Sequence record: NC_054912.1
DNA: 64,000 nt
Strand: one strand, 5' to 3'
Source of the DNA: Escherichia phage vB_EcoM_F1
A model generated the notes under the pieces. That model was not told where the DNA came from. It saw nothing but the letters and a program-made list of their open reading frames with translations, and did no database searches. Positions 1 to 64,000 of this stretch are shown here, in pieces (positions within the stretch are counted from its first letter, which is position 1; the number at the start of each line of letters is the position of its first letter). The position numbers were made by a program, and so were the translations under genes.

Positions 1-720
1 GAAGCAAAAGAAACTTTCGGCACTGTATTCGAAGCTACCGTCAAGCAGCACGCCGTTAAATTAGCTGAATCTCATATCGCTAAAATTGCTGAAAAAGCAG
101 AAGAAGAAGTAGAAAAAAATAAAGAAGAAGCCGAAGAAAAAGCTGAGAAGAAAATCGCTGAGCAAGCTTCTAAATTCATTGACCATCTTGCAAAAGAATG
201 GCTCGCTGAAAATAAATTAGCAGTTGATAAAGGCATCAAAGCCGAACTGTTTGAATCCATGCTTGGTGGATTAAAAGAGCTCTTTGTTGAACACAACGTT
301 GTTGTTCCAGAAGAATCAGTTGATATTGTAGCTGAAATGGAAGAAGAGCTGCAAGAACATAAAGAAGAATCAGCTCGTCTGTTCGAAGAACTCAGCATGC
401 GCGACGCATATATCAATTATGTGCAGCGTGAAGTGGCATTGAGCGAAAGTACTAAAGATCTGACTGAGTCTCAAAAAGAAAAAGTCTCTGCTCTGGTCGA
501 AGGTATGGATTATTCAGATGCATTCTCAAGTAAATTGAGTGCAATCGTAGAAATGGTGAAGAAATCTAATAAAGATGAAAGCACTATTACTGAGAGTATA
601 AATACTCCTGATACTGAAGCAGCCGGACTGAATTTCGTCACTGAAGCTGTAGAAGATAAAGCTGCACAGGGTGCAGAAGATATTGTAAGTGTATATGCGA
701 AAGTCGCATCTCGTTTCTAA
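1..720 (+). CDS. 22: Prohead core scaffold protein gp22, 5'-partial (start lies upstream of window)
   Basis: Frame 1 is open from base 1 to the stop at 718-720; acidic Ala/Glu/Lys-rich translation (EAKETFGTVFEATVKQHAVKLAESHIAKIAEK...); sits immediately upstream of gene 23 as in T4. Confidence 0.85.
   Translation, partial: EAKETFGTVFEATVKQHAVKLAESHIAKIAEKAEEEVEKNKEEAEEKAEKKIAEQASKFIDHLAKEWLAENKLAVDKGIKAELFESMLGGLKELFVEHNVVVPEESVDIVAEMEEELQEHKEESARLFEELSMRDAYINYVQREVALSESTKDLTESQKEKVSALVEGMDYSDAFSSKLSAIVEMVKKSNKDESTITESINTPDTEAAGLNFVTEAVEDKAAQGAEDIVSVYAKVASRF
597..604 (+). promoter_or_regulatory. T4-type late promoter TATAAATA upstream of gene 23
   Basis: Exact TATAAATA at 597-604 inside the 3' end of gene 22, about 135 nt upstream of the gene 23 ATG. 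Confidence 0.55.
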
Positions 721-738
721 TTTTAAAGGTTAACACAA

Positions 739-2304
739 ATGACTATCAAAACTAAAGCTGAACTTTTGAACAAATGGAAGCCATTACTGGAAGGTGAAGG
801 TTTACCGGAAATTGCTAATAGCAAACAAGCGATTATCGCTAAAATCTTTGAAAACCAGGAAAAAGATTTCCAGACAGCTCCGGAATATAAAGACGAAAAA
901 ATTGCTCAGGCATTCGGTTCTTTCTTAACAGAAGCTGAAATCGGTGGTGACCACGGCTACAATGCTACCAACATCGCTGCAGGTCAGACTTCTGGCGCAG
1001 TAACTCAGATTGGCCCGGCTGTTATGGGTATGGTACGTCGTGCTATTCCTAACCTGATTGCTTTCGATATTTGTGGTGTTCAGCCGATGAACAGCCCGAC
1101 TGGCCAGGTATTCGCAATGCGCGCAGTATATGGTAAAGACCCGGTCGCTTCTGGTGCTAAAGAAGCATTCCACCCAATGTATGGTCCAGATGCAATGTTC
1201 TCTGGTCAGGGTGCTGCTAAGAAATTCACAGCTCTGGCTGCTAGCACACAAACCACAGCAGGTGATATCTATACTCACTTCTTCCAGGACACTGGTACTG
1301 TGTATCTGCAAGCTTCTGCTCAAGTAACAATTAGTGCAAGCGCAACTGATGCAGCTAAATTAGATGCTGAAATTAAGAAACAAATGGAAGCTGGTGTACT
1401 GGTAGAAATCGCTGAAGGTATGGCTACTTCTATCGCTGAACTCCAGGAAAGTTTCAACGGTTCTACCGATAACCCATGGAATGAAATGGGCTTCCGTATC
1501 GATAAACAAGTTATCGAAGCTAAATCTCGTCAGTTGAAAGCTGCTTACTCTATTGAATTAGCACAAGACCTTCGCGCTGTTCACGGTATGGATGCTGATG
1601 CTGAACTGTCTGGTATTCTGGCTACCGAAATTATGCTGGAAATCAACCGCGAAGTTGTTGATTGGATTAACTACTCCGCTCAGGTTGGTAAATCTGGTAT
1701 GACCCTGACTCCGGGTTCTAAAGCTGGTGTATTTGACTTCCAGGACCCAATCGATATTCGTGGTGCTCGCTGGGCAGGTGAATCCTTTAAAGCTCTGTTG
1801 TTCCAGATTGACAAAGAAGCAGTTGAAATTGCTCGTCAGACTGGTCGCGGCGAAGGTAACTTCATTATCGCTTCCCGTAACGTAGTTAACGTTCTGGCTT
1901 CAGTTGATACCGGCATTTCTTATGCTGCACAAGGTCTGGCTACTGGCTTTAACACTGATACTACCAAGTCAGTATTTGCTGGTGTTCTGGGTGGTAAATA
2001 CCGTGTATATATCGACCAGTATGCTAAACAGGATTATTTCACCGTAGGTTATAAAGGTCCGAACGAAATGGATGCTGGTATTTACTATGCTCCATATGTA
2101 GCTCTGACTCCGCTGCGTGGTTCCGATCCGAAGAACTTCCAACCGGTAATGGGATTCAAAACTCGTTACGGTATCGGTATCAACCCATTTGCAGAATCCG
2201 CTGCTCAGGCTCCGGCTTCTCGCATCCAGAGCGGTATGCCTTCTATTCTGAATAGCCTTGGTAAAAACGCTTACTTCCGCCGTGTATATGTTAAAGGTAT
2301 CTAA
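739..2304 (+). CDS. 23: Major capsid protein gp23
   Basis: 521-aa ORF, MTIKTKAELLNKWKPLLEGEG..., recognised as T4 gp23; length matches. Confidence 0.97.
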   Translation: MTIKTKAELLNKWKPLLEGEGLPEIANSKQAIIAKIFENQEKDFQTAPEYKDEKIAQAFGSFLTEAEIGGDHGYNATNIAAGQTSGAVTQIGPAVMGMVRRAIPNLIAFDICGVQPMNSPTGQVFAMRAVYGKDPVASGAKEAFHPMYGPDAMFSGQGAAKKFTALAASTQTTAGDIYTHFFQDTGTVYLQASAQVTISASATDAAKLDAEIKKQMEAGVLVEIAEGMATSIAELQESFNGSTDNPWNEMGFRIDKQVIEAKSRQLKAAYSIELAQDLRAVHGMDADAELSGILATEIMLEINREVVDWINYSAQVGKSGMTLTPGSKAGVFDFQDPIDIRGARWAGESFKALLFQIDKEAVEIARQTGRGEGNFIIASRNVVNVLASVDTGISYAAQGLATGFNTDTTKSVFAGVLGGKYRVYIDQYAKQDYFTVGYKGPNEMDAGIYYAPYVALTPLRGSDPKNFQPVMGFKTRYGIGINPFAESAAQAPASRIQSGMPSILNSLGKNAYFRRVYVKGI

Positions 2305-2317
2305 TCTTTGACGATTT

Positions 2318-2337
2318 AAGGGACCTTCGGGTCCCTT
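2318..2337. terminator. Intrinsic terminator hairpin after gene 23
   Basis: aagggacc-ttcg-ggtccctt stem-loop with UUCG loop followed by T-run. Confidence 0.7.
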
Positions 2338-2352
2338 TAGTTGTTTTTATGG

Positions 2353-2360
2353 TATAAATA
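2353..2360 (+). promoter_or_regulatory. Late promoter TATAAATA upstream of gene 24
   Basis: Exact TATAAATA about 28 nt upstream of gene 24 ATG. Confidence 0.55.
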
Positions 2361-2387
2361 AATCATATAAACTGAAAGGAAAGCGCA

Positions 2388-3671
2388 ATGGCTAAAATCA
2401 ACGAACTTCTGCGCGAATCAACCACAACGAATAGCAACTCAATCGGTCGCCCAAATCTCGTTGCTTTGACTCGCGCTACCACTAAATTAATATATTCTGA
2501 CATTGTAGCAACGCAAAGAACTAATCAACCTGTTGCTGCTTTTTATGGTATCAAATACCTTAACCCAGACAACGAATTTACGTTTAAAACTGGTGCTACT
2601 TACGCTGGCGAAGCCGGATATGTAGACCGAGAACAAATCACAGAATTAACAGAAGAGTCTAAATTAACTCTCAATAAAGGCGATTTATTCAAATATAATA
2701 ATATCGTTTATAAAGTATTAGAAGATACACCATTTGCTGATATTGAAGAAAGTGATTTAGAATTAGCTCTTCAGATTGCAATTGTTCTTTTAAAGGTTCG
2801 TCTATTTTCTGATGCTGCAGTAACAAGCAAATTTGAAAGCTCTGATAGCGAAATTGCGGATGCTAGATTCCAGATTAATAAATGGCAAACCGCAGTTAAA
2901 TCTCGTAAACTTAAAACTGGCATTACAGTTGAATTAGCACAAGATTTAGAAGCAAATGGATTCGATGCTCCTAATTTCTTGGAAGATTTGCTTGCAACCG
3001 AAATGGCAGATGAAATCAATAAAGATATTCTGCAGTCTTTGATTACAGTGTCAAAACGTTATAAAGTTGCAGGAATTACTGATACTGGATTCATTGATTT
3101 GAGTTATGCATCTGCACCTGAAGCGGGTCGTTCATTATATCGAATGGTATGTGAAATGGTTTCACATATCCAAAAAGAATCAACTTATACAGCAACGTTC
3201 TGTGTTGCTTCAGCTCGTGCTGCTGCGATTCTTGCTGCATCAGGTTGGTTAAAACATAAACCAGAAGATGATAAATATCTTTCACAAAATGCCTACGGGT
3301 TCTTAGCTAATGGTTTACCGCTTTATTGCGATACTAACAGCCCATTAGATTATGTAATCGTTGGTGTAGTAGAAAATATCGGTGAAAAAGAAATTGTTGG
3401 ATCAATTTTCTATGCTCCGTATACAGAAGGTCTCGACTTAGATGACCCTGAACATGTAGGTGCATTTAAAGTTGTTGTTGACCCAGAAAGTTTGCAGCCA
3501 TCTATCGGTTTATTAGTTAGATATGCTTTATCAGCAAATCCTTACACCGTAGCAAAAGATGAAAAAGAAGCAAGAGTAATTGATGGTGGAGACATGGATA
3601 AAATGGCGGGTCGTTCAGATTTGTCTGTTTTATTAGGTGTTAAGCTACCAAAAATTATCATTGATGAATAA
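2388..3671 (+). CDS. 24: Capsid vertex protein gp24
   Basis: 427-aa ORF directly after gene 23, gp23-paralog position and size as in T4. Confidence 0.93.
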   Translation: MAKINELLRESTTTNSNSIGRPNLVALTRATTKLIYSDIVATQRTNQPVAAFYGIKYLNPDNEFTFKTGATYAGEAGYVDREQITELTEESKLTLNKGDLFKYNNIVYKVLEDTPFADIEESDLELALQIAIVLLKVRLFSDAAVTSKFESSDSEIADARFQINKWQTAVKSRKLKTGITVELAQDLEANGFDAPNFLEDLLATEMADEINKDILQSLITVSKRYKVAGITDTGFIDLSYASAPEAGRSLYRMVCEMVSHIQKESTYTATFCVASARAAAILAASGWLKHKPEDDKYLSQNAYGFLANGLPLYCDTNSPLDYVIVGVVENIGEKEIVGSIFYAPYTEGLDLDDPEHVGAFKVVVDPESLQPSIGLLVRYALSANPYTVAKDEKEARVIDGGDMDKMAGRSDLSVLLGVKLPKIIIDE

Positions 3672-3674
3672 AAC

Positions 3675-3698
3675 AAAGGGACCTTTCGGTCCCTTTTT
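3675..3698. terminator. Bidirectional terminator hairpin between gene 24 (+) and rnlB (-)
   Basis: aaagggacc-tttc-ggtcccttttt, A-run on one side and T-run on the other. Confidence 0.7.
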
Positions 3699-3700
3699 AT

Positions 3701-4705
3701 TTAACTTACCAATTCAATCCAAGCCGGACGAAGTACATCTTGTACCATTTTAACTAATTCCTTTTTAATCAAAGAAGGATTATCCGCTTGAGTTAGAGTA
3801 ATACCTTCACGAGAAGTTTCTTCCAAAATATCTTGAACAGTTAGTCCCATCACCTTTCCAAAATCTTTTGGACCAATTTCGCCAATTTTAGAAATAACGT
3901 TATTTACTCGGTTCAGTGTAACGTAACAAGCTAAAATTCCCACCAATTTGTTATCAGCTTCTGATAGTTCAACTTTAGCTTTAATAGGCTTATCAGACTT
4001 TTTCTTTTCACTAAATTTGGAATTCTTGCATTTAATCGCTACACGATTTCCATTATGAAGCCAAGAAGGATAACAAGGTTTCAATACATATCCTTCAGCG
4101 GTAAATACTTCGCCTTTTGCTTCGGCATTCCAAACGCATTTATTTGCATCAACTAATCCAGCATGGTCTACTGTAAAATTATAAGACGGAACAACAGAAT
4201 CCAAATCATTTGGAAGTTTAATAAGATCTTCAAATTTACCACGACCCAAAAGTGGAGCGATTTTAAACCCAAATGAATTACAAAACGATTCCATCATGTA
4301 ATCATCAACATAAGTTACATCACCACTTTCGGTAGTGACAATAATGTCAAATACATAAAAATCTTTATCGCCATAATCAACATTCTTCTGAATGCCAGGT
4401 CCAGCGAATTCGCCAAAAACTTGATAAGTCACAACAGCTGAAGTTTCCATAATTTCTTGGACAGCTTTAATAGAATCTTCGTAATTCTTTAAAATAATTT
4501 CATAACCGAAGAAATCTTCAGCAGGAAGAATTGGTCCAGTACGTTTAGCGCAAGTTACTTTATCACGCTCAATAATCAATGAGAAATTTGTGCCGTGAAT
4601 CTTTTCACGAGCTACCCATTCGCCGCCAGTCAATCCCAAGCTATAAAGTTTTTCAATAAATTTAGAGTTGTAATGATTTTCAAGACTGCTATACTTTTTA
4701 AACAT
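3701..4705 (-). CDS. rnlB: RNA ligase 2 (Rnl2)
   Basis: 334-aa ORF with nucleotidyltransferase motif I KIHGTN near N-terminus; T4 position between 24 and hoc. Confidence 0.9.
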
Positions 4706-4714
4706 AATTAATCC

Positions 4715-4993
4715 TCAAAATGTAATTTCTAACCAATCACCATCACGCTGATCACTATTAACTTTAAAGCTGAATCCTTCTTTTCTCAGCCAATCACCAA
4801 TTTCTTCAGTAATCAATTTATCGCGAGCAGTACAATAATAACTAAAATATGTTTTACCTTGTTCAGCTGCTTTATTAGCAAGTTCCGAAAAATCTTTAAT
4901 AAAACACTCTAGCTTAAACTGTTTACTTTTGAATGCTTTTTCGCGTAATTGATTAGCAAAAGATTCATTTTCATAAAGATCATACTGTTCCAT
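4715..4993 (-). CDS. Hypothetical protein (T4 24.2-like position)
   Basis: 92-aa ORF co-oriented between hoc and rnlB. Confidence 0.55.
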   Translation of the reverse strand: MEQYDLYENESFANQLREKAFKSKQFKLECFIKDFSELANKAAEQGKTYFSYYCTARDKLITEEIGDWLRKEGFSFKVNSDQRDGDWLEITF

Positions 4994-5195
4994 TTTTCAC
5001 CTTTTTATTAATATGTCTTTTTCTATAGACAACTTTTTCTCGAGTTTCAAATTTATTCTTAGCAGTCATAGCTCGAGCCCATAATACAGCCACTTCTTTT
5101 GCCTGTAAGTTCAATTCACGAGCAATTTCAATGAATGACTTTCCAGACTCATGGAGAGTAAACACCACAACCTCAGTTCTCATAATCAATCTCAT
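4980..5195 (-). CDS. Hypothetical protein (T4 24.3-like position)
   Basis: 71-aa ORF co-oriented, small overlap with downstream ORF. Confidence 0.5.
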   Translation of the reverse strand: MRLIMRTEVVVFTLHESGKSFIEIARELNLQAKEVAVLWARAMTAKNKFETREKVVYRKRHINKKVKNGTV

Positions 5196-5263
5196 GTTAT
5201 CGAGTTGGTGCCATTATATACATCATTTTCTGAGTGTGTTTTGTGTGCTTTCAAAATGAAGAA

Positions 5264-5279
5264 AGGGGCCGAAGCCCCT
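5264..5279 (-). terminator. Terminator hairpin downstream of hoc
   Basis: aggggc-cgaa-gcccct stem-loop immediately 3' of hoc stop on minus strand. Confidence 0.6.
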
Positions 5280-5284
5280 TATGA

Positions 5285-6415
5285 TTATGGATAGGTATAG
5301 ATGATACCAGTTTCTAAAGCAGTTTTATGAATGATGTATCCATTACGCGATTCTTGGACATCAACTTCTGGATAGTCTTTCATCATCTTCTGAAGAGTGT
5401 AACGATGCAGGTAGTATTTACTATCTGGATCGTCAGTTTTCCAATCTTTACCTTCTTCGGTCATTTTTTGGATTTCATCCATAACCCACCAACCGCACCA
5501 GATGTAAGCTGAAGTGCGATGTGGAAGAGGATGAACATAAGGCAATTCACCTTCTGGTTCTGGAGCAACTTTATCAGTTACCTGAACTTGACCTTCTGCT
5601 GTAATAGTTTTGCTATCATAATCAGTTGCTGTAACGACAGCAGTAACTTCAATAGTTTGACTTCCAACAGATGAGGTATCGACAGTATACACATTAGTCG
5701 ATCCTTCTACAGGAGAAGAATCTTTCTTCCATGAATAAGTAATTTGCGCTGCTTCAGGTGCGCCAGTGACATTAGCGGTAAATGTAGCCGAAGCATCTTG
5801 CTGAACGTTAATAGAAGGAGGAGTCAATGTAACCTGTGGATTCATTGTCTTCTTATTAACTGTTAATGATACTTCATTAGAAGTAACGCTCAGTGCATCG
5901 TAATCTGTCGCGGTTACTTGGGCTACGCATTTAATTTTTTTAACTCCACTTGTAGTTGGAGTGTAATTGAATGTAGCGGAAGTTGCTTCGTCCACAGGAG
6001 AACCGTCAACGTACCACTGATATGTGGCGTTTGCGCCCGATGGCTGCGAAGCTAAAGCGGCAGTAAATTCAATAGCTGTTCCAATCACTCCAGCCGCAGG
6101 ACTAGCAGGAGTTACGGCTAAGGTAGTCGTCTGTGTCTTATTTTTAACTGTGATAGTTGTTGTCGCTTCAGCCGTTTCCGGGCCTCCTTCAGAAAGTGTA
6201 TTTGTTGCAACTACTTTAATAGTCTTTTGACCGGCAGGTCCTTTTAATACATAACTAAAAGTTGCTTCAGCTCCATCTTGTGGAACATCATCTACAGTCC
6301 AAACATATGTAATAGGTCCATCTCCAGTTTGACCACTGGGTGTAGCAGTAAACTGCTGAGTCTGATCTATAACTCCAGTAGGTGTTTTAGGAGTTATATC
6401 AACTGTAAAAGCCAT
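5285..6415 (-). CDS. hoc: Highly immunogenic outer capsid protein Hoc (Ig-like domain repeats)
   Basis: 376-aa ORF with repeated Thr/Val-rich beta-type segments and recurring VTATDYD motif; T4 position and length. Confidence 0.88.
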   Translation of the reverse strand: MAFTVDITPKTPTGVIDQTQQFTATPSGQTGDGPITYVWTVDDVPQDGAEATFSYVLKGPAGQKTIKVVATNTLSEGGPETAEATTTITVKNKTQTTTLAVTPASPAAGVIGTAIEFTAALASQPSGANATYQWYVDGSPVDEATSATFNYTPTTSGVKKIKCVAQVTATDYDALSVTSNEVSLTVNKKTMNPQVTLTPPSINVQQDASATFTANVTGAPEAAQITYSWKKDSSPVEGSTNVYTVDTSSVGSQTIEVTAVVTATDYDSKTITAEGQVQVTDKVAPEPEGELPYVHPLPHRTSAYIWCGWWVMDEIQKMTEEGKDWKTDDPDSKYYLHRYTLQKMMKDYPEVDVQESRNGYIIHKTALETGIIYTYP

Positions 6416-6424
6416 AAGTTATCC

Positions 6425-7105
6425 TTATTTTAATGTTACGAAAGAAGAATTGCGTGTTTCACGAATTAAAACTGATCCATCACGATTAATGTAATAAATT
6501 AAGCTAAATAAAGTTTGGTGTGCTGACGCATGCTCAAAACTTGTTGGGTGAGATTTCCAATCCGGAGTTTCAGCAATCCATTGATAAATCCACCAAGGAA
6601 CAGTGCAGAATCCTGGATTTTTTCCAATCAGCTGAAGATTCGGACTAAAGTTTTCCGGAAGAGTAAATACAGACGGCTTTTCAGATTCAATAATCTCAGC
6701 TACAGCCTGTTCAAATTTTTCTTCAACAAAAGGAGTATCTTCAATCAAAACATCGGTATTTTCAGGAATTTTATCCTTTTCTACTACTTCAATTTTAATG
6801 TCAGATTTAACCGGAGAATCAATCAGAAGTGCTGCTTCTGGATTGACTTCTTCATCGTCATATTTTAATCCCTCTGCGGCATCAGCAGCATCAATTAAGT
6901 CTTTAATAGATAACCCATCAGTCTCTGGCATAGGTTCACTAGCGAGCTTCTGGAGGGCTTCTTCAATATCAGCAACGATATTATCAAAAGATTTATTCTT
7001 TTTGACCTTTATACCAAACTGTTCAGCATATTCAGCTAATTTAGCTTTAGCTTCTTTGTTATCATCAAGAGCCTTCAGCTCTGCAATATAATCTTTATCT
7101 ATCAT
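6425..7105 (-). CDS. inh: Inhibitor of prohead protease (Inh)
   Basis: 226-aa acidic ORF between hoc and uvsW, T4 gene order and size. Confidence 0.8.
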   Translation of the reverse strand: MIDKDYIAELKALDDNKEAKAKLAEYAEQFGIKVKKNKSFDNIVADIEEALQKLASEPMPETDGLSIKDLIDAADAAEGLKYDDEEVNPEAALLIDSPVKSDIKIEVVEKDKIPENTDVLIEDTPFVEEKFEQAVAEIIESEKPSVFTLPENFSPNLQLIGKNPGFCTVPWWIYQWIAETPDWKSHPTSFEHASAHQTLFSLIYYINRDGSVLIRETRNSSFVTLK

Positions 7106-7118
7106 AATATTTCCTCAG

Positions 7119-7126
7119 TATAAATA
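7119..7126 (+). promoter_or_regulatory. Late promoter TATAAATA upstream of uvsW
   Basis: Exact TATAAATA about 30 nt upstream of uvsW ATG. Confidence 0.5.
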
Positions 7127-7155
7127 TAGATATATTTATTACATGGTATTTAGAC

Positions 7156-8667
7156 ATGACTGACATTAAAGTACATTTTTATGATTTTAGTCACGTGAGA
7201 ATTGATTGTGAAGAAAGTACATTTCATGAACTCCGTGATTTCTTTAGCTTTGAAGCTGATGGGTATCGTTTTAATCCGAAGTACAGATATGGCCACTGGG
7301 ATGGACGAATCCGTCTGTTAGATTATAATCGTCTTCTTCCATTCGGCTTAGTCGGGCAAATTAAAAAGTTCTGTGATAACTTTGGCTATAAAGCTTGGAT
7401 TGACCCGCAAATTAACGAAAAAGAAGAATTATCAAGAAAAGATTTCGATGAATGGCTTTCTAAATTAGAAATCTATTCAGGAAATAAAAGAATTGAACCG
7501 CACTGGTATCAAAAAGATGCAGTGTTCGAAGGATTAGTTAATCGTCGTAGAATTCTTAATCTTCCAACATCCGCTGGTAAATCGTTAATTCAAGCTTTGC
7601 TTGCGCGATATTATTTGGAAAATTATGAAGGTAAAATTCTTATCATTGTTCCAACAACGGCTCTGACAACTCAGATGGCTGATGACTTCGTTGACTATCG
7701 TTTATTCAGTCATGCAATGATAAAGAAAATTGGTGGCGGAGCATCAAAAGATGATAAATATAAAAATGATGCACCAGTCGTTGTTGGTACATGGCAAACT
7801 GTAGTTAAACAACCGAAAGAATGGTTCTCACAGTTTGGAATGATGATGAATGATGAATGCCATCTTGCTACAGGAAAAAGTATTTCATCCATCATATCAG
7901 GTTTAAATAACTGCATGTTCAAATTCGGTTTGTCTGGTTCATTACGTGATGGCAAAGCCAATATCATGCAGTATGTTGGAATGTTTGGTGAAATATTTAA
8001 GCCAGTAACGACTTCTAAATTAATGGAAGATGGACAAGTAACTGAGCTAAAAATTAATAGTATTTTTCTTCGCTATCCCGATGAGTTCACTACTAAATTA
8101 AAGGGAAAAACTTATCAAGAAGAAATAAAAATTATTACTGGGCTCAGTAAAAGAAATAAATGGATCGCTAAATTAGCTATTAAGCTTGCACAAAAAGATG
8201 AAAACGCTTTTGTCATGTTTAAACATGTATCGCACGGTAAAGCTATTTTCGATTTAATTAAAAATGAATACGATAAAGTTTATTACGTATCAGGGGAAGT
8301 TGATACCGAAACCCGCAATATAATGAAAACCTTAGCTGAAAATGGTAAAGGAATAATTATAGTAGCGAGTTATGGTGTATTTTCTACTGGTATTTCAGTT
8401 AAAAATCTGCATCATGTTGTTTTAGCGCACGGCGTTAAATCAAAAATCATTGTATTACAAACAATCGGTCGTGTATTACGTAAGCATGGTTCTAAAACAA
8501 TCGCAACTGTCTGGGACCTCATAGATGATTGCGGTGTTAAGCCAAAATCTGCTAATACTAAAAAGAAATATGTTCATTTGAACTATCTTTTAAAACACGG
8601 CATTGATCGTATTCAGCGCTACGCAGATGAAAAATTTAATTACGTAATGAAAACAGTTAATTTATAA
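7156..8667 (+). CDS. uvsW: UvsW SF2 DNA/RNA helicase
   Basis: 503-aa ORF with helicase motifs (Walker A-like LPTSAGKS, DEAH-like MNDECH); T4 position. Confidence 0.92.
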   Translation: MTDIKVHFYDFSHVRIDCEESTFHELRDFFSFEADGYRFNPKYRYGHWDGRIRLLDYNRLLPFGLVGQIKKFCDNFGYKAWIDPQINEKEELSRKDFDEWLSKLEIYSGNKRIEPHWYQKDAVFEGLVNRRRILNLPTSAGKSLIQALLARYYLENYEGKILIIVPTTALTTQMADDFVDYRLFSHAMIKKIGGGASKDDKYKNDAPVVVGTWQTVVKQPKEWFSQFGMMMNDECHLATGKSISSIISGLNNCMFKFGLSGSLRDGKANIMQYVGMFGEIFKPVTTSKLMEDGQVTELKINSIFLRYPDEFTTKLKGKTYQEEIKIITGLSKRNKWIAKLAIKLAQKDENAFVMFKHVSHGKAIFDLIKNEYDKVYYVSGEVDTETRNIMKTLAENGKGIIIVASYGVFSTGISVKNLHHVVLAHGVKSKIIVLQTIGRVLRKHGSKTIATVWDLIDDCGVKPKSANTKKKYVHLNYLLKHGIDRIQRYADEKFNYVMKTVNL

Positions 8668-8692
8668 GGGCTTCGGCCCTTTGGAGAAAAAG

Positions 8693-8923
8693 ATGTTACT
8701 AGAATTTAAACAATTTCTTTATGAAGCTTCTATTGATGAATTTATGGGTAAAATTGCCTCTTGTCAAACATTAGAAGGTTTAGAAGAACTTGAAGCTTAT
8801 TATAAGAAAAGAGTCAAAGAAACTGAATTAAAAGATACTGATGACATCTCTGTGAGAGATGCTTTGGCAGGAAAAAGAGCTGAATTAGAAGATTCAGACG
8901 ATGAAGTAGAAGAAAGTTTTTAA
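8693..8923 (+). CDS. uvsW.1: UvsW.1 small acidic protein
   Basis: ATG at 8693 preceded by GGAG; the track ORF from 8681 starts at TTG; 76 codons as for T4 UvsW.1. Confidence 0.75.
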   Translation: MLLEFKQFLYEASIDEFMGKIASCQTLEGLEELEAYYKKRVKETELKDTDDISVRDALAGKRAELEDSDDEVEESF

Positions 8924-8978
8924 ATTAAAAAAGGCCCAACCAAAAAGGAAGGGCCAAAACTATAGACTAAAGGTCACA

Positions 8979-9146
8979 CTATAGCAAAAGTTGTGTTTCA
9001 TTTAATTGTTCTTCCGAACTTTCTGAAACTGGTAGTTCTTTAATGTAATTATAGCAAGGCCCAGGATGTACAGGACCTTTGTCTGTTTCAACAACCAATG
9101 CAGAATCGATTGGAGTTTTACAGACAACACAAATCTTATCTGACAT
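8979..9146 (-). CDS. Small hypothetical protein (uvsY.-2-like position)
   Basis: 55-codon ORF read by hand (MSDKICVVCKTPIDS...), below the 60-aa track cut-off, co-oriented with uvsY. Confidence 0.45.
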   Translation of the reverse strand: MSDKICVVCKTPIDSALVVETDKGPVHPGPCYNYIKELPVSESSEEQLNETQLLL

Positions 9147-9174
9147 GATTGTCTCCTCTGAATTATATATCTAT

Positions 9175-9399
9175 TTATACAACTCTCATATGCATATCAA
9201 TGCCCATATCTTTAGAATAAAAATATTCATCAAGATATCCGGCAAATTTTCCTTTAATATAAAGAACATCTTCACCGCACGGGTGGTCGGCCAGAATACG
9301 AATATCCTGACGCTTAAGATTATGCTTTTTCATTAAGAATTGAATTTCCGTTTCAAATTCTTCTTCATAATTAAAAGCATCATCAATGCTATATCTCAT
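9175..9399 (-). CDS. Hypothetical protein (uvsY.-1-like position)
   Basis: 74-aa ORF abutting uvsY stop. Confidence 0.6.
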   Translation of the reverse strand: MRYSIDDAFNYEEEFETEIQFLMKKHNLKRQDIRILADHPCGEDVLYIKGKFAGYLDEYFYSKDMGIDMHMRVV

Positions 9400-9812
9400 T
9401 ATTTTCCAGCCTCAAATGCTCGCATGTCTTGAATATGCTTAATAGCAAATCCACGTGATTTAATAGCATCAAGAGCTCCGCTACAGAAATCCAATAAAAT
9501 CCCCCAATACTGTAACGAGGTATCAACCTTTAAAACATCCTTATCAGCTGATAGAACTGTCTTCATTTCTGATTTCTCGTAACGATCCATACTAAATTCA
9601 TCACCATCTCCTCGTCCCGAGTAGTAGTCTAATCTAGCTTTAAGAGCAACTTTTTTCTGTGCGTCAATTCTAAGCATTTCCTTTTTAATACTTGAATGCT
9701 TATTAAGCCATTTACTATATAACATCACATTATTAGCTGCTTCATACTGTAATTTAGTCGAATCTATAAACACATCTTTCTTCAATTCTTCTTGAAGATC
9801 TTCTAATCTCAT
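9399..9812 (-). CDS. uvsY: UvsY recombination mediator
   Basis: 137-aa ORF, size and position as T4 UvsY. Confidence 0.9.
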   Translation of the reverse strand: MRLEDLQEELKKDVFIDSTKLQYEAANNVMLYSKWLNKHSSIKKEMLRIDAQKKVALKARLDYYSGRGDGDEFSMDRYEKSEMKTVLSADKDVLKVDTSLQYWGILLDFCSGALDAIKSRGFAIKHIQDMRAFEAGK

Positions 9813-9878
9813 ATTGTTCTCTATTCAATTGTTATTGGATGGACTTAGATTCATTATACCACGTTTATACGTGAAGCA

Positions 9879-10277
9879 TTATACTCTATTACTGGAAGCA
9901 AGTTGCAGTTTTATCTGCTCAATATCATCGGGGTTATCGATGACCGAAAAGCGTATTTCTACTATCAGAGTATAATCATCATAAACGGGTATCACATTAA
10001 CTGATAATTTATCAATACGTGGCTCATAGTTTCTTACTGCGCTTTCGATATTGCGCTCAACTGTGTCAGCAGTAAGAGGAGTCATATTTTCAAAAAGCTG
10101 GTCTGATAAATCACATCCAAATTCAGGGTCAAACGGTCTTGAACCTTTTCTTGTTGTAATAATTCCCAAAAGACTGTTTTTAATTGACCTTAATCCAAGT
10201 GATCTGGAAACATCTTTGTTCCAATCCATTTTCATTTCCGGGTCAATATCAGAATAAAGCTTATTAATATTTGCCAT
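9879..10277 (-). CDS. 25: Baseplate wedge protein gp25
   Basis: 132-aa ORF, T4 gp25 size/position. Confidence 0.9.
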   Translation of the reverse strand: MANINKLYSDIDPEMKMDWNKDVSRSLGLRSIKNSLLGIITTRKGSRPFDPEFGCDLSDQLFENMTPLTADTVERNIESAVRNYEPRIDKLSVNVIPVYDDYTLIVEIRFSVIDNPDDIEQIKLQLASSNRV

Positions 10278-10903
10278 TATAGTAACTCAAAGAACTCTTT
10301 GAGGCCTCTTATTACATGAGCATGGGTTTTTCCACACTCTGGACACTTAATTGGAACAGCCAAATAAACGGTAGGTTTTAAAAGCATATCTTTTATAGCT
10401 ACAATATCTGACTCTGTGATGATAGAATATAAATCTTCTAGTTCCTTTTCATTTAAGTCTTCAACTGGAATGCTTTCCCCGTTAGCATGAATCGTTTCTA
10501 TGCATGATACTATCATGTGGGCTATATTTTTATCATCAAAAATTTTAGGGTATCGGAATTTAATTTTAATGTCACCCAGTGTATACCAGAGGTCTTCTGG
10601 TGCATCTATTTGTGTATGTAATAGATTTATATGGGTTGGTATTTCAGTTCCACAGGTGCACTTCCAGGAGTTTTCGTGATTAACTTCGCCGAGAGAATGT
10701 GCCCATAAATGAATCAGCAGTAGTTCTGATTCTTGGCGGTTTAAATCTTTTGCATTTGTGCAGTCTTTGATTAGCTTTTTAACAATTACTTCTACAGAAC
10801 CATTATTTTTGGCAGTAATAAGTTCTAGATATTCTTTAAGCGTGAATGCGCGACAATTGATTATTTTAGAACCAACTCTCACATCAAATTTGTATTCATA
10901 CAT
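10277..10903 (-). CDS. 26: Baseplate hub protein gp26
   Basis: 208-aa ORF, start/stop-coupled to gene 25. Confidence 0.85.
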
Positions 10904-10924
10904 ATTTAGCTCCTTTATTTATCA

Positions 10925-10936
10925 TATTTATAAATA
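10925..10936. promoter_or_regulatory. Overlapping divergent late promoters (TATAAATA on both strands) for gene 26 (-) and gene 51 (+)
   Basis: plus TATAAATA at 10929-10936; minus TATAAATA is revcomp of 10925-10932; lies in the 50-bp divergent intergenic gap. Confidence 0.5.
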
Positions 10937-10953
10937 GAATAAAAGGAGCATCT

Positions 10954-11703
10954 ATGGCAAACATTATTCGTTGTAAATTACCAGATGGTGTTCATCGTTT
11001 TAAACCATTTACGGTAGAAGATTATCGAGATTTTTTGTTAGTTCGAAACGATATAGAACATCGGTCACCACAAGAACAAAAAGAAATAATTACTGATTTA
11101 ATTGATGATTATTTTGGAGACTATCCGAAGACTTGGCAACCATTTATATTTTTGCAGGTATTTGTAGGGTCGATAGGTAAAACTAAAGTACCGGTCACAT
11201 TTGTATGTCCAAAATGTAAAAAAGAAAAGACAGTTCCATTTGAAATATATCAAAAAGAATTAAAGGAACCTGTTTTTGATGTAGCTAATGTTAAAATTAA
11301 ATTAAAGTTTCCTTCTGAGTTTTATGAAAATAAAGCAAAGATGATTACTGAAAATATTCATTCTGTTCAAGTAGATGAAATTTGGTATGATTGGAAGGAA
11401 ATTAGCGAGTCCAGTCAAATAGAACTAGTTGACGCCATCGAGATAGAAACACTAGAAAAAATTCTCGATGCAATGAATCCTATTAATTTAACTCTACATA
11501 TGTCATGCTGTAATAAGTACATTAAAAAATACACTGATATAGTAGACGTGTTTAAGCTATTAGTTAACCCAGATGAGATATTTACTTTTTATCAAATTAA
11601 TCACACACTCGTAAAAAGTAATTATAGCTTAAATTCAATAATGAAAATGATTCCTGCTGAGCGCGGATTCGTATTAAAACTGATTGAGAAGGATAAACAA
11701 TAA
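10954..11703 (+). CDS. 51: Baseplate hub assembly catalyst gp51
   Basis: 249-aa ORF, T4 size/position. Confidence 0.85.
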
Positions 11704-12878
11704 TGAGTATGTTGCAACGCCCCGGATATCCAAATCTCAGCGTTAAATTATTTGATAGCTACGACGCTTGGAGTAATAATAGATTTGTTGAATTAGCTGC
11801 TACTATTACAACATTAACTATGCGGGATTCTCTTTATGGCCGAAATGAAGGAATGCTGCAGTTTTATGATTCTAAAAACATCCATACAAAAATGGATGGA
11901 AATGAAATAATTCAGATTTCTGTAGCTAATGCAAATGATATTAATAATGTTAAAACACGAATTTATGGATGTAAGCATTTTTCCGTGTCAGTAGATTCAA
12001 AAGGTGATAACATCATTGCTATTGAATTGGGAACTATTCATTCTATAGAAAATCTTAAATTTGGTAGACCATTTTTCCCTGATGCAGGTGAATCTATAAA
12101 AGAAATGCTTGGCGTCATTTATCAAGACCGTACATTATTAACTCCAGCGATAAATGCTATAAATGCTTATGTTCCTGATATTCCATGGACTAGCACATTT
12201 GAAAACTATTTGTCATATGTAAGAGAAGTTGCTCTAGCTGTAGGAAGCGACAAATTTGTATTTGTATGGCAAGACATCATGGGAGTTAACATGATGGACT
12301 ATGATATGATGATAAATCAAGAACCATATCCAATGATTGTCGGCGAGCCATCTTTAATAGGTCAATTCATCCAAGAATTAAAATATCCATTAGCATATGA
12401 TTTTGTTTGGTTGACTAAATCGAATCCTCACAAACGTGACCCAATGAAAAATGCTACTATCTATGCTCATTCATTTTTAGATTCTTCATTGCCAATGATT
12501 ACTACAGGAAAGGGCGAAAACTCTATTGTAGTGTCAAGGTCAGGTGCTTATTCTGAAATGACTTATAGGAATGGATATGAAGAAGCTATTCGTCTTCAAA
12601 CTATGGCACAATATGACGGTTATGCTAAATGTTCTACTGTCGGTAATTTTAACTTGACTCCTGGCGTTAAAATTATTTTTAATGATAGTAAAAACCAATT
12701 TAAAACAGAATTTTACGTTGATGAAGTTATCCATGAATTATCCAATAATAATTCAGTAACTCATCTATATATGTTCACTAATGCAACGAAACTGGAAACA
12801 ATAGACCCAGTTAAGGTTAAAAATGAATTTAAATCTGATACTACCACTGAAGAAAGTAGTTCTTCCAATAAGCAATAA
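11703..12878 (+). CDS. 27: Baseplate hub subunit gp27
   Basis: 391-aa ORF, T4 size/position. Confidence 0.9.
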
Positions 12879-13356
12879 AGAAGTTTCTATTCCTAAAATG
12901 GGTCTTAAACATTATAACATTTTAAAAGATGTTAAAGGTCCTGATGAAAATTTAAAACTTCTTATTGATTCTATTTGTCCGAATTTATCACCGGCAGAAG
13001 TTGATTTCGTTTCTATTCATTTATTGGAATTTAATGGAAAGATTAAATCTCGTAAAGAAATAGATGGCTATACTTATGACATTAATGATGTTTATGTGTG
13101 CCAAAGATTAGAATTTCAATACCAAGGAAATACATTTTATTTTAGACCTCCTGGAAAATTTGAACAATTTTTAACGGTGAGCGATATGTTATCTAAATGC
13201 TTGCTTAAGGTCAATGATGAAGTTAAAGAAATTAATTTTCTTGAGATGCCAGCATTCGTTTTAAAATGGGCAAATGATATTTTTACAACTTTAGCAATTC
13301 CTGGCCCTAATGGTCCAATAACTGGAATTGGCAATATTATTGGATTATTTGAATGA
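12823..13356 (+). CDS. 28: Baseplate hub distal subunit gp28
   Basis: 177-aa ORF overlapping gene 27 end. Confidence 0.85.
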
Positions 13357-15125
13357 AAAAGCCACAAGAAATGCAAACGATGCGTAGAAAAGTTATTTCA
13401 GATAATAAACCAACACAGGAAGCGGCTAAATCCGCTTCTAATACTTTATCTGGACTTAATGATATATCTACGAAATTGGATGATGCTCAAGCTGCTTCTG
13501 AATTAATAGCTCAAACTGTCGAAGAAAAATCGAATGAAATAATTGGAGCAATTGATAACGTAGAAAGCGCAGTGAGTGATACTACTGCCGGTTCTGAGTT
13601 AATTGCTGAAACTGTCGAAATTGGCAACAATATTAATAAAGAAATTGGTGAATCACTCGGAAGCAAATTAGATAAATTAACGAGTTTATTAGAACAAAAA
13701 ATTCAGACAGCTGGAATTCAACAGACTGGGACTAGTTTAGCCACAGTTGAAAGCGCTATTCCTGTTAAAGTCGTTGAGGATGATACTGCTGAATCTGTGG
13801 GTCCTTTATTACCAGCTCCCGAAGCAGTTAATAATGATCCTGACGCTGATTTTTTCCCTACCCCTCAACCAGTTGAACCCAAACAAGAATCACCAGAAGA
13901 AAAACAGAAAAAAGAAGCATTTAACTTAAAATTATCTCAAGCTTTAGATAAATTAACAAAGACAGTTGATTTTGGATTTAAGAAATCCATTTCAATTACT
14001 GATAAAATATCAAGCATGCTATTTAAGTACACCGTCAGTGCTGCTATTGAAGCTGCTAAAATGACTGCAATGATATTGGCTGTTGTTGTTGGAATAGACC
14101 TGTTGATGGTTCACTTTAAATATTGGTCAGATAAATTTTCGCAGGCTTGGGATTTGTTTAGTACAGACTTTACTAAATTCTCTAGCGAAACCGGAACATG
14201 GGGTCCTTTATTACAGAGCATCTTTAGTTCTATTGATGAAATTAAAAAGTTCTGGGAAGCGGGAGATTGGGGTGGATTAACAGTAGCTATTGTTGAAGGG
14301 CTTGGAAAGGTTCTTTTTAATTTAGGTGAACTTATTCAGCTTGGAATGGCTAAATTATCTGCTGCAATTCTTCGAGTCATTCCTGGCATGAAGGATACTG
14401 CTGATGAAGTAGAAGGAAGAGCACTAGAAAATTTCCAAAATTCTACTGGAGCATCTCTCAATAAAGAAGACCAGGAAAAAGTTGCAAATTATCAAGATAA
14501 ACGAATGAATGGAGACCTTGGTCCGATAGCAAAAGGATTAGATAAAATTGCTAATTGGAAAACTCGTGCATCTAATTGGATTCGTGGGGTTGATAATAAA
14601 GAAGCACTGACTACCGACGAAGAACGTGCAGCAGAAGAAGAAAAATTAAAGCAACTTTCACCTGAAGAAAGAAAAAATGCTTTAATGAAGGCTAATGAAG
14701 CCCGTGCCGCAATGATTCGCTTTGAAAAATATGCTGATTCAGCTGATATGAGTAAAGACTCAACGGTTAAATCAGTTGAATCTGCCTATGAAGACCTTAA
14801 AAAACGGATGGATGACCCGGATTTAAACAATTCACCGGCAGTTAAAAAAGAACTTGCTGCTAGATTTTCTAAAATTGATGCTACTTATCAAGAGCTCAAG
14901 AAAAATCAGCCTAATGCCAAACCTGAAACTTCTGCTAAATCGCCAGAAGCGAAACAGGTCCAGGTTATTGAAAAGAACAAAGCACAGCAAGCTCCTGTTC
15001 AGCAAGCATCTCCTTCAATCAATAATACTAATAATGTTATTAAGAAAAATACTGTCGTTCATAATATGACACCTGTCACAAGCACAACTGCTCCTGGTGT
15101 ATTTGATGCGACTGGAGTTAATTAA
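13353..15125 (+). CDS. 29: Baseplate hub / tail length determinator gp29
   Basis: 590-aa ORF, T4 size/position. Confidence 0.9.
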   Translation: MKKPQEMQTMRRKVISDNKPTQEAAKSASNTLSGLNDISTKLDDAQAASELIAQTVEEKSNEIIGAIDNVESAVSDTTAGSELIAETVEIGNNINKEIGESLGSKLDKLTSLLEQKIQTAGIQQTGTSLATVESAIPVKVVEDDTAESVGPLLPAPEAVNNDPDADFFPTPQPVEPKQESPEEKQKKEAFNLKLSQALDKLTKTVDFGFKKSISITDKISSMLFKYTVSAAIEAAKMTAMILAVVVGIDLLMVHFKYWSDKFSQAWDLFSTDFTKFSSETGTWGPLLQSIFSSIDEIKKFWEAGDWGGLTVAIVEGLGKVLFNLGELIQLGMAKLSAAILRVIPGMKDTADEVEGRALENFQNSTGASLNKEDQEKVANYQDKRMNGDLGPIAKGLDKIANWKTRASNWIRGVDNKEALTTDEERAAEEEKLKQLSPEERKNALMKANEARAAMIRFEKYADSADMSKDSTVKSVESAYEDLKKRMDDPDLNNSPAVKKELAARFSKIDATYQELKKNQPNAKPETSAKSPEAKQVQVIEKNKAQQAPVQQASPSINNTNNVIKKNTVVHNMTPVTSTTAPGVFDATGVN

Positions 15126-15133
15126 GGAATAAT

Positions 15134-16228
15134 ATGGCAATTGTTAAAGAAATAACTACTGATTTAATTAAAAAGTCCGGTGAGAAAATTTCAGCCGGAC
15201 AGAGCACTAAATCAGAAGTAGTAACTAAAACATACACTGCCCAGTTTCCAACTGGGCGTGCTAGTGGTAATGACACTACAGGGGACTTCCAGGTAACAGA
15301 TCTATATAAGAATGGATTATTATTTACTGCATACAATATGTCATCTAGGGATTCTGGAAGTCTTAGATCGATGAGATCTAACTACTCTTCTGCGTCTTCG
15401 GGTATTTTGAGTACAGCTAAAAACACTATTAGTAGTACAGTATCAAAACTATCAAATGGATTAATATCAAATAATAATTCAGGAACAATAAGTAAAGCTC
15501 CTGTCGCAAACATTCTTTTACCGAGATCTAAATCTGATGTTGATACATCAACACATAGATTTAATGATGTTCAAGAAAGCCTTATCAGTAGAGGCGGAGG
15601 TACTGCTACTGGTGTGCTAAGTAATATTGCTTCAACCGCAGTATTTGGGGCACTGGAAAGTATAACACAAGGTATAATGGCTGATAATAATGAACAGATT
15701 TATACGACAGCCAGAAGTATGTATGGTGGTGCTGAAAATAGAACTAAAGTGTTTACATGGGATTTGACTCCACGTTCAACAGAAGATTTAATGGCTATTA
15801 TTAATATCTATCAATATTTTAACTATCTTTCTTATGGTGAAACAGGTAAATCTCAATACGCTGCTGAAATAAAGGGGTATTTAGATGATTGGTATCGTTC
15901 TACGTTAATTGAACCTTTATCTCCGGAAGACGCAGCTAAAAATAAAACATTATTTGAGAAAATGACAGCAAGTTTAACGAACGTTCTTGTAGTTTCAAAC
16001 CCGACAGTTTGGATGGTGAAAAACTTTGGTGCAACATCTAAGTTTGATGGAAAAACGGAAATATTTGGTCCATGCCAAATACAGAGCATTAGATTTGATA
16101 AAACACCTAATGGTAACTTTAACGGATTAGCTATTGCTCCAAACCTCCCTAGTACATTTACTCTCGAGATTACTATGAGAGAAATTATCACGTTAAACCG
16201 TGCTTCTTTATATGCGGGGACTTTTTAA
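15134..16228 (+). CDS. 48: Baseplate tail tube cap gp48
   Basis: 364-aa ORF. Confidence 0.9.
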   Translation: MAIVKEITTDLIKKSGEKISAGQSTKSEVVTKTYTAQFPTGRASGNDTTGDFQVTDLYKNGLLFTAYNMSSRDSGSLRSMRSNYSSASSGILSTAKNTISSTVSKLSNGLISNNNSGTISKAPVANILLPRSKSDVDTSTHRFNDVQESLISRGGGTATGVLSNIASTAVFGALESITQGIMADNNEQIYTTARSMYGGAENRTKVFTWDLTPRSTEDLMAIINIYQYFNYLSYGETGKSQYAAEIKGYLDDWYRSTLIEPLSPEDAAKNKTLFEKMTASLTNVLVVSNPTVWMVKNFGATSKFDGKTEIFGPCQIQSIRFDKTPNGNFNGLAIAPNLPSTFTLEITMREIITLNRASLYAGTF

Positions 16229-17151
16229 TGTATTCTTTAGAGGAATTTAATAATCAAGCAATAAACGCAGATTTCCAACGTAATAATATGTTTAGCTGCG
16301 TTTTTGCAACAACTCCATCAACTAAAAGCTCTTCGTTGATAAGTTCAATTAGCAACTTTTCTTATAATAACTTGGGCCTAAATTCAAATTGGTTAGGATT
16401 AACTCAAGGTGATATTAATCAGGGAATTACCACGCTAATTACAGCTGGCACACAAAAACTGATAAGAAAATCAGGGGTTAGTAAATATCTTATTGGTGCC
16501 ATGAGTCAACGTACTGTCCAGAGTTTATTAGGCTCATTTACAGTTGGTACATATTTAATTGACTTCTTTAACATGGCATATAACTCATCTGGATTGATGA
16601 TATACTCTGTAAAAATGCCAGAGAATAGATTATCCTATGAAACTGACTGGAACTATAATTCTCCTAATATTCGTATAACTGGGAGAGAATTAGACCCTTT
16701 GGTTATTTCATTTAGAATGGATTCAGAAGCTTGTAACTATCGTGCAATGCAAGACTGGGTTAACTCCGTTCAAGACCCAGTAACTGGATTACGTGCTTTG
16801 CCACAAGATGTCGAGGCAGATATTCAGGTTAATCTTCATTCTCGTAATGGATTGCCTCATACTGCGGTGATGTTCACCGGATGCATTCCAATATCAGTGA
16901 GCGCTCCTGAGTTATCATATGATGGAGATAACCAAATAACTACATTTGATGTTACTTTTGCGTATAGAGTGATGCAGGCTGGAGCAGTTGATAGGCAAGC
17001 TGCGCTTGAATGGCTTGAATCTGCTGCTATAAATGGTATTCAAAGCGTTCTCGGAAATAGTGGAGGTGTTACTGGACTATCTAATTCGCTTTCACGACTT
17101 AGTAGACTAGGAGGAACCTCAGGAAGCATTTCAAATATTAGTATACTATGA
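16228..17151 (+). CDS. 54: Baseplate tail tube initiator gp54
   Basis: 307-aa ORF, start/stop-coupled to gene 48. Confidence 0.88.
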   Translation: MYSLEEFNNQAINADFQRNNMFSCVFATTPSTKSSSLISSISNFSYNNLGLNSNWLGLTQGDINQGITTLITAGTQKLIRKSGVSKYLIGAMSQRTVQSLLGSFTVGTYLIDFFNMAYNSSGLMIYSVKMPENRLSYETDWNYNSPNIRITGRELDPLVISFRMDSEACNYRAMQDWVNSVQDPVTGLRALPQDVEADIQVNLHSRNGLPHTAVMFTGCIPISVSAPELSYDGDNQITTFDVTFAYRVMQAGAVDRQAALEWLESAAINGIQSVLGNSGGVTGLSNSLSRLSRLGGTSGSISNISIL

Positions 17152-17199
17152 CAGGGATTGTCAATTCGCAGAGTAAAATATTAGGAGCAATATAACAAT

Positions 17200-17217
17200 G
17201 GGGACCTTTCGGTCCCC
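17200..17217. terminator. Bidirectional terminator hairpin between gene 54 (+) and alt-region genes (-)
   Basis: ggggacc-tttc-ggtcccc with flanking A/T runs. Confidence 0.65.
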
Positions 17218-17223
17218 ATATTT

Positions 17224-17514
17224 TTATTTACGGAATGAAATGAAAGCAGAAACTGAAGCAACTAAACTGTCTTCAATATAAACTTCAATTTTTACCGGAG
17301 CTTCTGACTCAAATTTACCTGTTACTACACCCTGAAAAATACTTTCAGTCTGTTCTGGCTTTGAAAAATTTTCAGAAGGAAAAATTCCAAACTTTTTATC
17401 TGTTCCGAAAATTTTGATAAATTCATCATAAACTGCTTCATTAAAAGCATTATCAGCAGGAATAACGCCTTCAACTACAAGTTCTTGACCTAAAAAGCGT
17501 AAAGAAGATTTCAT
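17224..17514 (-). CDS. Hypothetical protein (alt.-3-like position)
   Basis: 96-aa ORF downstream of alt. Confidence 0.55.
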   Translation of the reverse strand: MKSSLRFLGQELVVEGVIPADNAFNEAVYDEFIKIFGTDKKFGIFPSENFSKPEQTESIFQGVVTGKFESEAPVKIEVYIEDSLVASVSAFISFRK

Positions 17515-17545
17515 TTTGTGTTCCTCATGTTATGTCAGTAAGACT

Positions 17546-17575
17546 ACTATAACACAACACGAGGGACTTGTAAAC
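17546..17575 (-). promoter_or_regulatory. Early sigma70-type promoter (TTTACA-17-TATAGT) within a 53-bp repeated cassette
   Basis: minus-strand gTTTACA, 17-nt spacer, TATAGT, then GAGGA Shine-Dalgarno. Confidence 0.5.
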
Positions 17576-17930
17576 TACATTTTGAACTTTTTAGTACGCG
17601 TAATAGGCATGCGTCGATTTTATACTGTTTCATTGTTTGAAGAGCAGTATCAAAAACAGCATTAATGACACCAATTGGATTTCCACCCAACTTAACTAAT
17701 GATAGTTTCTCATTAACACCTATCATTACGATATGCATCATTTTGTCGCCTGGTTTAACGTTTTATTTGTATCACCGCCAGAGGTGTATGTACAAAATCT
17801 AAATCCAGGAAGCACGCTTTCTTCGCCGGCTTGAATAGCAAAAATTTGTGGTATTTTATGCTTAGGATTTAAGTTAACAACCGGCGCCGAAGCGCCGTCA
17901 AATAATTATGTAATAAGTTCCATGATTTAT
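17547..17930 (-). pseudogene. Decayed paralog of the alt N-terminal region (premature stop and frameshift)
   Basis: minus-strand translation gives MELIT-stop, then shifted frames ...NLNPKHKIPQIF...GFRFCTYTSGGDTN... and MMHIVMIGVNEK...TMKQYKIDACLLRVLKS, paralleling Alt residues 1-125. Confidence 0.6.
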
Positions 17931-19978
17931 CCTTGAACGAACTTGTAAGGCATGTTTGCAATATCTATGCAAGACGCAATAATTCCAAGAGATGATTCTA
18001 CTTTCTGTTTAACATTTGATGAAACAAATGATGCAAAGTCAACTCTGTCTTCTATATCACCTGTCATTGTAACCAATTCACCAGTTTCCATTAAATGGTC
18101 TCCGTCATAGATTACCGATTCGGTGAGTTCTTCTGTGGTCATAACTTCAGCTTGAATAAGCTTGTTGTTAGTTCTAACTGTTCCATCGTTGTAAGATGCA
18201 TCAGTTATTTTATTAACTTTGACCATTAATCCACGTGGCAAAATGACTTCCATTTCATTTGAAGGCGCTAAACTTCCACCGGGTAAAACAACATTGACCT
18301 TATCAGCCCCAGTAATAACCCATCCAATTCCAACTAAATTATCGCTAGAATTTACTAGTCCTTCATCAGTTTTATCAATAGAAACGCTTAGACGCTTTTC
18401 GTCTGGTAAAACACCTATAGATGAATCAGTCATCCAAGTACCAAAAATATTTGGATATAATGATGTTGACACAAAGTTTCTAAAATAAAAAACTCGATTT
18501 TTTACCATTGCTTCATATATTGAAGGTAACATTCGTTGTGAACGATACAAAGTAATACCTTTTGGTAATCGTTCACCATTTTTAAAGGCTGAATCTAAAT
18601 TATCAATGGCTTGTTCTATTTCAGATGCTGTTAAAATACTTGTACGCTCATCTGGATTATATAATCCCAAAAGAGCATTATTCATGTCTACATATCCTGA
18701 ACCTACATATTCACGAATTCCGCGTTTTTGCGCTGGTGTGTATTTAGATGAATCTTTATTTTCGACTATAGGATGTAATGACCATCCAGCGGTAAGAGCA
18801 TATCCACGTAATTCTCTTCGAATAATCTTTGTTTTTATTGCATTCCAAGAATTTTGTACTAACTCATTTGCAGCATCTTGGTTTAAATGCGAATGTCTGT
18901 TAATATTTCTTTCAAACCAAGCACCTTTATATTTTTCTAAAGTATCATCGACGATAGAAGCAATAGTTTCTAAAGTTTTTATTGAAGTAATAGATTCTTT
19001 TCGTAATTTTTCTAAAGCTTTATTTTTTATTTCTGCATTAATAATGGATTCTTTATCTTCAGGAATTATAGAAGCTTCTCTGAATGTCATTCCAGCTGTA
19101 ACACTGCTAAGAGCATTCTCTAGTGCAAATCCTGAAGTAGAAATAACAGTTAATTCATTAGCATCAGAAATTAAAGGAGCGTCAGCAGGTTTATTTAATT
19201 CTGCTGCTGAAGCCTCAAATTTTTGAAACATCGGCGTTTCAAATCTAGAAGATTCCAACGACTGACTTTGTGCAATTGCTCTACGTGAAATTTTAACTTT
19301 AACGATTACAGCTTGGTCAGAACGTTTATCATTTTCTTGTGCAATAGATGCTGCAATTGCCTCATTTTTAGTTACTTGAGCTCCAGTATCTTTATTGATA
19401 TAAACATCACCGACCTTCGATTCAACTTTAGTAAAGAGCTCGGTACTAATTTCCGGAACTCCTGGAATGTCTTCTAGTGATACATTTTTGCGATGTATAA
19501 GAATATATGCATACTTTTTATCATAATCCCAGAGTTCCTTAAGAAGGACGTATCTGCCACCTGAACGACTACGGATAAGTCTATCAGCAATAACTTGAAT
19601 TTGTCGAGCTTGGCCAGCAGTTTTAGACTTAAGAATACGAAGCATACAAGCATCAATTTTATACTGACGCATTGTTTGCATTGCAACAGTAAAAACCGAA
19701 TTGATATAATTAATTGGGCTTGGACCAAGACCTTTCAATTTAGCAATTGAACCTTTAGCAGTTAATGTAAAAGGAACAATATGCATCATTTTATCGCCCA
19801 TCTTTAAATCGCGATTAGTATCACCTCCAGATGTATAGGTACATAAACGAAAGCCTGGTTGTTCAATTGCATCATCAACATGAACTGAAAAAATTTGCGG
19901 TATTTTCTTCTTTGGATTTAAGTTTGTAATTGGAAGAGTAGTATCTTCGTCAAATAATTCTGTAATTAGTTCCATCAT
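17927..19978 (-). CDS. alt: Alt ADP-ribosyltransferase (packaged, modifies host RNA polymerase)
   Basis: 683-aa ORF, T4 Alt size and position downstream of gene 30. Confidence 0.9.
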   Translation of the reverse strand: MMELITELFDEDTTLPITNLNPKKKIPQIFSVHVDDAIEQPGFRLCTYTSGGDTNRDLKMGDKMMHIVPFTLTAKGSIAKLKGLGPSPINYINSVFTVAMQTMRQYKIDACMLRILKSKTAGQARQIQVIADRLIRSRSGGRYVLLKELWDYDKKYAYILIHRKNVSLEDIPGVPEISTELFTKVESKVGDVYINKDTGAQVTKNEAIAASIAQENDKRSDQAVIVKVKISRRAIAQSQSLESSRFETPMFQKFEASAAELNKPADAPLISDANELTVISTSGFALENALSSVTAGMTFREASIIPEDKESIINAEIKNKALEKLRKESITSIKTLETIASIVDDTLEKYKGAWFERNINRHSHLNQDAANELVQNSWNAIKTKIIRRELRGYALTAGWSLHPIVENKDSSKYTPAQKRGIREYVGSGYVDMNNALLGLYNPDERTSILTASEIEQAIDNLDSAFKNGERLPKGITLYRSQRMLPSIYEAMVKNRVFYFRNFVSTSLYPNIFGTWMTDSSIGVLPDEKRLSVSIDKTDEGLVNSSDNLVGIGWVITGADKVNVVLPGGSLAPSNEMEVILPRGLMVKVNKITDASYNDGTVRTNNKLIQAEVMTTEELTESVIYDGDHLMETGELVTMTGDIEDRVDFASFVSSNVKQKVESSLGIIASCIDIANMPYKFVQG

Positions 19979-19998
19979 ATCCTCTCTAGTGTTTATTC

Positions 19999-20006
19999 TA
20001 TTTATA
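19999..20006 (-). promoter_or_regulatory. Late promoter TATAAATA upstream of alt
   Basis: minus-strand TATAAATA about 20 nt upstream of alt ATG. Confidence 0.5.
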
Positions 20007-20027
20007 AAATTAAAGGCCCGAAGGCCT

Positions 20028-20216
20028 TTAATAATCTAACGGTAAGAGAGTACGATATATTTCAAACTTTGGACCTTTTTCATAGGCATCAAATGTTTCT
20101 GTGAATTTATTATAAGCATATGCATCTACAAATTCGAGAATGACTTGTGATACAGAAGTAGAAACATCTCCACCTTCTTTTTGAGCAATGACAATTGTTT
20201 CTAAGTAAGCTTTCAT
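20028..20216 (-). CDS. Small hypothetical protein
   Basis: 62-aa ORF whose ATG overlaps the gene 30 stop (ATGA). Confidence 0.45.
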   Translation of the reverse strand: MKAYLETIVIAQKEGGDVSTSVSQVILEFVDAYAYNKFTETFDAYEKGPKFEIYRTLLPLDY

Positions 20217-21676
20217 AGACCAGTTACCTCATGAAAATCACCAAATACATCCTCGAATGTATTAGCTTTAGTTTTATCTTCGCGTAAACGAATCGCAATC
20301 GGAAGAAATAATTTAACGTAATCAGTGCGGCCATCAGATTTTAACCAACCGTTGCATTCGCACTCTAGAATTTTTCCAATATAATAATTTTGGTTTTCCA
20401 TAATGCGAGTACGGTCAAGTTCATGTGATTTTACGCCGGCTTTATCTTTTAAGCCTGAACCAGCATTTACCTTAATTTTTCCACACTCTGACTCAAGAAT
20501 AAATCCACCTGCTTTAGTAGGGTCTTTACGGTGAGGATAAATTCCTACAATTTTTAAATCAACATCAATTACTTCTTTAAATTTATAGAGATTTTTTGAA
20601 CGAGCATTTTCCCATAATCCATCGATATTTTTGAGAATAATACCTTCAAGACCTTGGTCAATATACTTTTTATAAATTACCTTAGCTTCATCTAGGTTAT
20701 TTACTACCTGGTTTTCAATTAAAATTACTTTATCATAGCCTGATGTCATTTGTTCTAGTTTAGAAAAACGTACATCATATTTCAAACGAAATGCAGGAAG
20801 ACCGTATATTTCTACCAACGGGACATAATCCCAAACCTGAAACTTCATGCATTGAGCTTCTTTTTCAGAAATGGTTCCCTTTAAAGATTTATTAGCGATT
20901 CCATTAGAAGTAGTACGTGATTCAGCTACTTCGGCGAATTCTTTGGCTTTACTAATTTCAGGATAAGCATCAAAAAGAAAATCTAGGCCTTCTGGCTCCT
21001 TTTTAACTTGCTCATGGTATACCAATTCGCCATCAATTAACACGCCTTCTGGATGAATCTGGCGGGCTTCAGCGGTCATTTTGATTAATTCTTCCTTAAG
21101 AAGATCTAATCCTAGATATTCATTACCAGCTCGTGATAAAAGACGAACATCATCTAATTCATCACCTCTGACTTCGGCAAAGCACCGAGCCCCATCAGCT
21201 TTTAACTGGGCAAAGGCTGGAAATTTGATATTCTTATTAATGCCTTTTTCATCATAAGAACTTGCAAGCATTTGAGGTTGTTCAGGAATTAAACCTGACC
21301 AAACTTTGTTTGCAATAGATACTGAAGCACCACATTCAAGGTCTCGCATCATCACTCGACGCAAAACTTCAACATCATCTTTTTTACCATCGGTGATATA
21401 TCCAGTTAATTCCTCAATTGCTGCATTTCCAGTCAATTTCCGAGTAGCTAATGTGAATTCAATGAAGTCAAGCATATCGGTAAGAGTCAACATTCCAAAA
21501 CTCTGGGTAGCAATACCAGGTTTAGGCCATTTCTTGATATAATACTGCAACCCACGAGAATAAGTCAGACGATATACTCGTTTAAGCAATTCATTATCTT
21601 TATTCTTTTCAAGAATTGCTTGCTTCTGCTTAGTTGAACCAATAGATGCTATTTCGTTCAGAATTTTAAGAATCAT
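20213..21676 (-). CDS. 30: ATP-dependent DNA ligase gp30
   Basis: 487-aa ORF, T4 ligase size and position. Confidence 0.95.
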   Translation of the reverse strand: MILKILNEIASIGSTKQKQAILEKNKDNELLKRVYRLTYSRGLQYYIKKWPKPGIATQSFGMLTLTDMLDFIEFTLATRKLTGNAAIEELTGYITDGKKDDVEVLRRVMMRDLECGASVSIANKVWSGLIPEQPQMLASSYDEKGINKNIKFPAFAQLKADGARCFAEVRGDELDDVRLLSRAGNEYLGLDLLKEELIKMTAEARQIHPEGVLIDGELVYHEQVKKEPEGLDFLFDAYPEISKAKEFAEVAESRTTSNGIANKSLKGTISEKEAQCMKFQVWDYVPLVEIYGLPAFRLKYDVRFSKLEQMTSGYDKVILIENQVVNNLDEAKVIYKKYIDQGLEGIILKNIDGLWENARSKNLYKFKEVIDVDLKIVGIYPHRKDPTKAGGFILESECGKIKVNAGSGLKDKAGVKSHELDRTRIMENQNYYIGKILECECNGWLKSDGRTDYVKLFLPIAIRLREDKTKANTFEDVFGDFHEVTGL

Positions 21677-21942
21677 TATTCATCCTTCAGAGTTTGGTTT
21701 ACAGCTCTATTATAAATCAATTCATCATTAAGCTCAGTCAAAGACTTATGATATGTGGTTCTAACTTTATTTCCTTGCATCCAGTGCTTGATATAAATGA
21801 AACCTTGCTCTACGCATTTTTTAAAAATTCGTTCGTCTTTTTGAGCTCGGAATTCTGGATTGCATCTAAAAAATTGATTTACGTGACCGTAATCACGTGT
21901 AGTATTACCTTCATTTTCATAAATAGTATGAACAACAAACAT
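21676..21942 (-). CDS. 30.1: Hypothetical protein 30.1
   Basis: 88-aa ORF start/stop-coupled to gene 30. Confidence 0.6.
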   Translation of the reverse strand: MFVVHTIYENEGNTTRDYGHVNQFFRCNPEFRAQKDERIFKKCVEQGFIYIKHWMQGNKVRTTYHKSLTELNDELIYNRAVNQTLKDE

Positions 21943-22781
21943 TAGAACGCTCCTTGAAAAATATTATCACCACTAGTAGGTCTATTATACAAATACTCTA
22001 TGCCACCAGGTTTAATATAGTTCCATGTCTGAAACGGATGCGTCTGATATGGATGATATAGATGATTATAAGGATTAAATCCAGGAGTTCTCCAGGTAGT
22101 GTTCCAAGGAAAAGAATCGTTTTTAATCATCTTTTCAATTACATCTTTTATAGCTTTTTCACTATCAAAACTTTCTTTATTTTCCTTTGGTGAAAAAAGC
22201 TTATTCTCTACATCGTTCCATGTATAAACTCGCTGAGCAGTTTTTGGAATATTGTCACGCTCCCCTCGAGCCATCCAATAAACAGGAACATTTAATATTT
22301 CACTCGCGTGATCGCAGTGGTGAGCGAGATCGTCAATATAACAAATTACGTTATATTTCTCTTTTGCCTTTTTGAACAACTCTTCTTTTGAAGAATCATG
22401 ACCACACATCATTACTTCTGAGAAGGCACCAGGAAAAAGAGCATTTAAATTAAATTGACGATTCAGCAGAGCGTCAATAGAATCACCCAATGCTGTAACA
22501 GCTACAAAATTATAATCTTCTTTTAATTTGTTAATTACACACAGAGCATCTTTATATGGAGACAAGTAACGAATAAAATCTGAACGATTGTATTTTTCAA
22601 TTAACTTGACGCCAAGTTCTTCGTCACAATTAAAGAGTTTACCAGGAGAAATAAATTTCTCATCTTGGATCATTTTTAAAATATGTTCTAACGGAAGATT
22701 ATATTTCTGAGCAAAATAAGGAAGGCCTGATTGCCAGCTTAAACATACTCCATCAATATCAGTTAAAATAGTAGGCTTCAT
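21942..22781 (-). CDS. 30.2: Hypothetical protein 30.2 (possible HAD-like hydrolase)
   Basis: 279-aa ORF; N-terminal DIDGV motif resembles HAD motif I. Confidence 0.6.
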   Translation of the reverse strand: MKPTILTDIDGVCLSWQSGLPYFAQKYNLPLEHILKMIQDEKFISPGKLFNCDEELGVKLIEKYNRSDFIRYLSPYKDALCVINKLKEDYNFVAVTALGDSIDALLNRQFNLNALFPGAFSEVMMCGHDSSKEELFKKAKEKYNVICYIDDLAHHCDHASEILNVPVYWMARGERDNIPKTAQRVYTWNDVENKLFSPKENKESFDSEKAIKDVIEKMIKNDSFPWNTTWRTPGFNPYNHLYHPYQTHPFQTWNYIKPGGIEYLYNRPTSGDNIFQGAF

Positions 22782-23242
22782 AGAGAGTCTCTTAATAGGT
22801 TTAACACATCAATAAATTCAGCTTCGGTTAGTATTGTATCATCTTTTGTTAGACCACTAGCCATGCTGTGCTTCAAAACTTTTCCTTTCGAGGCTTGTAA
22901 TGCATCACGAAAGCCCTTGTTTTGGATCGCTGCTTCAAAATATGCATTTGTGTATAATTCTTTCCACGCCGGGGAGTATCTTGAAAACGGAACTCCAAGC
23001 CAGAAGAGGGTCCCACGGTCCTGAGCTCTAGCATAAGACCTTCCAGCTTGTTGAGCGGAAAGCCCGGATAACCCAAATATACGACGTTGTTGTTCAACGT
23101 TTTTCACCTTGCATCCTTGGAGGAATCCTTCAAGACCTCCAAATTGAATACCATCCATAACGAAAGGCCATTGGGCGAAATTACTTAATGCACATGATGG
23201 CCACCTAAAATTACTTCTAATCTCTAACTCAGACATTTTCAA
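22778..23242 (-). CDS. 30.3: Hypothetical protein 30.3
   Basis: 154-aa ORF, coupled to neighbours. Confidence 0.6.
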   Translation of the reverse strand: MKMSELEIRSNFRWPSCALSNFAQWPFVMDGIQFGGLEGFLQGCKVKNVEQQRRIFGLSGLSAQQAGRSYARAQDRGTLFWLGVPFSRYSPAWKELYTNAYFEAAIQNKGFRDALQASKGKVLKHSMASGLTKDDTILTEAEFIDVLNLLRDSL

Positions 23243-23435
23243 TGCTTATAATTTCAACATCAGCCCAATGACCATAGTTTGGTAGACGAAATTCAACTGG
23301 CCAGTTAGGGTCCTTTTCTAATATAATAGACTCAACTCGTGGTTCTTCATGTTCATCAGTATATGGATTTTTATCTGTTACTTTATATGTGACCTTAATG
23401 TACTGAATTCCAAAAATCTTATTAATTATATTCAT
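23229..23435 (-). CDS. Hypothetical protein (30.3'-like)
   Basis: 68-aa ORF in co-oriented run. Confidence 0.5.
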   Translation of the reverse strand: MNIINKIFGIQYIKVTYKVTDKNPYTDEHEEPRVESIILEKDPNWPVEFRLPNYGHWADVEIISIENV

Positions 23436-23629
23436 ACTAATTCCTTTAATCCGTAAATAGGAGATAATTCATCACCCATACGAAGGTCTTCATTTCCATC
23501 TACCCAGGAAACAATATAAGCCTCTTTTATTTGAACACCACTCCATTTAAATGGAGGTAGAACCTTAGAAATTAATCCAGGTATACCAACTCCCTTTAAT
23601 TCAACAGTTTGACCTAAAAAGAATTTCAT
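23432..23629 (-). CDS. Hypothetical protein (30.4-like)
   Basis: 65-aa ORF. Confidence 0.5.
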   Translation of the reverse strand: MKFFLGQTVELKGVGIPGLISKVLPPFKWSGVQIKEAYIVSWVDGNEDLRMGDELSPIYGLKELV

Positions 23630-23967
23630 TAGAACCTCATCTGAAAACCGTGCGATTTAACATTACCGCCGCCAATATCAGAAATGTTAATTTCACGCGC
23701 AATTGAAGGGTCAATGTCAATTTCACGATTGAGTTTAGTGATAGCTAAAGTATCGCACCCATTTACAGTACGAAACTCTAAAGGACAAACCACATCAACG
23801 TAGTTTTTAATCGATTCGCTCGTAGGTTGCAAATGTGCAGGAAGGTCTTTAGGTGCCTTTGAGAAAACAACTTCACAGAAATTTTTGCGGGTATCAAAAT
23901 AAGTAGTCATAAACATAATATTTTCCTCAGTAAGGGGCCAAAGCCCCTGTTTTATTTTAAATATCAA
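23629..23967 (-). CDS. Hypothetical protein (30.5-like)
   Basis: 112-aa ORF. Confidence 0.55.
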   Translation of the reverse strand: MIFKIKQGLWPLTEENIMFMTTYFDTRKNFCEVVFSKAPKDLPAHLQPTSESIKNYVDVVCPLEFRTVNGCDTLAITKLNREIDIDPSIAREINISDIGGGNVKSHGFQMRF

Positions 23968-24334
23968 ATTCGTTAAGAACTACATCAAAGATTGCTTCAA
24001 GATGCTCAGGTTTAGCTCTGTTACTCAGAATATGACGAATCCAAGTTTTAACTAAGAGTTTACGATTAGCACCATTCCAGCAAGGATGAGTCCCTAAATC
24101 GCGTTGACGGAAATCATCATCCAGAGCGATTTTAAAGTTGGAACCTTCCATCGTGATTGAAACTGTAATACCGTTTTCAAATCGCATATAAACGTAGTTA
24201 GGAGTCATATACTGATCGATTTCACATACTGATCCATTTTGATGTTTCCAGAGGCAAATAGTATCAATAGAACCTGCAATACCATTAGAAACATATTTAC
24301 GTTCAAAGTTGATGTAGTTCATTTTATTCTCCAA
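23957..24334 (-). CDS. Hypothetical protein (30.6-like)
   Basis: 125-aa ORF. Confidence 0.55.
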   Translation of the reverse strand: MENKMNYINFERKYVSNGIAGSIDTICLWKHQNGSVCEIDQYMTPNYVYMRFENGITVSITMEGSNFKIALDDDFRQRDLGTHPCWNGANRKLLVKTWIRHILSNRAKPEHLEAIFDVVLNEFDI

Positions 24335-24389
24335 GATGTTTAATTGCGGTACAGGTATATAATATCATATCCTGTACCAAAGTAAACAA

Positions 24390-24722
24390 TTATTTTACTA
24401 CTTTCCAATGCTGCATGTCAAGTTTACCAACTTTTTTCATCTTCTCAATTAAGCGTTCGGCACGTTGGCGAGCTGTAACATAATGCCATTCGCCTAATTC
24501 ATTTTGTTCAATTTTTCCAACGATTACTGTATTCAATTCATAAATCCAACCGGTAAAGAAATTATGAACTTGAATTGTAAAGGTGAAATCTGTTCCCATA
24601 CCTTCTGTTGTTTCTACTTCAATAATATCACCTTCAACTGCCATTAAGAACCACATAGTTTCATTATATGCACCGTTGAAGCATTTAGTTTTAACCGCAG
24701 CGTTCAGATTAATCGTTTTCAT
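24390..24722 (-). CDS. Hypothetical protein (30.7-like)
   Basis: 110-aa ORF. Confidence 0.55.
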   Translation of the reverse strand: MKTINLNAAVKTKCFNGAYNETMWFLMAVEGDIIEVETTEGMGTDFTFTIQVHNFFTGWIYELNTVIVGKIEQNELGEWHYVTARQRAERLIEKMKKVGKLDMQHWKVVK

Positions 24723-24746
24723 TTTATTCTCCTTTGTTTGTGTAAG

Positions 24747-24775
24747 ATAATACTATCACAAAGGAACCATACTGT
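24747..24775 (-). promoter_or_regulatory. Candidate early promoter (TTTACA-17-TAGTAT) upstream of 30.7-like gene
   Basis: minus-strand TTTACA, 17-nt spacer, TAGTAT, then AAGGAG before ATG. Confidence 0.4.
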
Positions 24776-24832
24776 AAACAACTTTATGCAATCTTTGGAA
24801 AATAAAAAAGGACTCCCGAAGGAGTCCTCAAC

Positions 24833-25051
24833 TTATGCTTTCTGCTTACCAAAACGAGAAGCATCATCTCGAAGAACCGCACGTGCTCGGCGCATGATCT
24901 TCTCAACAGTTTGATTGATACGAGAGTTCGACCCACGCTTGTAGCCAGCGCGTTTAGAATCACCAACTTTCTTTTCAACTGCTTTCTTTGCTTTAGCTTG
25001 TTTTGCCATTATAAATTCTCTTTTAAATGAAAATGCAGGACTTATTGGCAT
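24833..25051 (-). CDS. Small basic hypothetical protein (30.8/30.9-like position)
   Basis: 72-aa Lys/Arg-rich ORF followed by a terminator hairpin at 24808-24827. Confidence 0.5.
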   Translation of the reverse strand: MPISPAFSFKREFIMAKQAKAKKAVEKKVGDSKRAGYKRGSNSRINQTVEKIMRRARAVLRDDASRFGKQKA

Positions 25052-25409
25052 TGCCTGCGCAAGCCCTCAAGGGGAACATAGGTTTTTGGATATTTAACGA
25101 CCAGGATAACCATAAACCCGTCATCATACCTTATAGCTCTTATCTGTTGCACACCGTTAGCTTAAAGGTTCCGGGTTCGATTTCTCGAGGATAAGATATA
25201 TATACTGATGGATATATAGGCCTTGAGGCGTACTCCCGATTGGCCATCACCTCGGGGTAGCATGCACTTGCCGCTATAAGAATAACATTCAAGAGGTACA
25301 CCGTAAAACTGCCGGGGTCTTAAAACTATAATGATTCGCAAATCATTAATCAGACAGTTCGACGGCTCCTCGATTTTAGCTCACACTAAGGCAGTGAATC
25401 TCCAATAAA
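25052..25409 (-). other. ORF-free segment with GC-rich patches and long-range complementary blocks; possible structured RNA or gene remnant
   Basis: No ORF of 60 aa or more on either strand; stops in all minus frames; complementary blocks such as ccctcaagg (25064-25072) and ccttgagg (25221-25228). Confidence 0.3.
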
Positions 25410-25658
25410 TTACTTCAATGTTACCACAAAGTGGCGAACTGCTTTTCGTGCAGCAGAAGCCAAAGGCTTAGCATATTTAAGTTCATCTTTTTCCTGAAGC
25501 TCAGCAGCTAATGCAGTTTGAGCAGGATTCAGATGTTTGAAATAACACAGGATTTCAAGAGCTTCGGCTTCAACATCAATAGATGCGCCATAGTTTTCGT
25601 GACCATTATTCCATGCGTTTCGTTGCAGTTCAAGAGCGTGTTGTAATTGTTTAATCAT
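25410..25658 (-). CDS. rIII: rIII lysis-inhibition accessory protein
   Basis: 82-aa ORF, T4 rIII size and position next to gene 31. Confidence 0.8.
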   Translation of the reverse strand: MIKQLQHALELQRNAWNNGHENYGASIDVEAEALEILCYFKHLNPAQTALAAELQEKDELKYAKPLASAARKAVRHFVVTLK

Positions 25659-25805
25659 TTAAAAATTCTCGTTAGAGATTAAAACTCGGTAGTCACGTTC
25701 TTCTGAATTTCATCTTCTTTCGACAGATCTCTCAGTTGTAGACTACCACATAGAATTGTTCGGTTAACTTATTATTCCGACACCCAATTCATATTATTAT
25801 TTATA

Positions 25806-26141
25806 TCACTTATAAAGACACGGAATAGCTTTATAGTGACAGGTAACGAATTTTTGTTTAATTTCTTTTGGCTGCTTAAGACCCAGAGCTACAAAAGGAT
25901 GCGGAACATTTCGAATTTGACCAACTGGAAGAGAAGTCAAATCACCAACTTCGCAGAAACCTTCAGGAACATCAGGACCGACAGAGTGAACTACACACAG
26001 TTCAGGAACTTCACCTTGAACACGTTTACCGATAATAAGTCCTGATTCTGTAACTTCTTCATCACCGGCTTGTGCAGGTTCAGAAACTAAAATAACATAT
26101 TCACCGACAGCACGAATTGGTAGCTGTTGTACTTCAGACAT
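25806..26141 (-). CDS. 31: Co-chaperonin gp31 (GroES analogue)
   Basis: 111-aa ORF, T4 gp31 size/position. Confidence 0.9.
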
Positions 26142-26197
26142 CGTTTTTCCTTTTTGTTAACAGATGAATTAATAATAACAAATAATTCTTAAAGCAT

Positions 26198-26506
26198 TTA
26201 TTTACCAATAAATTGAAGCAAATGCTCAACTTTCATACCATTAACAGAAATCAATTTGTCAATAGAAAAACCTCGCCATGCACCAAGCTCAACATCAAAT
26301 ATTGGAATCATATCCGTAGATTCTTTCCGAGTAGATTCAGTCAATTTACCAGTTTGCATGGTTGGCATAAAGTCTGCATCACGAGTACCTTTCATAGTAC
26401 GAATAGTACCATCAGACTTTTCAAAAACTATGTTTGAAACACCCATGGACAATTTAGTTTTCAAAATTTCACGAATTGCTACTTTCTGCTCAGTTGTCAG
26501 TTTCAT
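26198..26506 (-). CDS. 31.1: Hypothetical protein 31.1
   Basis: 102-aa ORF. Confidence 0.6.
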   Translation of the reverse strand: MKLTTEQKVAIREILKTKLSMGVSNIVFEKSDGTIRTMKGTRDADFMPTMQTGKLTESTRKESTDMIPIFDVELGAWRGFSIDKLISVNGMKVEHLLQFIGK

Positions 26507-26743
26507 TTATTTACCTATTACAGTTTTAATATGAGTTGTTCCACGTTCTTTAAGGGTGGAAAGTAATTTTTGGCATTTTTCTAAATCAGATTTCCAACTA
26601 TATGGTCTATCATTACAAACCCAATTTGTCTTATAATACTGTTTCCATTTAGAGAAAAAATATTTCTTATACTCTACAGCAAATGAGATGTTCTCGTTAG
26701 AATAAGAACTAATTGCTGTGAGTTGTACCAAACGAAATTTCAT
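26507..26743 (-). CDS. 31.2: Hypothetical protein 31.2
   Basis: 78-aa ORF. Confidence 0.55.
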   Translation of the reverse strand: MKFRLVQLTAISSYSNENISFAVEYKKYFFSKWKQYYKTNWVCNDRPYSWKSDLEKCQKLLSTLKERGTTHIKTVIGK

Positions 26744-27324
26744 TATTCACCACAGAATTCGTTGATATTTTCCCAGTTTAACTTATTCAAGTTTTTCTTA
26801 GGAACATTAAACACTTCAATACCTGCATTTCGCAGAATATCATCCCAGCCAGGTTTATTTTTATCGTATGTTTCACAATAAACCAGCTTTTTAATTCCAG
26901 ATTGAGCTATTGCTTTTGCACAATCTGGGCAAGGAGAAAGTGTTACATACATAGTAGCACCTTCAATTGAAGAACCATTTCGTGCAGCAAACAAAATTGC
27001 ATTTAGCTCAGCATGAATTTCATTTTTAGACGACCATTCAGAGTGAGCGCCGCGGTGTTCTTTCGCCAAAACAAAACGATCAGTTGAACCAAATGATACG
27101 CATTCAGGCTTATGACCTTGGATGATAGTATGTTTAGGCTTATTCAATAACCAACCTTGCTCAGCAGCATAATCACAACAGTTCACACCCCCTGCGGGTG
27201 AACCATTATACCCAGTAGAAATAATACGTCCATTCTTTTCAATTACTGCTCCTACCTTCCAGGAGCAACATTTTGATTCCTGCGATACTAAATATGCAAT
27301 TTGAAGTACTGTACTCGCTTTCAT
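26743..27324 (-). CDS. cd: dCMP deaminase
   Basis: 193-aa ORF with cytidine/deoxycytidylate deaminase zinc motifs (HAE...PCxxC: HAELNAILFAA, SPCPDCAKAI). Confidence 0.92.
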   Translation of the reverse strand: MKASTVLQIAYLVSQESKCCSWKVGAVIEKNGRIISTGYNGSPAGGVNCCDYAAEQGWLLNKPKHTIIQGHKPECVSFGSTDRFVLAKEHRGAHSEWSSKNEIHAELNAILFAARNGSSIEGATMYVTLSPCPDCAKAIAQSGIKKLVYCETYDKNKPGWDDILRNAGIEVFNVPKKNLNKLNWENINEFCGE

Positions 27325-27659
27325 TTCATAATCACCAGATAAGCAGATTTAGCAGTTTCAACACGATAAATTTCGTGACGAAGTTTAGTTATACTTTTAA
27401 TAACAGAACTAATTATATTCTGCCCATCTTTAAAGCGGTTTTTCTTATCAATAAAAACTGCGCCAGTCATCTTTTTGTGAAGCTCAACTGGATACTTCGT
27501 CACAATAATAGCATCATACACAGAAGGATGAATACTATTCACCAGAGTATCATTCATTAAAGTTATTCTAATGAACTTTGCTGTTTCAGAGTCAAGCGCT
27601 CTATGATCACCAGTATCATTTTCAAGACAATTATCAATTATATCAGTTAAATTCATCAT
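27321..27659 (-). CDS. Hypothetical protein cd.1
   Basis: 112-aa ORF coupled to cd. Confidence 0.55.
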   Translation of the reverse strand: MMNLTDIIDNCLENDTGDHRALDSETAKFIRITLMNDTLVNSIHPSVYDAIIVTKYPVELHKKMTGAVFIDKKNRFKDGQNIISSVIKSITKLRHEIYRVETAKSAYLVIMK

Positions 27660-27892
27660 AGTACGCCATACACCCTTTGTGCTTCAACTAATCCATCAAA
27701 ATCCAATTTAAGATGCGATATTTGATCGCCATCACCTGGATTCACAATTACTAATACTGAACGAGGAGTTTCGGTAATAACACGAACCGATGTTTCAGGA
27801 AATCGTTCAGAAACCTTATTTACTAATTCCTGTGCAAATAGTTTAACTTTTTCTTGGAATTCTTTAACAGTAATCGGTTTTTCACTTAGCAT
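27656..27892 (-). CDS. Hypothetical protein cd.2
   Basis: 78-aa ORF. Confidence 0.55.
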   Translation of the reverse strand: MLSEKPITVKEFQEKVKLFAQELVNKVSERFPETSVRVITETPRSVLVIVNPGDGDQISHLKLDFDGLVEAQRVYGVL

Positions 27893-27953
27893 TTTGTTTT
27901 CCTCATTTGTTTGGTAGAGCTATAATATCACAACTCTACCGTAAAGTAAACCA

Positions 27954-28235
27954 TTAAATTGCTTTGAATTCTGCTGTCTGTGATTCAAAACGAATATCGC
28001 CTTTGATGACTAGCTCAGCATCAAGACCAAATACGACAATGATATGCGCGGAACCCGGATACAGCGTAATTGCAATAGAATCCACCTGGTCTGGAAGCAA
28101 AGTGTTCAATACATGAGTCACTTGAGCATGAATTCGAAGCTCGGCTGCGTTATCAAGCTTTTCAAACATATTATTAGCGATAATTTGACTAAACACTACT
28201 TCTACGATTTTAGAATAAGTCGGAAACATATTCAC
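27954..28235 (-). CDS. Hypothetical protein cd.3
   Basis: 93-aa ORF. Confidence 0.55.
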   Translation of the reverse strand: MNMFPTYSKIVEVVFSQIIANNMFEKLDNAAELRIHAQVTHVLNTLLPDQVDSIAITLYPGSAHIIVVFGLDAELVIKGDIRFESQTAEFKAI

Positions 28236-28424
28236 CCCACATAATTTTCTTCAAGCCAATTAATAACATCCAACGCATTATCAAAAGTTGAACCATCTAC
28301 TATGTCTTCTGTTTCATAATCAAGAATATCTAAGTCTACTCTTCCATCAACAATAGGCCATAAACAAAATAGATATTTCTTTTCTTTTTCAATTTTATCA
28401 CAAAGTCGATAAATCTTTTCTATG

Positions 28425-28432
<8 letters not shown>
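28232..28432 (-). CDS. Hypothetical protein cd.4
   Basis: 66-aa ORF. Confidence 0.5.
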
Positions 28433-29822
<1,390 letters not shown>

Positions 29823-29826
<4 letters not shown>

Positions 29827-30053
29827 TTATTTTTCTCAACCAATGATTGAATATAATCATGCAGGTCTTTAGATGCTTTACCCCACTTATTTTGATATTC
29901 ATTTTTGAGATTAGCACGTGATTGAGCTAATAAAACATCATTAGTTGGAGGTAAAGATTCTAACCGCTGAATCTGGCGTCCATAAATCATTGCAGCCATC
30001 TCGGATTCATAAATCAATCCTTTGAGATGTTCAAATTGATGCCATGAAATCAT
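29823..30053 (-). CDS. Hypothetical protein
   Basis: 76-aa ORF. Confidence 0.5.
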
Positions 30054-30349
30054 TTACATTTATCCTCTTTTAACTCTTGACGATAATAACATATCATAGT
30101 TTTCTGGTCATGTACATATCGTTTTACATCATTAAGCCAAATACGAAATTCCTGGGAATCTTCAAATGGCATACCGACCCAAGCTTTACCATCAATAACT
30201 TTAACTTGCCAAGATAGTTTAGCTTCGTCATATGACTTTATTTGTACAGGCCAATTAGGATGAACTGTTTCTTTCTTTACTTCTAGAGGCTTTGTCGAAC
30301 AACCAACTAAAAGACCAATAGATAATATTACTGCTGATAGTTTAATCAT
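30050..30349 (-). CDS. Outer-membrane spanin lipoprotein (Rz1 equivalent; T4 pseT.2-like)
   Basis: 99-aa ORF with signal peptide and lipobox LVGC (MIKLSAVILSIGLLVGCS). Confidence 0.6.
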   Translation of the reverse strand: MIKLSAVILSIGLLVGCSTKPLEVKKETVHPNWPVQIKSYDEAKLSWQVKVIDGKAWVGMPFEDSQEFRIWLNDVKRYVHDQKTMICYYRQELKEDKCK

Positions 30350-30699
30350 TTAGAAAGGTCCTGGATGTCTTCTGCGAACTTGTTGAAGGAGTTGTTGATT
30401 TGTTTTTCAACCAATCCTGGCTTATGAGCCACCACATCCGCCTTCTTTGCATCTTTGCGCAGTTTTTCATTTTCACGCTCAATAGCAGCAATTGCCTCAC
30501 GATTTTTATTATTCATCGCATCAATATAATTATACTGAATTCGCAAATTATTTAATGCTAAAGCGTTTTCATTGGCCGTTTTTGTAATTTCAGTAACTGA
30601 TGTTTCTAATCTTTCTACCTTATTTTTTAAAATAATAGATGTTCCGCCAAATGCTATTACAAGTAATAGCAATCCAGCTGTAAAATTACTTACATGCAT
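30346..30699 (-). CDS. Inner-membrane spanin (Rz equivalent; T4 pseT.3-like)
   Basis: 117-aa ORF with N-terminal TM helix (AGLLLLVIAFGGTSIIL) followed by charged coiled-coil-like region; immediately upstream of lipoprotein gene. Confidence 0.6.
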   Translation of the reverse strand: MHVSNFTAGLLLLVIAFGGTSIILKNKVERLETSVTEITKTANENALALNNLRIQYNYIDAMNNKNREAIAAIERENEKLRKDAKKADVVAHKPGLVEKQINNSFNKFAEDIQDLSK

Positions 30700-31196
30700 A
30701 AAGTTTTAATAACCTCTATAATATCGTCTTGAGAAAGACCGTTAATTAAAATATGATGTTCAGCTGGAGATTTAGAAATTTTAAAGCATGCCTCAACATC
30801 TTCTGCCATATCCGATGCACTACGGTTTGGATTACTAATACCAAGGCGGTGTTTTCCCGTCAAAGGATTAACGATGATATAGCATTTGCAGTTATTGATA
30901 TGAACATTAGGTTGAGTCTGATTAATGAACACTTCACAATCATACTTAGCGAGTTGATTTTCTAAAAAGACTTTCATCTCTTCAACCGCATCAGGAAGCA
31001 TATCACGGGCTTGCTCAAGACGACGATTTCGATATTCTTTAATGGTCGTTTTCCGCTTGACTTGCTTAGCTAAATCTTTCTTAAGATCAGTGATATATCC
31101 AACTCGACGATTTCCTTTGAATACAGAAATCCCATCTGTAGTATCACCGTATGCTTCAACGACCATTTCAGTAGTAATAAGTTGTAAATCCATCAT
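30690..31196 (-). CDS. alc: Alc, inhibitor of host transcription
   Basis: 168-aa ORF MMDLQLITTEMVVEAYG..., T4 Alc size/position. Confidence 0.85.
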   Translation of the reverse strand: MMDLQLITTEMVVEAYGDTTDGISVFKGNRRVGYITDLKKDLAKQVKRKTTIKEYRNRRLEQARDMLPDAVEEMKVFLENQLAKYDCEVFINQTQPNVHINNCKCYIIVNPLTGKHRLGISNPNRSASDMAEDVEACFKISKSPAEHHILINGLSQDDIIEVIKTLCM

Positions 31197-31223
31197 AAAG
31201 TCCTCATGTTATGTCAGTAAGAC

Positions 31224-31253
31224 TACTGTAACACAACACGAGGGACTTGTAAA
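31224..31253 (-). promoter_or_regulatory. Early promoter in second copy of the 53-bp cassette (TTTACA-17-TACAGT) upstream of alc
   Basis: 52/53 identity with 17523-17577; promoter-like hexamers plus GAGGA SD. Confidence 0.45.
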
Positions 31254-31257
31254 CAGC

Positions 31258-32845
<1,588 letters not shown>

Positions 32846-32872
32846 AATAAAATGGGCCTTGCGGCCCACTCC

Positions 32873-33375
32873 TTAAAAGTATTTTTTAAAACTCATCATA
32901 ACTTTATCATCAACATCATTATCAATCTGTGCAACAAGGTAAGATGACAGTTCTACTTCTTGTGGCGCGGATTGAACATTATCAGAATTAAGATATTCAC
33001 GAATCCAAGGATATGGATGTTTAACCGGAGCATCGGTAATTGGACATGGAAGACCACACTGTTTCATACGAGATACAGTTAAGTAATCAATAAAGCTCCA
33101 CATGCTATTTGTATTTAATCCAGGAACATCGCCATCTTTAAATAAATGAACTGCCCAATCTTTTTCTTGGCGGTTAACTTCCATGAAAATATCAACTGCT
33201 TCTTGTTCACACTCTTGAGCAATTTTAACCCATTCATCGCCATCAGTGCCAAGTTGAAGTTGACGAATAATATATTGGGTGCCTTTAAGATGAAGCTGCT
33301 CATCACGCGCAATGAACTTCATAATCTTGGCATTACCTTCCATGATTTCCATGTTCTTATGGAAGTTAAAGGTAC
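32873..33375 (-). CDS. nrdB: Ribonucleotide reductase small subunit NrdB, exon 2
   Basis: Translation ...TFNFHKNMEIMEGNAKIMKFIARDEQLHL continues the NrdB sequence; 5' boundary inferred from frame and splice-site rules. Confidence 0.8.
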
Positions 33376-34466
33376 CGTTATGTTCGATTGAGCTCGCTAA
33401 TTCTCAACCCGTTCTCTTATGAACTGCTGCATGTTACCATGCAGACCAGACTATATCACAATCCCGGAGGGATTCTCCCCATTTCGAGTCGCTTGACCCT
33501 ACGTCCGAAGACTAGTCGTTGAACCTTGCTTTGCAATTGTCGCCGTGCCATCGTTTATATGTTGATGGTGATAAATCTTTCTTATCACAATATGGACAAT
33601 TCAATTGAATTCTATTTGGATTTAATTTACATCTGTCATTATGTTTTAGATAAAATCCAGGACCTTTACCAATGTGACCACAGAAATCACATGTAATTTC
33701 TTTTTGTGCAGGATGGGTCCCGTTCTTAACCATTTCTAATGTTTTTGCTGATGTTCTTTTCTTATGGTCTTCTGATAAGAAATGATGTGAACCGTCATTT
33801 ACCCGTTTTGATTGAGTTTCTGACTGCATTTTACCACCGCAAAATACATGAGTACCTTCTTTTATAGCTGCAATATTGCGTTCTTTAACTTTTGCAATAT
33901 GCTCAGCTTGTTGAAAATTATGTATACCTAATGCAACTCTATTTAAATTAGATTTACGCTGTATTTCACCGTCTAAAAGATGAAATGTACCATTTTCTAT
34001 CTTAGATTTAATAGAGGCAATATTTTTAGCTCGTACTTCAGGGATATTAAAAATCTGGATTTCTCTAGATTTTGCGGCTTTAGAAGCTAATTCAGAAATT
34101 TCTTCAGGAGAATATTTCATTCTAAGCTTTATAGCATGACAAGCCTGGTAATCTTTTTGAGCTAAATGTATATCATAATGTTCCTGTATAGAAAGGCACA
34201 TCAAATTATCTAAATCATTATTTTCACGGTTACCGTCTTTATGATGGATTTCGTATGTTCTTCCATCAGAATCTTTAGGTATAGGTCCGTTAGCATCTAT
34301 CCAAATTTTTCTATAGTTCAATTGTGCATCCTCTTAAAAGTATAATCATATTTATATTATACTAATTAAAGGTGCAAGCAAAACCTTGGCTGCTAGTTTT
34401 CCTATAAAGGACTTTCCAGCAATTAAAGGAGTTTTCGATAAACGTTACCGTTTAAAGGCGCATTTT
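33376..34466 (-). mobile_element. Group I intron in nrdB carrying a homing endonuclease ORF (about 1091 nt; boundaries inferred)
   Basis: nrdB reading frame broken between YVSFA and TFNFHKN; exon 1 ends in U and intron ends in G; internal HNH endonuclease ORF. Confidence 0.75.
33512..34321 (-). CDS. HNH homing endonuclease, I-TevIII-like, full length
   Basis: 269-aa ORF inside the nrdB intron; HNH-type motif (EIHHKDGNRENNDLDNL) and C-terminal Cys clusters (CDFCGH, CPYCDK). Confidence 0.85.
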   Translation of the reverse strand: MNYRKIWIDANGPIPKDSDGRTYEIHHKDGNRENNDLDNLMCLSIQEHYDIHLAQKDYQACHAIKLRMKYSPEEISELASKAAKSREIQIFNIPEVRAKNIASIKSKIENGTFHLLDGEIQRKSNLNRVALGIHNFQQAEHIAKVKERNIAAIKEGTHVFCGGKMQSETQSKRVNDGSHHFLSEDHKKRTSAKTLEMVKNGTHPAQKEITCDFCGHIGKGPGFYLKHNDRCKLNPNRIQLNCPYCDKKDLSPSTYKRWHGDNCKARFND

Positions 34467-35142
34467 ACGCAAAAGATACATAAAAACGAATAGCTTCCAA
34501 TGCGTTGATTACATGCAAACAGAGGTAAAGAGATTTCATTAGCTCACGCTTCCAATATGTCTCATGCTCAATAGCATCTTCAATAACGTCTTCGTCTGCA
34601 TTAATTTCTTTTTGGTATTCGATATCAGCTTTAGCATTTTCCCATTCACGGGTTTTAATCAGAACGTCATCATAATAGCGTCCAATGGATTCAGCACGTT
34701 TCATAATAGCTTCATCTAATACAATCTCATCAAATACCTTTGACGGATCAGTATAAAGATTTCGCATGATATGAGTATATGAACGACTGTGAATAGTTTC
34801 ACTAAAAGTCCATGTAGCAACCCATGTATCAAGACTTGGGTCTGAAATTAATGACATAAGTACAGCAGAAGGTGCACGACCCTGAATGCTATCCAAAAGT
34901 GATTGATACTTCAGGTTGTTAGTAAAAATATTTTGCTGATACTGAGGAAGCTTATTAAATTGCGCAGCATCCATCATTAAGTTTACTTCTTCAGGACGCC
35001 AGAAAAATGATAAAGATTTCTCAGTAAGTTCTTCAAATACTCGATGCCGTTGAATATCATAACGCGCAATACCAAGACCTGAACCAAAAAACATAGGTTC
35101 TTTTAAAACATCAACTGGGTTTGTATTAAAAACTGTGCTCAT
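34467..35142 (-). CDS. nrdB: Ribonucleotide reductase small subunit NrdB, exon 1
   Basis: 225 codons ending ...EAIRFYVSFA; matches the class Ia R2 iron-centre region. Confidence 0.85.
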
Positions 35143-35193
35143 AAATTTTCCACTTAGTTAATAGATAGTGACTCGTCCGTGAGTCAAATTATA

Positions 35194-37458
35194 TCATAAT
35201 TTACAGGATGAACAATCTTCAGCTTTTGGAGTTTCTATTTCATAATCATCAGTACCAGAACCATCACGGGTATTATGATAATAGAAATTTTTTCCGCCAA
35301 AATACCAAAAATACAAAAGGTCATCAATCATTATTGACATTGGAACCTTTCCTTTTGGAAAAATCTGCGGGTCATAATATGTATTCGCTGAAGCTGATTG
35401 ACATACCCATTTCAGCATAATAGCTACCTGTGTAAGATAAGGTTTATTACCTTTCTTAGCTAATTTCCACGTATAATCATATAGGTCTATGTTATGCTCA
35501 ATATTGGGCACGACTTGATTAAAGGAGCCCTCTTTTGATTCTTTAACAGAGACTGGTCCACGTGGAGGCTCGATACCGTTTGTACTGTTAGAAACTTGGG
35601 AAGATGACTCACATGGCATAAGTGCTGATAATGTGCTATTACGGATGCCAAAGAGCTTAAGGTCTTCCCGCAGCGACGACCAGTCACAAACGTATTTTGG
35701 AGCTGCGATTTGGTCAATCTTTTTATTGTACCAGTCGATAGGTAATTCGCCTCGAGACCAACGAGTGTCTGAATAATATTCGCAAGGTCCTTTTTCTTTG
35801 GCGAGCTTGATGGATGCTTTAATGAGTCCATACTGTAATCTCTCAAATAGTTCATGTGTTAAATCGTTAGCATCTTCATAAGAAGCAAAGTTACTTGCCA
35901 GCCAAGCTGCATAGTTAGTAACACCTACACCGAGGTTACGACGCTTTTTAGCTTTTTCTGCTTCAGGAACTGGATATCCTTGGTAATCCAAAAGATTATC
36001 AAGAGCACGAACTTGGACTTCTGCCAATTCATTAATTTTATCTTGGTCTTGCCAGTCAAAATTATCCAGTACGAATGCGCTAAGGGTACAAAGCCCAATT
36101 TCAGCATCAGGGCTATTCACATCATTTGTTGGAATAGCAATTTCACAGCACAAGTTACTCTGACGAATAGGTGCCTTTTCACGAATAAACGGAGTATAGT
36201 TATTCGTATTATCAATGAACTGCACATAAATCCTTGCTGTTCCTGAGCGTTCAGTCATGAGCAATTCAAATAGTTCACGGGCTTTAATACGCTTTTTACG
36301 AATATTAGGGTCTTTTTCTGCTGCTTCGTATAATTCACGGAAACGGTCTTGGTCTTTAAAATAAGAATAATAAAGCTCGCCACCCATTTCATGCGGACTG
36401 AACAAAGTAATGTAATCGTTCTTTCCGAATCGTTCCATCATCAAATCATTCAGCTGAACACCATAATCCATATGACGAATGCGGTTTTCTTCTACGCCTT
36501 TGTTATTTTTCAAAACGAGAAGATTTTCAACTTCCAAATGCCAAATAGGATAATAAGCAGTAGCAGCGCCGCCACGAATTCCACCCTGTGAACATGATTT
36601 AACTGCAGTCTGAAAATGTTTCCAAAAAGGAATAACACCAGTATGGCGTACTTCACCCATGCCAATCTTAGAACCTTCAGCACGAATCATACCAACGTTA
36701 ATACCAATTCCAGCGCGTTTAGAGATATATTCAACAATTGAAGCGGAAGCCTTATTGATAGACTTCAATGAATCACCTGCCTCAATAACAACACATGAAC
36801 TAAACTGTCGAGTCGGAGTACGACAACCAGCCATAATAGGAGTTGGCAATGAAATCTGTCGAGTAGATACTGCTTCATAAAAACGGATAACGTGTTTTAG
36901 TCTATCAACAGATTCATCTTGATGCAATGCCATTCCAATAGTCATAAATGCAAACTGTGGAGTTTCATAAATTTGACCAGTGGTTTTATCTTTAACTAAA
37001 TATTTTTCTTTTAATTGCATCGCCCCGGAATAAGTAAATTCCATATCCCGTTCGTGCTTAATTTTTGATTCTAAAAATGTAATTTCTTCTGCTGAATATT
37101 TTGACAATAATTCAGGGTCATATTTACCTTCATTTACACAGTAAGAAATATGGTCAATAAATGAACGTGGTTCATACTGCCCGTAAACATGCTTACGAAG
37201 AGCAAACATTAAACAGCGTGCAGCTACATATTGATAATCAGGTTCTTCAACCGAAATAGAATTCGCAGCGGCCTTAATGACAATAGTCTGAATATCATCA
37301 GTTGTCATTCCATCACGGAGATATGATTTAATATTTTCATATAATTCATAAGGATCTACTGATGTTCCTTCAGCTGCCCAAGATAAAACTTTAATAATTT
37401 TTTGCGGGTCAAAGCTCTGAGAAACACCACTACTTTTGATAACATTAATTAATTGCAT
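35194..37458 (-). CDS. nrdA: Ribonucleotide reductase large subunit NrdA
   Basis: 754-aa ORF with N-terminal ATP-cone region and class I RNR catalytic-site region (NLCCEI, CESSSQ). Confidence 0.95.
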   Translation of the reverse strand: MQLINVIKSSGVSQSFDPQKIIKVLSWAAEGTSVDPYELYENIKSYLRDGMTTDDIQTIVIKAAANSISVEEPDYQYVAARCLMFALRKHVYGQYEPRSFIDHISYCVNEGKYDPELLSKYSAEEITFLESKIKHERDMEFTYSGAMQLKEKYLVKDKTTGQIYETPQFAFMTIGMALHQDESVDRLKHVIRFYEAVSTRQISLPTPIMAGCRTPTRQFSSCVVIEAGDSLKSINKASASIVEYISKRAGIGINVGMIRAEGSKIGMGEVRHTGVIPFWKHFQTAVKSCSQGGIRGGAATAYYPIWHLEVENLLVLKNNKGVEENRIRHMDYGVQLNDLMMERFGKNDYITLFSPHEMGGELYYSYFKDQDRFRELYEAAEKDPNIRKKRIKARELFELLMTERSGTARIYVQFIDNTNNYTPFIREKAPIRQSNLCCEIAIPTNDVNSPDAEIGLCTLSAFVLDNFDWQDQDKINELAEVQVRALDNLLDYQGYPVPEAEKAKKRRNLGVGVTNYAAWLASNFASYEDANDLTHELFERLQYGLIKASIKLAKEKGPCEYYSDTRWSRGELPIDWYNKKIDQIAAPKYVCDWSSLREDLKLFGIRNSTLSALMPCESSSQVSNSTNGIEPPRGPVSVKESKEGSFNQVVPNIEHNIDLYDYTWKLAKKGNKPYLTQVAIMLKWVCQSASANTYYDPQIFPKGKVPMSIMIDDLLYFWYFGGKNFYYHNTRDGSGTDDYEIETPKAEDCSSCKL

Positions 37459-37775
37459 AAGTCCTCAACTTGAAAATCGTCTTTAAACAATCGGTTAACT
37501 ATATGAGCTATTATATCACCATGACACGGCTTTGGTTTACATGTGCATCCTAGCCTCATTCCACGTAAAGGCTCTAAATGTGCTTTAGTTATTTCTCCGG
37601 ATTTAATTCGACGTATAAAATCTTTTTTGAATAATTCAATGGCAGCCTCCCGGCTGCCAGCATCTTTACCGACGTAATTCCCCCAAAATGTACCACGGTG
37701 AATATTAACATCAAAGTCGGATTTATATTTATTCACTACCCGGCATAGACGGCCCGCGCGGTTGTAGGTGTTCAT
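37449..37775 (-). CDS. Hypothetical protein nrdA.1
   Basis: 108-aa ORF. Confidence 0.55.
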
Positions 37776-37992
37776 ATTGTTCTTCCGTTAAAACAGTAAT
37801 ATCGTAGTAACAGTCAGAAGAAGTTTTAACTGTAGAAATTTTATTATCAAAATACTCACGAGTCATTTTATGAGTATAATATTTTTTGCCATAAATGATA
37901 ATAGGCTGATTTGGTCCTGGAACTTCTAACTCGCTTGGGTTAGGAAGTGTAAAAAGAACGGCACCAGAAGTATCTTTAAATCGTAAAATCAT
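37729..37992 (-). CDS. Hypothetical protein nrdA.2
   Basis: 87-aa ORF. Confidence 0.5.
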
Positions 37993-38300
37993 ATTGCCAT
38001 TTTCCCTTTAATTGCTGGATGCGATTCATAATTTTCAAGGATAAAATCTTTCGGTTTCATGTATTCAGTTAACCAGTAAAGCTGCGTTTCGGTGTCACAA
38101 TTTCCAAACTCTATAGGCCAATCAATTTTAAGTTCACACAGTTCTTTAGGCTCACGACGTAAAATTTCTTTACATTGCTCAGTATGATTCATATAGATGT
38201 GAGTATTACCACCGGAAAATATCAAATCTCCTGGGATAAGATTACACATCTTAGCCACAATATGCGTCAAGGCAGCGTACGAGGCAATGTTGAATGGTAG
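37989..38300 (-). CDS. td: Thymidylate synthase, exon 2
   Basis: Begins [11 protein letters not shown]...; the intron's last three bases AUG give the apparent M of the track ORF. Confidence 0.88.
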
Positions 38301-38746
38301 CATTATGTTCAGATAAGGTCGTTAATCTTACCCCGGAATTATATCCAGCTGCATGTCACCATGCAGATCAGACTATATCTCCAACTTGTTAAAGCAAGTT
38401 GTCTATCGTTTCGAGTCACTTGACCCTACTCCCCAAAGGGATAGTCGTTAGGCATTTATGTAGAACCAATTCCATTTATCAGATTTTACACGATAAGTAA
38501 CTAATCCAGACGAAATTTTAAAATGCCTCTTCCATCTCTTTTCAAAATCTTTAGCACTTCCTACATATACTTTATTGTTTAAAGTATTTTTAATCTGATA
38601 AATTCCGCTTTTCATAAATACCTCTTTAAATATAGAAGTATTTATGAAAGGGCAGTCCTACAATTTAGCACGGGATTGTCTACTAGAGAGGTTCCCCGTT
38701 TAGATAGATTACAAGTATAAGTCACCTTATACTCAGGCCTCAATTA
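38301..38746 (-). mobile_element. td group I intron, 446 nt, with internally deleted homing endonuclease ORF
   Basis: 5' end reads UAAUUGAGGCCUGAGUAUAAGGUGACUUAUACUUGUAAUCUAUCUAAACGGGGAACC..., recalled as the T4 td intron; exon 1 ends UUGGGU. Confidence 0.85.
38448..38615 (-). pseudogene. I-TevI remnant: 55-codon in-frame fusion of the GIY-YIG N-terminus and C-terminal tail
   Basis: Hand translation MKSGIYQIKNTLNNKVYVGSAKDFEKRWKRHFKISSGLVTYRVKSDKWNWFYINA; start matches the I-TevI N-terminus. Confidence 0.7.
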
Positions 38747-40118
<1,372 letters not shown>

Positions 40119-40128
40119 ATTATTTTCC

Positions 40129-40371
40129 TTAAACAGACTTTTTCACAATTTTCCAATCAGCTTTAAACTGTTCAACGTCAGAATGGTAAATCCAGAATCC
40201 TGCGCTTTCTCCGTCTTCATAAAGAGGGCATCCATCGCATTCATCTTCCCATCCCATATCACGTAAAAGATGTTCAGCTTTTTCAACAAGTTCAGAATCT
40301 TTACCGATGATATTAAAATACCATTTACCTTTAACTTCTGAATCTTTGATGCTTTGGCGTTGTAATCTCAT
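40129..40371 (-). CDS. Hypothetical protein frd.2
   Basis: 80-aa ORF. Confidence 0.55.
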   Translation of the reverse strand: MRLQRQSIKDSEVKGKWYFNIIGKDSELVEKAEHLLRDMGWEDECDGCPLYEDGESAGFWIYHSDVEQFKADWKIVKKSV

Positions 40372-40428
40372 TTTATTCTCCTTAGTTGATAGGGTAATAG
40401 TATCACACTACTACCCTGATGTAAACAA

Positions 40429-40731
40429 TTATTTTTGAATTTTATCGAGCCACTTACCAAGCTTAATCATTTCTTTAGTAGCCTTTTCCATACTTCTGAA
40501 CTTAACCAATAGAGGATAGGTATCAACACCCATAACTAAACTGGTTACAAGACTGTGTTCACCCACAAGCCATAACGAATACGTTTGAATATCGAGCCCG
40601 TAATTTCTGTCTTTATGGACCCGTACACCCATCACTTCAAATTTCTCACTAGCTTTTTCTACCGCATCCAGGAAATCATCTTTAGTCATATTAGGCCTTA
40701 AAAGTTTTTCGCAAAAGTTCAATGATTTCAT
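40429..40731 (-). CDS. Hypothetical protein frd.3-like
   Basis: 100-aa ORF. Confidence 0.5.
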   Translation of the reverse strand: MKSLNFCEKLLRPNMTKDDFLDAVEKASEKFEVMGVRVHKDRNYGLDIQTYSLWLVGEHSLVTSLVMGVDTYPLLVKFRSMEKATKEMIKLGKWLDKIQK

Positions 40732-41077
40732 CTACATTGTTTTCGTCAACAATGCAGTGAATTTTTGTTACGCCAGAAACTATACCTTCATTAGCGGATT
40801 GAGGCTTTTCTAAAGTTACCTCAGTAAAGTATTTGAATTCTTCAGAGTAAATCTCAAAATACGTCTCAAGTGGGCCACCCGCCATGTATTCAGTGCCATC
40901 TTCCATAGTTACACGTACCACACATTCACCAGCACAATCATCACTTTCCATTTCATCTACAACAAAACTAGGTCCGTGCTTCTCTATTAAATTTAGCATC
41001 ATTACATTGCAACGACACTCGTTAGCAAAGTCATTTTTAAATAAAGGGTTAATGATATAAGTTTTTCCAACTTCCAT
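40691..41077 (-). CDS. Hypothetical protein
   Basis: 128-aa ORF. Confidence 0.5.
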   Translation of the reverse strand: MEVGKTYIINPLFKNDFANECRCNVMMLNLIEKHGPSFVVDEMESDDCAGECVVRVTMEDGTEYMAGGPLETYFEIYSEEFKYFTEVTLEKPQSANEGIVSGVTKIHCIVDENNVDEIIELLRKTFKA

Positions 41078-41123
41078 TTTGATTTCCTCATTTTAACGGG
41101 GCTATCAAATAGCCCCTTGATAA

Positions 41124-41351
41124 TTATTGTTCAATCAGTCCCATGTAAAATTCTGCGTCTTCAGAATCCATGCCATCGCAATATTCATTAGCCATAAAGC
41201 GGGTAAGGTCTTCAAGAGGACCTTCAATAACGATTTGAATACTCCAAAACTTAGAATCTTGCACGCTTGTGATACTAAGTTCAGGATAACGATTACGAAT
41301 AATCTCTTCAATATATTCAAAATCAACGATGTCAATATCAACTTTAGCCAT
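41124..41351 (-). CDS. Small acidic hypothetical protein
   Basis: Start set at the internal ATG 41351 (MAKVDIDIV...), downstream of the promoter at 41395-41424; the 117-aa track ORF runs through the promoter. Confidence 0.5.
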
Positions 41352-41394
41352 ATTATTTTCCTCTTTAATCATCAGCAGTATTGCCGATAGTTGT

Positions 41395-41424
41395 ATAGTA
41401 CCATGGAAGGACAAGGATGTAAAC
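41395..41424 (-). promoter_or_regulatory. Early promoter (TTTACA-17-TACTAT)
   Basis: minus-strand gTTTACA, 17 nt, TACTAT, preceded by an A/T-rich UP-like tract. Confidence 0.5.
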
Positions 41425-41455
41425 CGTTTTGTGAAAAAAATTTTTGAAATAAAAA

Positions 41456-41477
41456 AGGGGACCTCTAGGGTCCCCAA
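41456..41477. terminator. Terminator hairpin downstream of gene 32
   Basis: ggggaccc-tcta-gggtcccc flanked by A/T runs. Confidence 0.65.
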
Positions 41478-41497
41478 TTAATTAGTAATATAATCTA

Positions 41498-42406
41498 TTA
41501 AAGGTCATTCAAAAGGTCATCCAGGTCCGTGTCATCAGCACTAGATGAACTGCCAGAGCTTGAGCTCATAAAATCATCTTCAGTTTTTGTATTGAAGTCA
41601 TCAACATTGAATGCATCCAAATCATCAGCAACTTTATCAGCTTTCTTAGCAGCAGTTGCAGCGGCACCACCCATCACAGCAGTTCCCATAACTTGACTGA
41701 ACTTAGTGTTCAGTTCTTCAAACGATTTGAATTTATCTTTAGAAGTCATTTCAGAAAGGTCAACCATTTGTTCGAACAGTTCTTTCTGGAAAGATTCATC
41801 ATCAATGTTTGGAATCGCAGATTGATTCAGGAATTTAGATTCATCGTAGTTACTAAATCCAGAAACTTGTTTAACTTTCAGTACAAAGTTAGCACCTTCC
41901 CACGGACAAGTTACATCAACCGGAGTTTCACCCATTTCAACATCAACCGCAATCATCGCGTTGATTTTATCCCAGATTTTCTTACCGAAACGGTATTTAA
42001 ATACTTTACCTTCATTTTCTGGAGCAGCTGGGTCTTTTACTACAAGAATGTTAGCCCAGTAAGAAGTTTTACGTTTAACAAGACTGTACTCTTTATTGTC
42101 AGTGTTGTACAGATCATTTTTACTGATGTATTGACATACTGGACAAGAATCGTAATCACCGTGGGTAGATGAACAGTTTTCAATATACCATTTACCATTT
42201 TTCTTGAAACCGTGATTTACAAGAATTGCGAATGGTGCTTGTTCATCATTTTTAGACGGAAGAAAACGAATTACTGCTTGACCGTTACCCGCATTATCGA
42301 GTTTCAGTTTCCACTCGCCTTTATCTTCAGAAGAAAAACCACCTTTATTTCCAGCCAGTTTAGCCATTTGTGCAGCGAGTTCAGCAGTAGATTTACGTTT
42401 AAACAT
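41498..42406 (-). CDS. 32: Single-stranded DNA-binding protein gp32
   Basis: 302-aa [35 protein letters not shown]..., acidic Ser/Asp-rich C-terminus; T4 gp32. Confidence 0.95.
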
Positions 42407-42505
42407 TTTTATTTCCTTTTTAATTTAATTAACAGTTGGTGCTATGACGATGTATGACCTCATAGCTGGTCAGTGAGATAATTATAATTTATTTATAATA
42501 AGCAA

Positions 42506-43159
42506 TTAATACTTACAAGATTTCACAGTTTCAATGAAAACACTTTTAGCTTTCTGTGAATCAATATTTAAAATTTTTCTATAAGCCTTTAACTTTATAG
42601 AATAATTATTCCAGACTAAATTATCAGTCTGTTCATCATGTTTATCAATTATATTTAAAAATGAATCAAGCAAGATAAACGTCTCAAACGAAATTATGTT
42701 CGATTGAAGTAGTTTAAAAATATAACTTGATTGAACTTTTGGATTATATTCAAAAATTTCTTTAAAAGCAGAAACTTCAACTTTTTTACTGAAATAGTAA
42801 ATATTGCGAATATCTTCTTCAAACTTAAATTTAATTTGCTTTAAGCGTCCGATATATTCACGATAAAACACAAGTGCATCAGCGTCAGAGATGTCACCAA
42901 TCCAAGCATCTTGGTTAGCAACCAAATTACTTATAAAAATTAAAGCAAGTTCCTTTAATTTATATTTTTCTGATAACTTCTGGAAAAAATACTTATCCCT
43001 TCGCTTTTGATAAGCGGCATCAGACACCCGCATGCACCAATTATACTTAATTACATCATACTTTCCATTCATATGTTGTTTTATCATTAAGTATAATTTA
43101 TAAACTGATTTACCATCAATGTATCTTTCACCACCAGCAGGCATGCGGAGTTTAATCAT
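42506..43159 (-). CDS. 59: Helicase loader gp59
   Basis: 217-aa ORF, T4 size/position. Confidence 0.88.
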   Translation of the reverse strand: MIKLRMPAGGERYIDGKSVYKLYLMIKQHMNGKYDVIKYNWCMRVSDAAYQKRRDKYFFQKLSEKYKLKELALIFISNLVANQDAWIGDISDADALVFYREYIGRLKQIKFKFEEDIRNIYYFSKKVEVSAFKEIFEYNPKVQSSYIFKLLQSNIISFETFILLDSFLNIIDKHDEQTDNLVWNNYSIKLKAYRKILNIDSQKAKSVFIETVKSCKY

Positions 43160-43503
43160 AGTAGAAAATCTAATGTATTAGTTTTTTCACAACGAACAAC
43201 AGAAGGACGTAAAAGATTTTCGTCGATAGCTTCTGATTGAATTTTTTCAATTATACCAGAAGGAATAAATTTAGCAAATTGAGTTTCAGGAATAGAGTTT
43301 TCTTCCAAGAATGCTGTCGTAGCTTCAAGATAACTCATTCCAAACTCTTCTACCATTTTTTCAATAATAAATCCATTTTCTTGACGATCAAGAAGCTTTG
43401 CAATTTCATCCTTTTCTTTCTTGATTGAAAGTTCTTTTTCTGAAAGACCGGTCTCATCGACCGGACGAATATCATTTAGAGAAAACTGTGTCATAAAGTT
43501 CAA
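43156..43503 (-). CDS. 33: Late transcription co-activator gp33
   Basis: 115-aa ORF. Confidence 0.85.
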   Translation of the reverse strand: MNFMTQFSLNDIRPVDETGLSEKELSIKKEKDEIAKLLDRQENGFIIEKMVEEFGMSYLEATTAFLEENSIPETQFAKFIPSGIIEKIQSEAIDENLLRPSVVRCEKTNTLDFLL

Positions 43504-43741
43504 CTACCTCTTCAGTTTCAGCTTCAAACACATCACGATTATCTTTATGATACAAAGCTAATAGACGATTAAACATCTTACCATCAACGCCAAGTTCATC
43601 TTTAGCACGAATTCGAATATCTTTAATCAGTTCATTATAACCGGAAATTTTCAGTTTATGATCAGATGCTTCTTTAATAAATTTAGCCAAGTCTTCGCCA
43701 TGGATAGCTTCATCAAATTCAACCATTTCTTTTTTAGCCAT
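43472..43741 (-). CDS. dsbA: dsDNA-binding late transcription protein DsbA
   Basis: 89-aa ORF. Confidence 0.8.
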   Translation of the reverse strand: MAKKEMVEFDEAIHGEDLAKFIKEASDHKLKISGYNELIKDIRIRAKDELGVDGKMFNRLLALYHKDNRDVFEAETEEVVELYDTVFSK

Positions 43742-43749
43742 TATTCACC

Positions 43750-44667
43750 TCAAAATTCATTAATGCTATTAGTTAATTTAGAAAGACCCGCTTTTACAAA
43801 ATATGAATAAATTTTGCCACGCGGTGGTAATTTATATGAATTATAGTAATTCACAATGTTTGAAGCAATATTATCAGGAATATAATCAAAATCAATTAGA
43901 ACTAAATTTTCTTTATAACGATTATATTCAGATTCTGTAAGAAGCACCTTAGCTTGCTCACGGTCATTAGCAATAGCTTCAACGATTGAAGTTTTCATTG
44001 AAGGAGTTCGTTCACCTTCAACTCTGGTAAACCAAAAGTCAGATCGTACTTTAACTGAAGCAACGTTATCCTTTTTGTCGCCTTTAAGGATTTTAGTCAT
44101 ACAGTCAATTTCAGCAGAACCGCTTTTAATTTTAACCCATTTCTTATGCATCGGTGACCATTGCTTAACATTTGGATATTTGTGAAGCTGTGTAAAGTCA
44201 CCATCCGATGAAATGATCAAAATCTTATGTCCTTCTAAAGATAACTTTTTAACAAGAACAGCAATGTGGTCATCTGCTTCATACTTATCAATATCCATAA
44301 CGATGTATGGCATATAAGCTTTCAATTCATCTATAACTTTATGGCTGGATTCAAAATAACCTTCCCAGTCCCAAGTAGATTCTTCTCGTGCTTTTCCACG
44401 GTTTTTCTTGTAATAGTAAGCAAAATCACGACGCCAATATCCAGATTTCGCGTTATCAATACACAGCACAATTTTAGTGTATCCAAGAGTCTTTGCTTTT
44501 TTGACATTAAACTTAATTGAGTTCAATATCAAATGACGAACCATTGATAAATTAATTTTTTCTTTATCTGGGAAGTTTACTAAAGCAGTTGAAAGCGCAA
44601 TCTGACTAAAGTCAATAAAGCAAATTCCTTCTTTGTAATCTTCATCCAGCATCATTTCTAAATCCAT
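43750..44667 (-). CDS. rnh: RNase H (5'-3' exonuclease, FEN family)
   Basis: Likely start MDLEMMLDEDYKEG at 44667 (305 aa); the track ORF extends 5 codons upstream. Confidence 0.9.
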   Translation of the reverse strand: MDLEMMLDEDYKEGICFIDFSQIALSTALVNFPDKEKINLSMVRHLILNSIKFNVKKAKTLGYTKIVLCIDNAKSGYWRRDFAYYYKKNRGKAREESTWDWEGYFESSHKVIDELKAYMPYIVMDIDKYEADDHIAVLVKKLSLEGHKILIISSDGDFTQLHKYPNVKQWSPMHKKWVKIKSGSAEIDCMTKILKGDKKDNVASVKVRSDFWFTRVEGERTPSMKTSIVEAIANDREQAKVLLTESEYNRYKENLVLIDFDYIPDNIASNIVNYYNSYKLPPRGKIYSYFVKAGLSKLTNSINEF

Positions 44668-44729
44668 ATGAACCTCGTTCAATTAGTGAGATTTCTATTA
44701 TATACTATCTAAATCTTAAAGTAAATAAG

Positions 44730-44737
44730 TATAAATA
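44730..44737 (+). promoter_or_regulatory. Late promoter TATAAATA upstream of gene 34
   Basis: Exact TATAAATA about 35 nt upstream of gene 34 ATG. Confidence 0.55.
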
Positions 44738-44771
44738 CTTATTATTGAAAACACAATAGGAGCCCGGGAGA

Positions 44772-47700
44772 ATGGCCGAGATTAAAAGAAAGTTCAGAGC
44801 AGAAGATGGTCTGGACGCAGGTGGTGATAAAATAATCAACGTAGCTTTAGCTGATCGTACCGTAGGAACTGACGGTGTTAACGTTGATTACTTAATTCAA
44901 GAAAACACAGTTCAACAATATGATCCAACTCGTGGATATTTAAAAGATTTTGTAATCATTTATGATAACCGCTTTTGGGCTGCTATAAATGATATTCCAA
45001 AACCAGCAGGAGCTTTTAATAGCGTACGATGGAGAGCGTTACGTACCGATGCAAACTGGACAACTGTTTCATCAGGACCTTATCAATTAAAGTCAGGTGA
45101 ATTAATTTCAGTTAATACTGCAGCAGGAAATGACATTACATTTACTTTACCATCTTCTCCAATTGACGGTGATACTATCGTTCTCCAAGACATTGGAGGA
45201 AAACCTGGAGTTAACCAAGTTTTAATTACAGCTCCGGTACAAAGCATTGTAAATTTTAGAGGTCAGCAAGTACGTTCAGTACTAATGACTCATCCAAAAT
45301 CACAGATAGTTTTAATTTTTAGTAATCGTCTGTGGCAAATGTATGTCGCTGATTATAGTAGAGAAGCTGTAGTTGTAACGCCTGCGAGTCTCTATCAGGC
45401 GCAATCAAACGATTTTATCGTACGTAGATTTACTTCTGCTGCACCAATTAATGTTAAACTTCCAAGATTTGCTAATCATGGAGATATTATTAATTTCGTC
45501 GATTTAGATAAACTAAATCCGCTTTATCATACAATTGTTACTACATACGATGAAACGACTTCAATACAAGAAGTTGGAACTCATTCCATTGAAGGCCGTA
45601 CAACAATTGACGGTTTCTTGATGTTTGATGATAATGAGAAATTGTGGAGATTGTTTGACGGGGATAGTAAAGCACGTTTACGTATTATAACGACTAATTC
45701 TAATATTCGTCCAAATGAAGAAGTTATGGTATTTGGTGCGAATAATGGAACAGCTCAGACAATTGAACTTCAGCTTCCGACTGATATTTCTGTTGGTGAT
45801 ACTGTTAAAATTTCCATGAATTACATGAGAAAAGGACAAACGGTTAAAATCAAAGCTGCTGGTGAAGATAAAATTGCTTCTTCAGTTCAATTGCTGCAAT
45901 TCCCAAAACGTTCAGAGTATCCGCCTGAAACTAAATGGGTAACAGTTCAAGAATTAGTTTTTAACGGTGAAACTAATTATGTTCCAGTTTTAGAGCTTGC
46001 TTATATAGAAGATTCTGATGGAAAATATTGGGTTGTACAGCAAAACGTTCCAACTGTAGAAAGAGTAGATTCTTTAAATGATTCTACTAGAGCAAGATTA
46101 GGCGTAATTGCTTTAGCTACACAAGCTCAAGCTAATGCTGATTTAGAAAATTCTCCACAAAAAGAATTGGCAATTACTCCAGAAACGTTAGCTAATCGTA
46201 CTGCTACTGAAACTCGCAGAGGTATCGCAAGAATAGCAACAACTGCTCAAGTTAACCAGGATACTACATTCTCTTTTGCTGATGATATTATCATCACTCC
46301 TAAAAAGCTGAATGAAAGAACAGCTACTGAAACTCGCAGAGGTGTTGCTGAAATTGCTACGCAGCAAGAAACTAATGCAGGAACCGATGATACTACAATC
46401 ATCACTCCTAAAAAGCTTCAAGCTCGTCAAGGTTCTGAATCATTATCTGGTATTGTAACCTTTGTATCTACTGCAGGTGCTACTCCAGCTTCTAGCCGTG
46501 AATTAAATGGTACGAATGTTTATAATAAAAACACTGATAATTTAGTTGTTTCACCTAAAGCTTTGGATCAGTATAAAGCTACTCCAACACAACAAGGTGC
46601 GGTAATTTTAGCAGTTGAAAGTGAAGTAATTGCTGGACAAAGTCAGCAAGGATGGGCAAATGCTGTTGTAACGCCAGAAACGTTACATAAAAAGACATCA
46701 ACTGATGGAAGAATTGGTTTAATTGAAATTGCTACGCAAAGCGAAGTTAATACAGGAACTGATTATACTCGTGCAGTCACTCCTAAAACTTTAAATGACC
46801 GTAGAGCAACTGAAAGTTTAAGTGGTATAGCTGAAATTGCGACACAAGTTGAATTCGACGCAGGCGTCGACGATACTCGTATCTCTACACCATTAAAAAT
46901 TAAAACCAGATTTAATAGTACTGATCGTACTTCTGTTGTTGCTCTATCTGGATTAGTTGAATCAGGAACTCTCTGGGACCATTATACCCTTAATATTCTT
47001 GAAGCAAATGAGACACAGCGTGGTACACTTCGTGTAGCTACACAGGTCGAAGCTGCTGCGGGAACATTGGATAATGTTCTAATAACTCCTAAAAAGCTTT
47101 TAGGTACTAAATCTACTGAAGCGCAAGAAGGTGTTATTAAAGTTGCAACTCAGTCTGAAACTGTGACTGGAACGTCAACAAATACTGCTGTATCTCCAAA
47201 AAATTTAAAATGGATTGTGCAGAGTGAACCTACTTGGGCAGCAACTACTCTGATAAGAGGTTTTGTTAAAACTTCATCTGGTTCAATTACATTCGTTGGT
47301 AATGATACGGTAGGTTCAACACAGCCATTAGAATCATATGAGAAAAATAGCTATGCAGTATCACCATATGAATTAAACCGTGTATTAGCAAATTATCTGC
47401 CGTTAAAAGCAAAAGCTGTAGATAGTAATTTATTGGATGGTCTAGATTCATCTCAGTTCATTCGTAGGGATATTGCGCAGACGGTTAATGGTTCACTAAC
47501 CTTAACCCAACAAACGAATCTGAGTGCCCCTCTTGTATCATCTAGTACTGCTACGTTTGGTGGATCAGTTACAGCAAATAGTGTACTAACTATTTCTAAT
47601 ACTGGAACAGAAACTCATCTGATTTTTGAGAAAGGACCTCAAATTGGAACTAACCAAGCGCAGACGGTAACTATTAGAGTGTGGGGTAATCAATTTAGTG

Positions 47701-48641
47701 GGGAATCAGATACAACACGTTCTACTGTATTTGAAGTTGGTGATGAAACGTCTAATCACTTTTATTCTCAGCGCAATAAAGCTGGAAATATAACATTTAA
47801 TATCAATGGTACAGTAACACCTATAAATGTTAATGCTTCAGGAACATTGAATGCAAATGGTGTAGCAACATTTGGTAATTCAGTCACTGCAACTGGTGAA
47901 ATTATTTCTCGAAGCGCAAATGCTTTCCGTGCTATTAACGGTGATTACGGATTCTTTATTCGCAATGATGCCTCTAATACCTATTTTATGCTTACTGCAT
48001 CGGGTGATCAGACTGGTGGATTTAATGGATTGCGTCCTTTAGCTATCAATAATGCATCTGGCCAAGTAACGATTGGTGAAAGCTTAATCATTGCCAAAGG
48101 TGCTACTATAAATTCAGGCGGTTTGACTGTTAACTCGAGAATTCGTTCTCAGGGTACTAAAACATCTGATTTATACACCCGTGCACCAACATCTGAAACT
48201 GTAGGATTCTGGTCAATTGATATTAACGATTCAGCCACTTATAACCAGTTCCCGGGTTATTTTAAAATGGTTGAAAAAACTAATGAAGTGACTGGACTTC
48301 CATACTTAGAACGTGGTGAAGAGGTTAAATCTCCTGGTACATTGACTCAGTTTGGTAATACACTTGATTCGCTTTACCAAGATTGGATTACTTATCCAAC
48401 GACCCCAGAAGCGCGCACCACTCGCTGGACACGTACATGGCAGAAAACCAAAAATTCTTGGTCAAGTTTTGTTCAGGTATTTGATGGGGGTAACCCTCCT
48501 CAACCATCTGATATCGGTGCTTTACCATCTGATAATGCTATAATGGGTAATCTTACTATTCGTGATTTCTTACGAATTGGTAATGTTCGCATTATTCCTG
48601 ACCCAGTGAATAAAACGGTTAAATTTGAATGGGTTGAATAA
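44772..48641 (+). CDS. 34: Long tail fibre proximal subunit gp34
   Basis: 1289-aa ORF with internal tandem repeats (TETRRG.A.IAT...ITPKKL). Confidence 0.95.
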   Translation: MAEIKRKFRAEDGLDAGGDKIINVALADRTVGTDGVNVDYLIQENTVQQYDPTRGYLKDFVIIYDNRFWAAINDIPKPAGAFNSVRWRALRTDANWTTVSSGPYQLKSGELISVNTAAGNDITFTLPSSPIDGDTIVLQDIGGKPGVNQVLITAPVQSIVNFRGQQVRSVLMTHPKSQIVLIFSNRLWQMYVADYSREAVVVTPASLYQAQSNDFIVRRFTSAAPINVKLPRFANHGDIINFVDLDKLNPLYHTIVTTYDETTSIQEVGTHSIEGRTTIDGFLMFDDNEKLWRLFDGDSKARLRIITTNSNIRPNEEVMVFGANNGTAQTIELQLPTDISVGDTVKISMNYMRKGQTVKIKAAGEDKIASSVQLLQFPKRSEYPPETKWVTVQELVFNGETNYVPVLELAYIEDSDGKYWVVQQNVPTVERVDSLNDSTRARLGVIALATQAQANADLENSPQKELAITPETLANRTATETRRGIARIATTAQVNQDTTFSFADDIIITPKKLNERTATETRRGVAEIATQQETNAGTDDTTIITPKKLQARQGSESLSGIVTFVSTAGATPASSRELNGTNVYNKNTDNLVVSPKALDQYKATPTQQGAVILAVESEVIAGQSQQGWANAVVTPETLHKKTSTDGRIGLIEIATQSEVNTGTDYTRAVTPKTLNDRRATESLSGIAEIATQVEFDAGVDDTRISTPLKIKTRFNSTDRTSVVALSGLVESGTLWDHYTLNILEANETQRGTLRVATQVEAAAGTLDNVLITPKKLLGTKSTEAQEGVIKVATQSETVTGTSTNTAVSPKNLKWIVQSEPTWAATTLIRGFVKTSSGSITFVGNDTVGSTQPLESYEKNSYAVSPYELNRVLANYLPLKAKAVDSNLLDGLDSSQFIRRDIAQTVNGSLTLTQQTNLSAPLVSSSTATFGGSVTANSVLTISNTGTETHLIFEKGPQIGTNQAQTVTIRVWGNQFSGESDTTRSTVFEVGDETSNHFYSQRNKAGNITFNINGTVTPINVNASGTLNANGVATFGNSVTATGEIISRSANAFRAINGDYGFFIRNDASNTYFMLTASGDQTGGFNGLRPLAINNASGQVTIGESLIIAKGATINSGGLTVNSRIRSQGTKTSDLYTRAPTSETVGFWSIDINDSATYNQFPGYFKMVEKTNEVTGLPYLERGEEVKSPGTLTQFGNTLDSLYQDWITYPTTPEARTTRWTRTWQKTKNSWSSFVQVFDGGNPPQPSDIGALPSDNAIMGNLTIRDFLRIGNVRIIPDPVNKTVKFEWVE

Positions 48642-48649
48642 GAGGTATT

Positions 48650-49765
48650 ATGGAAAAATTTATGGCAAAGTTTGGACAAGGATATGTCCAAACGCCATTT
48701 TTATCGGAAAGTAATTCAGTAAGATATAAAATAAGCATAGCGGGTTCTTGCCCGCTTTCTACAGCAGGACCATATGTCAAATTTCAGGATAATCCTATTG
48801 GAAGTCAAACATTTAGCGCAGGACTTCATTTAAGAGTTTTTGACCCTTCTACAGGAGCATTAGTTGATAGTAAGTCATATGCTTTTTCGACTTCAAATGA
48901 TACTACATCAGCTGCTTTTGTTAGTTTCATGAACTCTTTGACGAATAATAGACTTGTTGCTATATTAACTAGCGGAAAGGTTAATTTTCCTCCAGAAGTA
49001 GTATCTTGGCTAAGAGCCACGGGAACGTCTGCTTTTCCATCTGATTCTATATTGTCAAGATTTGACGTATCATATGCTGCCTTTTATACTTCTTCTAAAA
49101 GAGCTATTGCATTAGAACATGTTAAACTAAGTAATAGAAAAAGCACAGATGATTATCAAACTATTTTAGATGTTGTATTTGATAGTTTAGAAGACGTTGG
49201 AGCTACTGGGTTTCCAAGAAGAACGTATGAAAGCGTTGAGCAATTTATGTCAGCGGTTGGTGGAACTAATAACGAAATTGCACGTTTACCAACTTCATCC
49301 GCGATAAGTAAATTATCTGATTATAATTTAATTCCTGGCGATGTTCTTTATCTTAAAGCGCAGCTATATGCTGATGCCGATTTACTTGCGCTTGGAACTA
49401 CAAATATATCTATCCGTTTTTATGATGAATCGAATGGATATATTTCTTCAACACATGCTGAGTTTACTGGACAAGCTGAGTCATGGGAATTAAAGGAAGA
49501 CTATGTAGTTGTTCCTGAAAATGCAGTAGGATTTACGATATATGCACAAAGAACTGCACAAGCAGGTCAAGGTGGCATGAGGAATTTAAGTTTTTCTGAA
49601 GTATCAAGAAATGGCGGAATTTCAAAACCTGCAGAATTTGGCGTCAATGGTATTCGAGTTAATTATGTCTGTGAATCTGCTTCACCTCCAGATATAATGG
49701 TACTTCCTACACAAGCATCGTCTAAAACTGGTAAAGTGTTTGGACAAGAATTTAGAGAAGTTTAA
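48650..49765 (+). CDS. 35: Long tail fibre hinge protein gp35
   Basis: 371-aa ORF. Confidence 0.9.
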   Translation: MEKFMAKFGQGYVQTPFLSESNSVRYKISIAGSCPLSTAGPYVKFQDNPIGSQTFSAGLHLRVFDPSTGALVDSKSYAFSTSNDTTSAAFVSFMNSLTNNRLVAILTSGKVNFPPEVVSWLRATGTSAFPSDSILSRFDVSYAAFYTSSKRAIALEHVKLSNRKSTDDYQTILDVVFDSLEDVGATGFPRRTYESVEQFMSAVGGTNNEIARLPTSSAISKLSDYNLIPGDVLYLKAQLYADADLLALGTTNISIRFYDESNGYISSTHAEFTGQAESWELKEDYVVVPENAVGFTIYAQRTAQAGQGGMRNLSFSEVSRNGGISKPAEFGVNGIRVNYVCESASPPDIMVLPTQASSKTGKVFGQEFREV

Positions 49766-49770
49766 ATTGA

Positions 49771-49790
49771 GGGAGCCTTCGGGTTCCCTT
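49771..49790 (+). terminator. Terminator hairpin after gene 35
   Basis: gggagcc-ttcg-ggttccc followed by T-run. Confidence 0.65.
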
Positions 49791-49796
49791 TTTCTT

Positions 49797-49804
49797 TATA
49801 AATA
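49797..49804 (+). promoter_or_regulatory. Late promoter TATAAATA upstream of gene 36
   Basis: Exact TATAAATA about 24 nt upstream of gene 36 ATG. Confidence 0.55.
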
Positions 49805-49827
49805 CTATTAAAATAAAGGGGCATACA

Positions 49828-50484
49828 ATGGCTGATTTAAAAGTAGGTTCAACAACCGGAGGCTCTGTCATTTGGCATCAAGGAAATTTTCCATTGAATC
49901 CAGCCGGTGACGATGTACTCTATAAATCATTTAAAATATATTCAGAATATAACAAACCGCAGGCTGCTGATAACGATTTTGTTTCTAAAGCTAATGGTGG
50001 TACTTATTTAAATAAAGTAATTTTTAATAAAGGAATGACTGTTCCTGGCGCAGGGTCAGGCGATAATGGTATTTTTGCTGGTCCTGGTGATAGTGCCACG
50101 TATGATACTACAAATATGGATATTGTTTCGTGGTATGGTATTGGTTTTAAATCATCACAAGGAACAGCAGGTAGAACTGTAGTAATTAACACACGAAATG
50201 GAGATATTAGCTCAAAGGGCGTAATTGAAGCATCACAAATCCGTGTAACTTCGTTATCACCAGTAAATAATTATGACCTTACACGGAAAGATTATGTTGA
50301 TGGAGCAATAAATATTGTTACAGCAAACGCAAACTCTAGAGTATTACGCTCTGGAGACACTATGACAGGAAATTTAACTGCGCCAAACCTTTTTTCACAG
50401 AATCCTGCATCTCAACCCTCACATGTTCCACGATTTGACCAAATTGTTATTAAGGATTCTGTTCAAGATTTCGGCTATTATTAA
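49828..50484 (+). CDS. 36: Long tail fibre distal connector gp36
   Basis: 218-aa ORF. Confidence 0.9.
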   Translation: MADLKVGSTTGGSVIWHQGNFPLNPAGDDVLYKSFKIYSEYNKPQAADNDFVSKANGGTYLNKVIFNKGMTVPGAGSGDNGIFAGPGDSATYDTTNMDIVSWYGIGFKSSQGTAGRTVVINTRNGDISSKGVIEASQIRVTSLSPVNNYDLTRKDYVDGAINIVTANANSRVLRSGDTMTGNLTAPNLFSQNPASQPSHVPRFDQIVIKDSVQDFGYY

Positions 50485-50492
50485 GAGGACTT

Positions 50493-53400
50493 ATGGCTAC
50501 TTTAAAACAAATACAATTTAAAAGAAGCAAAACCGCAGGAGCACGTCCTGCCGCTTCAGTATTAGCCGAAGGTGAATTGGCTATAAACTTAAAAGATCGC
50601 GTACTTTTTACTAAAGATGACCAAGGAAATATTATTGATCTGGGTTTTGCTAAAGGCGGTAGCATTGACGGGAATGTTATTCATACAGGAAACTATAATC
50701 AAACTGGTGATTATACTTTAAATGGCACCTTCACTCAGACAGGTAATTTTAATTTAACTGGTATTGCTCGAGTAACTCGCGATATTATTGCCGCCGGGCA
50801 AATTATGACCGAGGGCGGAGAACTTATTACAAAAAGTTCAGGTACAGCACATGTTCGTTTTTTCGATAACAATAGTCGCGAACGCGGAATCATTTATGCC
50901 CCGGCTAATGATGGTTTAACTACACAAGTACTTAATATCAGGGTTCAAGACTACGCCGCTGGTAGCGAAAGCACTTATGCATTTTCAGGCAGTGGACTAT
51001 TTACTTCACCTGAAGTATCAGCATGGAAATCTATTTCGTCTCCACAAATTCTGACCAACAAAGTCATTACTAATAATAAATCTACGGGTGATTATGACAT
51101 CTATTCGATGGCAGACAATGTTCCATTGTCTGAAAGCACTACTGCTATTAATCATCTTCGTGTCATGCGTAATGCCGTTGGTTCTGGTATTTTCCATGAA
51201 GTTAAAGATAATGATGGAATAACTTGGTATGCAGGTGATGGACTTGACACCTATCTTTGGTCATTTACTTGGAGCGGCGGAATTAAATCAAGTCACTCAA
51301 TTTCTATTGGTTTAACACCTGGTAATAAAGATTATTCAATATTAGGACCATCTAGTATTGCTTTAGGAGATAATGATACTGGATTTAAATGGCATCAAGA
51401 TGGATATTATTTCAGCGTTAATAATGGAACAAAAACGTTTTTATTTAGTCCTAGCGAAACAACTAGCCTAAGAAAATTTGTAGCTGGATATTCTACTAAC
51501 GGAACCGATTTAACTACTCCTCCAACTGAAAATTATGCTCTTGCTACTGTAGTGACATACCACGATAATAACGCGTTTGGAGATGGTCAGACTCTTTTAG
51601 GATATTATCAAGGCGGTAATTATCATCATTATTTTCGCGGTAAGGGTACTACAAACATTAATACTCATGGCGGTTTGTTAGTTACTCCAGGTAATATTGA
51701 CGTTATTGGTGGTTCTGTTAATATTGATGGTCGTAATAATTCTTCTACGCTGATGTTTAGAGGTAACACAACTGGTAGTAGTTCAGTTGATAACATGACA
51801 ATTTCTGTGTGGGGTAATACATTTATTAATCCTAGCGAAGGTAATCGCAAAAATGTCATGGAAATTTCTGACGCAACTAGTTGGATGAGCTATATTCAAC
51901 GAACAACTGCAGGTAAAGTCGAATCGGTTATAAATGGCACCCAGATTGTTAATGAAAACTTGACAGTAGTAAAAAATGCTACATTTGACGGTACAATCAG
52001 CGCAGCCGGTGAAATCGCGACAAATGCTGTAAATGGTCTTCGCATTTGGAATGCAGATTATGGAGCCATTTTTAGACGTTCAGAAGGCAGTCTTCATATT
52101 ATTCCAACTGCTTACGGTGAAGGTAAATATGGCGATATCGGTCCACTTCGCCCGTTTAGTATGGCTTTAGATACTGGTAAAGTTACTATTCCAGATTTAC
52201 AATCAAGTTACAATACGTTCGCAGCAAACGGCTATATTAAATTTACTGGTCACGGTGCGGGCGCTGGCGGTTATGCCATTCAATATGCTCAAGCGGCTCC
52301 TATTTTCCAGGAAATCGATGATGATGCTGTAAGCAAATATTATCCTATTGTTAAACAGAAGTTTTTAAACGGTAAATGCGTTTGGTCTTTAGGTACTGAA
52401 ATTAATTCGGGTACATTCGTTATTCATCATCTGAAAGAAGATGGTTCACAAGGACATACGTCTCGTTTTAATCAAGACGGTACCGTTAACTTCCCAGATA
52501 ACGTTTCTGTCGGCGGCGGTGAAGCTACTATTGCTCGCAATGGTAATATCTTCTCTGATATTTGGAAACCGTTTACTTCTGCAGGTGATACTACAAATAT
52601 TCGCGATGCTATTGCGACTCGTGTTTCGAAAGAAGGCGACACGATAACAGGCAAATTGACTTTATCGGCAGGTAATGATGCCCTTGTTTTAACTGCAGGC
52701 ACGGGCGCTTCATCGCACATCCGTAGTGATGTAGGTGGTACAAATAATTGGTATATAGGCAAAGGCGGCGGCGACAATGGTCTAGGTTTTTACAGTTACA
52801 TTACACAAGGCGGTGTATACATAACAAATAACGGCGAAATAGCGCTTTCTCCTCAAGGACAAGGAACGTTTAATTTTAATAGAGATCGCCTTCATATAAA
52901 TGGTACACAATGGACTGCGCACCAGGCTGGCGATTGGGGAAGTCAATGGAAACAAGAAGCTCCCGTATTTGTGGATTTTGGCTACGTCGGTAATGATAGT
53001 TATTATCCAATTATCAAAGGAAAATCTGGTATTACTAACGAAGGATATTTTTCCAGCGTTGATTTTGGTATGCGACGCATTCCTAATAACTGGGCACAAG
53101 GTATTATTCGTGTAGGTAATCAGGAAAACGGTTCCAACCCACAAGCTATCTTCGAATTCCACCATAATGGAAACATGTACGTTCCTGACATGGTTAAAGC
53201 TGGAGCAAGAGTATCAGCTGGTGGAGGTGACCCTGTATGGACAGGCGCATGTGTTGTTATTGGTGATAATGATACCGGATTAGTTCATGGTGGTGATGGG
53301 CGAATTAACATGGTTGCAAATGGAATGCATATTGCTTCGTGGTCGTCCGCTTACCATCTCCATGAAGGTCTTTGGGATACCACTGGTGCTCTGTGGACTG

Positions 53401-53822
53401 AACACGGAAGAGCTATTATTTCTTTTGGTCATTTAGTCCAACAAAGCGATGCCTATTCCACATTTGTCCGCGATGTTTATGTCCGTTCTGATATTCGTGT
53501 TAAAAAAGACCTCGTTAAATTTGAAAATGCTTCTGAGAAGCTTTCCAAAATTAATGGTTACACTTATATGCAGAAGCGAGGCCTAGATGAAGAAGGCAAT
53601 CAGAAATGGGAACCTAACGCCGGTTTAATTGCTCAAGAAGTTCAAGCTATTTTGCCAGAATTAGTTGAAGGTGACCCGGATGGTGAAGCTTTACTTCGTT
53701 TGAACTATAACGGTGTAATTGGTTTAAATACAGCTGCAATCAATGAGCATACTGCAGAAATTGCGGAACTTAAATCAGAAATTGAAGAACTTAAAGCATT
53801 AGTTAAATCATTGTTAAAATAA
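50493..53822 (+). CDS. 37: Long tail fibre distal subunit gp37, with C-terminal intramolecular-chaperone-like domain
   Basis: 1109-aa ORF; N-terminus conserved with gp36/gp34 joints; C-terminal about 110 aa resembles self-cleaving chaperone domains. Confidence 0.92.
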
Positions 53823-53828
53823 TAAGAG

Positions 53829-53844
53829 GGGCTTCGGCCCCTTG
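53829..53844 (+). terminator. Hairpin between genes 37 and 38
   Basis: aggggc-ttcg-gcccct, immediately followed by GGAGG and the gene 38 ATG. Confidence 0.55.
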
Positions 53845-53853
53845 GAGGTTTAT

Positions 53854-54648
53854 ATGGCAGTAACAGGACCGTGGGTAGGATCGTCTGCAGTAGTTAATAC
53901 AGGACAAAATTGGATGGGTGGCGCGGCCCAACGATTAAGAATGGGTGCTCCATTTTGGATGAGTAATATGATAGGTCGATCTGTTGAAGTAATTCACACA
54001 CTTGGAGCGGACCATAACTTCAATGGTCAATGGTTCCGAGATAGATGTTTTGAGGCAGGTAGTGCACCTATAGTGTTTAATATCACTGGAAATTTGGTAT
54101 CATATTCTAGAGATGTTCCTTTATTCTTCATGTATGGAGATACACCGAATGAATATGTTCAGTTGAATATTAGTGGCGGCGCCCACATGTGGGGTAGAGG
54201 TGGACAAGGTGGATGGACTCATTCCGGCGGAGATGGTAATGGCCAACAAGGTGGCCATTGTATTCAAAATGACATTGGCGGACGATTAAGAATTAATAAC
54301 GGCGGAGTAATTTGTGGCGGTGGAGGCGGTGGTGGTGGTATCGCTTATCGTCCTCACTCTGGCGCAAAATGGCAAGATATTGGTGGTGGCGGAGGAAGAC
54401 CATTTGGGCCAGGAGGCGGTGGTGGTTATTCCGGCGGCGCAGCTTCTTATGATGGCCCAGGAGGTGGTTATAATTATGGTAATGCTCACTCTGGCCAGGG
54501 TGGTGATGCTGGCGCAAATGGACAAAATGCCTGGCATGATGGCGGTAAAGTTCTAAAAGTCGGGGCTGGCGGAGCTGCTGGTTATGCCGTCATAGGGTCT
54601 ACACCGACATGGCAAAACGTTGGAGCAATATATGGTCCAAGAGTATAA
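53854..54648 (+). CDS. 38: gp38 tail-fibre adhesin of T2/T6 type (glycine-rich motifs)
   Basis: ATG at 53854 after GGAGG (the track ORF from 53842 starts at TTG); poly-Gly blocks [25 protein letters not shown] separated by variable segments. Confidence 0.85.
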
Positions 54649-54678
54649 TTTGAATAAATATCCTTAAAAGGAGGGTCT

Positions 54679-55335
54679 ATGGCAGCACCTAGAATATCAT
54701 TTTCGCCCTCTGATATTCTGTTGGGTGTTCTAGATCGCTTGTTCAAAGATAACGCTACCGGGAAGGTTCTTGCTTCCCGAGTAGCTGTCGTAATTCTTTT
54801 ATTTATGATGGCGATTGTTTGGTATAGGGGAGATAGTTTCTTTGAGTACTATAAGCAATCAAAGTATGAAACATACAGTGAAATTATTGAAAAGGAAAGA
54901 ACTGCACGCTTTGAATCTGTCGCCCTGGAACAACTCCAGATAGTTCATATATCATCTGAGGCAGACTTTAGTGCGGTGTATTCTTTCCGCCCTAAAAACT
55001 TAAACTATTTTGTTGATATTATAGCATATGAAGGAAAATTACCTTCAACAATAAGCGAAAAATCACTTGGAGGATATCCTGTTGATAAAACTATGGATGA
55101 ATATACAGTTCATTTAAATGGACGTCATTATTATTCCAACTCAAAATTTGCTTTTTTACCAACTAAAAAGCCTACTCCCGAAATAAACTACATGTACAGT
55201 TGTCCATATTTTAATTTGGATAATATCTATGCTGGAACGATAACCATGTACTGGTATAGAAATGATCATATAAGTAATGACCGCCTTGAATCAATATGTT
55301 CTCAGGCGGCCAGAATATTAGGAAGGGCTAAATAA
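54679..55335 (+). CDS. t: Holin T
   Basis: 218-aa ORF with single N-terminal TM segment (VAVVILLFMMAIVWY) and large C-terminal domain. Confidence 0.92.
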   Translation: MAAPRISFSPSDILLGVLDRLFKDNATGKVLASRVAVVILLFMMAIVWYRGDSFFEYYKQSKYETYSEIIEKERTARFESVALEQLQIVHISSEADFSAVYSFRPKNLNYFVDIIAYEGKLPSTISEKSLGGYPVDKTMDEYTVHLNGRHYYSNSKFAFLPTKKPTPEINYMYSCPYFNLDNIYAGTITMYWYRNDHISNDRLESICSQAARILGRAK

Positions 55336-55608
55336 TTATTTGTTTGTATACATCTCTAGATATCGATATACACCCTCAAAACCCTCGTTGAATTCGTCGA
55401 TGAGGGTTTTCTTATCTTCTTGAGTTAATTCAGAAACAATTTTACGGAATGAATTCTGATTTAACTTTCTACCTTCATGTGTTACTCCAATCTCATTCAG
55501 AAATGCAATAAAATTAGCACGATTTTCAACAATATCTTCTCTGGAAAATTTAATTAAAATAGACGCAACAGTAATAATTTCACGAACTGTATCAATATTT
55601 TTATTCAT
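55336..55608 (-). CDS. asiA: AsiA anti-sigma70 factor
   Basis: 90-aa ORF MNKNIDTVREIITVASILIKFSREDIVENRANFIAFLNEIG... Confidence 0.93.
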   Translation of the reverse strand: MNKNIDTVREIITVASILIKFSREDIVENRANFIAFLNEIGVTHEGRKLNQNSFRKIVSELTQEDKKTLIDEFNEGFEGVYRYLEMYTNK

Positions 55609-55620
55609 TAACTATACCAC

Positions 55621-55773
55621 TCAATTAGTTGACTTTGTTATAATATCATCAGACGCTTGATTTGTAAACTGGTCTGTGCTATTTTCTTCAAAAATTTTTT
55701 CTACGAATTCCTTGAACGACTCACGTTCCTGAGCTACATTATGCTCGATTACCTTTTCAAGATTATGACTCAT
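55621..55773 (-). CDS. Small hypothetical ORF overlapping the asiA promoter
   Basis: 50-codon ORF read by hand; its ATG overlaps the arn stop (ATGA). Confidence 0.3.
   Translation of the reverse strand: MSHNLEKVIEHNVAQERESFKEFVEKIFEENSTDQFTNQASDDIITKSTN
55640..55668 (-). promoter_or_regulatory. Early promoter for asiA (TTTACA-17-TATTAT)
   Basis: minus-strand TTTACA, 17-nt spacer, TATTAT about 30 nt upstream of asiA ATG. Confidence 0.55.
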
Positions 55774-56048
55774 TCGAAATAATCTTCAATTTCATAATCA
55801 TGGACATAAATCATTATAGTTTTTAATACATCATCTATACTTTTTCCTGGAGCTGGAATTACGTAAAAATATCCTGCTTTTGAGAGGTCTTTATAAGTTC
55901 CAATCAAGAAATCATTATTCTCAAGATGCAGTTCTTCAACTAATTCATTAACAATTGAATAGTATAAATTTGGTAGAAACTTATATAGCTTTTCTAGAAT
56001 ATCAATTTTGATTGTATATTGAACCACAGATTGAGAATCAATAATCAT
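55770..56048 (-). CDS. arn: Arn-like anti-restriction protein (inhibitor of McrBC in T4)
   Basis: 92-aa ORF directly upstream of asiA, as in T4; assignment by position and size. Confidence 0.7.
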   Translation of the reverse strand: MIIDSQSVVQYTIKIDILEKLYKFLPNLYYSIVNELVEELHLENNDFLIGTYKDLSKAGYFYVIPAPGKSIDDVLKTIMIYVHDYEIEDYFE

Positions 56049-56131
56049 AGACCTTCCCCTTATGTTTCTGTTTGCGATTAGATTCTTTAAACGCTTTCTT
56101 CTTATCCTTATGAACAGAAGCTTTATTAAAA

Positions 56132-56350
56132 TTATGTTTTGCGACTAAATTGTTCATAGTGCTGAATTACCTCTCTCAAACATTTGCATGTGAATGAAAA
56201 CTTTTTAGCTACACCACATTCAAATATATGTTCTCTTAAATCGCGTGTATCAGTATATCCCATCTCAACAATAAAATGCCGTATTAGATTTTTATCTTTA
56301 TCATTGAGAGAATTAAAATAATCGGATTTTGAATTAATTTCCCTGGCCAA
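56132..56350 (-). CDS. Hypothetical protein (arn.1-like)
   Basis: 72-aa ORF with Cys pairs. Confidence 0.5.
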   Translation of the reverse strand: MAREINSKSDYFNSLNDKDKNLIRHFIVEMGYTDTRDLREHIFECGVAKKFSFTCKCLREVIQHYEQFSRKT

Positions 56351-56630
56351 ATTGAATCACCTTCAGTTGACGTTTTAATTCTTTTATCATCTCTTCGTTC
56401 ATCGCAATATAAAGATCGCGTAAAGCAGGTTTTAGCATTCCATTTATTGGGGAACTAAATGGACATACATAATCTTTTCCTACGAGCTTTTTAGTTAATT
56501 CCATATCACAAAACTGAAATGCAGGTTCATTAGCATAAATTCCCCAATTAGTTGACATCATTTTATTGGCATATTCCAGTGCCTGAATTTGATTCATAAT
56601 TCCATCAATTTGAAACTTTTTAATATTCAT
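56334..56630 (-). CDS. Hypothetical protein (arn.2-like)
   Basis: 98-aa ORF. Confidence 0.5.
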   Translation of the reverse strand: MNIKKFQIDGIMNQIQALEYANKMMSTNWGIYANEPAFQFCDMELTKKLVGKDYVCPFSSPINGMLKPALRDLYIAMNEEMIKELKRQLKVIQFGQGN

Positions 56631-57097
56631 TAGTAAAGGTCCTCAGAGTAAAGTTCTTTTTCACTACCACCACGTTCAATACGTACTTGTCCAGCGTAAG
56701 TTGCAATAATCATTGCTTCTTCACGTGTCCAATAATTACTGTATTGGTCAATAAATCCTTGGTCTTCACCACAAACATGGTCTGATACAAGTTTATCACT
56801 TACCTGGTCAAGAACTTCAGCCATATCTTTAGAATAATGACGAGCACCAGGAATAACCAGAGTCCCACCATCTTTTAACTTAAAACGGTTGGCTGCACAC
56901 ACAATTCGACGTTGATATTTTTCATTATTGTTCCAATGAGCTACTTGCCAACAGATTTCAGGAACCTCTTCTAAAACATCCTCTTCTGTATATTCGGTGT
57001 AGTCGCCATAGGCCTGTAATTTAGCTGCTAGACTTTCTGGAGTTTCACGTAATAAAGCCAGGTCTAATAATTCAAGACGCTCTTTGAAGGTTTTCAT
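56630..57097 (-). CDS. Hypothetical protein (arn.3-like)
   Basis: 155-aa ORF. Confidence 0.55.
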
Positions 57098-57249
57098 TTG
57101 GTTTCCTCAACACTTTTAATTTTTATAGCTTGTTTAGAACTTTCAAAGCATTGACAATATACTCTTACCGCATCAAACTGGTTGGCCGCTTTAAGATGGA
57201 CTACACCTTCGCCGTTATAAAATTCTACGACAATTTTAAATGTTTTCAT
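57094..57249 (-). CDS. Small hypothetical protein
   Basis: 51-codon ORF read by hand ([15 protein letters not shown]...); ATGA overlaps at both ends. Confidence 0.4.
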
Positions 57250-57575
57250 TTAAACCATCCTTTAATACGTTGCCACAAAGTTTTCTGTTGAGCTTTGTTA
57301 ACACCAATTGAACGAATAACTGGTTGAGATTCCTGGAATTCTTTATAATCAGCAAGGTAAATTTCGTAAGCTGCATCCGTAAATGAACTTATCGCTGCCA
57401 TAAAATTATTGCGAATACCTACCGGAGCATCTTTACTTTCACGAATAATCATGTATTTACCAGTCTTAATCTTTACGATAGTTCCAAGATAAGCCCCATG
57501 GTACCAAATATCCCAACCCTCTTGAGTAGGTTCTGCGCAACGACGAAGTTCATTAACAATTTCTAACTTGTTCAT
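57246..57575 (-). CDS. Hypothetical protein (arn.4-like)
   Basis: 109-aa ORF. Confidence 0.5.
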   Translation of the reverse strand: MNKLEIVNELRRCAEPTQEGWDIWYHGAYLGTIVKIKTGKYMIIRESKDAPVGIRNNFMAAISSFTDAAYEIYLADYKEFQESQPVIRSIGVNKAQQKTLWQRIKGWFK

Positions 57576-57585
57576 TATTTATTCC

Positions 57586-58221
57586 TCACAGTTCAGATGC
57601 TACAGTGATTACAGCTTCAATGTTTTCTACCGAGCGTTTAATGTCAAGATACACATTACCGTTTTTAGCGATTTTACATGACATTCCGATATCAGTAAAT
57701 TTCTGAATATGATGTTCCATCATTTTGTATCCAAAAATTCGCATATTTCCATTATTGTTAATTTCAAAATTACGAATTCCGTGAGTGCGTTTTTCTAAAA
57801 TAGCGAGATAGTTACTGCGATAAGTTTCAACCTTTTTAAGAACAAATCCATTTTCATCTAAAAGTTTTAACATGAGGTCTTTATCTTCTTCCATATCAGA
57901 AGTAATCTCACGAGCTTTACGAGTTGCTCGTTTTTTCAGCAGTTCAGGAGCATTTTCTTGTGCGTATAAAGTTGCTGCATTTGAAATAATATCCTGAGCT
58001 TCACCAGTAATGATTAATCCATCACCAGATTTCTCTACCAGGCCTTTTTTAATCAATACCCCAATATTACTATTAACTACTGCGTTACCTAAATCTGGAT
58101 GCACCTCACGAACTTCTGCAGCTGTAATGAAATCTTTCTTAGCAATGGTAATTAAAATTGCAGCAGTTTTTTCATTCAGAACATCGTTAGAAGCTTTGAT
58201 GATGTAAGTTACTTTAGACAT
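57586..58221 (-). CDS. motA: MotA middle-promoter transcription activator
   Basis: 211-aa ORF, T4 MotA size/position. Confidence 0.92.
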   Translation of the reverse strand: MSKVTYIIKASNDVLNEKTAAILITIAKKDFITAAEVREVHPDLGNAVVNSNIGVLIKKGLVEKSGDGLIITGEAQDIISNAATLYAQENAPELLKKRATRKAREITSDMEEDKDLMLKLLDENGFVLKKVETYRSNYLAILEKRTHGIRNFEINNNGNMRIFGYKMMEHHIQKFTDIGMSCKIAKNGNVYLDIKRSVENIEAVITVASEL

Positions 58222-58263
58222 TTTCTAATCTCCGTAATTCTGTATCAGTAGTTGATAGTTGTA

Positions 58264-58292
58264 TAGTACCACAGTATGCTTTGGTTGTAAAC
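58264..58292 (-). promoter_or_regulatory. Early promoter upstream of motA (TTTACA-17-TACTAT)
   Basis: minus-strand TTTACA, 17 nt, TACTAT with upstream A/T-rich tract. Confidence 0.5.
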
Positions 58293-58321
58293 TGTTTTGT
58301 GAAAAAATTTTTAAATAAAAA

Positions 58322-58343
58322 AGGGAGAGCCGAGGCTCTCCCT
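58322..58343. terminator. Terminator hairpin
   Basis: gggagagcc-gag-gctctccc flanked by A-run. Confidence 0.6.
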
Positions 58344-58347
58344 AAAA

Positions 58348-58497
58348 TTACTGCATGACTGTGATAACTGTCATGATAACACGTTGAATTCCGAACGCAA
58401 GAAGACCTCCTGCTACAGCTGGAACAACGCCTAAACCCGCCAGTAAAATGCTACCAGATACTAATGCCGCGCTTGTAATACCAATGAATGGACTCAT
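58348..58497 (-). CDS. Small hydrophobic membrane protein (motA.1-like position)
   Basis: 49-codon ORF read by hand (MSPFIGITSAALVSGSILLAGLGVVPAVAGG...); its ATG overlaps the gene 52 stop. Confidence 0.45.
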   Translation of the reverse strand: MSPFIGITSAALVSGSILLAGLGVVPAVAGGLLAFGIQRVIMTVITVMQ

Positions 58498-59822
58498 TTG
58501 ATTTCCTCTAAATCTTTAGTGTATTCTGTAACTACATCAGTAGTTTTCCAATATTCGTTTTCTTCTTTTTTAGCTTTAGCTTCTTCAGCAAGTTTCTTTG
58601 CTTCATCAGAAGTCATATGAAAAATATTCATACCAACTAGTTTATCAACATAAGAAGAATACATCTCAATTTTAGAAAGTTCTTCGGTCAGTTCTTTACG
58701 AGTTTTACCCTGTACAACAATTTCACCTGAAATTACTTTCTTAATGAAATGTGCCTTGGCAAAGGCTAAACGAAAAGCTGACTCAGTTTCTTTAATTTTG
58801 TTATCAATTCGTTTTTGGACATAAGTTTTACGAACTTCAACGAAGTCTTTAATTAAATCAACTACGTTATCGTAAACTTGTAGCTTTCCTTTCTCATTAA
58901 TGACAGTAATATTCTGAGAACGACGCTCAATCAGTCCGAAGTCTTTCATAATTTTTGCATGGCGTTCTTCTTCATTATCACTCAAAGAGTATTCTTTTCG
59001 GAATTTAACTTTGAATCCAAAACCATGCTCACCACAAGCATCATCCCATGTAATGAAGCCTTTATCTTCAAGCGGGTCTAAGATTTTACTCACATAAGTT
59101 TCACGATCATACTTATACGGAATCTCAGTGATATGCATTTGAGTTCGTGAAGTAAACTTATATGTTCCACGAATTTCATATTGCCCATCAATTTCAACGA
59201 CTTCACCACGAAATTCTGGGAATTCTACCTTCGGTTTAGTTACTTTCTTTCCTTGAAGAGCTTGCAGTACAGCTTTCTTAACAGAAGAAACGCTATGAGG
59301 AAGAATGTAAGTTGCATAACCAGTTGCAATACCGGAAACGCCATTAAGAAGAACAGTAGGAATAACAGGCAAATAGAAAGCAGGCGGAATGTGTTCTTTA
59401 TCTTGATGTACCGGAGCATATTCAGTATCTTTATATACGTTATAGAAATTTTTACTTACACGAGCAAAAATATAACGACTTGCTGCTGCTTTTTGAACGG
59501 TACGAGAACCAAAGTTTCCTTGACCATCTAACAAAGGAAAGTTATTATTCCAAGTATTAGCCATCAAAGCACCTGCGTCTTGTGCAGAGTTTTCGCCATG
59601 GTGATATCCAAGGTCCGCTACACCGCCTGCGATAGAAGCGAGTTTGTGAAACTTATCTTTATTTCCTCGCGCCAAATCAAGAGCTCGAGCAATAACAAAT
59701 CGTTGAACTGGCTTAAATCCATCAATCATATTTGGAATAGCACGATTTTCAACCGTGTACATAGCATAAGCCAATGCTTCATTATCAATGATACTTTTTA
59801 AATCGCGATTATTCAGTTGCAT
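58494..59822 (-). CDS. 52: DNA topoisomerase II medium subunit gp52
   Basis: 442-aa ORF with GyrA-like N-terminal region (…NMIDGFKPVQRFV…). Confidence 0.95.
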   Translation of the reverse strand: MQLNNRDLKSIIDNEALAYAMYTVENRAIPNMIDGFKPVQRFVIARALDLARGNKDKFHKLASIAGGVADLGYHHGENSAQDAGALMANTWNNNFPLLDGQGNFGSRTVQKAAASRYIFARVSKNFYNVYKDTEYAPVHQDKEHIPPAFYLPVIPTVLLNGVSGIATGYATYILPHSVSSVKKAVLQALQGKKVTKPKVEFPEFRGEVVEIDGQYEIRGTYKFTSRTQMHITEIPYKYDRETYVSKILDPLEDKGFITWDDACGEHGFGFKVKFRKEYSLSDNEEERHAKIMKDFGLIERRSQNITVINEKGKLQVYDNVVDLIKDFVEVRKTYVQKRIDNKIKETESAFRLAFAKAHFIKKVISGEIVVQGKTRKELTEELSKIEMYSSYVDKLVGMNIFHMTSDEAKKLAEEAKAKKEENEYWKTTDVVTEYTKDLEEIK

Positions 59823-59826
59823 AAAT

Positions 59827-59967
59827 TTACCATACTAGTGAATGTAGTGCCATAATAACATCAGAAATGAAAAGCACGACTTGAATTAATCCGAACATTA
59901 CTCCATAATATAATGCTATCAATAAAATAGCAAGGGCTAATAAATAGCCCAAGATTTTCTTAATCAT
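59827..59967 (-). CDS. Small hydrophobic protein (52.1/ac-region)
   Basis: 46-codon ORF read by hand (MIKKILGYLLALAILLIALYYGVMFGLIQ...). Confidence 0.4.
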   Translation of the reverse strand: MIKKILGYLLALAILLIALYYGVMFGLIQVVLFISDVIMALHSLVW

Positions 59968-60118
59968 TAGTAGATAACAACGCAAATGTTAAATATGCAC
60001 ACATACCCTGGGCTAAAGCTTGTGAAAACACACTGCTAGAATCGATACAGATAGTTAAAACACATGCTACTATCCAACAAATAAATGAAATAACTCCTAA
60101 TAATTTTGCGATATTCAT
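59960..60118 (-). CDS. Small hydrophobic protein (ac-like position)
   Basis: 52-codon ORF read by hand (MNIAKLLGVISFICWIVACVLTIC...); its stop overlaps the downstream ATG. Confidence 0.4.
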   Translation of the reverse strand: MNIAKLLGVISFICWIVACVLTICIDSSSVFSQALAQGMCAYLTFALLSTND

Positions 60119-60214
60119 AATATTCTCCTCAACTATTTTTAGAACCTAAAATACCAAAGTTTTTAAGATTGTTACGATAGAACTGCATCACATGTTCGTT
60201 ATGGAAATTACTCA

Positions 60215-60673
60215 TTAATATGCCTGCAAAACGAATTTAAAGTTATCAGCCAACATACGATTCATTTCTTCAAGCGTTTGATACTCAGAATGATGATTAC
60301 GAGTAAACGCCAAAGCTAACTGACCTTTACCAAATCCCGTCGTCAGAGGTTTCATCTTAGAAGCAGGCAGATAAAACACTGTGTATGGAACATTGTTATT
60401 TGCAATAGTACGCGCAAGTTGAGACCGACGTTGACGAATATGACTTAGAACCGCACTGAATCCTTGCTTAGAACGCTGATTACCTACATAAAATCGTGCA
60501 GACACGCATGGATTACTAAATGGACGACCATCTAATTTACTCACTAAAAAGTAAAATCCAGGTTTAGATAAAATATCTTTATGCGGAGTTCCTAAAAACC
60601 ATTCACCACCCTTGATTGTACCAATAACAGTAGCGCCTGCATTGTTCAGATCAGTAACAGTCATGTATTTCAT
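60215..60673 (-). CDS. ndd: Ndd nucleoid disruption protein
   Basis: Start set at MKYMTVTDL (152 aa); the track ORF extends 18 codons upstream. Confidence 0.8.
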
Positions 60674-60731
60674 ATTAATTTCCTCTAAATTATTTTCTAC
60701 TCCAAGGCCGCATGAATACGCGGCCATTAAA

Positions 60732-60947
60732 TTAATCGTCGCAGTCGACGCTCAATTCCCAAAACTCTTCTACAGTATAAGTTTCAGTATCATTTTCAAT
60801 ACAGAAACGTTCATTACTGTTATTTGCTAAAGTAGCATTAACTGTCGGTTTCTCGCTAGTGCTCTTAAGAGGTGAAATACGAATTAACTGATCACCGTTA
60901 TCTAAACAAAAAATTTCACCAACTTTTACATCTTTAAAACTTTTCAT
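60732..60947 (-). CDS. Hypothetical protein (ndd.1-like)
   Basis: 71-aa ORF. Confidence 0.5.
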
Positions 60948-61062
60948 AATTCACCTCAAGGAGTATAAAATCCAAACGCAGTTGTTGACCATCCCATCCA
61001 ATATGGGAAATTTGCACCAATGTAAAACATGAGAATATAAAACCAACCGCTCAGCAAATTCA

Positions 61063-61281
61063 TCATTTTACACCATTCCAAATTGTTTCAACCACGGATT
61101 TTAAACCATTTTGATGAATATCAATTCCGACTACTGTCATCAAATAGATTCCAACTACAACTGAACCCAAGGCAAAAATCAGCATGAAAATGAATAAAGC
61201 CGGAAAAATATTATCGAAAAACCATTCAATAAATGTAAAAGCACTGCGTTTACGCTTCATATTTTCCTCACATAAATCCAA
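61063..61281 (-). CDS. Small membrane protein (ndd.x)
   Basis: 72-aa ORF with hydrophobic core (IFPALFIFMLIFALGSVVVGIYLMTVV). Confidence 0.5.
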   Translation of the reverse strand: MDLCEENMKRKRSAFTFIEWFFDNIFPALFIFMLIFALGSVVVGIYLMTVVGIDIHQNGLKSVVETIWNGVK

Positions 61282-61387
61282 AGTAAGCGTTTAATACATC
61301 AATCATTAAAACGATTGGGAATATACTCAAAACTACTAGTATTATAACTACATTCCATATAGCTTTAACAATCTTTTTCATTTTCAT
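61268..61387 (-). CDS. Small membrane protein (ndd.x)
   Basis: Start set at MKMKKIVKAIWNVVIILVVL after GGAGG; the 84-aa track ORF runs through the promoter at 61416-61444. Confidence 0.45.
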   Translation of the reverse strand: MKMKKIVKAIWNVVIILVVLSIFPIVLMIDVLNAYFGFM

Positions 61388-61415
61388 TTTCTGTTCCTCC
61401 GTAGTTGATAGAGTA

Positions 61416-61444
61416 ATAATACCACAGAGGAACAGTCTTGTAAA
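61416..61444 (-). promoter_or_regulatory. Early promoter (TTTACA-17-TATTAT)
   Basis: minus-strand TTTACA, 17 nt, TATTAT, then ACGGAGGAACAG SD region. Confidence 0.5.
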
Positions 61445-61630
61445 CAACTTTTTTAAAAATATTCGTAATAAATGTGAATACCAACTACTACCGCTGAAAC
61501 CTGTGCAACCCACCACGCACAAGCAATAAGTACAGAATTCAAAATTTTCATAATAACCTCATCACAAAAGTAAATGTTAAACAAATTACTGGAATACTAA
61601 TTAACCAAACAAAACACCACCATAATGAAC

Positions 61631-61894
61631 TCATAGCTCAATCTCAGCGATTTCCAAGTGTTTTTGTTTTATTGCCTTTTTAACACAATCATGGACTAAA
61701 TATGACCATGAATCATTATATTCTCCATTAACTAATCGTTGGAGATCTTCACGTGATGATAAGTAAGGTTGATCTGATTCCCATTTTGATAAAAATACTG
61801 CAGTAAAAATATCTCCTTCACCTGTAGTTGAAGTCGTAAATGCAATAAATTCACCGGTAATTTTATGTTTAGCGTAATAAAATTTAAATTTCAT
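61631..61894 (-). CDS. Hypothetical protein (ndd.x)
   Basis: 87-aa ORF. Confidence 0.55.
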   Translation of the reverse strand: MKFKFYYAKHKITGEFIAFTTSTTGEGDIFTAVFLSKWESDQPYLSSREDLQRLVNGEYNDSWSYLVHDCVKKAIKQKHLEIAEIEL

Positions 61895-61921
61895 TTTTAC
61901 TCCTCCGTAGCTGATAGTTGT

Positions 61922-61950
61922 ATAGTACCACGGTCCTTGTGGTATGTAAA
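61922..61950 (-). promoter_or_regulatory. Early promoter (TTTACA-17-TACTAT)
   Basis: minus-strand TTTACA, 17 nt, TACTAT, then ACGGAGGAG SD; same family as 41395, 58264 and 61416. Confidence 0.5.
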
Positions 61951-61967
61951 CTGTTTTGTGAAATTTT

Positions 61968-62525
61968 TTAAATGGAAAGATACCATCCGTTGTAGTTGCT
62001 TTTTCTTACAACCTTACGAAGGTCTTCTCTGTCACCGATGAACTTCGGAGTGTACTGGATGACACCTGGATGAATTTCTTTAGTGTTGAATATAATTATA
62101 CAGTCAGCGACCTGATGATTTAGAATGGGCCCTAGATTTATTCCAGAACCATATGGATACTCTCCGCTGCATCCTGTTGTCACCGAAATCCAACGTGAGT
62201 CAGTTTGATGTGTCTTAACTTCTACACGAAGCCCACAGTATTTTGGATGTGCTAAAACATCCCATGCATACGTGTACGGATCATCGACATCTTCTTGACC
62301 TTTGTTAACATACCCACTCAACCAATCTGCTACAAAAAACTCTGCGTACACAGCGATACGACATCTTTCGATGACCTCAGCCTTATCTTGATTTGGATTT
62401 TGTTTTAAAGAGTATCTTGCAGTATCAGCAATTTTGACCTTCATTTCACTAGTCAAATCACTGTTCGATAGGGTAAATGTCGGAATCTGAAATAGTCTCT
62501 GTAAACCCGGATTCGTTTTCTGCAT
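61968..62525 (-). CDS. denB: Endonuclease IV (DenB)
   Basis: 185-aa ORF, T4 DenB size and position next to rIIB. Confidence 0.8.
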   Translation of the reverse strand: MQKTNPGLQRLFQIPTFTLSNSDLTSEMKVKIADTARYSLKQNPNQDKAEVIERCRIAVYAEFFVADWLSGYVNKGQEDVDDPYTYAWDVLAHPKYCGLRVEVKTHQTDSRWISVTTGCSGEYPYGSGINLGPILNHQVADCIIIFNTKEIHPGVIQYTPKFIGDREDLRKVVRKSNYNGWYLSI

Positions 62526-62787
62526 TTAAACTTTCCTTTTTACCACTAAGATAAGCGTTATACACTTTAAGAGTACCATAGTAAATTCGATCATTTTCAT
62601 CTAAAGAATTACGATCAAGTTCATCGAGATTCTTTTTGTCCATGACTATAACATCATTGCAGTAAAGAACTCCAAGTTTTTCATGCCCAAATTCGAATTT
62701 ATTGCAGTACACAATATTAGCATAATGATTACCATGTAGAGAAATTTCTTTAATTCCGGGATCACCAACATTCATAAAGTGAATCAT
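62458..62787 (-). CDS. Hypothetical protein (denB.1-like)
   Basis: 109-aa ORF; 68-nt overlap with denB start in a different frame. Confidence 0.45.
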   Translation of the reverse strand: MIHFMNVGDPGIKEISLHGNHYANIVYCNKFEFGHEKLGVLYCNDVIVMDKKNLDELDRNSLDENDRIYYGTLKVYNAYLSGKKESLNAENESGFTETISDSDIYPIEQ

Positions 62788-62806
62788 AATTTCCTCTTAA
62801 AACAAA

Positions 62807-62822
62807 AGGGCCGAAGCCCTTA
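62807..62822. terminator. Terminator hairpin
   Basis: aagggc-cgaa-gccctt; near-identical hairpin at 63040-63056. Confidence 0.55.
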
Positions 62823-62823
62823 T

Positions 62824-63018
62824 TTATTTGAATTGTGCAATTCTTTTCTCTAGACATTCAGCATAAGATTTCATTGAGATGAACTGCGAAAGTAGCAGTT
62901 CTTGCTCAACTGCACTAACTGTTAGAAACTTTGCGCTTTCTAAAAATTTGCTCAGTGCATTAATTTTGAGCATTAATTGATCGTATTCTTCTTTTACTCG
63001 TGCTTGATAACCTAACAT
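62824..63018 (-). CDS. Small hypothetical protein between rIIB and denB
   Basis: 64-aa ORF flanked by two similar hairpins. Confidence 0.45.
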   Translation of the reverse strand: MLGYQARVKEEYDQLMLKINALSKFLESAKFLTVSAVEQELLLSQFISMKSYAECLEKRIAQFK

Positions 63019-63050
63019 AATTTTCCTTAATGCAATAAGGACCGAAGCCC

Positions 63051-63989
63051 TTATTTAAATTGTTCAGTAACGTCTTCAACTACTTCGTATTGGCAGGTAC
63101 GCATTTTAGCATCGTTGTAATCAATCGGAATTGATACTACATCACGCGGATGTACTTTAACTTTTACAACTCGACTAGTTGAACTGCCAAAGTGACGAAT
63201 ATAAGATTTAGAACACACATGCAGACCATGAGAACAAGTTTGTGTATCATCGTCATTCACACGAGTACGCGGCATTTTAACTACTTTACCCGGACTGTTA
63301 TCAAAGGTGTTTGAATGACAGTCGAAGTAGTTGTCACGAACTACTTTCCAAGCATAGAAGTAACCATCTTCTGTAATTTCAATATCATTTGCTACCAAGA
63401 AATCAAAGAGTCGAGATACCGCTTTTTGGCTTGGGTTTTCCAGCAGATTTTCCAAGAACGGAAAATAAAATTCAAAGTTTTCACCTTTTTCCATCGAATC
63501 GAGAATACGATCAACCAGACCAGACCGTAATTCGATATTTTGATAGAACAAGCTTCCGCCTTCAATTCGAACATCACCAGAAATATATTTTTCAACAGCG
63601 CGACGAACATTAATTTTTTGTGCCGCTTCTTCCAACTTATCCGCTACAAGCAGATTAAGAATTTCCTGGAAGTTTGAATGAGTATTAGGAGTTGCGTTAT
63701 AAGTTACGCCATCAACAGTAATTGAAATGAATTTTTTAGATGCATTCCAAATAATGTCAGATTTAGCAACTGGAGCAATAACTGCATCGCTATTAACTTT
63801 AACTGTAATATCACCGTTAATGGTAACTTTAGAGCGTTTAGCTTCTTCAGCATTTTTCAAAACACGACGGATTGTGTCAACCGATACACCTTGCCAATCA
63901 GCCAATTCCTGTTGGGTGTAATTACCACTTGAATACAGTTTAACAATTTCAGCTTGTTCGTTTTTGGTCAGGCATTTAATATTGTACAT
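63051..63989 (-). CDS. rIIB: rIIB membrane-associated protein
   Basis: 312-aa ORF MYNIKCLTKNEQAEIVKLYSSGNYTQQELADW..., T4 rIIB size. Confidence 0.92.
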   Translation of the reverse strand: MYNIKCLTKNEQAEIVKLYSSGNYTQQELADWQGVSVDTIRRVLKNAEEAKRSKVTINGDITVKVNSDAVIAPVAKSDIIWNASKKFISITVDGVTYNATPNTHSNFQEILNLLVADKLEEAAQKINVRRAVEKYISGDVRIEGGSLFYQNIELRSGLVDRILDSMEKGENFEFYFPFLENLLENPSQKAVSRLFDFLVANDIEITEDGYFYAWKVVRDNYFDCHSNTFDNSPGKVVKMPRTRVNDDDTQTCSHGLHVCSKSYIRHFGSSTSRVVKVKVHPRDVVSIPIDYNDAKMRTCQYEVVEDVTEQFK

Positions 63990-64000
63990 AATTTTCCTTA

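Follow-up and report, generated by a model that had tools for sequence, protein, structure and literature searches.

The tip of the long tail fibre of phage S16 is the closest described counterpart of the locus analysed here. As summarized in the S16 passages of PMC7917993, the last ~113 residues of S16 gp37 are autocleaved after trimerization at the sequence DLNVS^SDRRIKK, and this autocleavage exposes the surface on which gp38 docks. The structure that explained this processing (PDB 6F45; Dunne et al., 2018, as cited in PMC7917993) is composed of three gp37 chains and one gp38 chain. Processing of gp37 in T2 has been known since 1986, and PMC3157838, citing Drexler et al. (1986), describes the gp37 proteins of T2 and T6 as cleaved at the C-terminus and then capped by gp38.

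Similar self-cleaving domains are found in other phage receptor-binding proteins. In pb1 of phage T5, Ser1264 and Lys1269 have been assigned the catalytic role, and an S1264A substitution blocks cleavage (PMC4690869). A Ser/Lys(+5) pair of the K1F endosialidase is likewise assigned a catalytic role in the summary given by that source (PMC4690869), and a central triple coiled coil terminates both the T5 and the K1F chaperones (PMC4690869). Peptidase S74 has the intramolecular chaperone (IMC) of K1F as its founding member (Schwarzer, 2007; Schulz, 2010). Fibres similar to T4 gp37 have also been described from the Straboviridae in which, as in S16, the chain terminates with a self-cleaving S74-like domain, and in another class of fibre with an S74-like domain no cryo-EM density was present for that domain (PMC12143355).

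Here, we analysed a stretch of 64,000 nucleotides from Escherichia phage vB_EcoM_F1 (NC_054912.1; hereafter the window), in which gene 37 (g37) ends in a predicted domain of this kind and is followed by a gene for an adhesin-type gp38.

Organization of the Fibre Locus

The fibre cluster lies on the + strand of the window and runs from g34 (44772-48641) through g35, g36, g37, and g38 to the holin gene t (Table 1). The gp37 precursor is 1109 aa long, with a calculated mass of 119.5 kDa, and contains the Pfam domains Gp34_trimer (a fibre domain) and Peptidase_S74, without a Collar domain. Codon 999 (Ser) opens at position 53487, in exact agreement with the start of the S74 domain, which occupies the extreme C-terminus of the protein from residue 999 to the stop codon (53820-53822, the first of two TAA codons). 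Cleavage ahead of Ser999 would divide the precursor into a mature gp37 with a calculated mass of 107.2 kDa and a released domain of 111 aa, or 12.3 kDa per chain. No overlapping open reading frame of at least 60 aa was found in the other frames of 53487-53822, and a search for hidden RNA gave no Rfam match at gathering level and no tRNAs.

The g37-g38 segment matches that of Escherichia phage vB_EcoM_FN (MZ170041.1, Tequatrovirus; hereafter FN) at a reported identity of 100.0%. A base-by-base comparison of window positions 1-60648 with this record revealed three differences: an intergenic T-run near position 5934 (7 T in the window, 8 T in MZ170041.1) and single-nucleotide differences at 45103, within g34, and at 52774, which falls in g37 codon 761 and thus outside the IMC. 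The window phage is therefore a sister isolate of FN or a different version of it.

TABLE 1. Features of the g37-g38 region, with positions counted from the first letter of the window.
Feature	Position	Strand	Basis
Gene 37, distal long tail fibre subunit	50493..53822	+	Open reading frame, annotated CDS in MZ170041.1, Pfam
Predicted mature gp37, residues 1-998	50493..53486	+	Conserved Ser999; S16 and T5 cleavage sites
Predicted end of mature fibre, D994-V-Y-V-R998	53472..53486	+	Alignment with S16, T2, and Dhakavirus
Ser999 codon, predicted nucleophile and first residue of released domain	53487..53489	+	Invariant in alignment
Lys1004 codon (Ser+5), predicted general base of Ser/Lys pair	53502..53504	+	Invariant in alignment
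C-terminal intramolecular chaperone (IMC; Peptidase S74), residues 999-1109	53487..53819	+	PF13884, 6f45_A
Terminal heptad-repeat helix, residues 1075-1109	53715..53819	+	Heptad count, model helix
Intercistronic C(UUCG)G hairpin, GAGGGGC-UUCG-GCCCCUU	53826..53843	+	Sequence and fold
Gene 38, tail fibre adhesin, 264 aa	53854..54648	+	PF05268, PF21721, GenBank CDS

A Predicted Intramolecular Chaperone at the gp37 C-Terminus

A first-pass annotation of this DNA, made from the letters, had proposed that the last ~110 residues of gp37 resemble self-cleaving C-terminal chaperone domains, and had named a profile search for Peptidase S74 as a way to check this. The search returns a significant match. 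Model positions 1-57 of 58 in PF13884 (Peptidase_S74, 'Chaperone of endosialidase') align with gp37 residues 999-1058, with scores of 48.5 bits (E 1.1e-12) with the whole of gp37 and 54.6 bits (E 1.3e-14) with the 111-aa tail alone, 32 bits above the curated gathering cut-off of 22 bits. Among known structures, the distal long tail fibre subunit of S16 (PDB 6f45_A) is matched by the last 190 residues of gp37 at E 2.5e-43 and by the last 116 residues at E 2e-33. The C-terminal peptide quoted in the annotation also agrees exactly with the translation.

The residues that would carry out cleavage are strictly conserved. The predicted scissile bond is Arg998|Ser999, in the context DVYVR998^S999DIRVKK, and DVYVR|SDIRVKK of the window aligns with DLNVS|SDRRIKK of S16. 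In an alignment of the window protein with T2 gp37 and eight database homologues, S999, D1000, and K1004 are invariant down to homologues of 28-40% identity. The protein homologue search returned only 12 short relatives, a number that is enough for this check of the Ser/Lys pair and too shallow for structure prediction. T2 (S1243), a Dhakavirus, a T5-like phage, and S16 all have the motif SDxxxK at the equivalent site, and T4 gp37 lacks it. Ser999 and Lys1004 line up with the Ser/Lys(+5) pair to which catalysis is assigned in T5 pb1 (Ser1264 and Lys1269) and in the K1F endosialidase. Just upstream, R993 and D994 (positions -6 and -5) are common to the window and S16, but not to T2. Used as a profile, the alignment additionally matches the ICA of MyRF (7dc3; 1.1e-11), a tail fibre (8jov; 2.1e-08), and the released neck appendage chaperone of GA-1 (3gud; 2.3e-04), and the 3gud_A chain begins at a serine (SDERHK) that aligns with Ser999. 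The neighbouring-subunit arginine proposed as a folding sensor in K1F and T5 was not located by sequence in gp37.

The tail was further described in the first-pass annotation as ending in a coiled-coil-like heptad segment, which we checked at the level of sequence and in a monomer model. In the best register, I, L, or V fills 8 of the 10 a/d positions over the last 35 residues, including the final six in succession (I, L, I, L, V, L), a count reached by 103 of 20,000 shuffled sequences. The AlphaFold2 monomer model, built for residues 970-1109 from a 13-sequence alignment, is poor (mean pLDDT 56, pTM 0.32), and its sole high-confidence part is one long helix spanning residues 1072-1108 (pLDDT 75-91). 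The heptad segment holds up, and in a chaperone trimer the terminal helix would be expected to build the central triple coiled coil. A Foldseek search of the PDB with the same model gave one match above noise, to the MyRF ICA (7dc3_C), and this match was fitting in kind but weak (E 0.012, TM 0.34). Because the model is poor and the fold match weak, we rested the identity of the domain on sequence, which classifies gp37 residues 999-1109 as a bona fide Peptidase S74, or intramolecular chaperone, domain.

The gp38 Adhesin and the g37/g38 Junction

The downstream gene had been taken to encode an adhesin-type gp38, and the database matches agree. The protein matches PF05268 (E 2.5e-68) and the N-terminal attachment domain Gp38_N (PF21721; E 1.6e-21), as well as the S16 adhesin 6f45_D over residues 1-261 (E 2.5e-52) and a GFP-gp38 fusion, 9v85_A (E 3.5e-73), and it includes a polyglycine-rich receptor-binding domain. 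Both gp37 and gp38 of the window are thus homologous to their counterparts in the S16 complex. Three tryptophans of the window protein, W7, W20, and W35, align with W9, W22, and W37 of T2 gp38, and the same pattern is present in a Dhakavirus. The equivalent tryptophans of S16 gp38 insert into pockets on the gp37 tip, according to the description of that complex in PMC7917993.

The start of g38 is ATG 53854, 32 nt past the last g37 codon. A mechanical list of open reading frames placed it at TTG 53842, inside the intercistronic hairpin, and we rejected this candidate in favour of the ATG, which agrees with the GenBank CDS. Counted from ATG 53854 the Gp38_N match spans positions 1-40 of 40, and the codon sits 5 nt past a GGAGG. 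The hairpin consists of a 7-bp stem closed by a UUCG tetraloop and lies between the TAATAA double stop (53820-53825) and this GGAGG Shine-Dalgarno sequence (53844-53848). The same C(UUCG)G hairpin is also found at the g37/g38 junction of T2 and T4 (L002 4303-4320 and L003 9626-9643), and T4 keeps it although its g38 is not homologous to the adhesin gene. A role as an intrinsic terminator of the fibre operon is unlikely, as no T-run follows the hairpin on the + strand; it may make the RNA more stable or shape the structure near the start of g38.

Comparison With Known Fibre Systems

The S16 fibre shares the g37-g38 gene order with the window, as well as a gp37 that ends in an IMC of ~112 aa (57% identical to that of the window), a cut motif, xxxxx|SDxRxKK, that aligns residue for residue, and a gp38 that is homologous over its full length (6f45_D). 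It differs in the five residues that precede the cut (DLNVS in S16, DVYVR in the window), in a divergent region upstream of the tip, and in its host and genus. The receptor may differ too: OmpA plus LPS is reported for FN (FN preprint), and OmpC is named for S16 in the title of a cited work.

T2 belongs to the same genus as the window phage. Its gp37 carries PF13884 at the C-terminus (residues 1243-1300 of 1341), its cut-site context, NVYIR|SDIRLK, is almost identical, and its gp38 is of the same adhesin type with the same three tryptophans. The T2 IMC is nevertheless shorter than that of the window (99 aa vs. 111 aa) and only 35% identical to it, and the gp38 N-termini are 49% identical, which corresponds to a different lock-and-key subtype. 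The five residues D994-R998 of the window align with DLNVS in S16, NVYIR in T2, and DVYIR in a Dhakavirus, and it is on this motif alignment that the transfer of the exact cut site rests across the IMC identities given above for S16 and T2.

More distant relatives share the domain in other settings. The T5 chaperone, like that of the window, starts with SDIRxK, has the Ser/Lys(+5) pair, and ends in a coiled-coil helix, and a T5-like phage has an IMC that, at 43% identity, is closer to that of the window than the IMC of T2 is. The T5 protein, however, is part of a siphovirus fibre that binds the receptor directly with its tip, without a gp38-type adhesin, and its chaperone is 133 aa long with long hairpin 'tentacles'. 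The K1F endosialidase belongs to the same Pfam family and by the literature follows the same self-cleavage logic, dependent on correct folding of the trimer. Its chaperone is attached to a tailspike enzyme instead of a fibre, and the similarity is detectable only through the family profile, with no direct match to a K1F chain in our PDB searches. The MyRF ICA (PDB 7DC3), recovered by both the profile and the fold search, is a eukaryotic self-cleaving domain that depends on trimerization, and it lies in the middle of a membrane-bound transcription factor instead of at the end of a phage fibre. The 7DC3 residue that aligns with Ser999 is not a serine, presumably reflecting an inactivating construct.

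T4 is built differently. Its gp37 has Collar and Phage_fiber domains, a different receptor-binding region, and no S74 domain, and its gp38, of 183 aa, matches no adhesin family; the T4 and T2 tip designs are non-homologous alternatives. The first-pass annotation had set the 1109 aa of the window gp37 beside 1026 aa for T4. The T4 length is right, but the difference says nothing by itself, because the two tip designs are non-homologous and T2 gp37, which has the domain, is 1341 aa long. We likewise rejected the idea that the extra 83 aa represent the IMC, as the C-termini are non-homologous and gp37 lengths range from 1026 to 1341 aa.

A Model for gp37 Maturation and Capping

We consider it about 90% probable that residues 999-1109 are an intramolecular chaperone, that the gp37 trimer cleaves itself between Arg998 and Ser999, and that gp38 caps the resulting tip. 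This is the sequence of autocleavage and capping that the first-pass annotation had predicted; homology favours it, autocleavage that exposes the gp38 dock is the published mechanism for S16, and for T2/T6 gp37 cleavage at the C-terminus followed by capping is known. That cleavage takes place in this phage, at exactly this bond and in the order described here, is inferred from these homologues. In this model, the terminal coiled coil would bring three gp37 chains into register and assist folding of the distal triple-stranded fibre. After correct folding of the trimer, Lys1004 would activate Ser999 for attack on the Arg998-Ser999 bond in each chain, and a chaperone trimer of 3 x 12.3 kDa would dissociate and be missing from the virion. 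At the tip so exposed, with its end ...DVYVR998, gp38 would then form the cap, probably as one copy if 6F45 is a guide. The residues D994-R998 are predicted to be the final beta-strand and to form the platform on which gp38 docks, a role assigned by analogy to the S16 tip (PMC7917993). Docking would involve the N-terminal domain of gp38 with its three conserved tryptophans, leaving the glycine-rich C-terminal domain to recognize the receptor. In the literature on phages with an IMC more than 95% identical to that of the window (PP01, wV7, and FN), we found no report of gp37 processing; the PP01 paper holds nothing on cleavage, and the FN preprint covers only receptors and gp38 divergence.

Several observations bear on whether gp37 is cut at all and, if so, by what. 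The S74-like domain could stay on the fibre uncleaved, serving as a trimerization foot, with gp38 bound elsewhere or alongside. Cleavage of gp37 in this phage is argued from homology, and the low confidence of the monomer model (pLDDT 56) together with the weak Foldseek match leaves this arrangement some room. It nevertheless strikes us as highly improbable, given that the Ser/Lys pair and the SDIRVKK motif are intact and invariant, that the S16 domain must leave to expose the gp38 dock, as the S16 passages of PMC7917993 have it, that the uncleaved form of the T5 protein is inactive in competition assays (PMC4690869), and that the S74-like domain of another fibre lacks cryo-EM density (PMC12143355). 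We attach just as small a likelihood to processing of gp37 by a separate host or phage protease, with the C-terminal segment only a folding aid. PMC3157838, in citing the work of 1986 on T2, speaks of 'proteolytic processing' and names no protease, which would accommodate such an enzyme. The domains of T5 pb1 and, by citation, of K1F, however, cleave themselves upon expression on their own in E. coli and lose this activity through a Ser-to-Ala substitution (PMC4690869); S16 gp37 is called autocleaved in the account cited above (PMC7917993), and the catalytic residues are conserved in the window gp37.

The remaining readings concern the kind of tip and the reality of the domain. As the phage is a Tequatrovirus, the genus of T4, and as some GenBank homologues of gp38 are still labelled 'distal long tail fiber assembly catalyst', a T4-type tip might be supposed, with receptor binding by gp37 itself and with gp38 serving solely in assembly, as a chaperone absent from the virion. 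This reading is already refuted by the matches of the window gp38 to PF05268, PF21721, and the S16 adhesin structure, neither family being matched by T4 gp38, and by the contrast in domains, T4 gp37 having Collar without S74 and the window gp37 the reverse; we give it next to no weight. Nor do we see any real prospect that a coiled-coil-like tail has been misread as a domain through chance or compositional resemblance. The general low complexity of heptad segments is all that speaks for such a misreading, and it is already refuted by the Pfam score, which comes from the non-helical N-terminal 60 residues and clears the cut-off by the margin given above, and by the spread of tblastn matches through the phage records described below. 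Self-cleavage followed by capping with gp38 is the reading that we retain.

Distribution and Mosaicism of the Domain

A tblastn search with the 111-residue IMC found relatives in 1469 of 50,697 phage records, 177 of them at least 95% identical. Identity is 95-99% to CE1, SfPhi01, and wV7, and 64% to a Dhakavirus. At the DNA level, a conserved island covers 53493-53942, from g37 nt 3001 to the start of g38. Here the IMC and the beginning of g38 are 92-99% identical to CE1, SfPhi01, and wV7, with the exception of wV7 in the last of the compared intervals (82%). The adjoining segment at 53343-53492 (g37 nt 2851-3000) is 68-72% identical to the same three phages. This sharp change in identity near the predicted scissile bond looks like a recombination boundary. 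The conserved-island pattern fits the published lock-and-key subtypes into which the C-terminus of gp37 and the N-terminus of gp38 fall (PMC3157838), and also fits the known mosaicism of g37 and g38.

It is tempting to speculate that the 3' end of g37 with its IMC, the UUCG hairpin, and the beginning of g38 form one conserved exchange cassette that moves between divergent fibres, and even between phage families. Such a cassette would fit the conserved DNA island beside a pre-cleavage segment of much lower identity, and would fit an IMC that is nearer to that of a T5-like siphovirus than to that of T2, a member of the same genus. By a further speculative step, the released chaperone trimer and gp38 would compete for the docking platform, which would couple gp38 loading to chaperone release. 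We hold this idea only tentatively and think it rather unlikely as a whole, and its modular part largely restates published ideas (PMC3157838; PMC12143355).

Other Observations on the Window and Related Records

Two genes on the - strand of the window are interrupted. The thymidylate synthase gene td is split by a short group I intron at 38349-38756, with exon 1 at 38744-39295 and the region of exon 2 at ~37989-38249. The corresponding Rfam match (Intron_gpI, 40.5 bits, E 7.7e-08) falls short of the gathering score of 50. A 55-aa open reading frame (38448-38615) is all that the intron holds, and its start appears to resemble a GIY-YIG homing endonuclease; T4 carries a full I-TevI gene at this place. 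The GenBank record annotates the td pieces as separate CDSs. The gene for the ribonucleotide reductase beta subunit, nrdB, is split by ~1.1 kb at 33343-34465, leaving halves at 34465-35142 and 32873-33343. Within this gap are a group I intron match below threshold (33427-33704; 38.1 bits, E 4.1e-07) and an intact open reading frame of 269 aa (33512-34321), a putative homing endonuclease by its look, which is annotated as 'hypothetical protein' in MZ170041.1.

A problem of annotation was also noticed in the Dhakavirus vB_EcoM_005 (NC_055783.1; L009 2101-4589), where two separate CDSs, 2101-4365 and 4392-4589, are recorded for g37. In this phage the match to the IMC, at 4501-4821, runs past the second CDS, which suggests that the 3' end of its g37 is frameshifted or mis-annotated.

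Implications for T2/S16-Type Fibres

The gp37 feature described here is already known: it is an ordinary element of T2/S16-type fibres and leaves the current understanding of them unchanged. Its value lies in better annotation, MZ170041.1 labelling gp37 and gp38 only 'tail fibers protein', and in guidance for fibre engineering and expression. For expression of the fibre, mature gp37 probably ends at Arg998, and the 12.3 kDa tail would be needed for folding and should be absent from the product. For engineering, it is gp38, and not gp37, that would be expected to carry receptor specificity.

Follow-up and report, generated by a model that had tools for sequence, protein, structure and literature searches.

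Gene 38 of the analysed window, a 64,000-nt stretch of DNA from the Tequatrovirus vB_EcoM_FN (FN), encodes a 264-aa receptor-recognising adhesin of the T2/S16 type, identified by its ORF (53854..54648 on the + strand, stop codon included), the Pfam families GP38 and Gp38_N and the PDB matches 9V85 and 6F45_D. Very probably, this protein caps the gp37 trimer of the long tail fibre at its distal end as a monomer, carries the OmpA-specific loop allele of phage RB32 and serves an infection that depends on the LPS core. The finding on gp38 is correct but ordinary, the adhesin type being already known; what goes beyond the first-pass annotation is a named receptor, a prior report of OmpA/LPS-core dependence for FN and the mosaic nature of the gene.

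Gene 38 and its glycine-rich product

The gene begins with ATG at 53854 and ends with TAA, and its product was 100% identical to QYW00614.1 (CDS of MZ170041.1). This ATG was accepted as the real start because a Shine-Dalgarno sequence, GGAGG, is present at 53844–53848 and all homologues open with MAV. The TTG at 53842, listed as the start in the mechanical ORF list, was rejected, since it is located within a hairpin directly 5' of the Shine-Dalgarno sequence. The GenBank record labels the protein only as 'tail fibers protein', and some of its close homologues are mislabelled as 'assembly catalyst', a name derived from T4.

Glycine made up 70 of the 264 residues of gp38 (26.5%) and 53 of the 130 residues at positions 114–243 (40.8%). 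The window contains 44 ORFs of 150 aa or more, with an average Gly content of 6.5%; among them, gp38 ranked highest and gp37 second (12.4%). The successive polyglycine blocks described in the first-pass annotation were all found in the ORF: GGGGGGGG at residues 155–162, GGGGG at 177–181, GPGGGGG at 185–191, GPGGG at 201–205 and GQGGDAG at 214–220. The first conserved motif of gp38, GRGGQGG (114–120), and the variable segment after it (121–132) were absent from that annotation. Chance composition was rejected as the origin of the blocks, because gp38 is 4–6 times as rich in Gly as the average for the window and its motif columns are conserved in 75 homologues.

Assignment to the adhesin family

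gp38 is a member of the T2/S16-type adhesin family by sequence and by its predicted fold. With a Pfam cut-off of 25 bits for both families, it matched PF05268 (GP38 adhesin; E 2.5e-68, 230.6 bits) at residues 45–264 over profile positions 1–218 of 218 and PF21721 (Gp38_N; E 1.6e-21, 76.5 bits) at residues 1–40. It was placed in the PHROG family phrog_2056 ('tail fiber protein; host specificity', E 6.6e-111), and its only PDB sequence matches were PP01 gp38 (9V85, E 3.5e-73) and S16 gp38 (6F45_D, E 2.5e-52). Among the checks proposed in the first-pass annotation, alignment with the gp38 of T2, T6 and S16 resulted in a common family with overall identities of 45, 68 and 51%, respectively, and the predicted structure matched only the PP01 and S16 gp38 folds. 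Nothing in the sequence is contrary to the adhesin assignment.

The same annotation had set this type against the T4 type, in which gp38 is a non-structural, Tfa-like chaperone that helps gp37 to fold and is not in the virion, gp37 itself binding the receptor. T4 gp38 resembles the protein studied here only in its gene name and its map position between genes 37 and t, where the T4 gene encodes the chaperone, and several close homologues in GenBank retain an older name, 'distal long tail fiber assembly catalyst'. However, T4 gp38, which is not a virion component (T4 record annotation note; PMC6851490), has 183 aa, is not glycine-rich and belongs to a separate PHROG family, phrog_105 ('tail fiber assembly', E 6.4e-45), disjoint from phrog_2056 and without a match to the window gp38 in the PHROG search; BLASTP detected no T4 gp38 similarity either (E 0.89). 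The non-membership was argued from BLASTP and PHROGs because a Pfam scan of T4 gp38 gave no family at E <= 0.01; an NCBIfam scan gave no family for either protein. Also against a chaperone are the full-length match to the adhesin Pfam families and to solved adhesin structures, and the presence in gp37 of its own S74 intramolecular chaperone and an S16-type tip. At the sequence and fold level the chaperone reading is already refuted, and the probability left to it is negligible. The claim of a T2/T6-type adhesin was thus borne out by the Pfam, PHROG and PDB matches.

Domain organization and predicted structure

The AF2 model of gp38, built from an input alignment of window and database proteins only, had a pLDDT of 90.5 and a pTM of 0.82, and showed helices at residues 8–16, 21–27 and 36–39 followed by strands, in a predicted three-domain fold. 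In a Foldseek search against the PDB only 9V85 and 6F45_D were found below E 0.001 (target-normalised TM 0.87), the next match having an E of 2.8.

The N-terminal attachment domain (residues 1–44; 53854..53985, +) was delimited by PF21721 and by the tryptophans W7, W20 and W35, which were at least 90% conserved among the 75 homologues. In S16, the three attachment-domain tryptophans dock in pockets of the gp37 trimer (PMC6851490), and the three-helix domain of the window gp38 would plug into the gp37 tip. The central domain (residues 45–113; 53986..54192, +), recognized from AF2 strands and superposition on 6F45_D and 9V85, would form a beta-helix completed by the C-terminal strands at residues 239–264 of the model (54568–54645, +); the strands at 46–113 and 246–260 had pLDDT values above 90.

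The glycine-rich domain at residues 114–238 (54193..54567, +), defined by its Gly content, invariant Gly columns and fold, is predicted to fold as a polyglycine-II (PGII) sandwich, matching the fold described for S16 gp38 (PMC6851490) and PP01 gp38 (PMC12892980), and is the putative receptor-binding module. The conserved glycine motifs would serve as the scaffold of the PGII helix sandwich, while the receptor-binding face would consist of five distal loops (approximately residues 121–128, 165–176, 189–192, 207–212 and 227–236), the boundaries and distal or proximal placement of which were transferred by alignment from the loops as published for PP01 and S16 and not taken from coordinates. By homology to PP01 and S16, contact with the receptor, presumably OmpA, should occur only via these five loops.

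Variable segments between the glycine motifs

Variability was measured as the Shannon entropy per column in the 75 gp38 homologues. It reached 1.75–2.5 bits in five variable segments, compared to 0.25–1.0 bits in the glycine motifs and a mean of 0.88 bits in the beta-helix region. Invariant or at least 90% conserved glycine columns were found at positions 114–119, 133–134, 156–161, 177–181, 185, 188, 194, 203, 214–217, 220 and 223. The proposal that the segments between the glycine blocks are variable was therefore correct for the five segments, but not for R182-P183-F184, located between the second and third glycine blocks, which was invariant or nearly so in the same homologues.

All five segments are encoded on the + strand and can be related to the loops of PP01 gp38. 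Segment A (residues 121–132; 54214..54249; mean entropy 1.75 bits) was placed on PP01 loop-A (W119-I124) by PDB alignment and the loop definitions of PMC12892980. Segment B (163–176; 54340..54381; 2.38 bits), corresponding to the HVS and PP01 loop-B, was identical to RB32 at 14 of 14 positions, to T6 at two, and to T2 and S16 at none. Segment C (189–201; 54418..54456), equivalent to PP01 loop-C plus the next turn, with an entropy of up to 3.0 bits, had 13/13 identities to RB32 and 2–5/13 to T2, T6 and S16. The corresponding values were 8/8 and 0–3/8 for segment D (YNYGNAHS, PP01 loop-D; 206–213; 54469..54492; mean 2.51 bits), and 15/15 and 0–3/15 for segment E (PP01 loop-E; 224–238; 54523..54567; mean 2.23 bits). 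In PP01 it is loop-E that governs specificity (PMC12892980).

The loop identity among the homologues had a bimodal distribution, with 18 of them at 76% or above and 56 at 26% or below, which shows that the gp38 loops represent discrete alleles kept within a receptor class rather than being continuously hypervariable. A comparison of codons 114–243 with those of RB32 yielded 22 synonymous and no non-synonymous changes: within the RB32/FN allele, purifying selection acts on the 'hypervariable' loops.

Gene 37 and the mosaic structure of gene 38

Gene 37, an ORF at 50493..53822 (+), encodes the distal long-tail-fibre subunit (1109 aa), the trimer of which is capped by gp38; it ends at 53822, gene 38 begins at 53854, and the gene order 34-35-36-37-38-t is the same as in T2, T6, RB32 and S16. 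The C-terminal 192 aa of gp37 matched S16 gp37 of the gp37–gp38 complex (6F45_A, E 1.8e-43), the resemblance to S16 including both the tip and the intramolecular chaperone. The latter, of the Peptidase_S74 type, occupies residues 999–1109 (53487..53819, +), as evidenced by PF13884 (E 1.1e-12, residues 999–1058) and the presence of Ser999. Cleavage is a property of S74-family chaperones and, by analogy with this family, gp37 would presumably cut itself at Ser999 and release the chaperone before gp38 docks.

The last 309 aa of gp37 were 89–90% identical to those of FL08 and AV119 and only 32% to those of RB32, and the N-terminal domain of gp38 was 98% identical to that of FL08 and 61% to that of RB32. 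RB32 gp38 has 27 of 44 residues of its attachment domain in common with the window gp38 and contains a two-residue 'VP' insertion, while the window protein has an S16-like N-domain without it; at the nucleotide level, the identity to RB32 gene 38 over codons 1–46 was 63%. Gene 38 is thus mosaic, its N-terminal docking domain, along with the gp37 tip, being of the FL08/AV119/S16 type and not of the RB32 type. Given the RB32-unlike N-domain and the 32% identity of the gp37 C-terminus, the receptor module common to both phages therefore sits on a different fibre tip. Scientifically, gp38 was already known to be shuffled in modules, and this gene is just one more case of it.

Comparison with known gp38 adhesins and the probable receptor

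The closest counterpart of the receptor-binding part of gp38 was found in RB32 and RB33 (Trojet et al., 2011; PMC3157838), whose gene 38 occupies the same position: residues 111–249 were 100% identical to RB32, including every glycine motif and all five loops (62/62 loop residues). The FL08 and AV119 proteins, belonging to 'type 1' OmpA phages (Lutz et al., 2025; PMC12032242), had the same type of N-domain and were 95% (15 differences) and 92% (21 differences) identical overall, with approximately 90% identity in the loops. Their 7–8 differences within residues 114–243 (e.g., P167V, K172N, D200V, G201A, N207Q and H228S) could adjust the choice of OmpA loop variants that the adhesin accepts. 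PP01 gp38 (9V85) has the beta-helix and PGII sandwich in common with the window gp38 (64% identity, with a nearly identical beta-helix part), but its loops A–E differ in sequence and length and its receptor is OmpC of E. coli O157 (PMC12892980). The S16 protein, known from the structure of its complex with gp37 (PDB 6F45; Dunne et al., 2018), matches over its full length, is similar in fold (TM 0.82–0.87, query-/target-normalised) and has the three docking tryptophans; however, its loop identity was 10%, and S16, a Gelderlandvirus with a Salmonella host, reportedly targets OmpC. T2 and T6 gp38 are alike in family, order of glycine motifs and gene position, but differ in receptor (FadL/OmpF and Tsx, respectively) and in loops, with identities of 15 and 11%.

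Because the loop set of gp38 is that of the RB32, or 'type 1 OmpA', allele, OmpA would be the primary receptor of the phage, with an intact LPS core probably needed as well for infection. The dependence of these relatives is reported in the literature: RB32 requires OmpA and is LPS-sensitive, and its 400-bp HVS block carried the specificity along when moved to RB5 (PMC3157838), while FL08 and AV119 were found to be OmpA-dependent by experiment (PMC12032242). For FN itself, spot tests briefly described in an unreviewed preprint (bioRxiv 10.1101/2022.07.04.498734) showed a loss of infectivity on K-12 ompA mutants and also on rfaY, rfaG, rfaH and heptosyltransferase II mutants. The claim of the first-pass annotation that gp38 sets the receptor specificity is thus upheld by inference from the published RB32 HVS swaps and the FN receptor data.

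According to the same preprint, treatment with proteinase K decreased the adsorption of FN by only 12%, while periodate lowered it from 87.5 to 45.8%. Since the periodate effect was large and that of proteinase K small, the share of LPS in adsorption on the natural host may exceed what a simple OmpA receptor model implies. The OmpA beta-barrel, on the other hand, resists proteinase K in intact cells, which could account for the weak protease effect. In addition, LPS-core mutations disturb the outer-membrane protein content (PMC3157838), so that the LPS dependence is possibly indirect. That the adhesin uses another protein (Tsx, OmpC, OmpF or FadL) or LPS alone as the primary receptor would agree with the stronger action of periodate and with the fact that one HVS substitution can switch the receptor, as Q206L does from OmpF to OmpW in RB51/RB68 (bioRxiv 10.64898/2026.04.02.716166). 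Yet there were zero substitutions relative to RB32 in residues 111–249, the RB32 block confers OmpA/LPS dependence, the loops are remote from those of the Tsx-type T6, FadL/OmpF-type T2 and S16, and OmpA dependence was directly reported for FN, all of which makes a different primary receptor very improbable. The latter preprint (bioRxiv 10.64898/2026.04.02.716166) covers 255 coliphages, but a search of its main text for receptor calls on RB32 and RB33 found no mention of either. A more speculative version, to which we give a small chance, is that the RB32/FN loop allele is a dual-specific face in direct contact with the extracellular loops of OmpA and also with the inner or outer core of LPS. 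This would explain why OmpA and LPS-core genes are required by RB32 as well as by FN, why periodate acts more than protease on FN adsorption, and why there are 0 non-synonymous against 22 synonymous changes while the block moves between fibre scaffolds.

The remaining alternative, that gp38 is a mere structural cap and host range is set mainly by the gp37 shaft, the gp12 short fibres or intracellular defences, concerns the overall host range and not the adhesin function, and is partly compatible with OmpA recognition by gp38. Although OmpA is ubiquitous, the lytic spectrum of FN is very narrow, with no more than 2.9% of 104 E. coli isolates from pigs being lysed (bioRxiv 10.1101/2022.07.04.498734), and type 1 OmpA adhesins accepted all OmpA variants tested (PMC12032242); such a narrow spectrum together with broad OmpA acceptance suggests a limit on wild strains other than gp38–OmpA recognition. 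In related phages, however, gp38 swaps suffice to switch the primary receptor (PMC3157838; bioRxiv 10.64898/2026.04.02.716166), and as a full explanation the structural cap appears unlikely, albeit less so than the other alternatives considered.

With OmpA as the probable receptor, gp38 can be named as a receptor-recognising adhesin of the OmpA (RB32/type 1) class. In phage therapy or biocontrol with vB_EcoM_FN, resistance is to be expected via ompA or LPS-core mutations, so that FN should be combined in cocktails with phages using other receptors.

Candidate regulatory signals around genes 36–38

An intercistronic stem-loop with a UUCG tetraloop was recognized from the sequence and RNA folding at 53826–53843 (+), just 5' of the gene 38 Shine-Dalgarno sequence. 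It has a 7-bp stem, with an MFE of -14.1 kcal/mol and a z-score of -1.66, and is not well supported as a significant RNA element. Further upstream, an exact match to the T4-type late promoter motif TATAAATA is located at 49797..49804 (+), 24 nt before gene 36 begins. The number of such motifs in the window was not above chance (13 vs. 8.4 expected); judging from its position alone, this copy is the probable start of a 36-37-38 late transcript.

Gene 38 and its surroundings

Gene 38 consisted of 264 codons running from ATG to TAA at 53854-54648 on the plus strand. This ATG was accepted as the start because a GGAGG Shine-Dalgarno sequence is present at 53844-53848 and all homologues begin with MAV, for which reason the TTG at 53842 proposed in a mechanical ORF list was rejected. 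The nucleotide sequence was 100% identical to that of QYW00614.1, a CDS in the record MZ170041.1 (Escherichia phage vB_EcoM_FN; Tequatrovirus effone from poultry sewage, Portugal), where the label is "tail fibers protein" and nothing more. Judging from the coordinates, the window corresponds to the final 64 kb of this record. Over the 12,795 nt compared, the window differed from MZ170041.1 by a single mismatch at 52774, in codon 761 of gene 37: A in the window (GAC, Asp761) versus G (GGC, Gly). The window base looks like the conserved state, since the residue of T6 gp37 aligned with it is also Asp.

The gene order corresponded to the canonical T-even block: genes 34, 35, 36, 37 (50493-53822, 1109 aa), 38 and holin t (54679-55335; PF11031, E 5e-118), beyond which asiA-like genes lie on the opposite strand. 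Gene 37 ended with a double TAA (53820-53825), and a hairpin with a 7-bp stem and a UUCG tetraloop was found at 53826-53843, between this stop and the gene 38 Shine-Dalgarno sequence, being statistically weak (z = -1.66). C(UUCG)G hairpins are known in T4 intercistronic regions. The glycine-rich half of gene 38 (54193-54648) had 52% GC, owing to its GGN codons, against 36% for the window, and this high GC content resulted in several spurious ORFs that overlap the gene, in other reading frames as well as on the minus strand (54286-54537, 54293-54517, 54314-54556).

Family and fold of gp38

The first-pass annotation had described the 264-aa product as a glycine-rich adhesin of the T2/T6 type and not the T4-type assembly chaperone, which proved correct, and its interpretation is supported. 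In Pfam, the entire profile of PF05268 ("Phage tail fibre adhesin Gp38") was covered by residues 45-264 (E 2.5e-68), preceded by PF21721 ("Gp38 N-terminal domain"; residues 1-40, E 1.6e-21), while in PHROGs the protein fell into phrog_2056 ("tail fiber protein; host specificity", E 6.6e-111). Only two solved structures were matched by sequence: 9V85, the receptor-binding domain of PP01 gp38 (E 3.5e-73), and 6F45_D, the S16 gp38 in the gp37-gp38 tip complex (full length, E 2.5e-52). The AlphaFold2 model, built from a 72-sequence alignment (mean pLDDT 90.5, pTM 0.82), had three short helices at the N-terminus, then beta-strands and an extended glycine region that was neither helix nor strand. 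The suggested check by structure prediction gave the same answer: in a Foldseek search of the PDB the model superposed only on 9V85 and 6F45_D (E ~1e-25, target-normalised TM 0.87), the next match having an E of 2.8. Homology to the T4-type chaperone, named beforehand as evidence against the adhesin, was clearly absent: BLASTP detected no similarity to T4 gp38 (NC_000866, 183 aa; E 0.89), which belongs to phrog_105 ("tail fiber assembly").

The tryptophans W7, W20 and W35 were present and conserved; their three equivalents in S16 gp38 dock into pockets of the gp37 trimer (PMC6851490). As in S16, the N-terminal domain lacked the "VP" insertion of RB32. Four homologues of 175-179 aa (P0106-P0109), mostly from Klebsiella phages or host contigs, had only the Gp38_N docking domain in common with the window protein (56-70% identical to residues 1-44 or 1-62). 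Their C-termini were unrelated and had no glycine-rich part, and these proteins appear to carry the same docking plug on a different binding head. Residues 1-59 of window gp38 also matched phrog_1121. A 303-aa homologue, P0089, joined part of a Peptidase_S74 domain to a complete gp38 and is probably a gene call read through the g37/g38 junction, while the "Bacillus cereus" label of another homologue, P0050, in NCBI most likely reflects contamination with a coliphage protein.

Glycine motifs and variable segments

All glycine blocks quoted in the first-pass annotation were found: GGGGGGGG (residues 155-162), GGGGG (177-181), GPGGGGG (185-191), GPGGG (201-205) and GQGGDAG (214-220). That annotation had overlooked the initial motif, GRGGQGG (114-120), together with the variable segment following it. 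Glycine made up 26.5% of gp38 and 40.8% of residues 114-243, compared to a mean of 6.5% among the 44 window ORFs of at least 150 aa. A compositional accident as the origin of the blocks was rejected, since their glycine columns were invariant or at least 90% conserved in 75 homologues.

The window protein and 74 homologues were aligned, and variability was expressed as Shannon entropy per column. Mean values were 1.02 bits in the N-terminal domain (residues 1-40), 0.88 in the beta-helix (41-113) and 0.25-1.0 in the several stretches of glycine motifs, increasing to 1.75 in variable segment A (121-132; entropy over 120-132), 2.38 in B (163-176), 1.84 in C (189-201; entropy over 190-201), 2.51 in D (206-213) and 2.23 in E (224-238). 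The proposed variability of the inter-glycine stretches thus held for segments A-E but not for R182-P183-F184, which lies between two glycine blocks and is conserved. This pattern matches the published family descriptions: glycine-rich motifs GRM1-5 and variable segments HVS1-4 (Trojet et al., PMC3157838), the three-layer sandwich of ten PGII helices with five distal loops in S16 gp38 (PMC6851490) and loops A-E of the PP01 structure (PMC12892980). Judging from the alignment with the PP01 sequence, the distal loops of window gp38 would correspond approximately to W121-G128, Y165-I176, G189-Y192, N207-H212 and W227-V236.

Receptor

The C-terminal 155 aa were 98.1% identical to RB32 gp38, and residues 111-249, spanning all the glycine motifs as well as the five loops, were identical residue by residue. 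In experiments with Keio deletions RB32 required OmpA and was influenced by LPS composition, and a 400-bp RB32/RB33 HVS block transferred the OmpA/LPS specificity to the Tsx-dependent RB5 (Trojet et al., PMC3157838). Window gp38 differed at 15 positions from FL08 and at 21 from AV119, whose gp38 are OmpA-dependent "type 1" adhesins accepting all eight OmpA variants tested (Lutz et al. 2025, PMC12032242). For vB_EcoM_FN, a 2022 preprint (bioRxiv 10.1101/2022.07.04.498734) noted the lack of homology of its gp38 to T4 gp38 and, from brief data, reported dependence on OmpA and on the LPS-core genes rfaY, rfaG, rfaH and heptosyltransferase II; according to the preprint, periodate lowered adsorption from 87.5 to 45.8%, and proteinase K reduced it by only 12%. 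The sequence-based prediction of OmpA, a step beyond the first-pass annotation, agrees with this report, although the brevity of its data and the much stronger effect of periodate call for some caution. Publications already cover the family and its fold, the reasoning behind the variable segments, and the receptor of both this allele and vB_EcoM_FN itself; the useful result is a sharper annotation, an OmpA-class receptor-recognising adhesin. The only mildly novel reading left, direct binding of both OmpA and LPS by the loop set, is unlikely.

Mosaicism and selection

Comparison with RB32 indicates that gene 38 is mosaic: codons 1-46 had 63% nucleotide identity with 18 non-synonymous codons, while codons 47-243 had 94-95%. 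The last 309 aa of gp37 were 32% identical to RB32 and 89-90% to FL08 and AV119, and the N-terminal domain of gp38 matched FL08 at 43/44 positions. With both the N-domain and the gp37 tip FL08-like and the loops RB32-like, the docking domain co-varies with the fiber tip, and the receptor-binding module moves independently of it.

The 74 homologues were bimodal in their loop identity to the window protein (18 at 76% or above, 56 at 26% or below, none between), against a scaffold identity of 62-100%. Loop identity was uncoupled from N-domain identity: homologues P0042, P0043 and P0046 had N-domains 98-100% identical and loops only 10-16%. Homologue P0051 had 87% of the window loop residues but only 36% identity in the beta-helix and 48% in the N-domain, as if a distant gp38 scaffold had received an OmpA-type loop set.

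Codons 114-243 had 22 synonymous-only and no non-synonymous differences from RB32, and 43 and 8, respectively, from FL08; within the allele the loops are under purifying selection. The earlier designation of the segments as host-range hotspots consequently holds between alleles; the segments are conserved cassettes of discrete types and do not mutate continuously. These results agree with the published modular-exchange model (PMC3157838), and gene 38 illustrates module shuffling in a clear-cut way.

Fiber assembly and other fiber proteins

The C-terminus of gp37 matched the S16 gp37 chain of 6F45 (E 1.8e-43), with a Peptidase_S74 intramolecular chaperone beginning at Ser999. Having its own folding device, the fiber does not need a T4-type gp38. 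By its position, the TATAAATA located before gene 36 (49797) is the probable start of late transcription, which yields gp36, gp37 and gp38. The S74 chaperone would help gp37 to trimerise and, by analogy with its family, would be cleaved off at Ser999 before gp38 docking. Homology to 6F45 suggests that one gp38 monomer then docks via its tryptophan-bearing N-domain, and the five loops of the PGII sandwich may bind extracellular loops of OmpA, given their identity to RB32 and their similarity to FL08/AV119. Infection also requires an intact LPS core, perhaps directly, via the short tail fibers, or perhaps indirectly via outer-membrane protein assembly.

Residues 449-556 of gp37 (51837-52160) matched PF21446, the C-terminal trimerisation domain of the proximal subunit gp34 (E 1e-8), which suggests a module common to the proximal and distal half-fibers. 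In the hinge connector gp35 (gene 35, 48650-49765), residues 58-125 matched PF15711, "Interleukin-like EMT inducer (ILEI)", an unexpected label for a phage fiber protein, with E 4.4e-8 and a score of 33.9 bits against the Pfam gathering cut-off of 27.
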